NCBI GenBank assembly: GCA_022561385.1
Contig: JADFRG010000004.1
Location: 18,822-82,821 of the forward strand
Reading direction: 5' to 3'
Length of the DNA: 64,000 nucleotides
DNA from: Chloroflexota bacterium
Lineage (GTDB): Bacteria > Chloroflexota > Anaerolineae > Anaerolineales > E44-bin32
The notes beneath the pieces are model-generated. The model was not told where the DNA came from. It did no database searches and saw nothing but the letters and a program-made list of their open reading frames with translations. The first letter of the stretch is position 1. Each line of letters starts with the position of its first letter. A program made the translations under genes and the position numbers. Positions 1 to 64,000 of the stretch are shown here, one piece after another.

Positions 1-345
1 ATGGTGGCGCGCGGCGGCACGCCGCTGATCCACGCGTTTAACGCCGGGCTGGTGTGTTGGGGTCTGGCGGAAGGAGTGCGCCGAAAACGATGGCTCCTTT
101 GCGCGGGCACCTACATCCTGGCAGTTGGCCTGCATGGGCTGTGGAACCTTAGTGCGATAGGGATTGGGCTCTCGGGACTTGGATTGGATTTAGAAACAGG
201 CTATCTGGATCCAGTCCTCATGAGCACCCTGGGTTATTTGGGGTTATTAGGGTTGCTGGGGCTGGCAGTGGGCTCGCTTGCGGGATTGATCTGGCTTCCT
301 GCCAGGCTCGATGCGGAAGGCCGGGCCCGGCCGCGCCGCACGTGA
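1..345 (+). CDS. PrsW-family intramembrane metalloprotease, C-terminal part (5'-truncated by window edge)
   Basis: Hydrophobic helices with PLIH and LHGLWN motifs typical of PrsW motifs 3/4. Confidence 0.7.
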   Translation: MVARGGTPLIHAFNAGLVCWGLAEGVRRKRWLLCAGTYILAVGLHGLWNLSAIGIGLSGLGLDLETGYLDPVLMSTLGYLGLLGLLGLAVGSLAGLIWLPARLDAEGRARPRRT

Positions 346-953
346 TGGATGACATAAAAGATAAAACCTGCGAGCAAAACAATAGCGATGGGGATATCAA
401 AGGGTCGCATAATGCCGCGCAACTCTTCCCAGTTTGCCCCGAACGCGTAGCCACCAAGCGCCAACAAACCGGTCCATATAAATGAGCCTACGAAGGTGTA
501 GAGAATAAAGCGCCCAATGCGCGTTCCCGAAACGCCCAGTGGAAATGAGATGAAGGTACGTACAATCGGCAGCAAACGCGAATAAAACGCTACCGCGTCT
601 CCCCAGCGGGAAAACCAACGATCGGCCAGCTCGAGATCGTGGTGACTGATCATGACATACTTCCCGTAACGATCCAGGAACGGCCGGCCGCCGAATGCGC
701 CCAGGGCATAGGAAGCGATGGATCCAACGGTGCAGCCAACGGCGCCCCATAAGCCGCCGAGCAAAACCGCTTGCAGTGCGCTTCCACCTTGAGCCTGAAC
801 CAGCAACCAGCCGGCCAGGGGCATCGTGACCTCGCTCGGAATGGGGATGTTCGCGCTCTCTAACGCCATGATGACCGCCACGCCCCCCCAGCCAATGGCC
901 TGCAGGACGTCGGTGAGCATCAGTACGATCTGGTGTTCGAGTTCGGCGGGCAT
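234..953 (-). CDS. DedA family membrane protein
   Basis: MALESANIPIPSE, YALGAFGGR and SRLLPIVRTFISFPLG are DedA signatures. Confidence 0.9.
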   Translation of the reverse strand: MPAELEHQIVLMLTDVLQAIGWGGVAVIMALESANIPIPSEVTMPLAGWLLVQAQGGSALQAVLLGGLWGAVGCTVGSIASYALGAFGGRPFLDRYGKYVMISHHDLELADRWFSRWGDAVAFYSRLLPIVRTFISFPLGVSGTRIGRFILYTFVGSFIWTGLLALGGYAFGANWEELRGIMRPFDIPIAIVLLAGFIFYVIHHVRRGRARPSASSLAGSQINPASEPTASPSNPNNPK

Positions 954-976
954 CGTTCTCTCGTTACGAAGCGAGC

Positions 977-1005
977 AGTATAACCAGAACCAAAATGGGA
1001 AGCAA
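977..1005 (-). promoter_or_regulatory. sigma70-type promoter for the DedA gene
   Basis: TTGCTT-17 bp-TATACT on the minus strand, 23 nt upstream of the ATG. Confidence 0.6.
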
Positions 1006-1254
1006 CGATGGCATCGGCGGCACGATCAGGCGCAAGTGCAGGTTCGTCCAATTTCACGCGCCCTAATATCATCGCCTCGCAGACGTCCTATCGCCGGCCT
1101 CTGGGCTCAATTTCCAGATCCTCCTACCCGATCGATGATCTGATAGGTAGATGCTCCCGCTGGCGAAACGAGGTCGAAGTGATATATTATCCCCCGCGCC
1201 TGCTTCGGTCTTCGATTGACCGGCGCAATATTCATCCGAACCCGAAGTCCATAA

Positions 1255-1626
1255 TTGACTAAGCCGAGAGTCGAACTCATGATGGACCGCCTACGCGACC
1301 TTCAGGCCTCCTCGACGGACGTCGAGGCATCTGCCGTGGTCAGCATAGACGGACTTACGATGGCCTCTTCTTTGCCCCCCGATGTTGAGGAAGACCGTGT
1401 ATCTGCCATGTCGGCCGCCATGATTTCCCTGGGCGAACGCATCGCTACGGAATTGGGCCGAGGCACGCTGGATCAAGTGTACATTAAGGGTCAGACCGGG
1501 TATGTGATCCTCAGGTCGATTGGCCGCGAAGCTGTGTTAACAGTATTGGCGCGGGAGCAAGCGAAGCTCGGCCTGCTTTTCCTCGACATGCGCCGCGCAG
1601 CGGAGGATCTCTCCAAATTGCTCTAG
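1255..1626 (+). CDS. Roadblock/LC7 (MglB-like) domain protein
   Basis: SAVVSIDGLTMAS, DRVSAMSAA, ELGRGTLDQVYIKG and LGLLFLDM match the roadblock family. Confidence 0.9.
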   Translation: MTKPRVELMMDRLRDLQASSTDVEASAVVSIDGLTMASSLPPDVEEDRVSAMSAAMISLGERIATELGRGTLDQVYIKGQTGYVILRSIGREAVLTVLAREQAKLGLLFLDMRRAAEDLSKLL

Positions 1627-1627
1627 G

Positions 1628-2362
1628 ATGCGACAGCTTACCGTCGTCATCCCCACCTATAACGAGGCCGAGAACCTCCCCTCGCTCGTCGATGATCTAT
1701 TTGCGACCTCCATATCCAATTTAAAACTCATCATTGTGGACGACGGATCCCCGGACGGGACGGGCCAATTGGCGGAAGAGCTGGCCGATCGGCTGCCTGG
1801 GAAGCTGACCGTTGTCCACCGCGCGGGAAAGATGGGTTTGGGGTCAGCCTACATTCTGGGGTTTGGCGTGGCGCTGTCCGAGGGAGCCGAGGCGGTAGGG
1901 CAGATGGATGCGGACTTTTCGCACTCCCCCTCCTACTTGCCAGATTTCTTGGCCAAACTTGAAAACTGGGACGCGGTTTTCGGTTCACGTTACGTGGAGG
2001 GAGGACGCGTAGACGAGCGCTGGAGCGCCGGGCGGGTCTTCCTCTCGAAATTCGGCAACACCTATGCAAGAGTCATCTTGCGGCTGCAGGTGCGAGATTC
2101 CACCGGGGGTTATAGGATCTGGCGCTCGGAAACCCTTTCCGGGATGCCGCTCAAGCGCATCCGCTCGGAGGGTTATGTTTTTCAGGTGGAGATGGCGTAC
2201 CTGGCGCAGAAATTGGGCTTCAAAATTTCGGAGCAGCCGATCTACTTCGAAGATCGGCGCATCGGTCAGTCCAAGATGTCGCTGAAGATTCAACTCGAGG
2301 CCGCCCTTCGAGTCTGGCTGCTGCCCTACTTTTACCGCGGCCTCCATTCCAACCGAGCTTGA
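1628..2362 (+). CDS. Polyprenol monophosphomannose synthase (GT2, Ppm1/DPM1-like)
   Basis: VVIPTYNEAENL, IVDDGSPDGTG, QMDADFSH, GSRYV, GYVFQVEM and F-x-DRRIGQSKM. Confidence 0.9.
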   Translation: MRQLTVVIPTYNEAENLPSLVDDLFATSISNLKLIIVDDGSPDGTGQLAEELADRLPGKLTVVHRAGKMGLGSAYILGFGVALSEGAEAVGQMDADFSHSPSYLPDFLAKLENWDAVFGSRYVEGGRVDERWSAGRVFLSKFGNTYARVILRLQVRDSTGGYRIWRSETLSGMPLKRIRSEGYVFQVEMAYLAQKLGFKISEQPIYFEDRRIGQSKMSLKIQLEAALRVWLLPYFYRGLHSNRA

Positions 2363-2403
2363 GGGCTCGCACTAAGGAATAGTTACCGCTCGGGTACGGC
2401 AGG

Positions 2404-3216
2404 TCACTCCAGGCTGGCGACCCTGGCCAGAGCCCCCCAATCCACCACGCTCAACTCCTGGGCCCTCGAAGACGGATCGATCCCGGCCATCGTCAATACC
2501 TCGCCCGCCTGCTTGCCAAGCACGGGCCCCAGAGAATTCCTCAATTTCTTCCGGCGTTGCGTGAATCCTGCCCGAGCAAGGCGAAACACTGGAGCGATCC
2601 ATTTAGCCTCCAATAGAGGGGCCGCATGGATATTGATGGTCAGGATGGATGAACTCACCTCGGGTTTGGGGAAAAATGCTTCGGCCGGAATGTCCCCCCA
2701 AATTTCCGGTACCCCGTAAATCTGGACACTGAGCGCAAGCAGGCTCATTTGACCCGGCTTGGCAATGGCGCGCTCTGCAACTTCGGACTGGACCGTCAAC
2801 ACCATGCGGTCGGGAGGCTGCTCTGCCTCAAGATAGTGGCGCAATAACGCGCTGGTGATGGTGTAGGGGATGTTGGCGACGACCCGGTATTCGGGGGGCG
2901 TCTCAATCTCGACCGTTAGCGCGTCGCCCGGCACGATATCCACGTTATCCGCGCCCTTTAATACCGCCTTAAGAATCGGAAGCAAGTTCAGATCCAGCTC
3001 AATCGCGGTCACATGCGCGGCGGTGACCGACAACCTTCGCGTGAGGGCGCCAAGGCCAGCCCCCACTTCAACAACGGCCTCCGTCCCGCGCAGTTCGGCG
3101 GCCAGCAGGATATCGTCGAGTGCCTGGCGGTCTATTATGAAGTTTTGTCCGAGTCTCTTGCGGGGGCGAACGCCATAGGCGCGCAACAGCTGGCGCGCGG
3201 CGAGAGGATCCGGCAT
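2404..3216 (-). CDS. rsmA: 16S rRNA m6,2A dimethyltransferase RsmA/KsgA
   Basis: KRLGQNF, VEVGAGLGALT, VVANIPYTIT and FTQRRKKLRNSL. Confidence 0.95.
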   Translation of the reverse strand: MPDPLAARQLLRAYGVRPRKRLGQNFIIDRQALDDILLAAELRGTEAVVEVGAGLGALTRRLSVTAAHVTAIELDLNLLPILKAVLKGADNVDIVPGDALTVEIETPPEYRVVANIPYTITSALLRHYLEAEQPPDRMVLTVQSEVAERAIAKPGQMSLLALSVQIYGVPEIWGDIPAEAFFPKPEVSSSILTINIHAAPLLEAKWIAPVFRLARAGFTQRRKKLRNSLGPVLGKQAGEVLTMAGIDPSSRAQELSVVDWGALARVASLE

Positions 3217-4721
3217 CAGGGAAAGATGTAGACGATGGACTCAGGAGCTGGGATAGGGGTTAGGAAGTAGACCGTGACGTTTCCGGACCAGGTGACCCAA
3301 TTGTTGTCCTCATATCCCAGATCGATCCAGCGGCCCTTGACCCCACTCCCCGTATCCGCGGCCTCTGCGAATCCATAACCGGGTACATACATCATCGTCC
3401 CAAAGAGGATCAGACTTCGGTCGATCGCCACCAGGCCCTTTACCAACCGCTTGCCGGAGGCCGTGATCCCAAACCAGGGCGCGTCAGGGGATACTCCCGC
3501 ACGAGATGGGGAGTAGGAGGTGGCGTACATCTCAAGCTTACGCCAGTAGTCGAGCGGACCGTCGGCAGTGGCGATCGTTCGAACCTGGATCTGGGTCCCG
3601 TATCCAATGATCTGTGGAGTGGGATCCTGAGCCACCCACTCCCCTTCCAGAACTCGGCTTACTTCCAGGCCATCCTCTAAACGCACGCGCAGGCGATTGC
3701 TTGTGACACCGTAGCCGCCGGACTGCACGATAAGCTGGTTATCGATTGCGAGCGTGTCTACTGGCTGATACAAGGTATCGAAGCTCAAGGGCCGCTGCTC
3801 CATATGGACTTCTTCTCGGACCCGGACAAGCTGAATCTGACCGTCGGCAGGAAGGGCTTCGGCCCCGTCCGGGATAACATAATCCAGGCCTATCAGTCGC
3901 AGGCCGGCATCGGCAAGCGCACCTTCGACCGTGTCAGCCGCCGAACGCCCTCGGATCTCCTGCTCGGCCAACCGAATGGTCACCGGCACAGAGCGTACCA
4001 GCCGGGCCTCGATGGAACGGTCGAGGGGAGTGTTCGGAAGCGGATCGAGTCGATCGCCCTCATGCAGCCGGATCCCGCTTTCCCAAAGCGCCTCTCCTAA
4101 GGTCGGCGCGGAGGAGTACAGCCAGCGCGCTCTGCCCTCCAGCATGAGGCGAATCGGGAGCCCACGCTTGAGCTGAATATGGGAGGGGGCAGCCGAGCCC
4201 GCAGATATGCCGTCTAGAATGAGCCGATCGCCGGGAAAGAGCGGACCCGCGATCAGATTAGCCGGATCGGTTTCTGCGGTCTGCACCAAGCGGATCGTAC
4301 CCTGATCCTCCATTGCGACCGGACGTGCCAGGTTCAGCTCAACTACCGGAAACGCACCGTCTTCCCACTGCAATTCGGTGTCAACGTTTGGCAAAAGCGC
4401 GTCGTTGGGGCCAAGCACGATTCCCGCCTCCCGGAGCAGATCCATTGGCCGGCGGGCGTGTGTACGCAGTTCGCGCGGCTCCCCATTGATCACCAAGAGG
4501 GCCGGCCGCGCCGTAGCGTAGTAGAGCACGAATAACCCCGCCGCCGTCAACATGAGCGGAAGGACGGGCGGGACGATGCGACGTGTGGCTGCCAGTTCCA
4601 TACGCAGGGAGTCTACTATGCCCTTTCCCCATTCCAGCACGGCGAGTGACGCCGCAGGGGAAAATCGCGCCAGGCGGCGTGCGATAGAGAAAATTCGAAC
4701 AGATATTGAAGGCCGCGGCAC
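3216..4721 (-). CDS. YabE/RpfB-like protein: ubiquitin-like DUF348 repeats, G5 and C-terminal 3D domain (start uncertain)
   Basis: N-terminal TM, repeated T-x-x-x-AL-x-x-AG(I/L) units, G5 (IIGYGT), 3D motifs ATSY..TASG..VAID..ADTG..IDL; classic position upstream of ksgA. Confidence 0.8.
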   Translation of the reverse strand: MPRPSISVRIFSIARRLARFSPAASLAVLEWGKGIVDSLRMELAATRRIVPPVLPLMLTAAGLFVLYYATARPALLVINGEPRELRTHARRPMDLLREAGIVLGPNDALLPNVDTELQWEDGAFPVVELNLARPVAMEDQGTIRLVQTAETDPANLIAGPLFPGDRLILDGISAGSAAPSHIQLKRGLPIRLMLEGRARWLYSSAPTLGEALWESGIRLHEGDRLDPLPNTPLDRSIEARLVRSVPVTIRLAEQEIRGRSAADTVEGALADAGLRLIGLDYVIPDGAEALPADGQIQLVRVREEVHMEQRPLSFDTLYQPVDTLAIDNQLIVQSGGYGVTSNRLRVRLEDGLEVSRVLEGEWVAQDPTPQIIGYGTQIQVRTIATADGPLDYWRKLEMYATSYSPSRAGVSPDAPWFGITASGKRLVKGLVAIDRSLILFGTMMYVPGYGFAEAADTGSGVKGRWIDLGYEDNNWVTWSGNVTVYFLTPIPAPESIVYIFP

Positions 4722-4838
4722 AAATCTCCGCCAGCCGGCCGCCTGCGTGCCCGCTTGGTACAGGCCGGCCTACCATTTCTGACCGTTTGAAGCCAGAATT
4801 TTCTGAGGGATATCGGCGCAAAACGCCGATTTGCTGAT

Positions 4839-4928
4839 TGGCGGAGAGGGTGGGATTCGAACCCACGGAGCCTTGCGGCTCACGCGCTTTCCAGGCGCGC
4901 GCGTTAGGCCAGACTACGCTACCTCTCC
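4839..4928 (-). tRNA. tRNA-Ser (anticodon GGA), CCA end encoded
   Basis: Reverse complement GGAGAGGTAGCGTAGTCTGGCCTAACGCGCGCGCCT-GGA-AAGCGCG...GTGGGTTCGAATCCCACCCTCTCCGCCA; long variable arm. Confidence 0.95.
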
Positions 4929-4946
4929 TTGGGGAGGAAGGGCCGC

Positions 4947-4955
4947 ATTATAGCA
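4947..4955 (-). promoter_or_regulatory. Extended -10 promoter for tRNA-Ser
   Basis: TGcTATAAT 18 nt upstream of the tRNA 5' end. Confidence 0.6.
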
Positions 4956-4976
4956 TGCGTGCTTTCAGCCCAATAA

Positions 4977-5918
4977 CTAGGGGAGGTAAGGTGCCTCGGA
5001 GAGGATCTCCAGTCTTTCAATAGGCGGCCCAAGACTAAACAAGGTCACGTCAAAGTCGAATGATGATCCTTCTTCTGGAGCCTCCCAGGTGCGAAATCCT
5101 ACGGGCACATCATTTTCATCGAGCGCGATCACGACCAACCTCAATGCCACCGGGCGATTTGAAGCCCAATTCAACACCTCCACCCTTCCCTCCGCCCTCG
5201 CGCGGTCTCCGTCGAGCGAAATGCTGGTAGCTTCAATGTTCAGGTCCAGCTCGGCGTATCGCAAGTTAAGTCCGCTGGCCCGCAGGGCGCTGATCGGCAT
5301 CGCAGAGGCGGTGCTGAAGCGCGGTTGCGGCGGGCCGAAGGTCGCTACCAGGACGGATCGGCCGCCAGGAAGAACAAGATTGATCGGCGCATAAGCAGGT
5401 TCGGTCATCAGCGGTTGGCCGGAGCTATCGGAAAGTGTCACCAGCGCTACAACTCCCTCCACGGCGAATTCGCCGTAGACCGAGGCGGTGAGCAGACAAG
5501 TGAGAAGCTCCTCGTTCTCCTCGTAACAGGCGACCGGTGACATATCGATCGGCACTGGCGTTGCCGACGGAATGGGCCCCTGGGCGCCTGAAAGGGGGAG
5601 GTCGAGGCTGTCCCCAACAATCAGCAGACGAGGATTGACTCCCGGATTCGCCAAGAGTAAGTCGGCCAGATCGACCCCATAGCGGATCGCGATCGAGAGC
5701 AAGGTATCGCCTTCGACGATTGCGTGCACTGGCGGAGTCGGACTGGGGCCGGCGGTTTCAACTGGAACGATCGTACCTCCCAGCTGCACCGTAGCGGTTG
5801 GAGTGGACGGCCGGCGCGGCAAGAGGGTCTGCGTGGCAGCGGGGGGCGGCACACTTCCTACTTCCGTGCAGCCCATGAGAATTACAACGAGAGCAAGCAA
5901 CAGTGGTCGGGGCATCAA
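4977..5918 (-). CDS. LysM-domain lipoprotein
   Basis: Lipobox ILMGC, P/T-rich linker, LysM HAIVEGDTLLSIAIRYGVDLADLLLANPGVNPRLLIVGDSL. Confidence 0.8.
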   Translation of the reverse strand: MMPRPLLLALVVILMGCTEVGSVPPPAATQTLLPRRPSTPTATVQLGGTIVPVETAGPSPTPPVHAIVEGDTLLSIAIRYGVDLADLLLANPGVNPRLLIVGDSLDLPLSGAQGPIPSATPVPIDMSPVACYEENEELLTCLLTASVYGEFAVEGVVALVTLSDSSGQPLMTEPAYAPINLVLPGGRSVLVATFGPPQPRFSTASAMPISALRASGLNLRYAELDLNIEATSISLDGDRARAEGRVEVLNWASNRPVALRLVVIALDENDVPVGFRTWEAPEEGSSFDFDVTLFSLGPPIERLEILSEAPYLP

Positions 5919-6003
5919 CGGCCGCGGATTATAGCTCAGGAGGATGGCTAGCCCATGCGATCCGTTGTGCGCCCCATACCGCTATGCTAGACTTGCTCGC
6001 CTC

Positions 6004-8058
6004 ATGAGCGGTTCCACCGATAGCATGTTCATGGAGGCCATCGCCGCTGCTCGGGCGGGCAATCGAGTGCGGGCGAAAAGTCTCCTGACCAAGCTGCTCA
6101 AGACCGATTCAAGCGTGGTCGACTACTGGGTTTGGATGAGTTCAGTAGTCGAGTCCATGCGTGAAAAGATCTACTGCCTCGAATCAGCCCTTAATCTAGA
6201 TCCAACCAACCGCGCGGTCCTGAGAGGCCTGACGTTGATGGGCGCACGGGCCCCTAACCAGGCCGAGCTTGCCGCGGCGGCCAAGATCCCTCGTCGACAG
6301 ATCGCGGCCATCGCAACCGGCGCTTCCGTAGGCGGTGGAGCGCGGCTTCCGCGACTTCCGGGGCTGCCGTGGCGGATCATGGCCTATGCGCTTGTGGCGG
6401 TGGTCACACTCTTCGCGGTGGGATTTATTGCTCGAGCCGTGCTGCCGTTGCTGGGGCCGCGGGCCCTTTCTCAGGCGCCGACGCTTGCACCTCCGCCCGC
6501 GGTGGTCACTTCGACCCCCGAGACCCCCACTGCGACTCCCACCACGATTCCGGCCACTCTCCGCGTTCAACGCACCGCCATTCCAACCGAATTTGCTCAA
6601 ACACCGCTGGCATTTTTTGTAGCCCAGACGCCCACCCCAACTTCGATTGTAGGAGTGACCCCACATCCCGCCTTCGAGGCCTACCGCTCCGGACTTCGGG
6701 CGTTGGAGCGCGGCAACTTCCAGGACGCCGTAGGATTCTTTAATCAGGTGCTTGATTTGGACGATTCCTTGCCGGACGTCCACTTTTTTAAGGGCGAAGC
6801 ACAGCGGTTCTATGCCATGTCGGACGAGGGTGAAAAAGATCGCGGCGCGCTGCTCGGCAGTGCCATCAGAGCCTATGATCGGGCCGTATTACTTGATGCG
6901 GAGTATGCGCCGCCCTACCTGGGGCGAGGCCATGCGCTCCTCGCGCGAGCAGTCATTCGCGAAGGCTCGGATGGGCTCGACGGTCAGGATCTGCCGGCAG
7001 ATTTTGAAAAAGCCCTTCAGATCGATCCTACCTACAGGCAAGCCTACGTCGCCCAGGGAGAGTTCTACCGACGGGTCGGCCTCTGGAAAAGCCTGGAAGA
7101 TACGATGCAGGCCGCGCTCGATGTCGGATTGCGCGATCCGGTAATCTACATCTTGCTGGGCGAGGCGCAGCTCAATCGCCGAGAACATGAAGCGGCCCTG
7201 GACAGCGCCATCGAGGGCAGCGGTGCGGATCCGGCGAATTTGTACGGGTACTTCGTGCTGGGACGAGCCTTTGTCCGCCTCGAACAATATGAGCAAGCCC
7301 TTCCGCCGTTGCTGACCTATGTTGCGTATCAGGGCGGCGACCATCGCGGTTGGAGCGATCTGGGTCGAACACAGCTCGAGCTCGACGATCTGCCAGGCGC
7401 CGCGTTTTCGCTAAATCAAGCCCTCACTATTAACGAACGTTATTCGCCAGCTTTTCTCGGGCGCGGCTGGCTGAATTTGCGATTGGGAGACTATCGATCG
7501 GGGCTCAACGACTTTAACAAGGCGCGCCAGTTCGGACAGGAAACGATCGAGTTGTTCCTGGGGCTGGGACAGGCCTATTATCTATTGGGAGATCTTCAGG
7601 AGGGCCTCAATCAGGCCAACACCGCCATTGTGCACGCCTCGGAGGCCGAGGCGTGCAAAACGGGAGAGCGAGATACTTCGCGTGCCTATGCCCTGCGCGC
7701 CAATATCTCGGAAGCTTCGGATGAGCTAACAGATTACGCTATCCAAAACTGGGAGTGGATTTTAGACCTGGAGTGCCCGGACCCGCTCATCCGACTGCGG
7801 GCACAGGAGCACTTGTTGATCCTGACCGGGGATATTCCGGCACCCTCGCCGACTGCCAGCCGCACCTCGACCCCGGATAGACCTACTCTGACCCCGACAA
7901 CAACAGCCACTGCAACGCTCTCTCCGACGCCGGCGCAGACCTTCACCCCATCGCCTACTCCTACGCCGGCGCCTACCGCAACCACCGACTCCAGAGCCGG
8001 GTACGCCCAGCTCTACCCCCGGTCCTTCCCCAACCCCCACCACCCCTCCGTGGGGTAG
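6004..8058 (+). CDS. Membrane-anchored tetratricopeptide repeat protein with P/T-rich linkers
   Basis: TPR-like helices on both sides of one TM segment (WRIMAYALVAVVTLFAVGFI); PT repeats; ATG 6004 preferred because a promoter lies just upstream. Confidence 0.8.
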   Translation: MSGSTDSMFMEAIAAARAGNRVRAKSLLTKLLKTDSSVVDYWVWMSSVVESMREKIYCLESALNLDPTNRAVLRGLTLMGARAPNQAELAAAAKIPRRQIAAIATGASVGGGARLPRLPGLPWRIMAYALVAVVTLFAVGFIARAVLPLLGPRALSQAPTLAPPPAVVTSTPETPTATPTTIPATLRVQRTAIPTEFAQTPLAFFVAQTPTPTSIVGVTPHPAFEAYRSGLRALERGNFQDAVGFFNQVLDLDDSLPDVHFFKGEAQRFYAMSDEGEKDRGALLGSAIRAYDRAVLLDAEYAPPYLGRGHALLARAVIREGSDGLDGQDLPADFEKALQIDPTYRQAYVAQGEFYRRVGLWKSLEDTMQAALDVGLRDPVIYILLGEAQLNRREHEAALDSAIEGSGADPANLYGYFVLGRAFVRLEQYEQALPPLLTYVAYQGGDHRGWSDLGRTQLELDDLPGAAFSLNQALTINERYSPAFLGRGWLNLRLGDYRSGLNDFNKARQFGQETIELFLGLGQAYYLLGDLQEGLNQANTAIVHASEAEACKTGERDTSRAYALRANISEASDELTDYAIQNWEWILDLECPDPLIRLRAQEHLLILTGDIPAPSPTASRTSTPDRPTLTPTTTATATLSPTPAQTFTPSPTPTPAPTATTDSRAGYAQLYPRSFPNPHHPSVG

Positions 8059-8201
8059 GTAGCGGGTCAGGTGAGAACCAGCGGGAGCCTGCGCTCAGAT
8101 CTAGCGCACTCAATGATTGAACCAGCCCAGTTGAATTTCTTATTTTGAGAACACGGGGCGGCCCGGCACTCCGTGGGCCGGCGGCGAAATTCTCCGGTGT
8201 C

Positions 8202-8230
8202 TAGACATTCGCCCGTCGCTGAGCTAAAAT
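8202..8230 (+). promoter_or_regulatory. sigma70-type promoter for rpsT
   Basis: TAGACA-17 bp-TAAAAT. Confidence 0.65.
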
Positions 8231-8281
8231 GGCGCGCTGGCATATGGCACGTGAAGATGCCATGGCAGACTGGAAAATCGA

Positions 8282-8551
8282 TTGGCTAATACGAGATCCG
8301 CCAAGAAGCGCATTCGTCAAAACGAGAAACGACGGGTGCGTAACCAGTCCGATCGCACGCGCGCGCGCAACTACGTGCGGCGGGCGCGGGCCGCGCTCGA
8401 ATCAGGAGATCCGGAGGCGGCCTCCGCTGCGGTCCGACTGGCCGCAAGTGAGCTCGACCGAGCCGCTACCAAAGGGGTGATTCACTCCAAGAATGCGGCC
8501 CGGCGGAAGGGTCGGCTGATGAAGCAGCTCGCGGCGCTCGCCAAGGCATAA
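8282..8551 (+). CDS. rpsT: 30S ribosomal protein S20
   Basis: MANTRSAKKRIRQNEKRRVRN...KGVIHSKNAARRKGRL; TTG start. Confidence 0.97.
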   Translation: MANTRSAKKRIRQNEKRRVRNQSDRTRARNYVRRARAALESGDPEAASAAVRLAASELDRAATKGVIHSKNAARRKGRLMKQLAALAKA

Positions 8552-8574
8552 CCCTATCGTCGCGAACTTGTTGT

Positions 8575-8605
8575 GGCCTCGACGCATGTGGTCGGGGTCT
8601 TTTTT
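8575..8605 (+). terminator. Probable intrinsic terminator after rpsT
   Basis: GGCCTCGAC/GTCGGGGTC stem (with G-U pairs) followed by T6. Confidence 0.6.
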
Positions 8606-8654
8606 ATTTGGCGCTCTTCCTTCCTAGCAATCCTTTCGGAATTTAATCCAGACC

Positions 8655-10439
8655 ATGTTTGACTCGGAGATCCTCGAACTGACCGCTAGCCTCCGGGAAG
8701 CCTTGGATCGCGCCGACATCCCCTACCCAGAACAGATTCAGTGGAACCCCACTCCTTTTCGAGGCCGATGGGGCATCGGAACCGCGGTCGCGTTCCAAGC
8801 GGCCGCGCTCGAAAAGACCGCGGGCGATGTTCAAGAGCGTGCGCGGGAGATCGCGTCAATGGCCGCGCGCGAAATCGCTCTGCCCTCGGGATTTGAACTT
8901 GTACAGGCCGAGAAGGCGTACATCAACGCCTATTTTGATACCGCAATCTATGCCACACGTGTCGTCGACACCGTTTTGCAGCAGAAAGAAAATTTTGGCC
9001 GGGGCGCGCCAAAAGGCGAGCGCGTCATGGTGGAGTACGCCCAGCCGAATACCCACCACTCGTTTCACATCGGCCATGCGAGAAATACCGTGCTGGGAGA
9101 ATCCCTTGCCAGGCTCGTCGAATTCGCTGGCTTCGAGACCGTGCGAGCCTCCTACCCGGGAGATATCGGTCTGGGGGTGATCACTTGTGTCTGGGCTTAT
9201 AAAAAGTTTCATGACGGCCAGGAGCCTGAGGGCGTCCATGAGCGGGGCCAGTGGCTGGCCAAGATTTACTACGAAGCCAACCAGTTAGTGACCGCCAGAG
9301 AGGGCGAGACGGACGAGGAGCGCCAGCTGCGCGAACAATACGATGCGGAGCGCCGCGAGATGTTTCGCCTCTGGGACCGCGGGGACCCGGAGGTCCGCGA
9401 GCTGTGGCGGAGGACGCGGGAGTGGAGCCTGGCGGAACTCTACGACATTCTGGAGATGTTGGGTGCGGAGATCGACGTATTTTTCTTTGAGAGCGACATG
9501 GATGAACCGGCCAAAGAAATCGTCGAGGAACTCATTTCCCTCGGCATCGCGGAAGATGAGCGGCCGGAGGGTACGGTCTTCGTTAAGATTGACGAAAAAT
9601 TGAATCTGGATCGGGAGAAATATCGCACCTCGGTTCTCCTGCGACAGGACGGTACGACCCTCTATTCGGCCAAAGACCTCGCATTGGCGAAACGCAAGTT
9701 CGATTCCTACGACGTAGATCGATCGATATACGTCGTAGACGTCCGTCAGAGCCTGCATTTCGACCAGGTGTTCAAGATTCTCGAGCTTTGGGGGTTTGAA
9801 CAGGCCGCGAAGAGCCACCATCTCTCCTACGGCTTCGTGACTTTGCCCGGGGGAATGATGTCTTCCCGAATGGGGAACGTGGTGCTGTATATGGATGTTG
9901 CCACAGAGGCGCAGCGCCGCGTGCTCGATATTATTGCCGAAAAGAATCCCTCCCTTTCGGAGGAAGAACGGAGGGTAGTTGCGCGCCAGGTCGGGCTGGG
10001 TGCGCTGAACTATGCCCTGATTTCGGTGGACAACACGAAGGAGATCGTCTTCGATTGGGACAAAGCGTTGAGCTTCGAAGGCCGGTCGGCACCCTATATC
10101 CAGAACGCACACGTCAGAGCCAACAGCATCCTGAAAAAGTCGGAGGGGGTCCCGGATGCGGCCAGTTTCGACTACGAGCTTCTAGAAATGGAATTGGAAC
10201 TAATCGAGCGAATCTCTCAATTCCCCGATGTGGTCCAACGCGCCGCAAATGAATACAAGCCGTTGAACATGTCAAATTATGCCTATGAGCTGGCCAAGAC
10301 CTTTCATGGCTTCTATCACACGGTGCCCGTCCTGCGATCGGATCGGCGGGAGGCAAGAATTCGCTTGACCGCAGCCGCCAAGCAGACCCTCGCCAACAGC
10401 TTGCGGTTGTTGGATATCGAGCCCCCGGATCGAATGTAG
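8655..10439 (+). CDS. argS: Arginine--tRNA ligase
   Basis: VEYAQPN..HIGHARN (HIGH), MSSRMG (KMSKS-like), PYIQNAHVRANSIL and C-terminal RM. Confidence 0.95.
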   Translation: MFDSEILELTASLREALDRADIPYPEQIQWNPTPFRGRWGIGTAVAFQAAALEKTAGDVQERAREIASMAAREIALPSGFELVQAEKAYINAYFDTAIYATRVVDTVLQQKENFGRGAPKGERVMVEYAQPNTHHSFHIGHARNTVLGESLARLVEFAGFETVRASYPGDIGLGVITCVWAYKKFHDGQEPEGVHERGQWLAKIYYEANQLVTAREGETDEERQLREQYDAERREMFRLWDRGDPEVRELWRRTREWSLAELYDILEMLGAEIDVFFFESDMDEPAKEIVEELISLGIAEDERPEGTVFVKIDEKLNLDREKYRTSVLLRQDGTTLYSAKDLALAKRKFDSYDVDRSIYVVDVRQSLHFDQVFKILELWGFEQAAKSHHLSYGFVTLPGGMMSSRMGNVVLYMDVATEAQRRVLDIIAEKNPSLSEEERRVVARQVGLGALNYALISVDNTKEIVFDWDKALSFEGRSAPYIQNAHVRANSILKKSEGVPDAASFDYELLEMELELIERISQFPDVVQRAANEYKPLNMSNYAYELAKTFHGFYHTVPVLRSDRREARIRLTAAAKQTLANSLRLLDIEPPDRM

Positions 10440-10468
10440 CGGGCAGAAAGAAAGATGAACGAACTCTG

Positions 10469-11803
10469 ATGGAGCCAGACCGAGTCTTAATAATGGGAGC
10501 TGCAGGGCGAGATTTTCACAATTTCAACGTGTATTTTCGAGCCAATCCTGCCTACGAAGTTGTGGCCTTCACCGCTACCCAAATCCCGAACATTGAAGAT
10601 CGAACCTATCCGGCGGAGCTTGCCGGTGAGGCGTACCCGAACGGCATTCCGATCTACCCTGAAGAGCGGCTCGAAGCCCTGATCGAGTCGGAGCGAATTA
10701 CGCAGGTCGTCTTCGCTTATAGCGATGTTCCGCACACCTATGTGATGCACGTCGCCTCGCGAGTCTTGGCGGCAGGTGCTGATTTTCGAATGATGGGTTT
10801 AAAATCGACCCTGATCGAATCGTCCAAGCCGGTGGTCGCGATTTGTGCCGCCCGTACGGGGAGCGGAAAAAGCCAGACCAGCCGCAAAGTGGCCTCCATA
10901 TTGCGAGAACTCGGGCATAAGCTGGCGGTCGTTCGCCATCCGATGCCGTACGGTGATTTGAAGGCCCAGGCGGTGCAGCGTTTTGCCAACTTCGAAGATC
11001 TGGACCGCTACGCCTGCAGCATCGAGGAGCGGGAGGAATATGAGCCACACCTGGCCCAGGGCGCAGTGGTTTATGCCGGGGTGGACTACGAGGCGATATT
11101 GAGGGAGGCCGAGAGAGAGGCCGACGTTATCCTGTGGGACGGAGGCAACAACGACCTCCCCTTTTTCAAGAGCGATTTATGGATCGTGGTGGTGGACCCC
11201 CACCGGCCGGGGCATGAGTTGAGCTTCCACCCGGGAGAAGCCAACGTGCGCGCAGCGGACGTGGTTATTATCAACAAGGTCGACACCGCGGCAAAAGAGG
11301 ACACGGAAACAGTGCGCCAAAATGTGGCGATCTTGAATCCGCAGGCCGAAATAATCGAAGCCGCCTCCCCCATTCAAGTGGATAACCCGGATGCCATTCG
11401 CGGCAAGCGCGTCCTGGTAGTGGAAGACGGTCCCACCCTGACACACGGAGGGATGGCCTACGGAGCGGGCTGGATCGCGGCCGAGAAGTTTGGAGCCAAG
11501 GAGATTGTGGACCCGCGCCCTTATGCCCAGGGCTCCATATCCGAGGCCTACCGTAAATATCCCACCACCGGGATGGTGCTCCCTGCGATGGGCTACGGAC
11601 CGGAGCAAATGGAGGAATTGGAACAGACCATCAATTCTGCCGACGTTGAGGTCGTGGTCATCGGCACCCCGATTGACCTGGGCAAGCTACTTCACCTCGA
11701 CAAGCCCTATCAGAATGTCCGTTATGAATTGGAAGAACTCGGCAAACCCCGTCTCCCGGAGATCCTGGAGGAGCGGTTTGGCCGAGGATCTGAAGCCGCA
11801 TGA
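10469..11803 (+). CDS. COG2403 P-loop NTPase (often labelled cyclic 2,3-diphosphoglycerate synthetase-like/GTPase); probable arginine synthetase ArcE homolog
   Basis: IMGAAGRDFHNFN, FTATQIP, RTGSGKSQTSR, RHPMPYG, WDGGNND and EDGPTLTHGGM. Confidence 0.75.
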   Translation: MEPDRVLIMGAAGRDFHNFNVYFRANPAYEVVAFTATQIPNIEDRTYPAELAGEAYPNGIPIYPEERLEALIESERITQVVFAYSDVPHTYVMHVASRVLAAGADFRMMGLKSTLIESSKPVVAICAARTGSGKSQTSRKVASILRELGHKLAVVRHPMPYGDLKAQAVQRFANFEDLDRYACSIEEREEYEPHLAQGAVVYAGVDYEAILREAEREADVILWDGGNNDLPFFKSDLWIVVVDPHRPGHELSFHPGEANVRAADVVIINKVDTAAKEDTETVRQNVAILNPQAEIIEAASPIQVDNPDAIRGKRVLVVEDGPTLTHGGMAYGAGWIAAEKFGAKEIVDPRPYAQGSISEAYRKYPTTGMVLPAMGYGPEQMEELEQTINSADVEVVVIGTPIDLGKLLHLDKPYQNVRYELEELGKPRLPEILEERFGRGSEAA

Positions 11804-13065
11804 GTCACAACCACCCCGTGCTGCAGTGGCAGGGTAAACAGGCGGTTTATCCCCCGCCGCTTCAGCTGGTCCAGAGCGCGTTGGTCCTGCCCGAAGAACC
11901 CCCCGAGCTGAACGGTTCGCGACTCATTGAGGGCGAGAATTTGGCCGTCATGAGCGCACTGCTGGCTGACTTTGAAGGAAAAATCGACCTCATTTACGTT
12001 GACCCCCCATTTCTATCGGGGAAGTCGTACAGGGTGCGAACTGGCCGAAAGGAAGATTCCCGCCACCCAGAAAACTGGAAAACTGCCGAAGGCTTCCAAG
12101 ACGAATGGCGCGATCGTGCGGACTATCTCAACATGCTCTATAGCCGACTCCGCCTCATGCACTCATTACTGGCCGAAACCGGAAGCTTGTACCTGCACCT
12201 GGATTGGCACGCCGCCGCGTACGCCCGGGTGCTCCTGGACGAAATATTTGGCCCCGACCGTCTCCTGAATGAGATCATCTGGACCTATCATGGGCCCTCC
12301 CCGATCCGAAGCGCATTCAAGCGAAAACACGACACCTTGTATGTCTATACGAAATCCAAGGAGTACACGTTTAATGCGGACGCCGTGCGAGTTCCCTACG
12401 ATGCCGCCACGGTCAAAACCTTTTCTTCGCCGAAGGCCGGCTTCGGAAAGCGGCCTGACCTCGCGCGCGGCAAAGTGCCCGAGGACTGGTGGTACTTCCC
12501 AGTAGTGGCGCGAATGCATCGTGAGCGCACCGGCTATCCGACTCAGAAGCCAGAAGCGCTGCTGGAGCGCATCATCCGCGCTTCCAGCAATTCGGGTGAC
12601 CTGGTGGCCGATTTTTTCTGCGGGTCCGGAACGTGCGTAACTGTGGCACGACGGCTGGGACGCCGGTGGCTGGGATGCGACATATCCCCTCTTGCAATAA
12701 ATACCACGCGCCGCCGGCTGCTGCTCGAGCCCGAAGCGGGAGGCTTCGGCGTCTGGGTAGGCAGGGATCGTCAGGAACATCATACTTTGCACCCCAAAAT
12801 CGAAATCACGTCCGATAATTTGAATGTGGAAGCTCGACTGACGAATCTTGAGCCGGAGGCCCTAATTGCTCTGGAGTTTGATTGGGATTTTGATGGCCAT
12901 CTGTTTCGAAGTCGGGCACAATCTATTAAGGGCTGGCGGCAGGAAACTATCAACACTCGGCTCGGACATTCTTATCCCAGGGCCGGAAACTATGTAGTTG
13001 CCGCACGGGCGGTCGACGCCGAGGGACAAACCGGTCTGGCGACCGAGCGCGTACAAGTGGGTTAG
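11800..13065 (+). CDS. Beta-class amino (m6A/m4C) DNA methyltransferase with C-terminal PKD/Ig-like domain
   Basis: DLIYVDPPF precedes YPTQKPEALL and DFFCGSGT; tail DWDFDG..H-x-Y-x-x-AG-x-Y..AVD. Confidence 0.9.
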   Translation: MSHNHPVLQWQGKQAVYPPPLQLVQSALVLPEEPPELNGSRLIEGENLAVMSALLADFEGKIDLIYVDPPFLSGKSYRVRTGRKEDSRHPENWKTAEGFQDEWRDRADYLNMLYSRLRLMHSLLAETGSLYLHLDWHAAAYARVLLDEIFGPDRLLNEIIWTYHGPSPIRSAFKRKHDTLYVYTKSKEYTFNADAVRVPYDAATVKTFSSPKAGFGKRPDLARGKVPEDWWYFPVVARMHRERTGYPTQKPEALLERIIRASSNSGDLVADFFCGSGTCVTVARRLGRRWLGCDISPLAINTTRRRLLLEPEAGGFGVWVGRDRQEHHTLHPKIEITSDNLNVEARLTNLEPEALIALEFDWDFDGHLFRSRAQSIKGWRQETINTRLGHSYPRAGNYVVAARAVDAEGQTGLATERVQVG

Positions 13066-13086
13066 AGACCAGCCCCGCTCACAATG

Positions 13087-13115
13087 AAAAAAGCGCACCG
13101 ATATCGGTGCGCTTT
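13087..13115. terminator. Bidirectional intrinsic terminator between convergent genes
   Basis: Perfect palindrome AAAGCGCACCGAT/ATCGGTGCGCTTT with A6 on the left. Confidence 0.8.
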
Positions 13116-13138
13116 CTGATTCATAGTGACTTTACTGG

Positions 13139-13804
13139 CTAAACAGGAAGATCAAATCGATATCCCATCCCCCGGATGGTATGCAAGAATTCAGGCGCAC
13201 TGGGATCTCTTTCAATCGCATGCCGCAGCCAGCTCATATGCACATCGAGAGTCCTCGTGTCTCCGGTGTAGTCGGTGAGCCAGATCTCTCGGATCAGCTT
13301 CTTCCGAGTCAGCAGCTTCCCGGGATTATGCATAAATAACTCAAGCAGCTTGGCCTGCTTGGGTGTCAGCCTCGCTTCTTTGCCGTTGACTCGGACCTTC
13401 CGCTGGGCCAAGTTGAGCTTCACAGGGCCAGCTTTAAGAACGTATCGTTCATCTCCCGGGAGGAGTCTGATGACCCGGTTGACCAATTTCCGAGGCGTAA
13501 ACGGCTGGACGAGTGTTACGCTCGATCCGTTTCCGGGATCCGGCTGCGTGCCGCTGGGTGAAATCAGGATAATTGGAACGCCATCCAAACTCGCGCGCGC
13601 GGTGCGGGACATGCGGGAACCGCTCGTTCGCATCGAGGCCGCGTCCAGGATCAATACATCCGGAGTGGTTTTGCTCGCGGCTCTAATTCCTCTGTCCACT
13701 TTATGATGGACGGTGACATCGAAGCCTTTCTTCTCGAGCGGCGCTGCGAACGAGGGTGCGCTCGGCCGGCCGCTCTCGACCAGAAGGATTTTCGCTATCG
13801 CCAT
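13139..13804 (-). CDS. OmpR/PhoB-family response regulator with atypical receiver
   Basis: wHTH tail LTPKQAKLL..TRTLDVHMSWLR..TIRGMGYRF; receiver-like N-terminus. Confidence 0.85.
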   Translation of the reverse strand: MAIAKILLVESGRPSAPSFAAPLEKKGFDVTVHHKVDRGIRAASKTTPDVLILDAASMRTSGSRMSRTARASLDGVPIILISPSGTQPDPGNGSSVTLVQPFTPRKLVNRVIRLLPGDERYVLKAGPVKLNLAQRKVRVNGKEARLTPKQAKLLELFMHNPGKLLTRKKLIREIWLTDYTGDTRTLDVHMSWLRHAIERDPSAPEFLHTIRGMGYRFDLPV

Positions 13805-13903
13805 TCAGTGAGGCCCCCAGCTAAAAGAACTCGGCAGCGGAGGAATTTCTCGCTGCCTGTATTGGCCATTATACATGAGCGACATTGGTGCATCAATGAG
13901 AGT

Positions 13904-14989
13904 TTAGTTTAGCGGGTCGAATCGGTACAAATCTTCAATCGAATGGAGCTGCTCGCTCGATTGGGTGCGACTCGCTCCCCCTCCCTCCTCGGGGCTGCGT
14001 CCTCCGCCGAATCCTCGAAATGGCCGCTCGCCGATCCGGTCCATCAACGAATTCGCGTAAGCCACCGGGCCGACCCACAAGGCCAATGGGCTTAAATCTT
14101 CACGCAGCCTGTCCGAGCCGTGCCGCCATTGACTCCGGATAACATACCGGCCGATCCGTCGGGCTGCCTGTTCGATTTCACGCTCCCGTTGTGATGCGCG
14201 ACCACCGGCACTCAACATCCAGATTGGAAGCCGGGAAGGTTCGCTAAAGTACTCCAGGTGGGCCCATTCCTCAAGCTCCTGAGCCGACGCAGATTGGCCA
14301 GCCGCCTCGATTACTTTCGCCGACGCAAACATCGCCGCCCCGCGAACGGGCCCGGAGCCCAAGAAAAGAATTGGCCGGGTAGGATCGACCTGTTGCGCGG
14401 CTGCGCGCCCTAACTCCGATTCGCCTTCAGCCCATTCCGACAGCGCCTCGGGCAGGGATTGGACGGCCTCGTCGACCTCTTCCTTGAGCCTTGGCTTCGA
14501 TAGATGAATTCCAATCGCATAACCTGCCATGAGTCCGGCCAGGTAGCTAATCAGACCTGGGCCCTCAGTTGGACTGGGTAAGTCGAGGGAGAATGTGTCG
14601 TCGACGGTGGTTGCGAGGGTGCTATGTTGATCAGCCGTAATCCCCAACGTGCGGGCCCCCAGGTCTTTGGCCAGCCGGATGGCCTCGATCGTGCGGGCGG
14701 TTTCTCCGGAGGCGGAAATCCCCACCACCAGTAGGCCTTCGCCTGTTGATCGGGGAATCGTGTATCGTGCAGCTTCCATGGCGTGAAGTCCCTGCACCGG
14801 CCGACCGGTCCAATTTGTGATTGCATACGCCAGGGAGTAAGCCGCGTGGTGCGAGTCACCGCAGCCACAGAGGATAATCTCGTGGAAGTCCGGTGCGAGA
14901 ATGTGCGCGGCTTTTTCCTTGGCCTGAGGCCAAAACTGTTGGATAAATTGGGAGGCAGCTGCTGACTGAAGGTCTAATGACGTGGGCAA
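13904..14989 (-). CDS. Double-SIS sugar-phosphate isomerase/deglycase (GlmS C-terminal/FrlB-like); start uncertain
   Basis: GCGDSHHAA, ISASGET, FLGSGP..AKVIE and EEWAH; TTG at 14989 avoids overlap with the divergent kinase. Confidence 0.8.
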   Translation of the reverse strand: MPTSLDLQSAAASQFIQQFWPQAKEKAAHILAPDFHEIILCGCGDSHHAAYSLAYAITNWTGRPVQGLHAMEAARYTIPRSTGEGLLVVGISASGETARTIEAIRLAKDLGARTLGITADQHSTLATTVDDTFSLDLPSPTEGPGLISYLAGLMAGYAIGIHLSKPRLKEEVDEAVQSLPEALSEWAEGESELGRAAAQQVDPTRPILFLGSGPVRGAAMFASAKVIEAAGQSASAQELEEWAHLEYFSEPSRLPIWMLSAGGRASQREREIEQAARRIGRYVIRSQWRHGSDRLREDLSPLALWVGPVAYANSLMDRIGERPFRGFGGGRSPEEGGGASRTQSSEQLHSIEDLYRFDPLN

Positions 14990-15007
14990 TTCAGTATAAT
15001 GCGAGGG

Positions 15008-16012
15008 ATGTCGGTCCGTTACCTCATCATCGGAGGGCTTCGGGAAGACTATTATATCACCCACGATGGCCAGGCCCGATCCGCCGTGCTCGGCGGCAAT
15101 GCAGTGTATGCCGCTGCTGGAGCCGCTCTTTGGTCCGATTCGGTCGGCTTAGTCGGCCGCGTAGGATCTAACTTCCCGACCCAGTGGTTGGACGCGATCG
15201 CGCGCGCGGGGTTGGACATCAGCGGGATCAAGGTGCTTCCGGATCCGCAAGATACCCGAACGTTTTACGCGTACCTCTCACTCGAGGATCGAGTGGATAC
15301 AAGCCCAAACCTGCATTACCAACGCGCAGGACTTCCTCTGCCCAAAGCGCTTGTTGATTACGTTTCCTCGACCGAGGGGCAGCACTCGAAAGACAGGCTC
15401 GGCCCACTCGCCGTTCAGCCTGCAGATATCCCTGACACGGCAGGATCCGCTGTTGCGGCTCATCTTGCGCCGGGAGACTACCTCACTCATAGCATCGTCC
15501 CGGCCCGATTACGCGAGCTAGGGGTCGGCCCCATTACGGTTGATCCTTCTGTTCGTTACATGGAGCCCGAATTCAGAAGAGAGCTGCCCAACCTCTTGAA
15601 GGGGCTAGCGGCCTTCTTGCCCAGTGAATCAGAAATTCAATCTTATTTTCAGCCGCGGCCGCCTGACCTGTGGGAGATGGCCGAGAGCCTGTCTGAGCTT
15701 GGCTGCCCGATTGTTGGCATCAAGCGCGGCGGCGCAGGACTGTACCTCTGGGATCGGGCGGAGGGCCGACGCTGGCATATTCCAGCCTACCCGTCTCGGG
15801 TCGTCGACGTTACGGGTGCCGGAGACGCGTTCTGCGGCGGTTTCCTGGTGGGCCTAAGCGAGACTGCCGATGTACTTGAGGCCGGCCTCATGGGAAGTGT
15901 TTCCGCCTCGCTCGCGATTGAGGGCGCCACGGCGCTATATGTTATGGGCGCCGCGCCAGGCCTTCCCCAGGCCAGGCTAGATGCGCTGCGGCCCACGGCG
16001 CGCTTGATCTAG
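15008..16012 (+). CDS. PfkB-family carbohydrate kinase
   Basis: LGGNAVYAAAG and VVDVTGAGDAFCGGF (PfkB signature 2). Confidence 0.9.
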   Translation: MSVRYLIIGGLREDYYITHDGQARSAVLGGNAVYAAAGAALWSDSVGLVGRVGSNFPTQWLDAIARAGLDISGIKVLPDPQDTRTFYAYLSLEDRVDTSPNLHYQRAGLPLPKALVDYVSSTEGQHSKDRLGPLAVQPADIPDTAGSAVAAHLAPGDYLTHSIVPARLRELGVGPITVDPSVRYMEPEFRRELPNLLKGLAAFLPSESEIQSYFQPRPPDLWEMAESLSELGCPIVGIKRGGAGLYLWDRAEGRRWHIPAYPSRVVDVTGAGDAFCGGFLVGLSETADVLEAGLMGSVSASLAIEGATALYVMGAAPGLPQARLDALRPTARLI

Positions 16013-16014
16013 CC

Positions 16015-17115
16015 ATGGATCTTGATCGCTGGATAGAACTAACGCTCGCGATACAGTCCATTCCTGCCCCAACTTTCGGTGAATCCGAGCGGGCAGCCTT
16101 TCTGCGCTCCGAGTTCAAGGCATTGGGCACGATTCGGGTGGATCAGGATGAAATCGGGAACATCTTCGCGCTCATACCTGGGGCCGACGCCCCACCCCTG
16201 ATCGTCTCTGCTCATCTCGATACCGTCTTCCCAAGCAAAACAGAGCTGATTCATCGCCGAACCCGATCGCGCATAATTGGACCCGGGGTCGGGGACAATT
16301 CGGTGGCGCTGGCCGCCCTCCTTGAGCTTGGCCGTGACCTGCAGGATCGAAAGTTGGCGGGGGACGTTTGGCTTGTCGCCAACGTAGGCGAGGAAGGTTT
16401 AGGTAACTTGCGCGGCATGCGAGAGGTAGTTGCTCGGTTTGGCGACCAGGTCACCGCGTATCTTGTTCTGGAAGGGATGGCACTGGGGCACATATACCAT
16501 CGTGCGCTGCCCGTTCGGAGATATCGTGTCACCATTCGCACCAAAGGGGGGCATGCCTGGATTCATGCCGGCCGGACCTCGGCCCTTCACAAGCTGCTGG
16601 AAGTCGGAATGCGACTGCTAGAGCTCCCGATTCCCGACGCGCCGCGCACAACGCTGAATATCGGCCGCATGGAGGGTGGACTCTCTATCAACAGCATCGC
16701 CGATGCGGCGGTACTTGAAATCGACGTGCGGTCGGAATCTGAGGCTACTCTCGAGGAACTGGATCGCCAATTAATGGAATTGGTCACGAAGTTCCACTCG
16801 AATCGAGCCAAGGTGGAGCTGACGCTTGTGGGATCTCGTCCGGGAGGTGATCTGGCCGCCGATCACCCTCTGGTTATGGCTGCCCTCCAATCATTGACCA
16901 AAGCAGGCGAACGAGATGTTTACCTCGAATACGGCTCGACTGACGCGAACGTGCCGCTCAATCGGGGCATTCCTGCGGTGTGTGTGGGGATCACCAAGGG
17001 CGGAGAGGCGCACACCGCCCGCGAGTACATCGATATCCGGCCTATGCGAAAAGGTTACACGGCCGTTCTGGATCTTATCGAGATGACCTTTTCATTAAAC
17101 GGTATATCGACCTAG
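16015..17115 (+). CDS. M20/M25/M40-family metallohydrolase
   Basis: SAHLDTV, GVGDN, GEEGLG, GGHAW, GSTDAN and AHT metal-ligand motifs. Confidence 0.9.
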   Translation: MDLDRWIELTLAIQSIPAPTFGESERAAFLRSEFKALGTIRVDQDEIGNIFALIPGADAPPLIVSAHLDTVFPSKTELIHRRTRSRIIGPGVGDNSVALAALLELGRDLQDRKLAGDVWLVANVGEEGLGNLRGMREVVARFGDQVTAYLVLEGMALGHIYHRALPVRRYRVTIRTKGGHAWIHAGRTSALHKLLEVGMRLLELPIPDAPRTTLNIGRMEGGLSINSIADAAVLEIDVRSESEATLEELDRQLMELVTKFHSNRAKVELTLVGSRPGGDLAADHPLVMAALQSLTKAGERDVYLEYGSTDANVPLNRGIPAVCVGITKGGEAHTAREYIDIRPMRKGYTAVLDLIEMTFSLNGIST

Positions 17116-17138
17116 TCGAGCCTGGTCGCTTCGAGCCT

Positions 17139-17933
17139 TCAGGACGTGGGCGAGGGGGTCGGCGTTGGAGCGGATCCGTCGATCCTGAAACGGGACGAGA
17201 CGATCCAGTTTTTTCCAAGAAACATCTGCACTTCATATTCTCCCGGTAGCCACCCCTGCAGGGGCTCACACTCCGTATAGCCGTAGCCTCCGGTCCCTCC
17301 ATCCCAGGGCTTGGTTTCGGAGCAGACAATCGAGGATTCCAAATACCAGATCGCCGTCCATCGCACGCCATCCTCCAAGAAATCGTAGGTGAAGGCACCG
17401 AATAAGATACCGATCGGATTCTCAAACCCGGTGGCAGGAGCGATCGCACGGTTTAAGGTATCCAGATTACGGCTGATTTCAATCGTGCTGAAGACGGCCT
17501 CCGGCCGCGGCGTGATGGTTTCCCTGAACAACACGGTCAGGCCTTCAGGGATCTCAGGCGTTGAGGTAGCGGAGGGGGTAGGCGTGATACTGGCGGTCGG
17601 AGTGACGGAGGCAGTCGGCGTAATCGAAGGAGGCAGGGTGAGAGTCGGAGTGGGCGTGAGGGTCGGAGTAGGGGTATTCGAGGGAGTTGGCGTCACGATT
17701 ACCGCTACCGCCTGCGGACCGAACACGCGCGTCACCAATCCGAAAAAACCGAGCGCAAATCCAAGCAGAATGAGCCGCCATCCTTCTCGAATACGCTGGC
17801 TGCGCAGGGTGAAGAATGGGATGGCTTGTGCACCGCGCAGGGTGCGCCACCCAAGCCAAAGCAACAAGGGCATGGACAGGGAGAACAAGGCCACTACGAT
17901 GGCAATGGCCGAATCAAGAGTGCCCAGAAGCAA
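17139..17933 (-). CDS. Hypothetical membrane protein: two TM helices, TP-repeat linker, beta-rich extracellular domain
   Basis: Hydrophobic N-terminus, TPTPSNTPTPTLTPTP linker, PGEYEVQMF-type Ig-like strand. Confidence 0.65.
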   Translation of the reverse strand: MLLGTLDSAIAIVVALFSLSMPLLLWLGWRTLRGAQAIPFFTLRSQRIREGWRLILLGFALGFFGLVTRVFGPQAVAVIVTPTPSNTPTPTLTPTPTLTLPPSITPTASVTPTASITPTPSATSTPEIPEGLTVLFRETITPRPEAVFSTIEISRNLDTLNRAIAPATGFENPIGILFGAFTYDFLEDGVRWTAIWYLESSIVCSETKPWDGGTGGYGYTECEPLQGWLPGEYEVQMFLGKNWIVSSRFRIDGSAPTPTPSPTS

Positions 17934-18012
17934 ATCCTCCGCAAGGATTGAAGGTCGATGGTACGGATCGGGTGCGCTGAGTTACAGGGGGTCGAGGCGA
18001 AGATCCATCGGG

Positions 18013-19125
18013 TCAGCGAACGGTAAAGTAGCTGAAGTGGTACTGGATCTTGCCCTCTCTCAGACCCAGCGTGTCGTTTCCGTCAATCACCTGCCCGCGA
18101 GAACTCTGCGCCGTCCAAGTGTAATGTCGAGTCGACCCCGAGCCGGCCTTCCCGGTGATTTCGAAACTTGCCTCAGGCAGGATTTCTCGGAATAACCTTC
18201 CGTACCAGTTCGCGATTGCCTCACGCGAAAAGATCGTTCGCTCTCCTGTAACGTGTGCCGCGTTTTCGGCATACAATCCGGCCACCAGTTTTCGATCGTG
18301 CTGGTTCAATCGGCCCACCAATCGCTCGGGCATGTCGACCACAGGGGCATCCGGTGGATCGGAGGGCCAGTCAAAATCCGCTACCGCGCTCCAAAGGTCA
18401 TTGTACGCGGGCCGCGACCCCACATCCCAGCTCCAAGCATTTGCGGCACTTAACCCCATCTCTTTTGCTTTGGCGAAGAAGCGCGAAGTTTCATCTGCGG
18501 ACGGGCGCCAATTTCCCCTTCCATAGATGGGAGCCGTGGGGATGATTGGCCGCGCCGGATTGAGGGCCATATATTGCTCAACACAAATCTCCAGCTGAGT
18601 TTCAGGATTATGTCTTTGCTCGTAGTAGACCTGTGGCATAGCGTAATCACAAGCGGAAAGAAACTCCGAGTACGGAAGGGTCCGATGAAGTTTCGGAAAG
18701 CGGTAGGTGCTTAGTGCGATGGGCAGGTCAGGCAACGCCGCCCGGAGCTCTTTCATATATCGGGTGGCGGCGGTGCGCTTGCTGGTCGACTGATATTCGG
18801 CTTCGGCATCGATCACGAATCCATCCATCCCGAGCGCTTTCGTTCGCTGGATGGCCAGGCGCGCCTCTCCAATCGGATTTCGCCCGCGCACATACTGCCA
18901 GCCCCAGACCTCGATCCCCTCTTCCTTCAGGGCTTGACGCACGGGCGGAATGAGATCCACTTTCGTCTTGGGGTCCAGGTTGTAAGTCCAACGGTCCCCA
19001 TCCGCGATCTTGATGAGAACGTGCGATAGCCCGGCCGCCTTGGCCTTAGCCGCGATGACCTCCGGGTCACCCCCCTCGCATTTCCAGAGCTGCCAAATGA
19101 AGAGCCCCTTACCGCGTAATTTCAC
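18013..19125 (-). CDS. Glycoside-hydrolase-like TIM barrel (GH25-like DxE) fused to SnoaL/NTF2-like domain
   Basis: VLIKIADG, WGWQY, FVIDAE, MPQVY; C-terminus LN-x-HD..LYAENA..REAIANWY..GKIQYH. Confidence 0.6.
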   Translation of the reverse strand: MKLRGKGLFIWQLWKCEGGDPEVIAAKAKAAGLSHVLIKIADGDRWTYNLDPKTKVDLIPPVRQALKEEGIEVWGWQYVRGRNPIGEARLAIQRTKALGMDGFVIDAEAEYQSTSKRTAATRYMKELRAALPDLPIALSTYRFPKLHRTLPYSEFLSACDYAMPQVYYEQRHNPETQLEICVEQYMALNPARPIIPTAPIYGRGNWRPSADETSRFFAKAKEMGLSAANAWSWDVGSRPAYNDLWSAVADFDWPSDPPDAPVVDMPERLVGRLNQHDRKLVAGLYAENAAHVTGERTIFSREAIANWYGRLFREILPEASFEITGKAGSGSTRHYTWTAQSSRGQVIDGNDTLGLREGKIQYHFSYFTVR

Positions 19126-20288
19126 TCCGCATCCTCCAGCGGGCGCTGACGCATACTCCCCGCGCGCCGCAACGCGCGGCGTCCATATTTCTCGCGAATT
19201 CTATCTACTGCTCTTAACAATTTGTGATCCTGCTCCCAGCTTCGGTCGAACAGCTCAAGCTGGCGCATTGGGGGACCCAAATCTGCAAGTCCAATTCCCA
19301 GCAGCCTTACCGCCTTTCCGGGCCTCCAGTTGTCGATGAATAACTTGAGAGCCGCGGCATAAATTTCTCCATCCTGATCGGTGGGTTGACTCAGGCGCAC
19401 TTGCCTGGTGAAGGTCGAAAAATCCGGCCATCGCAGCTTGACCCGCACCGTAGATCCTGCAACGCCGGCTTTTCTCACCCTGGTTCCCACCCGCTCGCTC
19501 AGGTGGAGCAGGTGCCGGCGCAGCTCCTGTATGGAATCTACGTCCTTTGGGAAAGTTCGTTCGGCCGACACCGAACGCCGATCATGCAGCTCTTCGACCG
19601 GTCGGCCGTCCAACCCTTTGGCCCTGGATGCAAGATCTATGCCTCGCGCGCCAAAAAGTTGAGAAAGCCTGGCCTCTGACATCCGCGCTAGATCCGCGAT
19701 CGTCCGAATTCCATAAGCTGCAAATCGTTTGGAGGTCTTGGGCCCCACGCCCCATATCATGCTTACTGGGAGCGGGGCCAGAAATGCCGCTTCCTGGCCG
19801 GGAGGGACAACGAGCAATCCGTTGGGCTTGCCAACTTCAGTGGCAATCTTTGCCACCAGTTTGTTCGTTGCAACTCCCCAGGAGGTCGGCAGCCTGAAGC
19901 GTTCCATAATTTCCGCCTGCATCTCCGAGGCGGCCGGCTTCCCACCCCGGGGATCATCGCTTACGTCCAGGAACGCTTCATCAATCGACATCTGCTGCAT
20001 CGCCGGAACCGCGCCCCGTAGAAATGCCATAACCTCACTCGAATACTCCGAGTAATCTCCATGGCTGGAGCTGACGATGATCAAATCTGGGTGTAACCTG
20101 AGGGCACGCGACACGGGCATGGCGGATCGGATGCCGAACTTGCGAGCCGGATAGGAGGCGGATGTGACCACCCCGCGCCCCTCCGGACTTCCCCCCACCA
20201 CAAATGCCTTTCCGCGCAGATCGGGATTGCGAAGCTCCTCGACCGAACAAAAGAAGGCGTCCAGGTCAACGTGAAGTATTTGTCTCAC
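19122..20288 (-). CDS. dinB: DNA polymerase IV
   Basis: HVDLDAFFCSVE, SASYPARKFGIRSAMP, SIDEAFLD, NKLVAKIA; clamp-like motif QLELF. Confidence 0.95.
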   Translation of the reverse strand: MRQILHVDLDAFFCSVEELRNPDLRGKAFVVGGSPEGRGVVTSASYPARKFGIRSAMPVSRALRLHPDLIIVSSSHGDYSEYSSEVMAFLRGAVPAMQQMSIDEAFLDVSDDPRGGKPAASEMQAEIMERFRLPTSWGVATNKLVAKIATEVGKPNGLLVVPPGQEAAFLAPLPVSMIWGVGPKTSKRFAAYGIRTIADLARMSEARLSQLFGARGIDLASRAKGLDGRPVEELHDRRSVSAERTFPKDVDSIQELRRHLLHLSERVGTRVRKAGVAGSTVRVKLRWPDFSTFTRQVRLSQPTDQDGEIYAAALKLFIDNWRPGKAVRLLGIGLADLGPPMRQLELFDRSWEQDHKLLRAVDRIREKYGRRALRRAGSMRQRPLEDAE

Positions 20289-20425
20289 TTCTTACAGGGG
20301 TCTCTGGATAGAACGGTAACGTCTGCAGTAAGATAATGCTCTCTTCGAGCGTCAGCGGGCACTGAGAGCATCGGACAGCACCGCGGAGCATCGGAGAGCT
20401 TCGAAAGGAGGTCGGTAGAGCAACA

Positions 20426-20644
20426 ATGGAAACACGACAAGAAGCCGCTTTGTCAAGACTAGAAGCTAACCCCAGAGTAGGCAGGATCCGGCTGATTGTG
20501 TCCGCTGATGCGTGTCCGGCATGTCGGGGGCAGGAAGGCGAATACAACAAGGGCCAGGTGCCGGAGCTTCCGACGCGAGGCTGCTCCCACGCCTTAAAAT
20601 GCCGCTGCTTTTACGAGCCCTCCCTGACAGAGATTTTCCCTTAG
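20426..20644 (+). CDS. Small Cys/His-rich hypothetical protein (putative zinc-binding)
   Basis: DACPAC...LP..GCSHALKCRCFY; AAAGGAGGT upstream; fills the gap between dinB and the nucleotidyltransferase. Confidence 0.65.
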   Translation: METRQEAALSRLEANPRVGRIRLIVSADACPACRGQEGEYNKGQVPELPTRGCSHALKCRCFYEPSLTEIFP

Positions 20645-22024
20645 TCAACTAAATGTAATCAGCCGATTCCGCGCGAACTCGAGCGCCTCTTTTTCGGATT
20701 CTATGCTCCCCTCCACCTGTTGTTCCGCGATGGCGGCCAGCAATTCCCCGATGAGCGGTCCCGGCCTCAGGTCGAGCGCAGCCGCCAGTTCGTCGCCGCG
20801 CAAAAGCCGGGGAGGGTCCACAATACGCTCATAACTCTCGAACCAGGCCTCCAGCAGTTTTCGAGCCACGCTAATTTTCAGCTCCCATATTTCTTGTGGC
20901 GGCGACTGAGCGAACGAGATCGCCAGATAAAGCAGAATCGCCTCGACTCCGGGAGACTCGCTCTCGCGGAAGTAGCGGTGGGCTCCCAGGTCGGTCATGT
21001 CGCCTTCCAATTCAGCCACTCGGGGGCGGTGGCGCATGATGGAGCGGGCTCGAGCGGCTTCTGCCTCACTGAAGCGAAGTGCACGGGCGCGCGTGTACAC
21101 CGTACCTTCCATATCTTCCACTGCGGAAAACAACGCGACCAGATATAGGATGTGGCTCGCACGGTGACCTCCACGGACGGTAGAGGCGAGGTGCTCTCCC
21201 AGGACCGCTCGAAAGCGGCCGAGACGCAGTGTCAATTCGGCCATGGGGAGATTTCCGGCCTTTTCAGGCTCAAAGTCGCCGGCCGCAGCGCCCAGAAGAT
21301 CGGTGAGTTTGTCCACAATTCTCAGAGTTTGATCCCATTCTTTGGGACTGAGCTCAGCTTGCTCCGGTAGGACGGCCGGAAGCAGCTCCAACCTCCGCAT
21401 GAGTCGCATGGCGGTCACTACCCACTCAGACTCGAACATTCCCGATAGTTCGTCTCGCCTGCGTTCGGCGGCACATCTGGATAAAGCCGCCGCCGATTGG
21501 CGAACCTGCGCCTGGGTCCCCTTCTCGATCCGCAACCTCATGCTCGACGAGAGACGGACCGCCCGCATCGACCGGATTGGGTCCCGCTCGATCGAATCGG
21601 GTGCACACGCGCGCAGCAGGCGGTCCTTGAGGTCCTGAAGTCCGCCCAGGGGGTCAATCAGCCGCTCTGGATGCTTCAACTCGATAGCGAGCGCGTTCAT
21701 CGTGAAATCTCTGAGTTTGAGATCCGCCTCTATGGTCGGGGCTCTGAGCCGGGCGATATCGAGCGTTCTGTGGCCGGAAAGCATCACGCGCCCGGCATCT
21801 CGCTGCTGGTCCAGAACGTAACAGGGCACCTGGAGCGCGTCGGCCAATCCACGCGTCAAAGAAATGGCCTGCTGCTCCACGGCGAAATCGAGATCCGGTT
21901 GCTTTAGGTCGAGAAAATGGTCGCGCAGCGCGCCCCCGACAAGCCAGACCCGCTGACCGTGGGATTGCGACTGAATGAGCGCGGCCAGGTCCGACGGCAG
22001 GAGGCGTTCAAGAAGCGTCGTCAA
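20645..22024 (-). CDS. Class II tRNA nucleotidyltransferase (CCA/poly(A) polymerase family), probably CC-adding
   Basis: WLVGGALRD..DLDF, LRDFTMNALA, DPLGGLQDL, DPIR; TTG start overlapping the end of hpt. Confidence 0.85.
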   Translation of the reverse strand: MTTLLERLLPSDLAALIQSQSHGQRVWLVGGALRDHFLDLKQPDLDFAVEQQAISLTRGLADALQVPCYVLDQQRDAGRVMLSGHRTLDIARLRAPTIEADLKLRDFTMNALAIELKHPERLIDPLGGLQDLKDRLLRACAPDSIERDPIRSMRAVRLSSSMRLRIEKGTQAQVRQSAAALSRCAAERRRDELSGMFESEWVVTAMRLMRRLELLPAVLPEQAELSPKEWDQTLRIVDKLTDLLGAAAGDFEPEKAGNLPMAELTLRLGRFRAVLGEHLASTVRGGHRASHILYLVALFSAVEDMEGTVYTRARALRFSEAEAARARSIMRHRPRVAELEGDMTDLGAHRYFRESESPGVEAILLYLAISFAQSPPQEIWELKISVARKLLEAWFESYERIVDPPRLLRGDELAAALDLRPGPLIGELLAAIAEQQVEGSIESEKEALEFARNRLITFS

Positions 22025-22574
22025 GCTCGGGGACTTCGTCTTGGCGAACGACGCCGATGAAAGGGAGGTTGCGGTAGTACTCATCGAGATCCAGGCCATA
22101 ACCAAAAACGTATTTGTTCGGAATCTTGAAGCCGCGGTAATCAATGGGGACCTCGGATTCCCTTCGTTCAGGTTTATCCAGAAGCGTGCAAATTTTCAAT
22201 GATTTCGGTCGGCGCAAATTGAGCAGTTCCAGGACGGAGGCAATGGTATTGCCGCTGTCGATGATGTCCTCCACCAGGAGCACGTTCCGCCCGCCGATGG
22301 ACATGGTGAGATCAAGCGTAATGCGCACCTGGTTCGTCGATTGGCGTGCGCCCGCGCCGTACGAAGATACCGCCATGAAGTCGATACTGTGGGGGACCGT
22401 GAGCTCGCGCATAAGATCCGATAAAAAAAGCACTCCCCCGCGCAGTATGCAGATCAGCAGCAGGTCCTGACCCTCATAGTCGGCGCTGATCTCCTGCCCC
22501 AGTTCGCGGACCCGGCGCTGTAGCTGTTCCTCGGTGATGAGGATCTCCTCCAAGTGTTCTTGATAGCCGCTCAT
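22008..22574 (-). CDS. hpt: Hypoxanthine phosphoribosyltransferase
   Basis: [29 protein letters not shown] and [16 protein letters not shown]. Confidence 0.95.
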
Positions 22575-23131
22575 TCGGGCACCTGATGATGCTCCCGACA
22601 CCGGGCCTCATACAACTCGCTCGCACCGACCGCAATGACTGGGTCCGAGGCGCGCGCAGGAGCATTGTCGATCAGACGTTGAGTCCGAGTGGCCGGCTTT
22701 CCGCATACCATACATATGGCATGCAGCTTGTCGACCCGCTCCGCGGTCGCCATAAGCCAGGGCATCGAGCCGAAGGGATTACCTCGAAAATCCGTGTCTA
22801 GCCCGGCCACGATGACTCGCCGGCCTTCATCCGCCATATCTCTACACACCTTCAAGATCATTTCGTCAAAGAACTGGGCCTCGTCAATCGCAACCACAGT
22901 GGTATCTCCCGCCACCGCGTGGGGGATGGCCTCCGCGGTCTCAATTGAAGTGGCTTCGAACTGACCTCCGGCGTGGGAAGTGACCATCTCGGAAGGATCG
23001 CGATCGTCCACGGACGGCTTAAAGACCTGCACCTTTTGACGTGCGATCGTGGCGCGCCTGAGCCGGCGGATCAACTCTTCCGTCTTCCCGCTGAACATCG
23101 AACCGGTGATAACTTCCAATGATCCAGTCAA
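22571..23131 (-). CDS. tdk: Thymidine kinase
   Basis: [28 protein letters not shown] and YEARCREH. Confidence 0.95.
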
Positions 23132-23151
23132 GCTTCAATCCCTCCGATACG

Positions 23152-23180
23152 AAAAAGGCAGGTGCCTGAGCACCTGCCTT
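23152..23180 (-). terminator. Intrinsic terminator after rpmE
   Basis: AAGGCAGGTGC-CTGA-GCACCTGCCTT perfect 11-bp inverted repeat with T5 on the minus strand. Confidence 0.8.
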
Positions 23181-23203
23181 GAGTTTACTTCAAACGTGCA
23201 GCG

Positions 23204-23677
23204 CTAGATCTGAGGCTCTCCGGCAGGCTCCGGTAACTCAAAACCGCGCGATTTCATTCGGCGCTTGAGATCCGCCAGGCCCTTGCGGCCGAAATTTTCG
23301 ATTGCCAGGAGCGCGGCGTCCCCCTGCCGCATCAGCTCCAAGGCCTGGCCTACATCTTTGATACCCGCCTTGTCGAGCGCGGTCCGGGCGCGATTGCCGA
23401 TGTCGAGATCCGCAATGAGAGTGTCCGGAGAGGTCTTGGCCGCCTCACGGACCTGCACCTCCTGAATAAACCCTTCTCTGGCCTCGAGCTTGCGGTAGAA
23501 CCGATCGACTTGACCCTCGGTATCAACGATGCGCTGCTCACCGGTATAGAAGGGATGACAATCGGAACACACGTCGGTATGAATCCGCTCTACCGTCGAG
23601 CCCGTTGTCCACGAGTTTCCGCACGAACAGGTCACAATCGCCTCTAGGAAATACTCTGGGTGAATTCCTGGCTTCAT
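23204..23677 (-). CDS. rpmE: 50S ribosomal protein L31 with C-terminal RNA polymerase alpha-CTD-like domain
   Basis: [29 protein letters not shown] (Zn-type L31), then about 90 extra residues. Confidence 0.92.
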
Positions 23678-23934
23678 GCGGTGCTCTCCAACACGTTGAC
23701 CCGCTTCTTGCCCCCCCGGACGTAGTCGAACATAACGATCCCATCGCGAGTGGCGAATAGTGTATCGTCCGACCCCTTTCCGACATTCAATCCGGGGTGG
23801 ATGCGCGTACCCCGTTGTCGGACCAGGATGTTTCCAGAACGAACTACCTGGCCCCCATAACGCTTCACTCCGAGTCGCTTCGACCGACTGTCTCGACCGT
23901 TGCGAGTTGAGCCGCCACCCTTTTTATGTGCCAT
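23674..23934 (-). CDS. rpmA: 50S ribosomal protein L27
   Basis: [31 protein letters not shown]. Confidence 0.98.
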
Positions 23935-23945
23935 CTGCTGTTCCT

Positions 23946-24392
23946 TTAGTTCTTAGTGGGCGCCTTGGGTTTGGCGTCGCTTACCTTAGTCAAAGCCTTG
24001 CGCTTAGCGCTTGATTTCGTTGCGCTAGATTTGCTCTTGGCGGCAACCTTCTTCTTTGTCTCCGCTTCCGGAGCCTTCGGAAAACCGATGCTTTCAATCG
24101 CCACATGTGTGAGCAGCTGACGGTGTCCCTGTGTGCGCCTGTATCGCTGCTTGGGCCTGAATTTAAATACAATGATCTTCTTGCCCTTTGGGTGATCCTG
24201 CACCTTGCCCTTGACGCTGGCGCCCTTAACGAACGGCGCGCCCACATCCACCTTCTTCCCGTCCGAGACAAGCAGGACATCTTTGAATACAACGGGTTTG
24301 CCGATCTCGAGCGACATTCGGTCCATCTCAATGAGGCTGCCCTCATACGCCAGATATTGCTTCCCGCTGTATTCGACGATAGCGTATTTCAT
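23946..24392 (-). CDS. rplU: 50S ribosomal protein L21 with Lys/Ala-rich tail
   Basis: [30 protein letters not shown]. Confidence 0.95.
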
Positions 24393-24421
24393 AGGGTATG
24401 GTTCATACCATGCGACGGAAC

Positions 24422-24451
24422 ATTATAAAGGGGGCCAAATCGCGATGTCAA
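24422..24451 (-). promoter_or_regulatory. sigma70 promoter of the rplU-rpmA-rpmE operon
   Basis: TTGACA-18 bp-TATAAT, perfect hexamers. Confidence 0.8.
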
Positions 24452-24547
24452 CCTCCTTGGACCTCGAACACTTCGTGCATCGAACAGGATCCCCAGGGGC
24501 CAGCGGCCTCCAAGGATCGTAGAATGCCTGGCCCAGGTGGCTGCCAG

Positions 24548-27500
24548 CTAGTCGGCGGCGACCATCTCCGCTTCCGGAACTTTCAGCGCGTCGGCGTCCT
24601 CATCGGGCTCCGGTTCGACCTCTTCTTTGGGTACGAATACCCCGTCCAGGCGTTCGTCATGTAACACGCGTTCTTCGCCGGGGAATCCGGTTCCGGCCGG
24701 AATCAACTTCCCGATGATCACGTTTTCTTTGAGCCCGCGCAGGTGATCCACCTTGCCTTCAATGGCGGCCCCGGCCAGCACTTTGATCGTGTGTTGGAAC
24801 GAGGAGGCCGACAAGAAGGATTCGGTGCTCAGGGAAGCCTTGGAGATTCCTAGCAAAATCTGAGTGGCGCGCGCCGGCGACTTCCCGTCCAGCAACAGCT
24901 GCTCATTTAAGCGCTGCAAGTACCGGCGATCGACAAGATCGCCAGGCAAGAGATCGGTATCTCCCGGATGCGAGATCTGAACCTTCGAGAGCATCTTGCG
25001 AATGATCACCTCGAAGTGTTTATCGTTAATGTTCTGTCCTTGGGATCGATAGACCTGCTGGACTTCCGTCAGCAAGTAGAGCTCACAAGCCTCTCGGCCC
25101 AAAATCATCAAGATGCGATGTGGATTTTGGGAGCCCTCAGTGAGTTGATCCCCGGCCTCCACCTTATCTCCGTGTTTTACGAACAGCCGGGCGCTCGCCG
25201 GTACGTCGTACTCCGCCTCATCCTTTTGTTCATAGGAGATAGTGACTAAGCGATCCTCGACCATGGCTTTTCCGCCGTGGAGAGCAGTGGTCTTCGAGTC
25301 GCCGCGGCTCGCAATGAGATCACCCGCTTCCACCTCATCGCCATCTTCTGTCTGAAGTGACCAGTTACCAGGGATCTTGTATTCGTCATGCAGCATCTGA
25401 CTGACTTCGACACGCACGACGCGCTGTCCATCCGGCGTGTCCGGAGCGAGGATCTGCACCGTGCCTTCAATTTCAGAGGTGATTGCCTCGCCTTTAGGCT
25501 TCTTGCGGGCTTCGAACAATTCTTCGACGCGGGGAAGACCGGTCGTGATATCCCCACCCGCCGCGACGCCGCCCGTGTGAAAAGTGCGCAACGTGAGCTG
25601 TGTTCCAGGCTCACCAATAGACTGAGCAGCGACGATTCCGACCGCCGCCCCCAGCTCCACCATCTTGCCCCGGCCCAGGTCCATGCCATAACATTCCGCA
25701 CACATCCCAAATTGCAATTCACAGGTCAGCGGGGAGCGAACCATAACTTCTTCCACTCCCGCCTCCTCGATCTGCTGAGCCGCCTCCGCGTCCAATACCT
25801 GTCGGCGAGGATAAAGAACCTCCCCGGTTTCGGGATCGGCAACCGCCTTCGCCAACACACGACCCAGCAATCGGGCCGAAAAGTCCTGACCCGCGACATC
25901 ATCCGAGGATCTCAGCACGATGCCTAGTTCAGTCCCACAATCTTCTGAATTGGTGATCACGTCCTGTGCGACATCTACCAGGCGACGCGTCAAGTAGCCT
26001 GCGTCCGCCGTGCGCAGGGCGGTATCCGTGAGGCCCTTGCGTGCGCCGTGGGTCGAGATGAAGTACTCGAGAGTGTTGAGCCCATCTCTGAAGTTGGATC
26101 GAATCGGAAGCGGGATGATCCGACCCGCGGGGTCGGCCATCAAGCCGCGCATTCCTGCCAGCTGCGAAATTGGACCAAATCCTCCCTTGGTCGCGCCGGA
26201 TACGGCCATGATACTCAGATTCCCGGCCGGATCCATCCCGGCCCGGACGGCGGCTGCCACCTCTGCCGTCGTGTTCTGCCAGAGCTCGATGACGCGCTCA
26301 TTCTGCTCTTGCTCGGTGAGCAACCCACGCTGATAGTCCGCTCGCACCAATTCGGCCGCCTCCAAAGTGCGCGCGATGATTTCACCCTTTTCTTTTGGTA
26401 CCGTGATATCCGACACAGCGATTGTGGTACCCGATTGGGTGGCGAACGAAAAACCTATGTCTTTGATCGCGTCTACCACTTCTGGCGTGCCATCCTCTCG
26501 CAGCTGTCGGTATATCTCGGCGACCAACGTTTGCATCGCTTCCTTGTCCAGCACATGGTTTACGAAGCGAAGCTCATCCGGAAGTACGCTATTAAAAAGC
26601 GCACGACCCACGGTGGTGTCGATCACGCGCTTGACCCCCTCCGCCAGGCGAGCTCCTTCGTCGTCATACCAGGAAACGATCTGGAGCTTAATCGGAGCGT
26701 GCAGATCGACATCGCCCAGGCTCCAAACCATCTCCACTTCTTCGATGCTGGAGAAGGCTCGGCCTTCGCCCTTGCGGCCCTTGCCTTCCACCTGCATCGT
26801 CAGGTAATACACGCCCAGGACCATGTCTTTGGACGGGCTCACAATCGGCGCTCCGTCCGCGGGCTTAAGCAGGTTTACGCTGGACAACATTAACTCGCGT
26901 GCCTCTGTAACCGCGCGTTCCGAGAGCGGCACGTGAACCGACATCTGGTCGCCATCAAAGTCCGCGTTGAATGCAGAAGTTACCAGCGGGTGCAGTTGAA
27001 TGGCCTTCCCTTCGACCAGTACGGGCTCGAAAGCCTGGATGCCCAGACGGTGCAGCGTCGGTGCCCGATTCAAGAGCACCGGCCGATCCTTGATAACTTC
27101 TTCCAGGACCTCCCAGACCTCCGGTCGCTCGCGCTCGATGATGCGCTTGGCGCCTTTGACATTTGCCGCGTAGTTATAGAGCACCAGCTTGGAGATGACG
27201 AACGGGCGATACAGCTCGAGGGCCATAGTCTTCGGAAGGCCACACTGGTGAAGCTTCAAGTTCGGCCCGATCACAATCACCGATCGACCGGAGTAATCCA
27301 CGCGCTTTCCCAGCAGATTTCGGCGGAAGCGGCCCTTCTTACCTTTCAACATGTCGCTGAGCGACTTCAGCTCGCGACGTCCCCGGCGCGATAACGCCTT
27401 GCCGCGCTGTGCATTATCGATCAGCGAGTCGACCGCTTCTTGGAGCATCCGTTTCTCGTTTCGGACGATAACATCCGGCGCACCAAGCTCGACCAGGCGC

Positions 27501-28840
27501 TTCAGGCGATTGTTGCGATTGATGACTCGGCGATAGAGATCGTTCAGATCGGAGGTAGCGAATCGTCCGCCATCGAGCTGAACCATCGGTCGCAAGTCGG
27601 GTGGGATCACGGGCAACACGGTCAAGATCATCCACTCCGGTTTGTTTCCCGATCGCCGAAAGGCCTCCACCACGGTGAGGCGCTTTGTGGCCTTCTTGCG
27701 GCGCTGCTTGCTCTTCGTCGTGCGGACTTCCTCCCATAGTTCGAGCGCAAGCTTGTCCAGGTCCAGGCGCTGGAGAATGTCGTAAAAGGCCTCGGCCCCC
27801 ATGTCGGCCCGGAACACCTGCCCCCAGCTCGATTTCAGCTCCCGGTAGCGGGTGTCGCCGAGGAACATCATCTGGCTAATTCCCTCCAGCTCCTCGCGCT
27901 CGTTCACCAGCTGTTCGATCCGCGCCAGGTTCTCCTCTTGTGGAGCAGCTTTAACTTCTTCCAGCGCGCTATCCGCGAGTTCCTTGACCTCCTCGATTTC
28001 GGCCTTTACCTTTTCGGCTTTTTCTTCCCACTTTGCCTTGGCAGAGCCTTCGATCGTCTCCAGCCGTTCCTTGACGATTTCTTGGACCGCGGCGAGGTGA
28101 TCTTTGGATATCGTCTCGCCCTTCTCGGCGATTTCCTGATTTACGGCCTTAAACACGATCGCCACCCGAATGGTCTTCCCAGACTTGTCGCGCAAATCAC
28201 GCTCAAGCCGCTGGCCTTCTCGAATGATCGGGTCTATTTGCTGGGCGACTTCCTCTTCATAGGCCGCTTTGAGCGCCTTCTGCTCGGCCTCCAACTCGTC
28301 CAGTCTTTCCGTCTTTTGGGCGTTGATTGCGTCCAGCTCCTCATTCACCGCGTCGTGATGAGCGGTCTGCTGGGTCGAGATTTGTTCGTCGATTCGCTTG
28401 ATCGCCTTGCTGCGCGCATCCTCGTCGACATGGGTCACAATGTACTGCGCGAAATAAAGTACGCGATCAAGATTTCGCCGGGAGATGTCCAGGAGCAAGC
28501 CCAGGTAGGAGGGTACACGCCGCGTATACCAGACGTGCGCCACTGGAGCTGCCAGCGTGATATGCCCCATGCGCTCACGCCGCACCGAGGCACGCGTAAC
28601 TTCTACACCGCACTTTTCGCAGGTAATGCCTCTGAATCGGATATTCTTGTACTTGCCGCAGTAACACTGCCAATCTTTGGTGGGGCCAAAGATTGCCTCA
28701 CAGAACAAGCCGTCCTTCTCGGGACGCAGGCGCCGGTAATTGATGGTTTCCGGCTTCAGTACTTCGCCATAAGACCAGCTGAGCATGATCTCAGGCGAGG
28801 CGAGGCTAATACGTAGCGCTCGAAACCTTTTCGATTCCAC
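24548..28840 (-). CDS. rpoC: DNA-directed RNA polymerase subunit beta'
   Basis: Zn finger [48 protein letters not shown] and GLKENVIIG; GTG start with GGAGG. Confidence 0.99.
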
Positions 28841-28993
28841 GCGTTCCCCTCCGCTTTATGTAAAAACTAGGTTTCTCTCGGAATACGAACAAACGTGCTA
28901 GGATCGTCACAAACGAAACCAGCGCTCAAGCCACCGTGCCTCGAACGCTGCCTCGAACAATTTTCGCGGCGATCCTTTGCCATGTAAGGCTAT

Positions 28994-29021
28994 ATTATAC
29001 GTCTGGGTTCGCGAATGTCAA
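28994..29021 (-). promoter_or_regulatory. sigma70 promoter of rpoC
   Basis: TTGACA-16 bp-TATAAT; the -35 overlaps the TGA stop of the upstream kinase gene. Confidence 0.75.
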
Positions 29022-32000
29022 GCATGGGCCTTGTTTTCGGCTGAGACTTGTTTTCGCTGTAAGAGCAAGGGGATGGCGATCGTGAACTTGCTTCCCACTC
29101 CAAGCCGGCTTTCGACGCTCACCCTCCCGTGATGCTGCTCGACAATCGACTTGACGATCGCCAGTCCTAGCCCGGAACCCTTGGTGTCGTCTTTGCCAAG
29201 TCTGAAGAACTTTTCGAATAGCCTGGGCTGATCGGCGGGAGCGATCCCCACCCCGGTGTCTTCCACCTGAAAGATCTGGCGGCCATCCACTTGCTCGGCT
29301 CGCAGAATGACGCGGCCTCCTGAAGCGGTATATTTAATGGCGTTGTCAACCAGGTTGGAAACGGCTTGACGAAGCAGCATCGGATCCGCCTGAACCGGTT
29401 CCATGGAGTCGTCGAGTTCTATCTCGAGCGACACCCGCTTGTTAAGCGCCTGGGGTCGGAAGGAGTCCAGGATGTCTTGTGCCACGCGCGAGATCTCGAC
29501 CGGTTCGGGCGAGAGGCCAATCCCGGTCTCAATGCGCCCCAGGTCCAGCAGATCGTCTACCAACTTACTCATTCGGTCGACGCTCGTAAGGATCTTGTCC
29601 AGAAACTCCTGCTGCTGATCGTTGACCGGGCCCACATTCGACAACATGGTCGCATAGCCGCGCATCAGGGTGAGCGGCGCGCGCAGGTCGTGGCTAACGG
29701 TCGAAACGAACTCCGACTTCAGCGTATCTAGAATCTTGAATTGTGTCACGTCCGATAACACACAGACCCGGCCGGTTTCACCTCCGGGCACCTCGGAGGC
29801 TACCGCGTAGAGCACGCGGCCACCTTCGGCCTTGATCTCAATCGCCTGCTCGCTCGCGGTCGGTCGGGTCAGCAGCTTTCTGAGCTCGGGGGGTCCAATC
29901 GCGTCCCTGATCGGCATTCCGACCATGTCGTCGGCTCGGCCGGTCAAGACCGCTTCGGCCGCCGGATTGGCGAGCGAGATACGCCCACTGGAATCCGTGA
30001 CAATCACCGCATCCGGAGTCGATTCCAGGATCGTCATCAATCGGCTTCGCTCTTGCTCGGCCCGGTGGTAGAGTCCCACATTGGCGAGCGAGATCCCGAG
30101 CTGACCGGCAACTATGGATAGCAACTTGGTCTCCGAAGCGGCGAATGTTCTAGGCGTTCGGTAGCCTAACCACAGCGCGCCCAAGAACTCATCTTCGTGG
30201 GAGACGGGAATCGCGATCAGAGAGTCCAAACGATCCTGAACTCCGGCTAAATCCAGTACCGCGCCCGCTCTGGATGGGTTTTCCAGCACGAATTCCCCGC
30301 GCTCCTGCGTGAGCTCCTGAATTCCCGCATCCAGGCTCTCCCATCCGAGTCCGCCCTGACCGGCCTTATAGGTTCCGGACTTGAGCACGAGTCGAACCGA
30401 TTCGGCCCCAGTCAAATCCCGAATCTTGCCGAGCACTACCGGGAGCGCCTGATCGAGGTCGAAGCTCTCGGACATGCGCTGGCTCGTCGACAACAACAGA
30501 TTTAGCTCCTCCAGGCGGGCCTTGAGGCTGATGCGCATATGTTCGAATGACGTCGAGAGCCTGCCAATCTCGTCCTCGCCTTTGGTGGTTATGTGGCGAT
30601 TCAGGTCGCCACGCGCGATCGATTCTGCGGTGGACGCCATCTGCCGTAGCGGTCGCGTGAGACGACGACTCATCAGATGTACGCCCGCAATAAACACTCC
30701 CCCGATGGTGACCAGTAAGATGAACAAATTGGCTGTGGTGGCAAATGCCAGGGTGTCCAGCGTGCGCTGCGGAGTGGAGACGATCACGCTCCAGGGGTAA
30801 CCTTCCACCGGGTGCGAGTAGACCAAAGCGCGCGCCCCTCCTGAACCCGTGGCCTCGAAGGTAACGCCTTCCGGGCCACCTGCGAACTCCGCCGGTTCTA
30901 ACCATTGCTCGGGGTCAGGGTGAGAAATCACCCTTCCCCGCTCATCCGCGATCAACGCTTGTCCGTCCTGGTATGCGGCCAATCGCGCCAGCACCGGCTG
31001 CAAGAGTGGGTTGCGCGCGAGGTCGGTCCAACCTACCACGGACGATCCCGGCCCAATCACCGGGGATACAAAAACCAGCTGCACTCCCTCATCCGCCCGA
31101 TCCGGCGCCATGGTGATCTCCTGAGGGACGCGCGCCTTGGCGGCAGCCAGGATCTCCCCATGAATTGTCACGGAGCCCTGCGGCCAATCGGCGAGCACGG
31201 TTCCGGAAGAGTCGAGCACCGCCAGGCGCGTGAAAAATGTCAGGGAGCGGTGGGCATCCGCTAACAGCGTGGTCATGAATTGATCGCGCCCTCCGACCCC
31301 TTCCATGCTGGCCGCAATATCACGAATCTGCGTCCGGCCGGTATGGATAAAAAACGGAATGCCTTCCCCGGCCTGACGTGCGGTCTGCTCCATCTGATCG
31401 GAGATGATATCGGTCGCCGAGGACCGGGCCAGCAACCAATTTCCGTAAGTCAGCGCCGAACCGCCTATCAATCCAAGCGTGACGATCACCGCCACCATAC
31501 GTGCGGCTAGAGAGCGGTTGTACGGTCCGCTTTGGATTTGGGCGGGACGATGCCATGGCACGAGAGACCGGATGCTTTCGGCTATCATTCCGGCGATGGA
31601 CATCTCGATGACGCTGGCCAACAGCGTCGGTCCGAGAAGCGAAAGTGAATAATCCAGCGCGTCGAAAAAGTCGCCGCCACTGTAGACAAAGTTTTCGATA
31701 GTCCGCATCACGCCGAACAGCAGACCCACCGCAAGCGCACTCGGCAGTGGTCGCGCCGCCAATCGCCCTGGCCAGTCTGCATAGCCACGCCGGATAAGCC
31801 AGGCAAAAACTGCGGCCTGCGCCGCGATGCTAAAGGGGGTCAGCAACCGCTGAACCATCCAGCCGCCGCGGGCAAGGCCCCCTAAGAACGCGACCGCAAT
31901 CGCAAAAGGCTCACCTAATAATCCAGCCGCCAATATCCATGGGAAGGCGCCGAATAGCGGGAACGATGCGTCGGCCGGCACCAACGGCCGGCCGGGGTAG

Positions 32001-32344
32001 GCCAACCCCTCCGCGCCAGGGAAATGCACGGCCAGCAGCGCCGACGCGATGGGCGCAGAAACGAGAAGGCCCAGAAAGAGGGCCCGATCCGATTTCTTAG
32101 GAAGGGAGAGTCGATTGTGACGGAGACCCAGAACGATCAACAGCAAATAGACCGCGATCAGCACATAACCAATATCGCGGGTGGGCAACGCCAGGTAGAA
32201 GGATCCCCCGAATCCCCAGCTCCCCACGTTCATGAGTCCTCCGAAATCAAGAGCGGCGGCGGGATTATACAAGCCCTGTAGAGATTTCGAAATCAAAGCC
32301 GGCATCGCCGGAATTTCCTCCGGGGGCACGGCGCGACCTAACAT
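29018..32344 (-). CDS. Multi-TM sensor histidine kinase (membrane domain, Cache-like, HAMP, GAF, PAS, HisKA, HATPase); start uncertain
   Basis: HAMP LTRPLRQM..GDL..DEIGRL, PAS ILESTPDAVIV, H-box VSHDLRAPL, N-box NLVDNAIKY, G-boxes DTGVG and GSGLGL. Confidence 0.9.
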   Translation of the reverse strand: MLGRAVPPEEIPAMPALISKSLQGLYNPAAALDFGGLMNVGSWGFGGSFYLALPTRDIGYVLIAVYLLLIVLGLRHNRLSLPKKSDRALFLGLLVSAPIASALLAVHFPGAEGLAYPGRPLVPADASFPLFGAFPWILAAGLLGEPFAIAVAFLGGLARGGWMVQRLLTPFSIAAQAAVFAWLIRRGYADWPGRLAARPLPSALAVGLLFGVMRTIENFVYSGGDFFDALDYSLSLLGPTLLASVIEMSIAGMIAESIRSLVPWHRPAQIQSGPYNRSLAARMVAVIVTLGLIGGSALTYGNWLLARSSATDIISDQMEQTARQAGEGIPFFIHTGRTQIRDIAASMEGVGGRDQFMTTLLADAHRSLTFFTRLAVLDSSGTVLADWPQGSVTIHGEILAAAKARVPQEITMAPDRADEGVQLVFVSPVIGPGSSVVGWTDLARNPLLQPVLARLAAYQDGQALIADERGRVISHPDPEQWLEPAEFAGGPEGVTFEATGSGGARALVYSHPVEGYPWSVIVSTPQRTLDTLAFATTANLFILLVTIGGVFIAGVHLMSRRLTRPLRQMASTAESIARGDLNRHITTKGEDEIGRLSTSFEHMRISLKARLEELNLLLSTSQRMSESFDLDQALPVVLGKIRDLTGAESVRLVLKSGTYKAGQGGLGWESLDAGIQELTQERGEFVLENPSRAGAVLDLAGVQDRLDSLIAIPVSHEDEFLGALWLGYRTPRTFAASETKLLSIVAGQLGISLANVGLYHRAEQERSRLMTILESTPDAVIVTDSSGRISLANPAAEAVLTGRADDMVGMPIRDAIGPPELRKLLTRPTASEQAIEIKAEGGRVLYAVASEVPGGETGRVCVLSDVTQFKILDTLKSEFVSTVSHDLRAPLTLMRGYATMLSNVGPVNDQQQEFLDKILTSVDRMSKLVDDLLDLGRIETGIGLSPEPVEISRVAQDILDSFRPQALNKRVSLEIELDDSMEPVQADPMLLRQAVSNLVDNAIKYTASGGRVILRAEQVDGRQIFQVEDTGVGIAPADQPRLFEKFFRLGKDDTKGSGLGLAIVKSIVEQHHGRVSVESRLGVGSKFTIAIPLLLQRKQVSAENKAHA

Positions 32345-32433
32345 AAGGTGTGGGAAGGTCGAATCCTTGCTCGCCGTTCGCCTTTATGCTAGACTGCTTT
32401 AGTCGTTTCTAGGCTCATTTTTTCAGGAAAAAG

Positions 32434-33588
32434 ATGACAGAGAAGATCCTTATCATCGATGACGACATCGATACCTTAAAACTCGTCGGCTTGATGCTGG
32501 AGCGCCAGGGGTATCAAATCGCGGTCGCAAGTAACGGCACGATCGGTCTCTCCAAGGCCGCCTCCGAGCGCCCGGATCTGATCTTGCTGGACGTCATGAT
32601 GCCGGATATGGACGGATATCAGGTCACGGAACGACTTCGGTCCGATCCCTCCCTCGCGCATATACCCATTGTTATGTTCACCGCTAAGACCATGGTGGAC
32701 GACAAGGTGAGAGGTTTCGAATCCGGCGTCGATGACTATCTGACAAAACCTACCCATCCCGCCGAGTTAACCGCCCACGTGAAGGCGGTGTTGTCGAGAT
32801 CGATCGCGACGCCGGCAGCCAAAGCACCTGAGCAGGCGCAGATTATCAGTTTTTTCGGAACGCGGGCTGGCCTGGGAACTACCACCCTCGCATTAAACGT
32901 GGGGGTCGCGATGCAACAGACCGGGACCAGCGTGGTGGTGGCGGAAATAAATCCGGGTCGGGGTTCCATGGCTCTGGTATTGGGTATTACGACCCCCACC
33001 GGTCTGACTGCCTTGCTCTCGCGATCGCTTAAGGACATCCATCTTCGATCGGTCGAGGCAGAGCTGGTGACACACAACAGCGGCGTGCGATTGTTGCTGG
33101 CGTCTTATCAACCGCAGGAGGCCGAGTTGGACGACGCTGTGCCCCAGATGGAGGCAGTGATCAGCAATCTGGTCACCATGAGCGACGCGCTGATTCTAGA
33201 CATTGGCTCGGGCGTACGCCCGTTCACCCGCCCCTTGTTGACCTTAAGCACCCGCGTAATTGCCATCGTTGAGCCGGTTTATCCTTCCAACATCATCGCC
33301 CGCGCGGTTTTAGAGGAGATGTTCTCGAGCGGATTGGAGCGCAGCAAGACCAGCCTGGCCCTCGTCACTCGAGAACGAACCAGCCTCAACATCCCGTGGA
33401 AGCAAGTCGAAGCCGATTTGGGTATCGAATTGGCAGGGATCATTTCTCCGGCTCCTGAACTTGCGCAGCAGGCGGCTCAGAACGGCAAGCCGCTGGTGAT
33501 GTTGCATCGCGACACTCTGACTGGCGATCAGATCCTCAAAATGGCTGAGACTATCAGCTCCCAGTTGACCCTCGCCAAAACCCTTTGA
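32434..33588 (+). CDS. Receiver domain fused to MinD/ParA (CpaE/TadZ-like) ATPase-fold domain
   Basis: IIDDD..LLDVMMPDMDG..TAK..KP intact receiver; degenerate P-loop GTRAGLGTTT. Confidence 0.85.
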   Translation: MTEKILIIDDDIDTLKLVGLMLERQGYQIAVASNGTIGLSKAASERPDLILLDVMMPDMDGYQVTERLRSDPSLAHIPIVMFTAKTMVDDKVRGFESGVDDYLTKPTHPAELTAHVKAVLSRSIATPAAKAPEQAQIISFFGTRAGLGTTTLALNVGVAMQQTGTSVVVAEINPGRGSMALVLGITTPTGLTALLSRSLKDIHLRSVEAELVTHNSGVRLLLASYQPQEAELDDAVPQMEAVISNLVTMSDALILDIGSGVRPFTRPLLTLSTRVIAIVEPVYPSNIIARAVLEEMFSSGLERSKTSLALVTRERTSLNIPWKQVEADLGIELAGIISPAPELAQQAAQNGKPLVMLHRDTLTGDQILKMAETISSQLTLAKTL

Positions 33589-33752
33589 GCGAAACCAGTC
33601 TCCGGCGCGGCGCCCGGGCGGCAGCAGAGTTTCCCTATTCGGCAGGTGAACAGGGCCCGCTCCTGCTTATGGTTCGGGAGTTCGGCTGTCAAGATTTGCG
33701 AACCGATGCACGCCTTTTACGGATGTCGTGGTCGAGCCGTTCGCATGGGTGA

Positions 33753-35015
33753 TTGATCAGGTGGGTCTTGAAAAGTAATCCTCCCGGCCCGGAAACTGAA
33801 ATCCGGAATTATCCAAATTTATTGAATCGGTATCAGCGCCTGCTGGAGCTGACCTCCGATCTGGCCGCGACTTTCGACCTGGATACTTTGCTGCAGCGAA
33901 TCGTGGTGGCGGCCAGAGAGTTGACCGACAGCGAAGCCTCGTCCCTCTTACTTTACGATAAACAGACCCACTCTCTCTACTTCGAAGCGGCCACCGGTTC
34001 GCTCGTAGACGGCGTCGGGCAGCGGGCCATTCCGGCGGACAATAGCATCGCTGGCTGGGTATTCACCCATGGGGAGCCTATCCTGTCCCAGGACGTGCTT
34101 AACGATCCCCGCTTCTATCGAGAGATGGATGCCCTCACGCAATTTGAAACTCAAAGCATATTGGGTGTTCCACTCCGAACGAAAGACAAGGTCCTGGGGG
34201 TCATCGAATCTGTCAACAAGACCGAGGGCATTTTTACCGACGAAGATGTGCAGATCCTGCAGACGCTTGCCGCTCAGGCCGCTATAGCGATCGAAAATAG
34301 CCAGCTATTCATGCAAAGCGACCTCATTGCTGAAATCGTACACGAGCTGCGAACTCCGCTGGCCGCTCTGACGGCCGCCTCCCATCTGCTGCAGCGCTCC
34401 GACCTCCCAGCTGACCAGCGCACGAAATTGAGCCAGACGATTCTAAATGAGGTGCAGCGCCTGAATGACCTTACGACTGATTTTTTGGAGCTCTCCCGCC
34501 TGGAATCAGGCCGCACACACTTCGAGCGTGAGCCGGTTCATTTGGGCGGTCTCGTTCAGGAGTCGTTAGAGGTGGTGCGCGCTCAGGCAGAATCCAAAGA
34601 GATCAAGCTGGAGACTGAAATCGACCCCTCGTTAACTCCTGTTCACGGCGATCGAAAGATCCTCAAGCAGCTCCTGCTGAACCTGCTCACAAATGCCATC
34701 AAATACAGCCCTCCAGAGAGTGTCGTGACGGTTGTCCTCCGCTCGGAGGGCAACGAGGTGTTGATGGAAGTACGCGACACAGGGCGCGGGATTTCACCTG
34801 AAGATCAGAAGCGCCTGTTTCAGCGGTTCTTTCGCGCGGGTAACGCACAGGACGAAGTTCAGGGAACCGGATTGGGGCTGGTGATCGCGAAACGTATCGC
34901 CGAGAGCCATGAAGGTTCGATATCCGTAGAGAGCACCCTCGGCAAGGGGTCCACATTTACGGTCAGGCTGCCCGAGCGACCCTCAACGGGAGCCACGACC
35001 CGCCCGCGCAATTAG
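33753..35015 (+). CDS. Soluble GAF-domain histidine kinase (start uncertain)
   Basis: GAF SIAGWVF..DPRF..NK..FTDED; VHELRTPL, NLLTNAIKY and GTGLGL. Confidence 0.9.
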   Translation: MIRWVLKSNPPGPETEIRNYPNLLNRYQRLLELTSDLAATFDLDTLLQRIVVAARELTDSEASSLLLYDKQTHSLYFEAATGSLVDGVGQRAIPADNSIAGWVFTHGEPILSQDVLNDPRFYREMDALTQFETQSILGVPLRTKDKVLGVIESVNKTEGIFTDEDVQILQTLAAQAAIAIENSQLFMQSDLIAEIVHELRTPLAALTAASHLLQRSDLPADQRTKLSQTILNEVQRLNDLTTDFLELSRLESGRTHFEREPVHLGGLVQESLEVVRAQAESKEIKLETEIDPSLTPVHGDRKILKQLLLNLLTNAIKYSPPESVVTVVLRSEGNEVLMEVRDTGRGISPEDQKRLFQRFFRAGNAQDEVQGTGLGLVIAKRIAESHEGSISVESTLGKGSTFTVRLPERPSTGATTRPRN

Positions 35016-35060
35016 CGCAGTTCGCCGGGGCCGGGGAGACCGGGCCGCGTCAGCTGCTTC

Positions 35061-36746
35061 CTACCCTCTCCGCCCGAACTGTCGCTCCAGCGCTGCAACC
35101 GATAGATGCACCATGGTCGGACGTCCATGCGGGCAGGTTCGGGGGGACGCACTCCGCTCGAGGTCCAAAATCAACTGCCGCTGCTCGGCCACGGACAAAA
35201 CCTGGCCGGCCTTGATCGCGGCCCGCTTACAGACCCGTGCCGCCAATCGGGCTTCTATGTGCGCGGCCAAAGGCGATTCGTCCTCTTCAAAATCTTCAAC
35301 CACCACCCTCAGCGCCCGCTCCGGGGACAGGTTGGATACCACAGCAGGCACGGCCCGCACGCGGTAGGTCTGGGCTCCGAACGGCTCGATCTTAAAGCCT
35401 AGCGATTCCAAGGCGCTCAAGTTGCGCTGTACGATGTCGGCTTCGACCTCCGTCAGTTCGATGGTTTCCGCCTGAAGCAACCCCTGGGATTCGGGCCGCT
35501 GCGATTCGACCTGGGCCATGAGCTTCTCGAATAACACACGTTCATGCGCCGCATGTTGATCGATGAGGTAGACCCCATCCGGACCTTCTGCCACGAGATA
35601 AGTTGCCGCCACCTGGCCAACCGAGCGAAGGATCGGAACGGTCAGGGTCCGTTGGGAGGCAGGCTCGATGGTGCGTTCGATCGGTTCTGAGGATCCGAAG
35701 TTCTGCGCTGAAGAACTTCCAGACCAGATAGGTTCCATCGAAATTGGCTGGACCGGCGCCTGCCCAAGCAAAGTAGCCCGGATCGCGCGTTGAACGATCG
35801 AGAAAACCAGCCCCGGATCTTCGAAGCGGATTTCCGCCTTGGTAGGATGTACATTGACATCCACGCTCTCCGGCGGCACGTCGATGGAAATGACCACAAT
35901 CGGGAAGCGCCCGACCATCAGAAAGGAATGGTAGGCCTGGATTACGGCCGATCCTAGGCTCACATCTTGAATCCATCGCCCATTTACAAACAACGTGATT
36001 TCTCGGCGATTGGACCGATTAACGAAGGGCGCCCCCACGAAACCGGATACCGTAATGCCCTGGCTAGAGGCCTTCGTGACTGGGATCATTTGTTGCGCGA
36101 GCTCCAGGCTGTATACCTTTGCCAGTACCTCGATTGGATCTCCATTTCCGCTGGACTGAAGCTGAAGGCGGCCCTCACTGCTCAATTCGAAGCGGCGGTT
36201 CGGGTAAGCCATCGCATAACGTTTGACCAGTCGGGAAATTCGCCCGCGTTCCGTAGTATCCGATTTTAGAAAACGCCGCCGGGCCGGCACGTTGAAGAAC
36301 AGGTCCTTTACCTCAACGGTTGTGCCTTCGGCGCTTCCAATGGCTTCGATCTCTCCCACACGATCCCCTTCAACTCGCAGCCGTGTACCGGCCTTCTCAC
36401 CCACCGCACGGGTCGTCACGACCATTCGAGATACAGCCGCGATAGAGGCCAGAGCTTCACCTCGAAAGCCGAGGGTTCTGATCGCATGCAGGTCATCGAT
36501 CGTTTCGAGTTTCGAGGTCGAATACCGCTCGATCGCAAGCTTGACCTCGCTTCGAGGAATTCCTGAGCCGTTATCAGCGACCTGGACCAGCGACTTACCG
36601 CCGCCTTTGATCTGCACCTGGAGCACCGTGGAGCCGGCGTCCAGCGAGTTTTCGATCAACTCTTTGACGATCGAGGAGGGGCGTTCGACCACTTCGCCGG
36701 CCGCGATGGCGGACGACACTTCTTCAGACAACACTCGAATGGGCAT
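35061..36746 (-). CDS. mutL: DNA mismatch repair endonuclease MutL
   Basis: IAAGEVVERP, GFRGEAL, DVNVHPTK, DQHAAHERVLFE and CPHGRP. Confidence 0.97.
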   Translation of the reverse strand: MPIRVLSEEVSSAIAAGEVVERPSSIVKELIENSLDAGSTVLQVQIKGGGKSLVQVADNGSGIPRSEVKLAIERYSTSKLETIDDLHAIRTLGFRGEALASIAAVSRMVVTTRAVGEKAGTRLRVEGDRVGEIEAIGSAEGTTVEVKDLFFNVPARRRFLKSDTTERGRISRLVKRYAMAYPNRRFELSSEGRLQLQSSGNGDPIEVLAKVYSLELAQQMIPVTKASSQGITVSGFVGAPFVNRSNRREITLFVNGRWIQDVSLGSAVIQAYHSFLMVGRFPIVVISIDVPPESVDVNVHPTKAEIRFEDPGLVFSIVQRAIRATLLGQAPVQPISMEPIWSGSSSAQNFGSSEPIERTIEPASQRTLTVPILRSVGQVAATYLVAEGPDGVYLIDQHAAHERVLFEKLMAQVESQRPESQGLLQAETIELTEVEADIVQRNLSALESLGFKIEPFGAQTYRVRAVPAVVSNLSPERALRVVVEDFEEDESPLAAHIEARLAARVCKRAAIKAGQVLSVAEQRQLILDLERSASPRTCPHGRPTMVHLSVAALERQFGRRG

Positions 36747-36811
36747 GGTGAGGGATTATAAGGCCGCCGGTTGACCGCCACCCCGCGACTGCATATACTC
36801 GCCAAACTAGA

Positions 36812-37063
36812 ATGGAAAACCTACCCGAGTTCAGTCCCGCGGCGGTCATCTGCCTGACGCTGCTAATAGTTGTAGGGGTGAATGGTGGTTTAATTCTCGC
36901 GGTCCGGCGCGGCGGCACACATCGCCAGGTCGAGCTGCTCAGGCGGGTAGCCAAGGCGGCGAAAAATCCCTGGTTCAATCAAGACAAGTCGTTCGGCGAA
37001 TTGAGGGAACGCGTATCCGAGCTGGAATTGGATCAGGCCGATCCTTCCGACCCCGATGGATAA
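36812..37063 (+). CDS. Small single-TM hypothetical protein
   Basis: Hydrophobic N-terminus; TTGACC-17-TATACT promoter at 36771-36799; stop overlaps the next start. Confidence 0.6.
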   Translation: MENLPEFSPAAVICLTLLIVVGVNGGLILAVRRGGTHRQVELLRRVAKAAKNPWFNQDKSFGELRERVSELELDQADPSDPDG

Positions 37064-37850
37064 ACGGATAAGCCTTCAGGAAAGTGTGGCACTGCTCCCG
37101 GAAAAGGACGCGGTTCTGGGCCTGGGCGGTGTGACCAACTATCGACGCCCCATGGCTTTCGCTCTCGCCATGCTGGCTGATCCTCCGGCTCGCACTTTCA
37201 CTCTGCTCTCATTCACGGCCGGCCTAGAGAGCGATATTCTCGTTGGGGCAGGCCTGCTGTCGCATGTCAGAACCTGCTACTTTGGATTGGAGGCATTCGG
37301 GCTGGCCCCGAATTTCACGCGGGCCGCCTCCGAGGGCGCCCTGGAAATAATCGAGGAGAGCGAGGCCAGCCTGGCGCTCGGGCTGCGCGCCACACTTTCC
37401 GGGGTTGGCTTCATGCCTTCTCGGGCCTGGCAGGGTACGGACCTCCTGAAACTCCGGCCTGACGTGAAGGAAGTGCTGGACCCTTATACCGGAGCCAGGT
37501 TGACCGCCTTCCCCGCCGTGCGATGTGACCTCGCGGTCATTCATGCGTTGAAGGCCGATGTTATGGGAAACGCAGATATCGGACAGAATTGGGGGGTAGA
37601 TCGAGAGCTGGCCTACGCGGCCGATCAAGTTCTAATTACCGCCGAGGAGGTCCTGCCGCGGCTCGATCGGGCGGACATTGACGGTTCGGTTGTGACCGCC
37701 GTCGTAGAGGCTCCGCGGGGCGCCTGGCCTACGTCATGTTATCCAAACTACCCGCTGGACGGACGTGAAATACTGCAGTACGTGGAGGCCGCCGGCTCAG
37801 AGTCGTATGATCTGCTGCTCCGTTCTTGGGCCGATCGCCACCTCAACTAG
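37056..37850 (+). CDS. Family I CoA-transferase subunit A (glutaconate CoA-transferase GctA-like)
   Basis: GLGG..RRPMAF, GLRA..GVGFMP, GTDL..PYTG, IHALKAD..GNA and GAWPTSCYP-x-Y. Confidence 0.85.
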   Translation: MDKRISLQESVALLPEKDAVLGLGGVTNYRRPMAFALAMLADPPARTFTLLSFTAGLESDILVGAGLLSHVRTCYFGLEAFGLAPNFTRAASEGALEIIEESEASLALGLRATLSGVGFMPSRAWQGTDLLKLRPDVKEVLDPYTGARLTAFPAVRCDLAVIHALKADVMGNADIGQNWGVDRELAYAADQVLITAEEVLPRLDRADIDGSVVTAVVEAPRGAWPTSCYPNYPLDGREILQYVEAAGSESYDLLLRSWADRHLN

Positions 37851-37947
37851 GCTCCATTCCGCATTGCATCCTTCCCCGATATTGTTCATGCTTCTCTTAT
37901 GATCCTATGATATTTTCGCCACGCTCGTCGGCAGCAGGAGCGTTCGC

Positions 37948-39219
37948 ATGAAATCAAACGCCTGGAAAATCATCCTGATACTGGCCCTGGCAATCGGGCT
38001 AACCGGACTGGCATTTACCTCCGGAGTCGCACTCGGCTACGTGGCGCCGCGGTTTTTTACCGATTCAGGAGAGGCTCCTCCGCTTGAGCTCGCTTTTCCT
38101 CAAATCGCCTCCGGAGATGATATTGCGCCGGATAATAAGGCGGATCGTCAAGAGCTGATCGCGCCCTTCTGGGAAGCCTGGGACATTCTGCAAAATCAAT
38201 ATGTCGACCAGCCGCTTGACGATAATACGCTCATGCGGGGCGCGATACGCGGCCTGGTGGATTCGCTTGAGGATCCGCATACCTCCTACATGGATCCGGA
38301 TGAGTACCTGCAGGCCAACCTTCCGCTTAACGGCGAGTATGAAGGGATCGGCGCCTGGGTGGATTCGGAAGCCGAATACCTGACGATCATTGCCACCATG
38401 CCTGGATCTCCGGCTGAGGCGGCCGGGCTAAAGTCCGGAGATTGGGTGGTGGCGGTGGACGGCGAGGACGTCACGGGTATGGACCCGAGTCTGGTGATCC
38501 GCCGAGTTTTGGGCCCGGCCGGAACCTCGGTCAGGCTCAGCATCCGGCGTGAAGGGCTTCCGAGCCCGTTCGAAGTCGAAATCATTCGCCAGAAAATTGA
38601 TCTCCCAAGCGTTGAGAGTGAGATGCTCGAAGACAATATCGCTTATGTGCGTCTCCTGACCTTCGGTGCAGACACCGCGGGCGATCTCAAGCGTGCGCTC
38701 AAGGAATTGCTGAGAGAAGATCCGGTGGGCTTGATTCTGGATCTGCGCGGGAATGGAGGAGGCTTCCTAAACTCGGCGGTGGATGTCGCCTCCGAATTTA
38801 TTCCAGAGGGTGTCATTCTGATCGAACGACTTGGGGATGGTGAGGAGAAGATCTACCAGGCCAGATCCCGTGGTAGTGCAACCGAAATTGAGTTGGTGGT
38901 CCTGATCAACGGAGGCACGGCCTCTGCCTCTGAGATCGTGGCCGGCGCCATTCAGGATCACGCACGCGGCACGGTGGTCGGCGAAACTTCATTCGGCAAA
39001 GGTTCCGTACAGAACTGGGTGGAGCTGGCCGACAACGAAGGTGCGATCCGCGTCACGATTGCCCGTTGGTATACTCCCGATGACCGGCTCATCCACGGCA
39101 TCGGTTTGAGTCCAGACGTTGAGGTTCTGATCCCCGAATCCGGCCTCGATGAGGGGGAGGACCCACAGCTGGATCAGGCCATCGAAATTCTGTTGGGTGA
39201 GGCAGTCCCGAACCGCTAG
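37948..39219 (+). CDS. ctpA: S41 family carboxy-terminal processing protease with PDZ domain
   Basis: LEDPHTSY, YEGIGA, DLRGNGGG, TASASEI and FGKGSVQ. Confidence 0.9.
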   Translation: MKSNAWKIILILALAIGLTGLAFTSGVALGYVAPRFFTDSGEAPPLELAFPQIASGDDIAPDNKADRQELIAPFWEAWDILQNQYVDQPLDDNTLMRGAIRGLVDSLEDPHTSYMDPDEYLQANLPLNGEYEGIGAWVDSEAEYLTIIATMPGSPAEAAGLKSGDWVVAVDGEDVTGMDPSLVIRRVLGPAGTSVRLSIRREGLPSPFEVEIIRQKIDLPSVESEMLEDNIAYVRLLTFGADTAGDLKRALKELLREDPVGLILDLRGNGGGFLNSAVDVASEFIPEGVILIERLGDGEEKIYQARSRGSATEIELVVLINGGTASASEIVAGAIQDHARGTVVGETSFGKGSVQNWVELADNEGAIRVTIARWYTPDDRLIHGIGLSPDVEVLIPESGLDEGEDPQLDQAIEILLGEAVPNR

Positions 39220-39252
39220 GCTCCCCTAGGACCAAACAGAGAGGGGGTTCGC

Positions 39253-40605
39253 GTGGATCCCTCACAAATTGAGCTTGCGCTGGCGCGCATTCGAACTGCG
39301 CTGGAAGCCGGCGAAGTTCAGGCCGCAATCGATAGCCTGACCGATCTGCATCCCGTGGATCGGGCGGACGCCTTTTCAGATCTCGACCAAAAAGATCAGG
39401 CGGCCCTTTTGCCTCGGCTGGACCTGAAAGCAACCGCCGATTTGTTGGAGCAGTTGGAAGACGAGCAAGCCGCGGCGGTAGCCGAAACGTTTGATTCGGA
39501 ACAGCTTGCCGACGTACTGGATGAAATGGAGCCGGACGAGGCGGCGGATGTGCTCGGTGACTTGCCTGCCAAGCGGGCGGAAGAGGCGCTGGCCGAAATG
39601 GAAGAGGCCGGGAACGTGCTCCCGCTGTTGCACTTCGCGGATAAAACGGCAGGGGGTCTGATGACAACCTCCTTCATCGCGGTTCCCAAGGGAACGACAG
39701 CTCTTGAAGCGATTGAGGTCCTTCGTCGTGTGGAGCCCAGTCCAGGGACGCCCTATTATCTTTACGTGGAGGATGAGGCCGCCCGATTGGTCGGTATCCT
39801 GGGATTGCGCGAGCTTGTCATCGCTACGCCCGATACTCGAATCGAAACCATCATGGAGCCAGAGGTGATCTTCGCGCATACCGAAGAAGACCAAGAGCAG
39901 GTCGCCTTACGTATGGCGCGCTACGACCTTGCCGCGGTGCCGGTGATAGATGATCGAGGGGTGGTGGTCGGAGTTATCACCCACGACGATGTGATGGATG
40001 TGGTCGAGGAGGAGGCCACCGAAGACATCTACCGGTTGGCCAACGTCCCAGACCCATACCTTTCAATTTACAGCCCGATCCGGCTGGCAATCAGGAAGCG
40101 GATTCCATGGTTATACCTGAGTGCGGCGACTGCGCTTTTTGCGGCGTGGGTCATATCAAACTTCGAAGTGCTTATCGCGGAGGTAGCATTCCTTGCCGTC
40201 TTCCTCTCCGTAGTGGCAGGCCTGGGCGGCAACACGGCCACCCAAAGCTTGGCAATGATCGTTCGCGCACTAGCCCTCGGAGAAATTGATCGGCGCCACG
40301 CTTGGCGCACCGTGCTCAAGGAAGGCGTGACAGGTCTTGTCGCGGGCGTGCTCGTGGGGACGGTTGTCGGATTGTCGGTCTGGCTCTGGAAAGGGAATCC
40401 GGTGCTGGGCCTGGTTTTGGGTGTGGCGCTGGTCGGCAATATGCTTGTTGCAGGATTCGTTGGTGCGCTCGTTCCCCTTTCGCTCAGGGCTCTGGGGCTC
40501 GACCCCGCCCTGGCTTCTTCGGTTTTGGTGACCACCGTGACCGACAGCGTCGGCTTTGCCCTATTTCTGACGTTGTCCGCCCTGGCACTTTCCTATCTCC
40601 GATGA
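39253..40605 (+). CDS. mgtE: Magnesium transporter MgtE
   Basis: Acidic helical N-domain, CBS pair (TAGGLMT, AVPVID), GGNTATQ and DPALASSVLVTTVTD. Confidence 0.95.
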   Translation: MDPSQIELALARIRTALEAGEVQAAIDSLTDLHPVDRADAFSDLDQKDQAALLPRLDLKATADLLEQLEDEQAAAVAETFDSEQLADVLDEMEPDEAADVLGDLPAKRAEEALAEMEEAGNVLPLLHFADKTAGGLMTTSFIAVPKGTTALEAIEVLRRVEPSPGTPYYLYVEDEAARLVGILGLRELVIATPDTRIETIMEPEVIFAHTEEDQEQVALRMARYDLAAVPVIDDRGVVVGVITHDDVMDVVEEEATEDIYRLANVPDPYLSIYSPIRLAIRKRIPWLYLSAATALFAAWVISNFEVLIAEVAFLAVFLSVVAGLGGNTATQSLAMIVRALALGEIDRRHAWRTVLKEGVTGLVAGVLVGTVVGLSVWLWKGNPVLGLVLGVALVGNMLVAGFVGALVPLSLRALGLDPALASSVLVTTVTDSVGFALFLTLSALALSYLR

Positions 40606-41258
40606 GCGTTTACCGCACCCTCCTAGGTCTATTTTTCCGCCACTTCTATTCAACACTCGCCTGGTCTTACGACCTCGTGGCCACCGTAGTGTCCGTAGGC
40701 CAGTGGACCGACTGGGTTCGATCGGTGCTGGATCCCCCCCCTGCCCGGCCCACCCTGGAGCTTGCGCACGGGCCCGGCCATCTGCTTCTGGCGGTCAATC
40801 GGCAGGGTGGACGAGCTTTCGGAGTGGACGCTTCTCGTCAAATGTGCCGCATGGCCATCCGCCGCTTGGAACAGGCGGGGCAGGAACCGAGAGTGGTACA
40901 GGCGTTGGCGCAGGCGCTGCCCTTCCCCGATCAAACCTTTGCCACGCTGCTCAGCACGTTTCCGACCGAATTCATTCTGGATCCAGCCTCTTTGCAGGAG
41001 GCAAATCGGATGCTCAGACCGGAGGGACAATACCGGATCGTGCCGATGGCAGAGATCATCGGCAACGGTTATCTGGATCGCGTGGCGGCCTGGCTTTTCC
41101 GCGTAACCGGCCAATACGCCGATCTGCCGCCATCATGGACCGACCCGATCTCGGAGGCAGGATTTCGCGTTCGCAGGGACGATGTCCTGTTGAGCCGCTC
41201 GAAAGTAATTCGACTCATTGCGTCGAGGGCGGAGAATAAGGAAAGCCAAGCTGCCTGA
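40602..41258 (+). CDS. Class I SAM-dependent methyltransferase
   Basis: LELAHGPGHL, GVDASRQM and AQALPFPDQTF; ATGA overlap with the mgtE stop. Confidence 0.8.
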   Translation: MSVYRTLLGLFFRHFYSTLAWSYDLVATVVSVGQWTDWVRSVLDPPPARPTLELAHGPGHLLLAVNRQGGRAFGVDASRQMCRMAIRRLEQAGQEPRVVQALAQALPFPDQTFATLLSTFPTEFILDPASLQEANRMLRPEGQYRIVPMAEIIGNGYLDRVAAWLFRVTGQYADLPPSWTDPISEAGFRVRRDDVLLSRSKVIRLIASRAENKESQAA

Positions 41259-41283
41259 GCTCAGCCAATCCGGCGATTTAGCG

Positions 41284-42024
41284 ATGCTTATCGAGAAAAA
41301 CGGTAAGCAGTTCATTATCCAGCTGGATCCCGATCAGCGGCTCCAGACCCACCGCGGCGTGTTGGAACACAGGGATCTAATTGGACTGGAGTGGGGACAA
41401 AAAGTATCGACCCATATGGGCCACGACTTCCTGATGCTGCAGCCCTCGATGCGCGACCTCCTTCTTCACACCAAGCGCCTGTCCCAAATCATCTACCCCA
41501 AAGAAATTGGCTACATACTCCTTCGCCTTTCCATTGGTCCCGGGACTCCGGTCGTCGAAGCCGGCACTGGATCGGGCGCGCTGACGACCGCGTTCGCCTG
41601 GGCAGTCGGGCCGCGGGGAACAGTTTATTCCTATGACCGGCGACAGGACATGCTGGAGCTCGCCGCCCGCAACCTGGAACGGGTCGGCCTGCGCGACCGA
41701 GTGGAGCTCAATCATCTTGATATTGAGGCCGGATTTTCAGAGCGGGGAATTGGATCCCTCTTTTTGGATCTCCCACACGCCCATCGCTATTTGCGACAAG
41801 CGCACGCGGCTATGGCGAACGGTGGAATTCTGGGCGTGATCCTGCCGACGGTCAATCAGGTAAGCCGCTTCTTGAGCGAACTGGAGGGCGCGCTCTTCGC
41901 TCTGCCCGAAGTGTGCGAAATCATGCTTCGCTTCTACAAGCCCAACCCGCAGCGCCTGCGCCCCACGGATCGTATGGTGGCTCATACCGGGTACCTGCTG
42001 TTTGCGCGCGCGGTAAGTGGTTAG
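41284..42024 (+). CDS. trmI: tRNA (adenine-58-N1)-methyltransferase (start uncertain)
   Basis: THRG, SQIIYPK, VEAGTGSGALT, FLDLP and MVAHTGYL. Confidence 0.9.
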   Translation: MLIEKNGKQFIIQLDPDQRLQTHRGVLEHRDLIGLEWGQKVSTHMGHDFLMLQPSMRDLLLHTKRLSQIIYPKEIGYILLRLSIGPGTPVVEAGTGSGALTTAFAWAVGPRGTVYSYDRRQDMLELAARNLERVGLRDRVELNHLDIEAGFSERGIGSLFLDLPHAHRYLRQAHAAMANGGILGVILPTVNQVSRFLSELEGALFALPEVCEIMLRFYKPNPQRLRPTDRMVAHTGYLLFARAVSG

Positions 42025-42610
42025 GCGCGTGGACGATCTCAGGGCCCGGCTGAGGCGCTCGCTCAGCGAATTAGATTCTAGGATCGAGACGGAGTGGGAC
42101 GCGATTCCCGCCGCGGTCCTGATACCTATTTATCAGGAAGAAGGGCATTGGAAATTGTTATTCACGCGCCGGACCGACTCCGTGGATGTACATGCCGGCC
42201 AGGTTTCATTTCCCGGGGGTCAGATCGAGGCCTCGGACGGTACGGCCATATCCGCCGCCCTTCGGGAGGCAGAGGAGGAAATAGGCCTGAATCCAGCCGA
42301 CGTGGATACGCTCGGACAGCTCAATCCGCTGTTCACGGTGACTCAGTTTTTGATCCATCCCGTGGTGGGTTTCTTCCCGTGGCCTTACTCCCTAACGCCC
42401 AACCCCTCGGAAGTTGCCCGAACCTTCGGAGTTCCGATCGATTGGTTGTCAGATCCCAAGAATCTCGAGGTCCGGGAGCGCCGACCCATGATTTCGGGAC
42501 CCAATGTTCGGGTCTACTATTTCAAGGAATTTGAGGGTGAGACGATCTGGGGAGTGACCGCAAGGATCACATTAAATTTCCTGCAATTGGTAAATGTTGA
42601 GAACCGGTAA
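42017..42610 (+). CDS. Nudix CoA pyrophosphatase
   Basis: AAVLIP, LFTRR..HAGQVSFPGG, ALREAEEEIG and IWGVTA. Confidence 0.9.
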   Translation: MVRRVDDLRARLRRSLSELDSRIETEWDAIPAAVLIPIYQEEGHWKLLFTRRTDSVDVHAGQVSFPGGQIEASDGTAISAALREAEEEIGLNPADVDTLGQLNPLFTVTQFLIHPVVGFFPWPYSLTPNPSEVARTFGVPIDWLSDPKNLEVRERRPMISGPNVRVYYFKEFEGETIWGVTARITLNFLQLVNVENR

Positions 42611-42692
42611 AGTCGAAGCTCGCCGATCAGATGTGTCGGCAACCCATTAACCAGGGTGGTAATTATGGTGCGGATATTGCCCGATTAGGGCC

Positions 42693-43379
42693 CTAGCTAG
42701 CTTCCTGAGACCCGGCCTCGGCCGCCGCATCAGCACCTTCACCTTCCTCTTCGTCTCCGGCCTCTTCCTCGCCCTCAAGCAGCTCTTCGAGCTCTTCCTC
42801 TTCGACCACTTCTTCGATAACTTCTTCGACCTGATAGATCGGGCGGGCGATCAGCTCTTCCGATTCGGTCAGCATGGTGACATTTTCGCCGATGAAGAGG
42901 TCCGCGACCGCTATCGAATCCTCGAGATTCTCGAGAATCTCAAGATTGACTGTGATGCGGTCCGGCAAGTCGGCCGGCAGCGCCTCGACCTCGACCGTCG
43001 TCACGCCGGTCAGCAGCACGACCCCTGCCGCCTCGGCCGCGGGTGCTTCACCGATCAGCTCAATCGGCACCACGGCTCGAATACGTATGTCCATGGCCAC
43101 CTTGAGAAAGTCTACATGCAGGTAGTTGCCACGAATGACGTCTCGCTGCGTTCCTCTCACCAGGACCGAGTGCAGCTCGTTATCAAGTTCAAGCTCGATC
43201 AAGGTCGAGCCACTGGCCCGCAAAAGCAAGCGTGAAGCTTCGCGCAGGTCGAGTTCGATGGGAACAGATTCGATTCCGGCCCCGTACAATACGCCGGGAA
43301 GTCGTCCATTTTGCCGTAGCGACTTAACTCGCTTTCTGATCAGCGTCCGTTTCTGAACCTTGAGCTTTGGAGTGTCCAT
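42693..43379 (-). CDS. rplY: 50S ribosomal protein L25/Ctc with acidic tail
   Basis: LR..GRLPGVLYG, LHVDF, VPIELIGE and EALPADLPD. Confidence 0.93.
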   Translation of the reverse strand: MDTPKLKVQKRTLIRKRVKSLRQNGRLPGVLYGAGIESVPIELDLREASRLLLRASGSTLIELELDNELHSVLVRGTQRDVIRGNYLHVDFLKVAMDIRIRAVVPIELIGEAPAAEAAGVVLLTGVTTVEVEALPADLPDRITVNLEILENLEDSIAVADLFIGENVTMLTESEELIARPIYQVEEVIEEVVEEEELEELLEGEEEAGDEEEGEGADAAAEAGSQEAS

Positions 43380-43395
43380 CGATTGCTCCCGAATT

Positions 43396-43866
43396 CTAGG
43401 TGCGCCTGCGCAATAGCCGACCCAAAAGCAAGAATATTCCGCCCGTTACGCCCGCCGCCACGCCTGCCAACAGCGCCCCGCGCGTGTCGAGGTAGGTTTG
43501 CACATCCCCATGCACCTCCCGAGCCACGAAGATCAAGCTGGGACTGTTGCTGACATATACCTCTCGCCCAACGACCAGGCCGGTCCTTGAATCCTCAAGC
43601 TGGGCCGTATCAGCAAGCGCCAGTCCGGTGGCGGACCCCAGAAACGTAATTTGGTCTCCACGTACGGCTACCGCGCCCGATTGATGCATGTCGATTCTGC
43701 CGCCCTGCACGTTCCAGGCGCCGCCCTGATGCATTTCGATATGGTTGCCTGAGATGGATCGGGCTCCCCCCCGGGTGATTCGGATTTCCTCCGCCTCCAC
43801 GTAATCGACCCTTCCCCCGTCGATGTTGATCGTTTCAGCGTCGATGCGCTCAACGTCCTTTTCCAT
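43396..43866 (-). CDS. Hypothetical 15-residue-repeat (beta-solenoid-like) protein with C-terminal TM anchor
   Basis: AGGAG SD before ATG 43866; periodic repeats; hydrophobic C-terminus plus RRR. Confidence 0.7.
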   Translation of the reverse strand: MEKDVERIDAETINIDGGRVDYVEAEEIRITRGGARSISGNHIEMHQGGAWNVQGGRIDMHQSGAVAVRGDQITFLGSATGLALADTAQLEDSRTGLVVGREVYVSNSPSLIFVAREVHGDVQTYLDTRGALLAGVAAGVTGGIFLLLGRLLRRRT

Positions 43867-43986
43867 CCCGCTCCTTTTCCGCCTCCACGTCTTCCGCCTC
43901 ACGTCACGTAGCTGCTGCGGCGTGTGGGCCGGCACTTAGCAGCAAAAATGGGCTGCCCATGGATCGAGGGTGCCCAACGCTCGGCG

Positions 43987-44015
43987 ATTCTAACGGGGAA
44001 GGGTAGCGGCGTCAA
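43987..44015 (-). promoter_or_regulatory. sigma70 promoter for the repeat protein-rplY unit
   Basis: TTGACG-17 bp-TAGAAT. Confidence 0.65.
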
Positions 44016-44107
44016 CATGATAAACTCGTCAGTTGCCTTGTGCTTATTGGGCTCAAGCAATATGGAAGTTCTCGATTGTTAATCTTGCGCCTGCCCGTGG
44101 GCAAAGA

Positions 44108-44770
44108 ATGTTAATTTCGAGAAGCCTCATGGTGGCCTGGCTCTCGGCCTCCACCCTTTTGTTGCCGCTAAGACAGGTCCCTGGATTTGCCGAAATTACA
44201 GATCCCGGAGAAGGCCAGTCCGTGACCGGAATCGTCACCGTTTTTGGCACCGCCAGCCACCCTGCCTTTGAGAGCTTTGAACTGGCCTTCAGCTTCGATC
44301 CGGATCCTACTGACACCTGGTTTCCGATCGGCGAGGCGTTGAGTACTACCGTCCTCGACGGACGACTTGCAATATGGGATACAACCGGGGTCACCGACGG
44401 AAATTACCGGCTCCGGTTGCGAGTCAATGTCGAGGGTTTTGCTCCATTTGAAGACGTGATCGAGGGGATCAGAATTAGGAATTACACACCTACGGAAACT
44501 CCGCCCCCGGAAACCTTGACCGCACGGCCGACTGCGGCAGCAACGCTCATCGCCGCCCCTCTGAAGGAGGAACCGGCCGTTCCCGAGCCGTCTGATCGGT
44601 TTTCGATCGCGCTCAGGGCAGGCATTTTTTCGGGTCTCGCACTTATGTTATTTACCGCCGCCTATGTAGCCCTGGCGCCGAAGGTGCGCGCCTATACCGG
44701 CTACTTGCGCATCCGGCGGCTGCATCAGCGACAGGACCGAGCCCGCCAACGAGGCCGTAGGCGTGAGTGA
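44108..44770 (+). CDS. Hypothetical exported Ig-like protein with C-terminal TM helix
   Basis: Signal-like N-terminus, ITDP..G..V.G.V.V.GTA, WDTT..DG.Y.LRL, P/T linker, TM plus basic tail. Confidence 0.7.
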   Translation: MLISRSLMVAWLSASTLLLPLRQVPGFAEITDPGEGQSVTGIVTVFGTASHPAFESFELAFSFDPDPTDTWFPIGEALSTTVLDGRLAIWDTTGVTDGNYRLRLRVNVEGFAPFEDVIEGIRIRNYTPTETPPPETLTARPTAAATLIAAPLKEEPAVPEPSDRFSIALRAGIFSGLALMLFTAAYVALAPKVRAYTGYLRIRRLHQRQDRARQRGRRRE

Positions 44771-45341
44771 TTACCTGATTGTCGGCTTGGGCAATCCCGG
44801 CCGGCACTATCGCGGCAACCGGCACAACGCGGGGTATATGTTGATTGACCGCCTGCTGGAGGCCTATGGTACATCGCTGAACAGAAGTCTGGCGGAAGCG
44901 TTGGTTGCCGTAATTAAAGATGGAGATCACACATTGGTGCTTGCTAAACCCCAGACCTACGTTAATGAATCGGGGCGCACGGTGGCCTCCCTGTTGCGTG
45001 CTTTCGGCCTTGAGTTGCCAAGTGTTCTGGTCGCCTTCGACGAACTGGATCTTCAGCTAGGAACGCTTCGAATGCGCCCCGCAGGTGGCTCCTCGGGACA
45101 TCGAGGGATGCGATCGATCATAAATCATTTGGGGAGTCAGGAATTTCCCCGACTGCGCATCGGTATTGGGAGACCCCCCGGCCGGCGTCCGGCGGCGGAC
45201 CACGTGCTTTCTAACTTTGGTAAGGGGGAGCGGTCGATCCTGGCCGGCGTTCTGGAACGAGCGGTTTCCTGTGTACAACAGTATTTTGAATACGACATCC
45301 AAATCGCGATGACGGCATGCAACCGGCCTGAGGAATCGTGA
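44763..45341 (+). CDS. pth: Peptidyl-tRNA hydrolase
   Basis: LIVGLGNPG..RHNAG, KPQTYVNESG, GHRGMRS and RLRIGIGRP. Confidence 0.97.
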   Translation: MSDYLIVGLGNPGRHYRGNRHNAGYMLIDRLLEAYGTSLNRSLAEALVAVIKDGDHTLVLAKPQTYVNESGRTVASLLRAFGLELPSVLVAFDELDLQLGTLRMRPAGGSSGHRGMRSIINHLGSQEFPRLRIGIGRPPGRRPAADHVLSNFGKGERSILAGVLERAVSCVQQYFEYDIQIAMTACNRPEES

Positions 45342-48300
45342 TGGATCTGTCATCGCTGCTGCCGGCCCTACGCGCAAGCGTGGACGCCCTGGAAGGCGTA
45401 TCCGGGGGGATGCTGCCCCTCCCCAGCTCCGCGCGTGCGCCAATAGCCGCATCCCTGATTTCTGAGCGTGCGGGGCCGCTGCTGATGGTTGCTCCACGCG
45501 GCGACAGAGTTCTCACGCTTGCCCAAGAGCTTCCCCATTGGGCACCACAGGCCAGGGTAGCCGTATTTCCGGAGCCAGATCCGCTCTTTTATGAGCCACA
45601 GCCGTGGGGCAAGCGAACTCGGCAGCAGCGGGCCGAGATCCTCGCTCGACTGTCCTCAGAAAATGAGCTGGAGAACACCATCTACCTTGCCACGGTGCGA
45701 GCGATCATGACCGTGACTCCCTCTCCGGAACAAATGCGCGCGAGCAGCCGCAAACTCGAATCTCATCAGACGGTTGAAATGCAGGAGCTCCTGAAATTTT
45801 TGGTGGGGATCGGATACGAGCCCGCCAGTATCGTCACAACCCGCGGCCAGTTCAGCCGGCGCGGCGGGATTCTCGACATCTGGTCAAACACCCACAACAA
45901 TCCCGTTCGTATCGAATTGTTTGGCGATGAAATCGAAACCATGCGGGAATTCGATCCTGCCACCCAGCGATCCTCCCAAATGATCGACAACCTGCTCCTG
46001 ACACCCCCCCGCGAGGGAATTCCCGCCCTCTTAGTACATGCCCCCGAGCACGACTCAGACCTGCATGAGTTCTACCTGCCCGGGATCCATCCAGATCCCC
46101 ACGGGTTCCTCGACTACCTGCCCCAGGACAGCCTGGTGCTGATGGACGGTTGGACTGCGGTTGAAACGGTGGCGCACGAATTGGAAGCTCAGGCGCTGGA
46201 ACTCCGGGAGCGTATGGAAGACGGTGGGAAAGAGGCACCCAGGCCCTATCTGACCATCGATGAGCTACGCGAAGGATTGGACCGGCTTACCAGCGTCGAC
46301 CTTGGCTTATCGGGCCAAACGGCTGGCGAGACGCCCCCGGCTGTATCGGCGGGTCAGCGCTTCGGCGGGCAGATCAAGCCGTTTATGGCCTATCTGCGCG
46401 AGCGACGACTGGCTCACGAAACTTCCATCGTAGTCAGCCGTCAGGCAAACCGCTTGGCCGATCTCTGGAATGAGCGCGATCCATCGAGGCCTGTTGCGGA
46501 GGCCGTTCCGGATGAGCTGGTCCCGGGCGAAATTACATTCATTCAGGGCGCCCTGGAGGAAGGCTGGACCCTGCTGCGACCGGCTGAGGCAAGCATTCAT
46601 CTGATTACGGATGCGGAGATCTTCGGGTGGTCTCGACCCCGGCCCCGGAGGCGCGTCCGCCCACAGGTACCGGCCCCGGAGTCCGCCTTCGCGGATCTGG
46701 AACTCGGTAACCACGTGGTCCATGTGGATCATGGGGTAGGTCGATTTGAGGGACTCGTATCACGCACTCTGGATTCTCTCGAGCGAGAATATTTGCTGAT
46801 CTCCTACGCCGACGGCGACCAACTTTATGTACCCATTCATCAGGCAGATCGCGTTACGCGCTATCTCGGTGTGGACGGCAGCTCGCCGCGTCTGTCCCGA
46901 CTGGGCTCGCAGCGCTGGGTGCGAAGCCGTGCGGATGCCAAACACGCGGTAGAGGAAGTCGCCCAGGACCTGCTCAAGCTCTACGCATTACGCGTGACGG
47001 TGGCTGGCCACGCCTTCGCCGAAGACACACCCTGGCAGAGGGAGCTGGAGGCTTCCTTTCCCCACGTCGATACCCCAGATCAGATTACCGCACTAGAGGC
47101 GGTCAAAGCAGATATGGAACGCGGCCGCCCCATGGACCGTCTCATCTGCGGAGATGTAGGTTACGGCAAGACTGAGGTCGCGTTACGGGCGGCGTTCAAG
47201 GCGGTTATGGACGGAACACAGGTCGGCATCCTCGTGCCCACCACCGTGCTCGCACAGCAGCACTACCACACGTTCAAACGCAGACTGGCCGCATTTCCTG
47301 TAGAAGTTGAGATGCTCTCCCGATTCCGCACCCGCGCCGAGACCGCCACGATCCTTGAACGCCTGCGGGAGGGACAGGTCGATATCGTGATCGCGACCCA
47401 CCGATTGTTGCAGAAGGACGTGAGATTCAAGAATCTGGGTCTGCTGATTATCGACGAGGAACAACGCTTCGGTGTGACACACAAGGAATACTTAAAATCT
47501 ATGCGCACCGAGGTCGACGTGCTGACCTTAACCGCCACTCCCATTCCCCGAACGTTGTACCTGGCACTGACAGGAGTGCGCGACATATCGACTATCGATA
47601 CGGCGCCCGAAGATCGGCTTCCGGTAGTTACCCACACCGGATCCTACGACCCTGCGCTCGTTCGACGAGCGGTGTTGCGAGAATTGGATCGAGGTGGCCA
47701 AGTCTTCTTTGTCCATAATCGAGTGCGGTCGATAAACGGCATCAAGGCCCGCATCCTGAATTTGATTCCCGAAGCCAAGGTCGAAGTTGCGCACGGGCAG
47801 ATGCCTGAAAAGGAGCTGGCCAATGTCATGTCCAGCTTCACCGACGGCGAGGTGGATGTCCTACTCACAACCTCCATTATCGAATCGGGGCTCGACATTC
47901 CAAACGCCAACACTCTGATTGTGGACCGCGCCGACCAGTTTGGATTAGGTCAGCTATACCAACTCCGCGGCCGTGTTGGCCGCAGCGCCCAGCGCGCTTA
48001 TGCTTATTTCTTCCACCATTCACAGGCAACTCCGGAGGCGCTTCAGCGGCTGGAGATCATCAGCGAAAACTCGCAGCTGGGGGCAGGTTACAGTATCGCC
48101 CTTCGAGATCTAGAAATGCGTGGGGCGGGGGATCTGTTGGGGAAGAGACAACACGGGAACATTGCGGCGGTCGGGTTTCATTTTTACACGCAACTTCTGG
48201 GAGAAGCCGTGCGCCGCTTGCGTGACGAGAAAGAAGCTTCAGATATCCCCGATTTACCCACGGAGGCGCTGCCGCTTCAGATCTCGATCGAGCTGCCGCT

Positions 48301-48679
48301 CTCCGGGGCTCTCACGGCTAACTATGTGTCCGATCGTTCGCTTCGGCTGCAGCTTTACCGACGGATGGCGGGCCTACGGACCCTGGAACAGGTGGAGGCG
48401 ATGCGCAGCGAGTTGGAAGACCGCTTCGGCTCACCTCCGACCGAAGTTGAAAACCTCTTGTATCAGCTGCGCGTGAAGATCCTTGCCTCGGAAGCTGGGA
48501 TGACGGCTATCTCCACTGAATTAGGGCAGATCTTGATTCAATTTGAGCCCGGGCGTCGGCCGGAGGGGGACCTGGGACCCGAGATCCGTATGAGCAAACG
48601 CGGCCTGTGGCTCACTTCCGCGAATTGGCAGGACAGCCTCATGGCGCTGCTGCAGAATCTGATCCTGCAGCCAGCTTAG
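45338..48679 (+). CDS. mfd: Transcription-repair coupling factor
   Basis: RRGGILDI, VVHVDHGVG, GDVGYGKTEVA, DEEQRFGV and QLRGRVGR. Confidence 0.97.
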   Translation: MMDLSSLLPALRASVDALEGVSGGMLPLPSSARAPIAASLISERAGPLLMVAPRGDRVLTLAQELPHWAPQARVAVFPEPDPLFYEPQPWGKRTRQQRAEILARLSSENELENTIYLATVRAIMTVTPSPEQMRASSRKLESHQTVEMQELLKFLVGIGYEPASIVTTRGQFSRRGGILDIWSNTHNNPVRIELFGDEIETMREFDPATQRSSQMIDNLLLTPPREGIPALLVHAPEHDSDLHEFYLPGIHPDPHGFLDYLPQDSLVLMDGWTAVETVAHELEAQALELRERMEDGGKEAPRPYLTIDELREGLDRLTSVDLGLSGQTAGETPPAVSAGQRFGGQIKPFMAYLRERRLAHETSIVVSRQANRLADLWNERDPSRPVAEAVPDELVPGEITFIQGALEEGWTLLRPAEASIHLITDAEIFGWSRPRPRRRVRPQVPAPESAFADLELGNHVVHVDHGVGRFEGLVSRTLDSLEREYLLISYADGDQLYVPIHQADRVTRYLGVDGSSPRLSRLGSQRWVRSRADAKHAVEEVAQDLLKLYALRVTVAGHAFAEDTPWQRELEASFPHVDTPDQITALEAVKADMERGRPMDRLICGDVGYGKTEVALRAAFKAVMDGTQVGILVPTTVLAQQHYHTFKRRLAAFPVEVEMLSRFRTRAETATILERLREGQVDIVIATHRLLQKDVRFKNLGLLIIDEEQRFGVTHKEYLKSMRTEVDVLTLTATPIPRTLYLALTGVRDISTIDTAPEDRLPVVTHTGSYDPALVRRAVLRELDRGGQVFFVHNRVRSINGIKARILNLIPEAKVEVAHGQMPEKELANVMSSFTDGEVDVLLTTSIIESGLDIPNANTLIVDRADQFGLGQLYQLRGRVGRSAQRAYAYFFHHSQATPEALQRLEIISENSQLGAGYSIALRDLEMRGAGDLLGKRQHGNIAAVGFHFYTQLLGEAVRRLRDEKEASDIPDLPTEALPLQISIELPLSGALTANYVSDRSLRLQLYRRMAGLRTLEQVEAMRSELEDRFGSPPTEVENLLYQLRVKILASEAGMTAISTELGQILIQFEPGRRPEGDLGPEIRMSKRGLWLTSANWQDSLMALLQNLILQPA

Positions 48680-48696
48680 TATTCTCTACCGCTAAG

Positions 48697-49608
48697 TTAG
48701 ATTTCCCCCCGATACTGGATCAATAGGGTGAGATAGGGCTGGCCGGCGAGATATTCGATCCCGAGCGCCCAGGTGCGCCAATTGAGTTGGCTGCCTGGGT
48801 CGGGAGCCGCCCGATAAAATGAGATGTAGTTCAGGTTCGAGTAGTCGGAGGGCCACATCGCGTCCCGGGCCGTGCTTCCTGCCCCGAGCTTGTTGCAATT
48901 TAGCTCGGGCGCAATCGAGAAGACGTCTTCCAATTGAGGCAGGATCACCTCTCGAATCGTCCCATCAATCTCCAGCTCACTATCTCGGTTGACGCCCCAG
49001 TTTATGGGGGTCGGATCCAGGAAGAACCCGGGTACGCTCGAGTAAGCAAGATTTACTTCCGGATTCCACCAATCGTGTCGGATGATCAAACCCCGTTTGG
49101 GGCTGACGAGTTCTGACAATTTGCCTCCGTCACGCTCTCTGATCGCCACGATAAATTGATTGGCGAGATCCGCAATTCTGATGTCCTCACAAAAGGTGGA
49201 GCTTGGAACGTCCTCGGTGAGATTCCAGTCTCGGATCCACCCTTTGCCGCCCTCCGGAAGATTGATCTCCACCCAGGTCGAACTCCCCATCAGAGTCGTC
49301 TTGCCGGTGATGGTCAACCCTCGTTGATCTGAGGCCAGGCTGGCCACTGCCATGCTGGTTATTCCCGCCGGCTGGCGGACGGCCAAAGGTTCAATATCGC
49401 TTACCCAGGCCAACGCATACGGCACTTGCGCCAAGTTAATGACGGTGGGCTGCGGCTCGGTCACAGGCGCGGTCGTAGACGACGGGGCGGAAGGGACTAC
49501 TCGCGGCAAGGTCGGGGCCGGCAGCGGCACTACCGATTGGCGGCAGGCGCTCAGAGTCAACAGCAGCATCAGAGTGAATACACTCTGGCCTCTGAAATTC
49601 CAATGCAT
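48697..49608 (-). CDS. Hypothetical lipoprotein with SH3b-like domain
   Basis: Lipobox LTLSAC, P/T linker, L.VR.PAG..WVEI..GKGWI pattern. Confidence 0.6.
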   Translation of the reverse strand: MHWNFRGQSVFTLMLLLTLSACRQSVVPLPAPTLPRVVPSAPSSTTAPVTEPQPTVINLAQVPYALAWVSDIEPLAVRQPAGITSMAVASLASDQRGLTITGKTTLMGSSTWVEINLPEGGKGWIRDWNLTEDVPSSTFCEDIRIADLANQFIVAIRERDGGKLSELVSPKRGLIIRHDWWNPEVNLAYSSVPGFFLDPTPINWGVNRDSELEIDGTIREVILPQLEDVFSIAPELNCNKLGAGSTARDAMWPSDYSNLNYISFYRAAPDPGSQLNWRTWALGIEYLAGQPYLTLLIQYRGEI

Positions 49609-49637
49609 TATTCTGGGAAATGGGCCAGGCTTATCGA

Positions 49638-50975
49638 TCACGCTTCGTCCACCGAGAACATCTGTTGTTGCAGGTCCCATGCCGCGAGCGCAGATCCCAC
49701 AACAAACAGGCTGCCTGTGGCCAGGACCACCTCGTCACCCTCGACCAGCTCCGTGGCGCGCTGCATCGCCGCGGAAACGGGCAGGATCACATCCGCTTCA
49801 AAGCCAAACGCGCGCGCCATCCCCGCCAACACAAGCGCCTCCTCAGACCGCGGGTGAGTGGCCTGAGTCAGTATCACGCGCGAGACACGTGGCGCCAGCT
49901 CCAGAAACATACCGCGCACGTCTTTATCGCTCGAAGCCCCGAATACCATCGTCACCATCCGGCCAGGAAAATAGTCGTCCAGGGCGATCCGTAGCTTTAA
50001 GGCCGAATCTCGATTGTGGGCGCTGTCGAGCACGATAGCTGGGTCCTGGGAGAGGATTTGGAATCTCCCGGGCCAATCAGTGGAGGCCATGCCCTCCTGG
50101 ATGTGCCGAATATCTATGGGTAAACCTCGCTCCGAGGCGGTTTGCAGCGCGGCAAACGCCAACGCACCATTCTGTACCTGATGGTGGCCCAGCAGCGGGA
50201 TGCTCAGATCCACCTTCGAATCTTCCTGGCCCTCGCGCCATACCTGGAACGTCTGCGCCTCAAGGTCTCGGCTTCCGGCCGCGTAATGCCAGTCTCGGTT
50301 GACCTGGAGCACGGGCGCGTTCCTTTCCGCCGCGATCGCTCGCACCACGTGTTCAGCTTCCAGCTGCTGGGGCGCGAGCACAACCGGTGTATCGGACTTG
50401 ATGATCCCCGCTTTCTCCGCCGCAATTTTGGAAAGGCTTTCACCAAGCAGGTGTGTGTGGTCATAGGAGAGGGAAGTGATCACGGAGACCCGCGGATGGA
50501 TCACATTTGTGGCATCCAGACGGCCCCCCAGCCCGACCTCGACCACCGCCGCCTCGACCTGGTTGTCCGCGAAGTACATAAATGCGGAGGCAGTGGTCAG
50601 CTCGTAGGTCGAGATCTCCGGCAGCACATCCACGTGCGGTTTCAGCCGCTCGACCAGCCCAACTAGATCGGATTCAGGGATCTGCCTTCCGTTTACTTGG
50701 ATCCGTTCCGTGAAATTGATCAGGTGCGGGGATGAATAGAGACCGGTTGTGTAGCCGGCCGCCCGCAGACAACTTTCCAACATGGCGCCGGTGGACCCCT
50801 TCCCTTTGGTGCCTGCTATGTGTACGGAGAGGAAGCGATCCTGCGGGTCGCCAAGGCTCGCCAGCAGCGCCTTTACACGCGAGAGATCAAATACTTCTGC
50901 GGAGTACCGGTAGCTGCGCTTGACGCCATAGTCGATGAAGCTGTATAGCCAGTCCATTGCTTCCTGGTACGTCAT
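49638..50975 (-). CDS. folC: Folylpolyglutamate synthase/dihydrofolate synthase
   Basis: HIAGTKGKGST, SSPHL..ERI, EVGLGGRLDATN, WPGRFQ and LDSAHN. Confidence 0.95.
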   Translation of the reverse strand: MTYQEAMDWLYSFIDYGVKRSYRYSAEVFDLSRVKALLASLGDPQDRFLSVHIAGTKGKGSTGAMLESCLRAAGYTTGLYSSPHLINFTERIQVNGRQIPESDLVGLVERLKPHVDVLPEISTYELTTASAFMYFADNQVEAAVVEVGLGGRLDATNVIHPRVSVITSLSYDHTHLLGESLSKIAAEKAGIIKSDTPVVLAPQQLEAEHVVRAIAAERNAPVLQVNRDWHYAAGSRDLEAQTFQVWREGQEDSKVDLSIPLLGHHQVQNGALAFAALQTASERGLPIDIRHIQEGMASTDWPGRFQILSQDPAIVLDSAHNRDSALKLRIALDDYFPGRMVTMVFGASSDKDVRGMFLELAPRVSRVILTQATHPRSEEALVLAGMARAFGFEADVILPVSAAMQRATELVEGDEVVLATGSLFVVGSALAAWDLQQQMFSVDEA

Positions 50976-51084
50976 AAGGCGGCAAATTGTAATGGGCGCA
51001 TTTCAAAGATACAAGTAAGGCGGGAATTCGCTCGCTCTGCAGATGTTAGAATTGCCGGGGTCACCTGTGCCCCTGGTCTCATAA

Positions 51085-51966
51085 TTGGATACCACAACCC
51101 CCCCTCATGAAGCCCCCATCGATGTAGGAAGGCCGCTCCCGAGCCTCTCGGCCCGCCTATCAACCATTTTGTCCGATTTCCCGTGGTGGGTGCTGATCGT
51201 CTTCGCAGCCGGGCTGCTGCTCATAATCCAATTCGTCACGGATGAAACCTACAACGAAGTCATTCGTTTCATTGCAGTCGGAATTCGCCTCACCATTACC
51301 GTTACCTTGTCGGCCTACTCGATCGCGATCGTGCTGGGGCTGGTCACAGCCCTCGGCCAGCTTTCGCAGAACGTTATCGCCAGGAATGCGGCGGTCCTGT
51401 ACGTACAGGTCGTGCGAGGCATCCCTATTCTTGTGCAGATTTTTATCTGGGCCCTGGTACTTGTGCCATTAGGTATCGATGTGCTCAACAACCTCGGAAA
51501 CAGTCTGGCCGGCCTCGGCCTGCTGCAGACTGAGAATTTCCTGACCGCGCTCAGTGTACGGGACATCGGGTTTATTATGCGAGGCATCATTGCACTGTCC
51601 CTGAGCTACGGCGCCTTCTCCTCTGAAATCTTTCGGGCCGGCATTCAATCTATCGAGCGAGGGCAGGTGGAAGCCGCCGATTCGCTTGGTTTGACGCGCT
51701 TTCAATCCCTGCGACTGATCATCCTGCCCCAGGCCATCCGACGTGTTCTCCCACCGCTTGGAAATGACTTTATCGCCATGTTGAAGGAATCCTCGTTGGT
51801 TTCCGTCATTGGTGTTGCGGAAATCACGCAACTCGGCAAGAAGTACGCGGCCGCCTCATTCGTGTTCCCGCAGACCTACTACTCCCTGGCATTCCTGTAT
51901 CTGGCTATGACGCTCGTGTTATCCGCGGGTGTGAAGTTTATGGAGCGGCGGCTCAAGTCAGGGTAG
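51085..51966 (+). CDS. Polar amino acid ABC transporter permease (HisM/GlnP type)
   Basis: VVRGIPILVQI, SEIFRAGIQSIERGQVEAADSLG and PQAIRRVLPPLGNDFIAMLKESSL. Confidence 0.92.
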   Translation: MDTTTPPHEAPIDVGRPLPSLSARLSTILSDFPWWVLIVFAAGLLLIIQFVTDETYNEVIRFIAVGIRLTITVTLSAYSIAIVLGLVTALGQLSQNVIARNAAVLYVQVVRGIPILVQIFIWALVLVPLGIDVLNNLGNSLAGLGLLQTENFLTALSVRDIGFIMRGIIALSLSYGAFSSEIFRAGIQSIERGQVEAADSLGLTRFQSLRLIILPQAIRRVLPPLGNDFIAMLKESSLVSVIGVAEITQLGKKYAAASFVFPQTYYSLAFLYLAMTLVLSAGVKFMERRLKSG

Positions 51967-52112
51967 AATTCGTGACGCGGAAAAAAGCGCCGGGTAACAG
52001 TTGAAAGCAATCATCCGAGACTCACGAGAGGAGGTGGTAGACCGGAGATAATCGCGTTTCATTGGCACGTACGATCTACTAGAAACAACTCGAACCTGAG
52101 GAGGAGAAAAAC

Positions 52113-53924
52113 GTGAAGAGACCTCTGTTTCTTCTTACAATGTTGCTCTTAGGCGCCCTGATCGTCTCGGCGTGTGGCACTGCCACCACTGCCGAACCGG
52201 TGCCTACTGCGATTGTGGTGGAGCCGTCTGGACTACCGGATCTCGGCGGCAGAGAAGTCACAATCGCGATCGAGAACGCCTACCTGCCCTTCAACTTCAT
52301 CTTGCTAGATACTGGCGAGGCCGACGGGTGGGACTACGACTTTATCAACGAAGCTTGTAAGCGCCTGAATTGTGTTCCGGTCTGGCAAGAGTTTGCCTGG
52401 GACACGATGATCGCCGCGGTGGCCGACGGGCAGTTTGACATGGCGGCGGATGGGATCACCATCACCGAAGAGCGTGCCCAGTCCGTGGACTTTACGGATG
52501 GGTACATAAACCTCGAACAGCGGCTTCTGGTTCGAATCGACGATGACCGCTACGCATCCCTCGCCGAGCTTGCGGCCGACGCCGACGCGCGACTTTCACA
52601 ACAAATCGGTACGACCAACTACACGGTTGCCGAGGCAGCCGTCGGCGACGATCGGATCCAGACCTTCGATGACTTCGGTCAGGCGGTCCAGGCCGTGGTC
52701 GGCGGCGATACGGACGGAACCGTCGTCGACGAGACCGCGGGCCAGGGCTACCTGGGGGCCAACAAAAACCAGTTGAAGCTGATTGGCCCATCCCTTTCGA
52801 GCGATCAGCTCGGCTTCATCTTCCCGCTGGGCAGCCCCCTGGTCGGGCCCTTCAATGCGGCCATCGCCGAGATGAAGGAAGATGGCTTCTTGGAGCAGAT
52901 CAATTTGAAGTGGTTCGGCCCGGACTTCGTCACCACCTATGACGAAATCGGTGAGGGTGCCTACGCCACTCCGGACCTCGGAACGGCCGACAATCCCATC
53001 CAGGTGCTGTTCGTGCCGTCGGTGAACGTGGACGTCATGGTCGAGTCTGGCGACGCGATCGAGGAGTTCTTCGCGGAGGCCACAGGATTGGTCTTCGAAG
53101 TCAGCGTCCCAACCTCTTATGCCGCAACGATCGAAGAAATGTGCGCATCGCCCACGAATACGATCGGGTTTATCCCTGCCTTCGGCTACGTACTGGCTAA
53201 TGGCTTGTGCGGTGTCGAGCCGGCTCTGGCCTCCGAGCGCTTTGGCTGGAACGTGTATTGGGCGCAGTACATCGTCGCCCGTGACAGCGATATCCAGACT
53301 CTAGAGGATCTGGACGGAAAGACCTGGGGTTACGGCGATACGGCTTCGACCTCCGGCTATCTGGTTCCCCTGGCTCAGCTAAGCGACCTGGGGATCACCC
53401 CTGGCGAACGGGTTGAAACGGGCGGCCACTCGTCCTCGGCACGCGCGGTATATCTCGGCGAGGTCGACTTTGCTACCACGTTCTTCAGCCCACCGCTTCT
53501 CCCCGAGGGTCGATGGGCGGTGGGCGATGCACCCGATATTCCGGATGAGTTCATAGCGGAGTGTGCGGTCAATGAAGATAACCGGCTGTTCTGCGGTGAG
53601 TACCGCGTGCTGGATGCCCGAGCAGGCATCCGAGAAGAGGCTCCGGACGTAGTACAAAAGGTCCGTATCCTCGCGATCTCATCCGGGATCCCCAACGACA
53701 CCATGTCCTGGTCGCCGGAGTTCCCGGAGGCGCTGAGGCAGCCCATCATCGATGCTCTGATCGCTTATCTGGCATCCGACGCGTGCCAGGTGGATGCGCA
53801 GACCATCTGCTCTCCCGACTTCTACGAGTGGACAGGCGCGGGCCCGATCTTCGACGAGAACTTCGACGGCATCCGCCTCCTGATGGAGCAGCAGGGCATC
53901 ACGCTGGAAAACATCGGCGAGTAG
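52113..53924 (+). CDS. Tandem substrate-binding lipoprotein: polar amino-acid-binding domain plus PhnD phosphonate/phosphate-binding domain
   Basis: Lipobox IVSAC; domain 1 [19 protein letters not shown]; domain 2 [30 protein letters not shown]. Confidence 0.85.
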
Positions 53925-53944
53925 TCTCGATCTCCCGATGCATG

Positions 53945-53985
53945 AAGAGGCTGTCTCAACCCCCCTTGAGACAGCCTCTTGTTTT
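53945..53985 (+). terminator. Strong stem-loop after the SBP gene (terminator or mRNA stabiliser)
   Basis: AAGAGGCTGTCTCAA-C6-TTGAGACAGCCTCTT perfect 15-bp stem, then GTTTT. Confidence 0.75.
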
Positions 53986-54060
53986 CTGGCGGTTAGAATT
54001 TCGGCATCGGCCGCGGGCCATTTTTGGACAGCCCTCAGCATCGGATGGTAATAGGCCCAC

Positions 54061-54813
54061 ATGCTTGAAGTCAAAAACCTCACCAAGATCTACCCGGGCG
54101 ATGTGCTGGCTCTCGACAACGTCAGCTTTACAATCGAGCCCGGAGAATTCCTGGCTGTTATCGGCCTCAGCGGTTCAGGAAAGTCGACCCTCCTTCGCTG
54201 TATCAATCGACTCGTAGAGCCGACCGCCGGTCAGGTGATCTGGAACGGGGTTGATATCGTTCAAGCCAGCCAGGACGAGTTGCTGCACATTCGGCGCAAG
54301 ATCGGAATGGTATTTCAGAATTTCAATCTGGTGAACCGATCGAAAGTCATCACAAACGTGCTTTCCGGCCGGCTCGGTTACGTAAATCCCGCGCTCAGTC
54401 TGATCAATCGCTTTTCCAGCGAAGATATGGAGATGGCCAGGGCACAGCTGGCGCGGGTGGGGATCCCCGAACAGGCAAACAAGCGCGCGGATGAACTAAG
54501 CGGCGGCCAGCAGCAGCGGGTCGGAATCGCGCGGGCGATGATGCAGGAACCAGAAATCATGCTGGCCGATGAGCCCGTGGCCAGCCTGGACCCGGTTCTG
54601 GCACACTCCATCATGTCACACCTCGAGGACATGAACAAGAACGACGGGGTCATGGTCATCTGCAGCCTGCACTTTTTGGATTTGGTGCACCGTTACGCTA
54701 GTCGAGCGATCGCACTGAACGAGGGCAAGCTGATGTTCGACGGGCCTCCCAAAGCGATCGACGATGCCAAGTTTAGAGAGATCTATGGCCAGGAGGCCGA
54801 ACGGGTCGGATGA
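54061..54813 (+). CDS. phnC: Phosphonate ABC transporter ATP-binding protein
   Basis: GLSGSGKST, NVLSGRLG, LSGGQQQRVGIARA, LADEPVASLDP and SLH. Confidence 0.9.
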   Translation: MLEVKNLTKIYPGDVLALDNVSFTIEPGEFLAVIGLSGSGKSTLLRCINRLVEPTAGQVIWNGVDIVQASQDELLHIRRKIGMVFQNFNLVNRSKVITNVLSGRLGYVNPALSLINRFSSEDMEMARAQLARVGIPEQANKRADELSGGQQQRVGIARAMMQEPEIMLADEPVASLDPVLAHSIMSHLEDMNKNDGVMVICSLHFLDLVHRYASRAIALNEGKLMFDGPPKAIDDAKFREIYGQEAERVG

Positions 54814-56633
54814 AGACTCTCCGAAAGAACCCCATCGTGCGGTGGCTGTTTATTGTGGGCGTCATCGTTGTGGTGATTGTGGTGTATGCCTTCGGTTTCT
54901 CGGTAACGGATGTCAACTTCGAAACCACGCGAGATGAGGTGCGGCTTACCCAATTGACGCGAATCCTCCGCGCCCTGGCTCACCCCGATATCCTGGAGTA
55001 CGAGCAGATAGAGCAGGACGTCGACCTGCCATTCCATCTGCCCTGCCCTCCGGGCGGGGCGCCGCCCATCAGTGTTGACACCCGCGGGGCTTATATCGTC
55101 GTGACGCCAGCCTGCGCCGGGCCCAAGGAAACCGTGTCCATCGAAGGTTTCAAATTCCTTCCCAATACCGCAGGACCGGTCAACTTCCTTACTCAGAGCG
55201 GCGCCAAATTGCAGCTCGGCTCATTCAAAACAGATTCGAGAGGTTCCTTTTCGATAAAGGGCAAGCTTCCGAACCGACAACCGATCGAAGAGGCGCAAAC
55301 GATCCGCGCCACCGCGCGTCAAAACGTGGGCGCACCAAGGATCTCCAGAACCGGCAATCTCGTCTTCGAGAAGATTGTTGAAACGGTGTTTCTCGCGCTC
55401 TTGGCGACAACGTTCGGCGCCATCCTGGCTATCCCCCTCAGTTTTCTGGCCGCGCAGAATTTGATGTCGGATATCAGGAGCCCGCTGACGAGTGTCTCGC
55501 TCACATTGCTTGGCTGGCCAATTGGAATATGGCTCGGGGGCGCAATCGCGATTCAGATCGGACGTTTAGCGGAATCCATCTCTGGGGAGACCGCATTCGT
55601 CACCGGCGGCGTGGCGCTCGGTACGCTTGTTATCGGCGTAGCCTCCGTATCCACGCTCCCGCGCCAAATCCAACGATTATCAGGCGTGAGCGCCAGGCTC
55701 CTACGCGGACTCGGTTATGGGTTGGCGGGGATGGCAGCGATCGCAATCTCGTACCTGGCGGCTAATATGATGCTGCTTGTGGGTGACGCCCTCATTGAGC
55801 CGCTGGGCGCTCTGGGCTTCTTCGGCAACTTCGTTTATCAGCTTGGAGACAGCTTGCGTATGCTCACGCCGGCCTTCGCAGCATTGATCGTGGGCGGCGC
55901 CTTGGGAAGCCTGGGCGGACGGGTCGGCCAGCAGGCCTCGGACCGGCTGGATTCAAGGACGGTACGAATCATCAATCTTTCCGTGGCGGCGCTGGCCGGA
56001 GCTGCGCTTTTCGCACTGATCGGTGCCGCGATCGACTGGTTTTATCAAGTTCTGGATCCGACCATAACGTTCGTAATTCCAGCCACCCTGGGCGCCATCG
56101 GTGGCGCACTGCTTACCCTGCGCGTCGAGCCGAGGCAGCCTCTTCCCCTGGGATACTGGGTTTACTTCGCATTGCGCACCCTATTTAATGGGATTCGGTC
56201 GGTGGAACCGCTGGTCATGGTGATTGTGTTCGTAGTGTGGGTGGGAATCGGGCCTTTTGCAGGCGTGGTAGCGCTGGCATTGCACACGGTGGCTGCCCTG
56301 GGCAAACTATTTTCGGAACAAGTGGAGAATATTGCCCTGGGTCCGCTGGAGGCCGTGCGGGCTACCGGAGCCAATCGTGCCCAAGTTATTAAATTTGCCG
56401 TCGTTCCACAAATTGTGCCGCCCTATATTTCGTTCTTGATGTACCGATGGGACATCAACGTCCGGTTCTCTACCATCATTGGTTTCGCGGGCGGCGGCGG
56501 CATAGGGTTCTTGCTGCAGCAGAACATTCGGCTGCTCGACTACCGATCCGCAAGCGCGGCGATGCTCGCCATCGCCATTGTGGTCTCCAGCATGGATTAC
56601 ATCAGCTCGGCAATCCGCCGGCGCTTTGTTTAG
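54810..56633 (+). CDS. phnE: PhnE-type permease with extracytoplasmic domain and large multi-TM insertion
   Basis: ETVFLALLAT..PLSFLAA, RSVEPLV, LGKLFSEQVE, EAVRATGA and YRWDINVR.STIIG.AGGGGIG. Confidence 0.85.
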   Translation: MKTLRKNPIVRWLFIVGVIVVVIVVYAFGFSVTDVNFETTRDEVRLTQLTRILRALAHPDILEYEQIEQDVDLPFHLPCPPGGAPPISVDTRGAYIVVTPACAGPKETVSIEGFKFLPNTAGPVNFLTQSGAKLQLGSFKTDSRGSFSIKGKLPNRQPIEEAQTIRATARQNVGAPRISRTGNLVFEKIVETVFLALLATTFGAILAIPLSFLAAQNLMSDIRSPLTSVSLTLLGWPIGIWLGGAIAIQIGRLAESISGETAFVTGGVALGTLVIGVASVSTLPRQIQRLSGVSARLLRGLGYGLAGMAAIAISYLAANMMLLVGDALIEPLGALGFFGNFVYQLGDSLRMLTPAFAALIVGGALGSLGGRVGQQASDRLDSRTVRIINLSVAALAGAALFALIGAAIDWFYQVLDPTITFVIPATLGAIGGALLTLRVEPRQPLPLGYWVYFALRTLFNGIRSVEPLVMVIVFVVWVGIGPFAGVVALALHTVAALGKLFSEQVENIALGPLEAVRATGANRAQVIKFAVVPQIVPPYISFLMYRWDINVRFSTIIGFAGGGGIGFLLQQNIRLLDYRSASAAMLAIAIVVSSMDYISSAIRRRFV

Positions 56634-56788
56634 CCCCGATCAGGTCCTGATCGGCTTCCACGGACTTCTAAATGCTCATTATTGCCCAGTGATATAATCC
56701 CCGCCCGAGAGCCCTTGAGGCTCCTTTCGGTTCGGCTTGATGCCGTTTTTCGACCGGTGCCCAGCGAAGCCAAGATGGATTCGGCATA

Positions 56789-57301
56789 GTGCATAAGATT
56801 AACGAACCTGTTTTACTTCTAAACGCGAATTTCGAGCCGCTGAATGTTTGCTCGACTCGCCGTGCTATCGGGCTCGTCTTCAAAGGCAAGGCGGAAATGC
56901 TGCTCAACGGTCGCGGGTTCATTCACACCGTTCGCAAGGACTATCCGCGCCCTTCGGTTATCCGGCTGGGATATATGGTGAAGCGGCCGCGACCCCGCGT
57001 GCGGCTGAGCAAGCGAGAAGTGTTCCGTAGGGATGGACATACTTGCCAATATTGCGGCTCCAACGGTCGCCATCTTACGCTGGATCATGTGATCCCTCGG
57101 CACAGGGGCGGCGACCACTTATGGACGAACCTGGTCACAGCCTGCTCGACCTGCAACCTCAAGAAGGGCGGAAGGGGTATCCAGGAGGCGCACATGTCCC
57201 TCCTTCGTCCGCCGCACGAGCCGAAGGCCTCCGCGCTGTACCTTTACGGCTCGCACCTCACAGAGAATCAGGAATGGGAACAGTTCCTGGAAGGCTGGTA
57301 A
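56789..57301 (+). CDS. HNH endonuclease (McrA-like)
   Basis: VLLLNANFEPL, RRDGHTCQYCG, TLDHVIPR..GG..W.NLVTAC..CN.KK. Confidence 0.92.
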   Translation: MHKINEPVLLLNANFEPLNVCSTRRAIGLVFKGKAEMLLNGRGFIHTVRKDYPRPSVIRLGYMVKRPRPRVRLSKREVFRRDGHTCQYCGSNGRHLTLDHVIPRHRGGDHLWTNLVTACSTCNLKKGGRGIQEAHMSLLRPPHEPKASALYLYGSHLTENQEWEQFLEGW

Positions 57302-57314
57302 CCGAGATGAAATG

Positions 57315-57349
57315 AAACCCCGGAGCGTAATCCGCTCCGGGGTTTTTTT
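57315..57349. terminator. Intrinsic terminator between convergent HNH and hpf genes
   Basis: AAACCCCGGAGCG-TAATC-CGCTCCGGGGTTT followed by further T residues. Confidence 0.85.
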
Positions 57350-57383
57350 CACGCTCGTTTGGCTGGCTAAGCCCTTTGCTTCT

Positions 57384-57944
57384 TCAGACGACTTCTGATT
57401 CGATCAAGCCTAATGTGCCGTCCAATCTACGGTAGAGGACGTTCACCTCACTCGTATCCCCGTTGTAAAAGATGAAAAAATCCTCGTACCCGAGCAGACT
57501 CATCTGTTCGATCGCCTCCGGTTCGCTCATGGGTACCAGGTGAAAACGCTTGCGGCGTGTAATCTGGTCTGGGTCTTCAAGCCCCTCACCGAAGTCTTCT
57601 GAAAGTACCTCCGCCATTTTTCGACCGTCGCCCCTCGCCCGAAAGCGCCGACCCTTGTATTTATCGATTTGCCGCTGAATTTTGGCAAGAACTGCGTCCA
57701 CAGAGGCATAGATGTCTCCCGTACGTTGTTCTGCCCTCAGTAACACGCCTTTTCCCCGGACGGTCAACTGGGCCACCTGACGGTCTTCCGCGCTGCGAGC
57801 CGTCCGCGCGTACCTTAACTCAACGGTTGCCTCGTCCAGTATGGCAAGATAGTGTTCAAGCTTCGACACTCGCGAATCGACGTAGCGTTTTAGGCGGTCA
57901 TCTAATTCCATCTCTCGGACGTGAATGTCTATCGCAATTGGCAT
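57384..57944 (-). CDS. hpf: Long ribosome hibernation promoting factor (RaiA/HPF)
   Basis: LRAE..DIYASVD..KI.RQI.KYK and C-terminal PMS..EAIEQM.LLG..FF.F.N..NVLYRR.DG.LGLI. Confidence 0.92.
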   Translation of the reverse strand: MPIAIDIHVREMELDDRLKRYVDSRVSKLEHYLAILDEATVELRYARTARSAEDRQVAQLTVRGKGVLLRAEQRTGDIYASVDAVLAKIQRQIDKYKGRRFRARGDGRKMAEVLSEDFGEGLEDPDQITRRKRFHLVPMSEPEAIEQMSLLGYEDFFIFYNGDTSEVNVLYRRLDGTLGLIESEVV

Positions 57945-58002
57945 CTGGCTACATCCCGGGGATATTCCCTCCCTCACCGCACTGCGAATGGTGGTCACTT
58001 GA

Positions 58003-58731
58003 TTATGCTCTCGCTACAGTCAACCCGACCACGGAATCAGCGCCTGCGGCCCGAATCGCGGCCGCGCAAGCGGAGAGAGTCGCGCCGGTCGTGAACAAAT
58101 CATCCAGGACGAGGACATTCGCGCCTTCAAATAATAGAGACTCCACGCTGAAAGCCTTCCGGACATTACGCCAGCGCGCATCAGGATCCAACCCGACCTG
58201 AGAGCGGGTGTCTTTTACGCGCCTGAGATCGTCCAATTCAACCCGCAATCTTGCCCGGTTGCCAAAAGCCTTGGCAAGCAGGGCTGCCTGATTAAATCCG
58301 CGCACCTGCATTTTTTGCCGACTCAGCGGAACCGGAACGACCACTTCCACGTTCCAGCCTTGCCGCACATATAGTTCCTCCAGCCAGCTCCCCATCATCG
58401 AGGCCAGCCGTTTATCCGGGCGATACTTGAGGCGGAGCAGCGCTTGTGCGACTCGCCCTTTGTATCGGACGTAAGATCGAACCTGCAGTGAGGGAGTTCT
58501 GGAGGCGCACGAAGGACAAGATCCGCGGCTCCTGAGCGGATATCCGCATTTTCGGCACAGCGGTTCGGTCAACTTGACCATCGACGCATCACACTCTTTG
58601 CACCAGATAGCGCCGGATCGGCCGCACCCTGCACATTGAATCGGAAAGAGCAGGTCGAGACCTGCTCCTACCCACCCTTGAAGTCCGTGAATTCGATTAC
58701 GCAGTTGTCTTGCGAGATAGTGGTTACGCAA
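58003..58731 (-). CDS. comF: ComF family competence protein (double zinc ribbon plus PRTase fold)
   Basis: Four CxxC, VPVPL..RGFNQA and VLDDLFTTGATL. Confidence 0.9.
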   Translation of the reverse strand: MRNHYLARQLRNRIHGLQGWVGAGLDLLFPIQCAGCGRSGAIWCKECDASMVKLTEPLCRKCGYPLRSRGSCPSCASRTPSLQVRSYVRYKGRVAQALLRLKYRPDKRLASMMGSWLEELYVRQGWNVEVVVPVPLSRQKMQVRGFNQAALLAKAFGNRARLRVELDDLRRVKDTRSQVGLDPDARWRNVRKAFSVESLLFEGANVLVLDDLFTTGATLSACAAAIRAAGADSVVGLTVARA

Positions 58732-58753
58732 CGGGTCCTATGTCGCCGTCTAA

Positions 58754-59689
58754 CTATCCTCCGAGAATGGCTCCCATCGGGGAGGTGAGCAGCAACATCG
58801 CTGCCGGTCCCAGCAGAATGATCATGATGGAAGGGAAAATAAGCAGCGCAATGGGGAACACCATCTTGATGGGAGCCTTGTGCGCTTCCTCCTCGGCCAT
58901 TTGCCTTCGTCGCACGCGCATCTGATCCGATTGAATGCGAAGCACTTTTGCCATGCTCACACCGAGCTGTTCAGACTGGATCACGGCCGCGACAAAGCTG
59001 GACATCTCGGCGACTCCCAATCGATCGGCCATGTCCCGCAAAGCATCCCGGCGCAGCTTGCCGAGACGAATTTCCTGAATCACTCGCCCGAATTCGAGGG
59101 CTAACTCGTTGATCCACTTCTCGTGAACTTTCGCCATGGCCGCGTCGAACCCCAGGCCCGCCTCCACCGAGATGGTGAGCAAATCGAGTGCATCCGGCAT
59201 AGCTCGGAAAACGGCTTTCTGTCGCGCCTTGATCCGCCCGCTGAGCCACAAACTTGGAAAGGCAAAGCCGATCAACAAAAACAGCAGCGAGATTCCCAAT
59301 CCCTGGAGCCAATTCCCGCCGGTCCTGGCCAATATTAGAAACAGAATGCCGCCAAACAGGACGGCAAATACGAACCGGAGCATCAGAAAAAAGGCCGGGT
59401 TCATCTGCATCGGATTGCCGGCCATCTCCAGCCGTAGGCGGGCGCTCTCAAGGGTCGCCTGCGGGGTAAAGCGCTGGGAAAGCTCACCGATGCGATCAAA
59501 GAAAGGCAGAATGATGCGCTGGCCAAAATCCTGAGAGAGCTCCAACTCCTCTAGCGACATCGGCTCGTCGGAGATGGTCAGCTCCGAAAGACGTTCCTGG
59601 ATTGGGTCGTCGCTCCGAGGCATATTGATGCCAACAACCACCAGGATCACTGCCAGAAGCACTACGATTCCTACGATTGCTAAAATCAT
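58754..59689 (-). CDS. tadC: Tad pilus inner-membrane protein TadC
   Basis: PDALDLL.ISVEAGLGFDAA, QSEQLGVSMAKVLRIQS and KMVFP. Confidence 0.9.
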   Translation of the reverse strand: MILAIVGIVVLLAVILVVVGINMPRSDDPIQERLSELTISDEPMSLEELELSQDFGQRIILPFFDRIGELSQRFTPQATLESARLRLEMAGNPMQMNPAFFLMLRFVFAVLFGGILFLILARTGGNWLQGLGISLLFLLIGFAFPSLWLSGRIKARQKAVFRAMPDALDLLTISVEAGLGFDAAMAKVHEKWINELALEFGRVIQEIRLGKLRRDALRDMADRLGVAEMSSFVAAVIQSEQLGVSMAKVLRIQSDQMRVRRRQMAEEEAHKAPIKMVFPIALLIFPSIMIILLGPAAMLLLTSPMGAILGG

Positions 59690-59702
59690 CGGTGTATAAA
59701 CC

Positions 59703-60680
59703 TCATATGTCGATATCCACAATTTTTTGTGTAATCAGAAAGCCTACAACCACCATCAAACCCGCCCCGCCTATCATGGGGATGCCACAACTGCGGGTCT
59801 CCGGGTTGAAGAACTGCATGATGTAGTCTGGGTTGACTGCAAAGAGCAGCCCCACCAGCGCAAGTGGCATTGCAGAGATCACCCAGGCCGTGGCTCGGCC
59901 CTGCGCGGTAAGTGACGCAATTTCGCCCTTGATGCGTACCCGCTCGCGGATCGTGAACGAGATAACGTCCAAGATTTCAGCCAGGTTACCGCCGACCTCG
60001 CGCTGCACATTCATGGCGGTGACCACCAGATCCAGATCGTCACTGTTGATACGTCGCAACAAATGCTCGAGCGCTTCCTCCATGGTGATGCCCAGCTGCA
60101 TCTCCTGAACCACCCGCCGGAATTCATCCGATATCGGGCTCGGCATCTCGTGGCTAACGGCCTCCATGGCCTGCAAAGTCGAAAACCCCGCGCGAAGCCC
60201 ATTTACGATTAGATTGAGCATGTCGCTAAGCTGATTGTCAAATGCCTTCAGCCGGCTCTTCTTGGCGCGGCTGACGTATATGGGCGGGATGAAAAATCCG
60301 ATTATGGCTCCAACTATCGCGAATATCGCTCCGCTCAGCACGAAACCAACGATTGCCGCCCCAAACATAGTCAGCACTCTGGCGGCCATATACTCCGCCG
60401 GGCGCAACTTGACATCTGCCTGCGCAAGGTTTGACGAGATGTTGGAGAAGAGATCCGTGCCCTCTCCAAGCTTGTTGAGGAAATCCGATAAAGGGCTGGT
60501 CCGGTCTTCGCTATCAGCGGGCTCGTCGGAGAGGGTGGTGACCATGCCCCCCGTTTCGGCATATCGACCCAGCCGTTCTTCAACCACCGAGCCGCCCCCT
60601 ACGAATGACATCACGAGGCCGACCACCAGCAAGAGCAGAGCCAGCCCGCCGCCAACGAAAAGAATTATTGTGGGATCCAT
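59703..60680 (-). CDS. tadB: Tad pilus inner-membrane protein TadB
   Basis: GLRAGFS, PISDEF, QREVGGNLAEIL and LTAQGR. Confidence 0.9.
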   Translation of the reverse strand: MDPTIILFVGGGLALLLLVVGLVMSFVGGGSVVEERLGRYAETGGMVTTLSDEPADSEDRTSPLSDFLNKLGEGTDLFSNISSNLAQADVKLRPAEYMAARVLTMFGAAIVGFVLSGAIFAIVGAIIGFFIPPIYVSRAKKSRLKAFDNQLSDMLNLIVNGLRAGFSTLQAMEAVSHEMPSPISDEFRRVVQEMQLGITMEEALEHLLRRINSDDLDLVVTAMNVQREVGGNLAEILDVISFTIRERVRIKGEIASLTAQGRATAWVISAMPLALVGLLFAVNPDYIMQFFNPETRSCGIPMIGGAGLMVVVGFLITQKIVDIDI

Positions 60681-60682
60681 GA

Positions 60683-62113
60683 CTAGCGGTAAGACCCGCG
60701 GTCTCCAACGCCGAAGATCGAAGCCGGCAATTGGATGCCAGCCTGTTCGAGCTTCACCATGAATTTCGGCCGGAGCCCAGTCGGCCGCAAGCGCCCGATG
60801 ACCCTGCCGTCTTCCAAGCCAGTCTGCTCGAACACAAACAGGTCCGTCATCGTAATGATGTCACCTTCCATGCCTTGGATTTCAGAAATATGGGTCACTT
60901 TGCGCGTACCGTCGCGCATCCGCTCAAGGTGAATGACCAGCTCGAGCGCTGAGGCGATCTGTTCACGGATGGCTCTTGTAGGCAAATCCATACCCGCCAT
61001 CAAGGTCATGGTTTCGATACGTGAAAGAGTATCGCGCGGGCTGTTCGAGTGGGCGGTGGTCATCGATCCATCGTGGCCCGTGTTCATAGCCTGCAACATG
61101 TCCAGGGCCGCCTCGTCGCGGATCTCACCGACGATGATGCGGTCCGGGCGCATTCGAAGGGCGTTGACCACGAGATCCTTAATGGTGACCTCCCCGCGCC
61201 CTTCAATATTCGGCGGACGCGACTCGAGCGTGACGACATGTTCCTGTCGGAGCTGAAGCTCCGCCGCGTTCTCGATCGTAAGGATGCGTTCGTCGGACGG
61301 GATGTACTGGGATATGACGTTGAGCATCGTGGTTTTGCCAGACCCGGTACCCCCCGAAATCACCATGTTAACGCGCGCGATCACCGTGGCTTTGATGAAC
61401 TCGATCGCCTCTGCCGTGACCGTGCCGTATTCGATCAGCTGTTCGATAGTAATCGGGTTCTTGGCGAATTTACGAATGGTCAGCGTTGGACCCCCTAGTG
61501 AGATTGGCGGGATCACTGCGTTGACGCGCGAGCCGTCTTGCAGCCTTGCGTCGACGTAGGGGCTGGACTCATCGATGCGCCTGCCCAGCGGGGCCACGAT
61601 GCGGTCGATGATCCGCATCAGGTGGTCGTCGCTCTCAAACGAAGTCGGTTCCCGAACAATCTTGCCTTCGCGCTCGATGTAGATGTTCTTGGCGCCGTTG
61701 ATCATAATTTCCGTGATCGTGTCATCGGCCAGAAGTGGCTCGATCGGTCCTAACCCAAGGATCTCGGCCACGATTTGTTCGAACAGACGCCTTCGCTCAG
61801 GTCGCGACAGAACGATATTCATCTCGGTCAGGATGCTCTCGAACAGCTCCTCGATCTGTCGTCGGACATCGGCGGTCTGGGTAACATCCATTGTCGGATC
61901 TAACTCTTGGAGCAAGCGGTTCTGAACCTCGTTCTTGATGTCGTGTATACGCCCGCCAGGAGTCTGTCCGGGTGCCGCTGTACGTCGCGCGCTGAGTCCG
62001 CTCAACCGAGAGGTGCCATCGCCGGCATCGGACGCGACGGGTTGTTCCGGCGCGGCCGGCGGGCTGGGACTCCCATCGGTCTGACCCTGCTCAATTCTCT
62101 TTAGTAACGACAC
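60683..62113 (-). CDS. tadA: Tad pilus ATPase CpaF/TadA
   Basis: [43 protein letters not shown] and AMNTGHDG. Confidence 0.95.
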
Positions 62114-62144
62114 AGCTTAATCCTCCCGGGCTCCATTTGAGGCG

Positions 62145-63413
62145 TCAGCGACCCAGGATACGAGGCCGCTCCTTCACTTCCTCCTCCTGCGCCTGCTCCT
62201 CTGCATCCGCGATGCGCTGTTTGATGGTCCCCATCAGCTGCATGATCGCCCGCGATTGGGGGCTGCTTCGGTCGCTCAGTATGAGCGGAATTCCCTTGTT
62301 GATGGAGGCAGTGACCGCGCGCTCGTCCAGCGGGATAACCGCCTCCACCTCGCGTTTGAGGTTCTCGCCTACCGCCTCGGCGGAGATTCCCCCCTTGCGA
62401 TCCATCTTATTCAGCACGAAGCAGACATTTTCGGTTGGGAACTCGAGGATGTGGAGTAAATCAAATAGATGCCGGGCGTCCTTGATGGCGGGGATATCCG
62501 GCGTACATATAGCAATCAGCAGATCGGCCGTGTCCAGGATCGCCAGGGTAGTGTCATCCATTGCAGAGGCGGTATCTACAATCACGTAGGCAAAGTGTCG
62601 CCGCAGGAACTGAATGATCGTCCGGATCTGATCTGCGCTGACTTCGTCCGCCATTTCCGGCCTGGGAGGCGCGGCAAGGACCCGCAGACCGTTCTCGTGA
62701 AGAAGCAACACGTCTTCCAGTATCTCCGAGTCAATATCGTCCATCCGCGCAGTAAGATCGTTGATCGAGTACTTAGATTGGAGATTGAGGAAAACCGAGA
62801 CGTCGCCAAATTGGAGATTTCCGTCGACCAGAACGGTCGGAGTTTCTTCGGTGTCGAACGCCAGAGCAATGTTGGTGGCGATTGTTGTGCACCCTACCCC
62901 ACCCTTCGGGCTGTAGAACGCAAGAACTTTGCCGACTGGCCGATGGGAATCGGTACCACCTGCGCCAGGCGGCCCATCAGCCGCTAACGGTGCGGTTGAT
63001 CGTTCGAATTCCCTCCGCTTGTCGTGCGCGAAAACGGAGAGACGTCGAATGGTTGCGATCAACTCCTCGCTGGAGGGCGGTTTGACTATGAAGTCGCGCG
63101 CGCCGGCCATCATGGCCCGGCGCATATAGTCCTGTTCGCTCTGAATTGACAGGACGATAACTTGTGTAAAGGGGACCTTGCTCAGGATCGTCTCGGTGGC
63201 GGTGATCCCATCCATGTCCTCCATGTTGATGTCCATAAGGACGATGTCGGGTTTCATATCGGAGGCCATCTCAATGGCCTCCTCACCCGAGCGGGCCGCT
63301 CCAACCACCACGATGTCGGACTCAAATTGGAGAAGTTTGCGAATGTTTTCGCGGGTCTCCGCAAAGTCATCGACGATGAGTACGCGGATACTTTCTTCCG
63401 CGGCTTCGGTCAT
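62145..63413 (-). CDS. cpaE: CpaE/TadZ receiver-ParA-like pilus localisation protein
   Basis: Receiver IVDD..LMDINM..KP; SPKGGVGCTT; directly upstream of tadA. Confidence 0.85.
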   Translation of the reverse strand: MTEAAEESIRVLIVDDFAETRENIRKLLQFESDIVVVGAARSGEEAIEMASDMKPDIVLMDINMEDMDGITATETILSKVPFTQVIVLSIQSEQDYMRRAMMAGARDFIVKPPSSEELIATIRRLSVFAHDKRREFERSTAPLAADGPPGAGGTDSHRPVGKVLAFYSPKGGVGCTTIATNIALAFDTEETPTVLVDGNLQFGDVSVFLNLQSKYSINDLTARMDDIDSEILEDVLLLHENGLRVLAAPPRPEMADEVSADQIRTIIQFLRRHFAYVIVDTASAMDDTTLAILDTADLLIAICTPDIPAIKDARHLFDLLHILEFPTENVCFVLNKMDRKGGISAEAVGENLKREVEAVIPLDERAVTASINKGIPLILSDRSSPQSRAIMQLMGTIKQRIADAEEQAQEEEVKERPRILGR

Positions 63414-63442
63414 TCGGGCTCTCTCCTAGGGCAACTCAGTCA

Positions 63443-64000
63443 TTAGGGTACGGGTGTCGGTTTAAAATCCAAATCAGGCGGAAACACCAGGTCGGGAGCA
63501 GTGAGCCTGGGTTCCGTGCCGTATGGAAGCTTGGAAGGAATGGCGATATCGTAGTTGTCAATCAGGAACTGTAAAGTCACGCTGTCCGTCTCGATCTCAG
63601 GAGTCGGGTCATTTGGACTCCGCAGGGTGAGAGTCAAATCGAGGCCTCCGTTGATGGCCCAATTGATCGCAAGCGCGTCTTGCGGCGTCACGATCAGTGT
63701 AATGATATCAGGCGGAATAATCACGGGCACCCCTTGTTCGGCTCCCGCCTGCCCTTGAGGGGCACCGACGCCTTCTTCTGGCGTTTCTCCGATCAACTCA
63801 ACGGTTTCCCCTTCAATCTCGAGCGCGAAGTCTCCCACTCCAAGGACGGTGGAATTGGTAATCAAGCGCTGTGTGACCAGGCGCGGGCGCTGAGGGCCGG
63901 AGGGTCCGGCGTAAAAGTCCTGGCCGGAAAATTGATCGAATTGGAGCAGGCCGATTGTGGGCAGACTATCAGTAGCAGCACACACCAATTCTCCCGTATC
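63443..64000 (-). CDS. cpaB: Flp pilus assembly protein CpaB/RcpC, C-terminal part (5'-truncated by window edge)
   Basis: VTQRLITNSTVLGVG, ITLIVTPQDA and LTLRSPND; frame open to the edge; upstream of cpaE. Confidence 0.7.
   Translation of the reverse strand, partial: DTGELVCAATDSLPTIGLLQFDQFSGQDFYAGPSGPQRPRLVTQRLITNSTVLGVGDFALEIEGETVELIGETPEEGVGAPQGQAGAEQGVPVIIPPDIITLIVTPQDALAINWAINGGLDLTLTLRSPNDPTPEIETDSVTLQFLIDNYDIAIPSKLPYGTEPRLTAPDLVFPPDLDFKPTPVP

Follow-up and report, generated by a model that had tools for sequence, protein, structure and literature searches.

The rpmE gene examined here occupies positions 23204..23677 on the minus strand of the window, by which we mean the whole 64,000-nt stretch of DNA under analysis, and closes an rplU-rpmA-rpmE operon. 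Upstream of rplU lies a sigma-70-type promoter-like site (24422..24451, minus strand) with agreement at 12 of 12 consensus positions and an 18-nt spacer, identified by consensus match only. The first gene, rplU (23946..24392, minus strand; PF00829, E 3.3e-32), encodes a bL21 of 148 aa in which the Pfam domain spans residues 3-102 and is followed by a Lys/Ala/Ser-rich C-terminal tail, and the second, rpmA (23674..23934, minus strand; PF01016, E 2e-35), encodes a bL27 of 86 aa. The TGA stop codon of rpmA (23676-23674) overlaps the start codon of rpmE (23677-23675) in an ATGA motif; the coupling of the two genes claimed in a preliminary description of this DNA can be read directly in the sequence. 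The same description had placed a terminator behind the extended stop codon of rpmE and had regarded the extension as part of the gene—and an intrinsic-terminator-like hairpin of 11 pairs (7 of them GC), with a loop of 4 and a T-rich tail (23155..23180, minus strand), indeed starts 24 nt past that stop codon (23204-23206). The genes for L21 and L27 were also found directly upstream in all 17 fused loci of other assemblies.

The rpmE open reading frame begins with ATG and encodes a protein of 157 aa, in which four parts can be distinguished, all on the minus strand: a complete zinc-type bL31 core (residues 1-63; 23489..23677), as indicated by Pfam, structure and Foldseek; a helical spacer (residues 64-85; 23423..23488), based on a predicted helix and a survey of spacer lengths; an alphaCTD-like (HhH)2 domain (residues 86-146; 23240..23422), recognized by HMM, BLASTP, fold and alignments; and a tail (residues 147-157; 23204..23239, including the stop codon) with a conserved E-L-P-E motif. 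Residues 1-63 match the Ribosomal_L31 family (PF01197, a model of 65 positions) with 95.9 bits against a cut-off of 27 (E 1.6e-27), and the NCBIfam models NF000612 and TIGR00105 score 94.4 bits (cut-off 70) and 88.3 bits (cut-off 38.35) on the core. The zinc cysteines Cys17, Cys19, Cys37 and Cys40 are present, with a conservation of at least 90% in alignment A1. The fused bL31s of family f9 lack the four zinc cysteines. In a comparison of the core with solved structures, the best bL31 chain was matched with E 3.3e-21, and the core model contains a β-sheet at residues 10-34, with bL31 chains in 70S structures as the top Foldseek matches. The spacer is predicted as a single helix (residues 53-81) and measures 23-26 residues in all 36 main-clade fusions. 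Within the tail, Pro149 is conserved in at least 90% of alignment A1, and a proline occupies tail position 2-4 in 31 of the 35 fusions with a tail of at least 5 residues. Finally, PF01197 was matched a single time in the whole genome (92% complete); the rpmE fusion, present in one copy and located in a ribosomal operon, serves as the organism's sole bL31.

The extension is a true alphaCTD homologue, as evidenced by HMM, pairwise similarity and predicted fold. Residues 81-142 of the whole protein match RNA_pol_A_CTD (PF03118) with 33.7 bits against a cut-off of 23.8 (E 3.1e-8), the C-terminal 83 aa alone reach 35.8 bits (E 6.5e-9), and a whole-genome scan returned 35.4 bits for the fusion. The HMM search proposed in the preliminary description therefore places the extension above the Pfam cut-off both in the whole protein and as a separate domain and, with both Pfam families above cut-off, the original view of a normal Zn-type L31 carrying an RNA polymerase alpha-CTD-like extension is borne out. 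BLASTP aligned the fused domain with the alphaCTD of the genome's own RpoA without gaps (26 of 67 residues identical, 39%; E 3e-14) and with RpoA of E. coli K-12 (18 of 61 identical; E 1e-6). The latter alignment reproduces one made earlier by eye, in which R265, N294, G296 and K298 of E. coli were kept and S299 had become Gly: R96 is equivalent to R265, N128 to N294, G130 to G296, K132 to K298 and G133 to S299, and the equivalents of N268 and C269 are T99 and A100. A 3-residue insertion follows G110 relative to E. coli RpoA; because the same insertion, relative to both E. coli and the Pfam model, characterizes the Chloroflexota-type alphaCTD, the fused domain almost certainly derives from that type. 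Structure prediction of the domain alone, likewise proposed earlier, yielded an alphaCTD-like, five-helix (HhH)2 fold (AlphaFold2, residues 75-157; pLDDT 78.7), and the Foldseek rows shown for this model all belong to RNAP alpha chains, including 9dvt_A (root-mean-square deviation of 0.9 Å over 62 columns, TM 0.89 by target) and 1lb2_E (1.9 Å over 63 columns)—the small size of the domain keeping the E-values weak (4.9e-3 or more). In the NCBIfam rpoA models, just the last 70-80 positions find a match, far under cut-off (e.g., 34.3 versus 227.8 bits); the fusion is not an RpoA, the alpha N-terminal domain being replaced by bL31, and the genuine rpoA is located elsewhere (G000 C22). Of the 94 solved chains that matched with an E-value of at most 1, 60 were listed, and none of these spans both the core and the domain. 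The 157-aa protein is thus, with near certainty, a single bL31 composed of a full core, a rigid helical spacer of ~25 residues and a paralogue of the RpoA alphaCTD.

The preliminary description had suggested a survey of L31 architecture across Chloroflexota and had named absence of the fusion from relatives as a refutation; the survey revealed the full-length fusion in 30 of the 31 genomes sampled from the order (18 families), and a second sample in all 34 genomes of the same order. The fusion is fixed in the order. Across the class Anaerolineae, 30 of 201 genomes possess it, with nine further families also retaining it; among the rows listed, the other Chloroflexota classes yielded no instance. 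The fusions of families f104, f119 and f125 are placed apart from the main clade and possess longer spacers of 31-39 residues, and the fusion event may have happened repeatedly. Both Pfam families are present in each of the 120 database relatives of 153-165 aa listed, and among 150 listed representatives at 50% identity, many of them fragments, 5 span residue 1 to at least residue 142. The same single open frame is present in dozens of independent assemblies (including the single-contig G043, G076 and G258), and an RNA-library contig, X17 (23374-23554), bridges core, spacer and domain; positions 23555-23686 are covered in none of the four RNA-library runs, and the contig depths cannot rank genes. 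The notion of two genes joined artificially, through faulty assembly, a frameshift or an overlooked stop codon, to which we assign a negligible probability, is refuted by the independent assemblies, the database relatives and the order-wide occurrence, as well as being at odds with a transcript contig that spans the junction. Three class matches running through stop codons (G434, G425 and G573) were considered as split-gene intermediates, with an L31 gene next to a separate alphaCTD gene, and rejected: they are L31 genes with unrelated tails. Other L31s of Anaerolineae also bear different helical or low-complexity C-terminal tails at the same attachment point. In the open-access literature searched, we found no description of an L31-alphaCTD or a NusA-alphaCTD fusion in Chloroflexota.

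To characterize the surface of the fused domain, we compared 36 main-clade fusions with 35 RpoA proteins from the same genomes. Residues R265, N268, C269, N294, G296, K298 and S299 constitute the '265 determinant', i.e., the surface that binds UP-element DNA. R265, N268, N294, G296, K298 and S299 are each found in 35/35 RpoA sequences. In the fusions, the equivalents of R265 and G296 are kept (34/36 each), and the position of N268 is Asn in 6/36, that of N294 is Asn in 4/36, that of K298 is Lys in 23/36 and that of S299 is Ser in 19/36; the C269-equivalent is Ser in 33 of the 35 RpoA proteins and Ala in 29 of the 36 fusions. Across the 36 main-clade fusions, the determinant is consequently not conserved as a set. 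The preliminary picture of a mimic that keeps the nucleic-acid-binding residues applies to this particular protein, in which the arginine, N294, glycine and lysine equivalents are all kept, but not to the family, for which it holds at the R265- and G296-equivalents only. The residues that define the fold are conserved in the fused domain, and three positions of the last helix (138, 139 and 142), mixed in RpoA, are Lys or Arg in 36/36 fusions—forming a new basic stripe of K138, K/R139 and K/R142. Over a core of 59 residues, the net charge of the domain averages +0.78 in the fusions (n=27) versus -1.10 in RpoA (n=30); among the fused domains it spans -3 to +4, with negative values in family f9. 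Sequence divergence is faster in the domain than in the L31 core, with mean identities to P0001 of 0.48 and 0.68, respectively.

A search for related modules led to NusA and to other components of the transcription machinery. The genome's own NusA (626 aa read) produced only NusA_N, S1 and KH matches at E up to 1, with no match for HHH_5/AR repeats at the same threshold, and its residues 430-510 share 30% identity with the alphaCTD of the same genome (E 5e-10). PF03118 was detected in the NusA of all three relatives checked (27.7, 24.6 and 22.7 bits), HHH_5 remaining under cut-off (15.3 and 18.7 bits versus 27), and NusA-size frames match PF03118 in 12 of 31 genomes of the order, 8 of them above cut-off. 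The tether to NusA envisaged in the preliminary description is therefore not applicable as such in its E. coli form, in which AR2 of NusA binds alphaCTD: the genome's NusA is without an AR match and has an alphaCTD-like domain of its own. With a mean net charge of -4.65 (n=17), the NusA domain is acidic; that of bL31 is mildly basic, and BLASTP gave no alignment between the two. A complex prediction for the NusA C-terminal domain (A2 1-78) and the bL31 domain (A1 80-157) scored 0.00 in two runs, an outcome with no bearing on whether they bind. A strict association of the fusion with the NusA domain was rejected, as the latter occurs in many families that lack the fusion, and families f5, f104 and f125 have the fusion with no NusA-type match for the query used. 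A proline motif behind the domain, common to NusA and bL31, was also considered (31/35 fusions, 12/17 NusA and 2/22 RpoA); the register differs and nothing was drawn from it. Moreover, an alphaCTD-like insert is present in beta-prime of sister families, and two alphaCTD-like modules occur together in one sigma-region-4 protein.

To our knowledge, bL31 forms the sole all-protein bridge that follows the swivelling 30S head. Two studies (PMC7530986; PMC10931766) describe contacts of its C-terminal domain with uS13, uS19, uS14 and h42, movement together with the 30S head, and weaker subunit association upon loss of the last seven bL31 residues. Because the extension lies within the gene, the protein is the sole bL31 and the fusion is fixed in the order, each ribosome probably carries the polymerase-type module, presumably as part of a full-length protein. 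The module would be displayed from the top of the 30S head, beside uS13, uS14, uS19 and 16S helix 42, with the constant spacer holding it at a set distance from the bL31 anchor. The relaxation of positions invariant in RpoA, the fixation of a new basic stripe and the shift in charge together suggest that the fused domain was neo-functionalised: it would have given up the invariant UP-element/activator surface of RpoA and kept instead R96, the hairpin glycines and the newly fixed stripe. The reading we favour, tentatively, is that this domain acts on the ribosome itself, as an extra internal arm docking on nearby rRNA or proteins (the presumed ligands) of the 30S head or the central protuberance; such an arm would reinforce or tune bridge B1, with effects on subunit association and head movement. 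This reading is weakened by a domain charge ranging from -3 to +4 and negative in f9, which is unusual for packing against conserved rRNA, and by the faster evolution of the domain relative to the L31 core. The other alphaCTD-like modules found in the class all reside on transcription proteins (NusA, beta-prime and the sigma-region-4 protein), which points toward a transcription-linked role and, if the fusions of f104, f119 and f125 are independent captures, the partner should be specific to alphaCTD-like folds—an argument against a generic rRNA contact.

Such a role could be fulfilled by a coupling arm, where the alphaCTD paralogue on the 30S head reaches RNAP, NusA, NusG, an alphaCTD-binding factor or adjacent DNA. 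In E. coli expressomes, NusG and RNAP dock at uS10 and uS3, both neighbours of the uS14 that adjoins the bL31 C-terminus, and this proximity fits coupling, as do the true homology of the domain with its retained R265- and G296-equivalents, the alphaCTD-like domain borne by NusA of the same genomes where E. coli NusA has acidic repeats, the acidic character of that domain opposite a mildly basic bL31 domain, the modules in beta-prime and the sigma-region-4 protein of other families, and a possibly repeated origin of the fusion. Nevertheless, we regard coupling as possible but rather doubtful: the fusion has relaxed the interaction surface that is invariant in RpoA, its distribution does not follow that of the NusA domain, BLASTP gives no alignment of the latter with the bL31 domain, and a spacer of constant length would sooner suit docking at a fixed site than free fishing for a partner. 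An arm that binds in trans—to mRNA (for instance structured or leaderless messages close to the head), to tRNA, to an adjacent ribosome within polysomes or 100S dimers, or to a hibernation or assembly factor—would benefit from an HhH fold whose conserved arginine and basic stripe suit backbone contacts, and from a position on the mobile 30S head; PMC7530986 additionally reports an effect of the bL31 C-terminus on 100S formation in E. coli. With a mean charge that is just mildly positive, we consider this option unlikely.

Two further explanations dispense with a task of the module on the ribosome. Free bL31-CTD could regulate its own operon, or bind DNA or RNAP as a small transcription factor, in line with the alphaCTD-like modules of regulators in the class (the G609 protein) and with the autogenous translational repression exerted by E. 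coli bL31, as described in PMC10931766. That same source maps the repressor activity to the N-terminal segment, most copies of a sole bL31 should be ribosomal and the DNA-reading positions are relaxed, making an extraribosomal function very unlikely. Largely neutral accretion, i.e., the pick-up of an abundant mobile module tolerated at a permissive C-terminus, would be in keeping with the promiscuity of alphaCTD-like modules in the class, the many different tails borne by its bL31 proteins and the faster evolution of the domain relative to the core. We hold it to be highly improbable in view of retention in 30/31 genomes of the order plus nine further families, conserved fold residues, three basic positions kept in 36/36 fusions and a constant spacer length.

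The alphaCTD serves the polymerase as a universal adaptor toward DNA, activators and NusA, and the Anaerolineales are a large, mostly uncultured order that is abundant in the environment. A stable, clade-wide bL31-alphaCTD fusion in this group amounts to a natural experiment in the exchange of parts between the translation and transcription machines, and forms part of a wider pattern in the class Anaerolineae, in which sigma-like proteins, beta-prime and NusA bear alphaCTD-like modules as well. Should the module act on the ribosome, a polymerase domain would have been re-used as a ribosomal element, with a new way of tuning bridge B1; should its target be polymerase, NusA or DNA, it would represent a new, genetically encoded coupling device—a built-in link encoded by the ribosome, mechanistically unlike the NusG-uS10 bridge and one that may have been acquired more than once. 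The fusion lends itself to testable constructs, namely the isolated 70-residue domain and a truncated bL31.

Compared with the alphaCTD of RpoA, the fused copy has the PF03118 match, the (HhH)2 fold and the R265- and G296-equivalents in common, along with a 3-residue insertion shared with the genome's RpoA. It differs in residing on bL31 rather than on an alpha N-terminal domain and in not being part of an RNAP subunit, as well as in its relaxed N268, N294, K298 and S299 positions and adjoining surface, all of them invariant in RpoA, the stripe at 138/139/142, its more basic character and its faster evolution. With canonical zinc-type bL31 (E. coli, T. thermophilus and B. subtilis; 63-72 aa in solved ribosomes), the protein shares the core, the four cysteines, its status as the sole genome copy and its place in a ribosomal-protein operon, but it has ~90 extra C-terminal residues that provide a spacer and a folded domain. 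Other bL31 extensions in Anaerolineae (~106-139 aa, with helical, Ala/Glu/Lys-rich tails) use the same attachment point and have the first part of the spacer in common, their matches reaching query residues 75-120, yet they contain no folded alphaCTD-like domain. The AR2-alphaCTD pair of E. coli and the NusA domain of the same genome likewise involve small (HhH)2 modules on flexible or helical tethers, and the combination of an acidic NusA module with a more basic alpha-type module parallels the E. coli pair in charge; the distributions of the NusA and bL31 modules are uncoupled here. Finally, the E. coli expressome features a NusG-uS10 bridge, as outlined in a review, which would be a functional analogue if the coupling reading is right, both linking the 30S head to RNAP. 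There, a transcription factor binds a ribosomal protein, whereas here the ribosomal protein itself carries a polymerase-type domain.

The fused rpmE gene is a single open frame of 157 codons with an ATG start (window 23204..23677, minus strand), and this ATG overlaps the TGA of rpmA as ATGA (23677-23674). A GC-rich hairpin of 11 bp, trailed by T-rich sequence, is found 24 nt past the rpmE stop, and a sigma-70-type promoter-like site upstream of rplU (TTGACA, 18 nt, TATAAT; 24422..24451, minus strand) matches the consensus at 12/12 positions, with 0.7 chance sites expected in the scanned 1.8-kb region. Together with the genes around rpmE—encoding bL21, bL27, thymidine kinase, a phosphoribosyltransferase and an enzyme of the CCA-adding/poly(A)-polymerase family—these features point to a putative transcription unit ordered promoter, rplU, rpmA, rpmE, terminator. 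All elements of the preliminary description of the fusion were found in the sequence. In other assemblies, L21 and L27 directly precede the fused rpmE in 17/17 loci and thymidine kinase follows it in 16 of them, the 17th locus stopping too early to judge. PF01197 matches once in the genome (92% complete, 94 contigs), in the fused rpmE, and PF03118 twice, in rpoA and the fused rpmE; the fused product is the cell's bL31. We also observed that bL21 (23946..24392, minus strand) bears a Lys/Ala/Ser-rich C-terminal tail of ~45 residues past its Pfam domain (residues 3-102 of 148).

Residues 1-63 match Pfam Ribosomal_L31 with 95.9 bits (E 1.6e-27). The proposed alphaCTD-like nature of the extension was borne out by RNA_pol_A_CTD, which matched residues 81-142 with 33.7 bits (curated cut-off 23.8, E 3.1e-8) and reached 35.8 bits when the C-terminal 83 residues were scanned by themselves. 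NCBIfam L31 equivalogs exceeded their cut-off, and the rpoA models gave partial matches over their last 70-80 positions only, far sub-threshold. The genome's own RpoA alphaCTD aligned gap-free to the extension (26/67 identical, E 3e-14); with residues 257-314 of E. coli K-12 RpoA, identity was 18/61 (E 1e-6), with a 3-residue insertion in the extension. This insertion is common to the fusion, the genome's own RpoA and an alphaCTD-like domain of NusA, since their 59-residue cores align with one another without gaps, and points to a probable derivation of the fused domain from a Chloroflexota-type alphaCTD. With the whole protein as input (27-row alignment, pLDDT 77), AlphaFold2 folded residues 10-34 into the L31 sheet, 53-81 into a single long helix and 88-144 into a bundle of five helices, with a weak linker at 47-52. 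For this model, Foldseek placed bL31 chains of 70S structures on top, followed by RNAP alpha chains (for example 7khc_A, rmsd 1.4 Å, 65 columns). When the domain was modeled alone (18 rows, pLDDT 78.7), the matches listed were RNAP alpha chains only—9dvt_A (rmsd 0.9 Å, 62 columns, TM 0.89 by target), 1doq and 1lb2_E among them—with E-values that are weak (at least 4.9e-3) because the domain has 60 residues. No solved chain spanning both halves occurred among the 60 listed by a sequence search. The extension is genuinely homologous to alphaCTD: the protein belongs to the bL31 family, and its C-terminal domain, by model and fold, to the alphaCTD family.

Among 8000 scored database candidates, 7629 fell at E <=0.001, and both Pfam families were present in all 120 relatives listed (153-165 aa), which, where named by their source, are plain L31 of Chloroflexota or Anaerolineales bacteria. 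An even sample of the order (31 genomes, 18 families) gave a match from residue 1-2 to at least 144 in 30 genomes, the sole exception being G594 (87% complete). A survey of L31 architecture in 401 Chloroflexota genomes likewise recovered the fusion in 34/34 genomes of the same order and 3/11 others of the same class; none was found in further genomes of this sample among the best 150 matches listed. This tally takes in six genomes flagged unpublished: G173, G272, G344 and G038 gave L31-only matches among those listed, and G145 and G227 were absent from the matches listed, among which a fusion of full length should have ranked. In a class sample of 201 genomes, an uninterrupted full-length match occurred in 30, from the coded families f1, f2 (5/5), f5 (4/4), f9 (5/5), f94 (2/2), f97 (4/4), f104 (2/2), f124 (2/2), f125 (3/3), f130 (1/1) and f119 (1/5); the remaining genomes had shorter L31 matches, or none at E <=1e-10 (4 genomes). 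At least 17 of 80 named public loci listed were fused, labeled Anaerolineae, Anaerolineales, Anaerolineaceae, Chloroflexota, 'Chloroflexia' and, for one, Ardenticatenaceae; in the remaining 63 loci, which come from many phyla, only the L31 part matched. The two-domain architecture is already visible in precomputed domain tables: the ESM Atlas holds 12 such clusters, and in the three displayed Chloroflexota is the commonest phylum, judged from the few members with a record.

Seven coded studies include marine-sediment metagenome runs with DNA near-identical to window 23100..24500; several may be the assembly's own source. In RNA-library data from four such runs, one contig (X17, 23374-23554) spans L31 core, spacer and domain, and two more reach over 23144/23159-23404. 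These contigs lend weak support to transcription of the fused frame, because RNA libraries may contain DNA and contigs give presence only. Two synonymous-looking variants (23216 C>T and 23234 T>C) were seen repeatedly in contigs from the RNA libraries of two studies.

Across aligned fused relatives, the commonest residue's mean share per column was 0.78 in the L31 core (residues 1-63), 0.57 in the spacer (64-85), 0.65 in the domain (86-146) and 0.46 in the tail (147-157). From the V-D-R-F motif to the domain, the spacer measures 23-26 residues in 36/36 sequences of the main clade of bL31 domains. We compared these 36 domains with 35 RpoA alphaCTDs of the same class over the E. coli R265/N268/N294/G296/K298/S299 surface, which in E. 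coli reads UP-element DNA and meets activators. RpoA hardly varies there, each equivalent being present in 35/35 sequences. The nucleic-acid-binding residues had been described as kept in the protein under study; across the 36 fusions this holds for R265 and G296 (34/36 each), and relaxation was found at N294 (Asn in 4/36, Gly in 31/36) and K298 (Lys in 23/36), with Asn at N268 in 6/36 and Ser at S299 in 19/36. All 36 fusions have Lys/Arg at positions 138, 139 and 142 of the last helix, where RpoA residues are mixed, and Ala104 and Gly128 are fusion-specific relative to RpoA. Net charge, computed on the 59-residue core, averaged +0.78 in the bL31 fusion (n=27, range -3 to +4; +4 in the protein under study), -1.10 in RpoA (n=30, -4 to +1) and -4.65 in the NusA domain (n=17, -6 to -3).

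In a maximum-likelihood tree of 92 domain cores, where many forks are unresolved because only 61 columns were available, the 36 bL31 domains form one clade (support 99/93). Two f125 sequences group with NusA domains (89/77); the main clade also excludes both f104 sequences and the one from f119. These same five sequences (L165-L168, L158) have longer spacers, of 31 or 39 residues, and the two features together suggest more than one origin of the fusion; f104, f125 and f119 may represent independent events. All bL31 domains formed a single group in 0% of bootstrap trees, a single origin being compatible with the well-supported branches alone. The f125 domains look NusA-like, being acidic with a 'G-F-G-P-K-S-L' hairpin. 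The f9 fusions (L022, L023, L171, L172), from a family that is probably Ardenticatenaceae going by the label of locus L041, lack all four zinc cysteines, so the fusion is independent of the zinc type of bL31; they keep the spacer and domain, and the E-L-P-E tail is absent. Other Anaerolineae L31s, where read, carry helical or low-complexity Ala/Glu/Lys/Gln-rich C-terminal tails and no folded domain. Five of these (L153-L157; G434, G425, G573, G471, G417) are ~106-139 aa long, G434 at 136 aa as an ORF and the others from printed frames.

Related modules occur on other proteins. NusA of the genome under study (contig C45, L105:1-1878, minus strand; 626 aa as read) matches only NusA_N, S1 and KH in Pfam, and its residues 430-510 (domain at L105:349-591) align with the genome's own RpoA alphaCTD (20/66 identical, 30%, E 5e-10), reaching only 13.1 bits against PF03118. 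This domain, itself acidic, belongs to a C-terminal extension of ~280 aa and is followed by a further acidic stretch and by an end rich in Lys/Arg. Three relatives' NusA sequences examined whole gave 27.7, 24.6 and 22.7 bits at ~433-494, the first two reaching the cut-off. In the order sample, 600-706-aa frames match PF03118 in 12/31 genomes (8 above cut-off; N-terminal NusA domains checked in three relatives only), and 11 of the 12 regions align well to the NusA domain studied here, the twelfth, more weakly aligned, being omitted from the NusA-domain alignment. This domain is more widely spread than the bL31 fusion, and a NusA-domain query found no match of this type in the fusion-bearing families f5, f104 and f125. 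Beta-prime of two other Anaerolineae families (G425, L179:2448-5201, plus strand; G451, L181:1-2790, minus strand) has an alphaCTD-like insert within Rpb1 domain 3 at residues ~725-790 (22.4 and 25.0 bits), and four more class-sample genomes have ~1500-1560-aa frames with the same match. A sigma-like frame in G609 (L180:3-2081, minus strand; at least 693 aa, open at the locus end) has sigma-70 region 4 as well as two alphaCTD-like domains in its N-terminal part (59.9 bits), and HARE-HTH matches it weakly; it may be a regulator assembled from polymerase modules.

According to passages of two papers (PMC7530986, PMC10931766), bL31 rests on 5S rRNA and uL5 with its N-terminal domain, its C-terminal part binds uS13, uS19, uS14 and 16S helix 42 and follows the 30S head as a rigid body, and both subunit association and 100S formation are weakened when the last seven residues are lost. 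Since the C-terminal part is bound to the head, the added module would be suspended from its top. We tentatively favor a neo-functionalised arm, which would dock in cis on the ribosome and modify bridge B1 or head dynamics, on the grounds of the relaxed RpoA interaction surface, the newly fixed basic stripe, the constant length of the helical spacer and the general occurrence of tails at this C-terminus in the class. The main rival, a putative coupling arm to RNAP, NusA or DNA, appears rather unlikely: it would fit the exclusively transcription-related company of the module elsewhere in the class and a possibly repeated capture, whereas the relaxed RpoA interaction surface and a distribution that does not track the NusA domain tell against it. 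Binding of RNA or factors in trans is improbable, a role of the free protein highly so, and near-neutral accretion the least probable reading. An artefactual fusion was excluded.

We found no description of an L31-alphaCTD fusion or its NusA-alphaCTD counterpart in full-text literature (supplements and subscription journals being outside the scope), and the word 'fused' is absent from a 2024 review of extraribosomal functions of ribosomal proteins. The L31-alphaCTD fusion is real and clade-wide. Compared with known systems, the fused protein does not qualify as an alpha subunit of RNAP, and its domain does not preserve the full DNA-binding determinant set of an alphaCTD.
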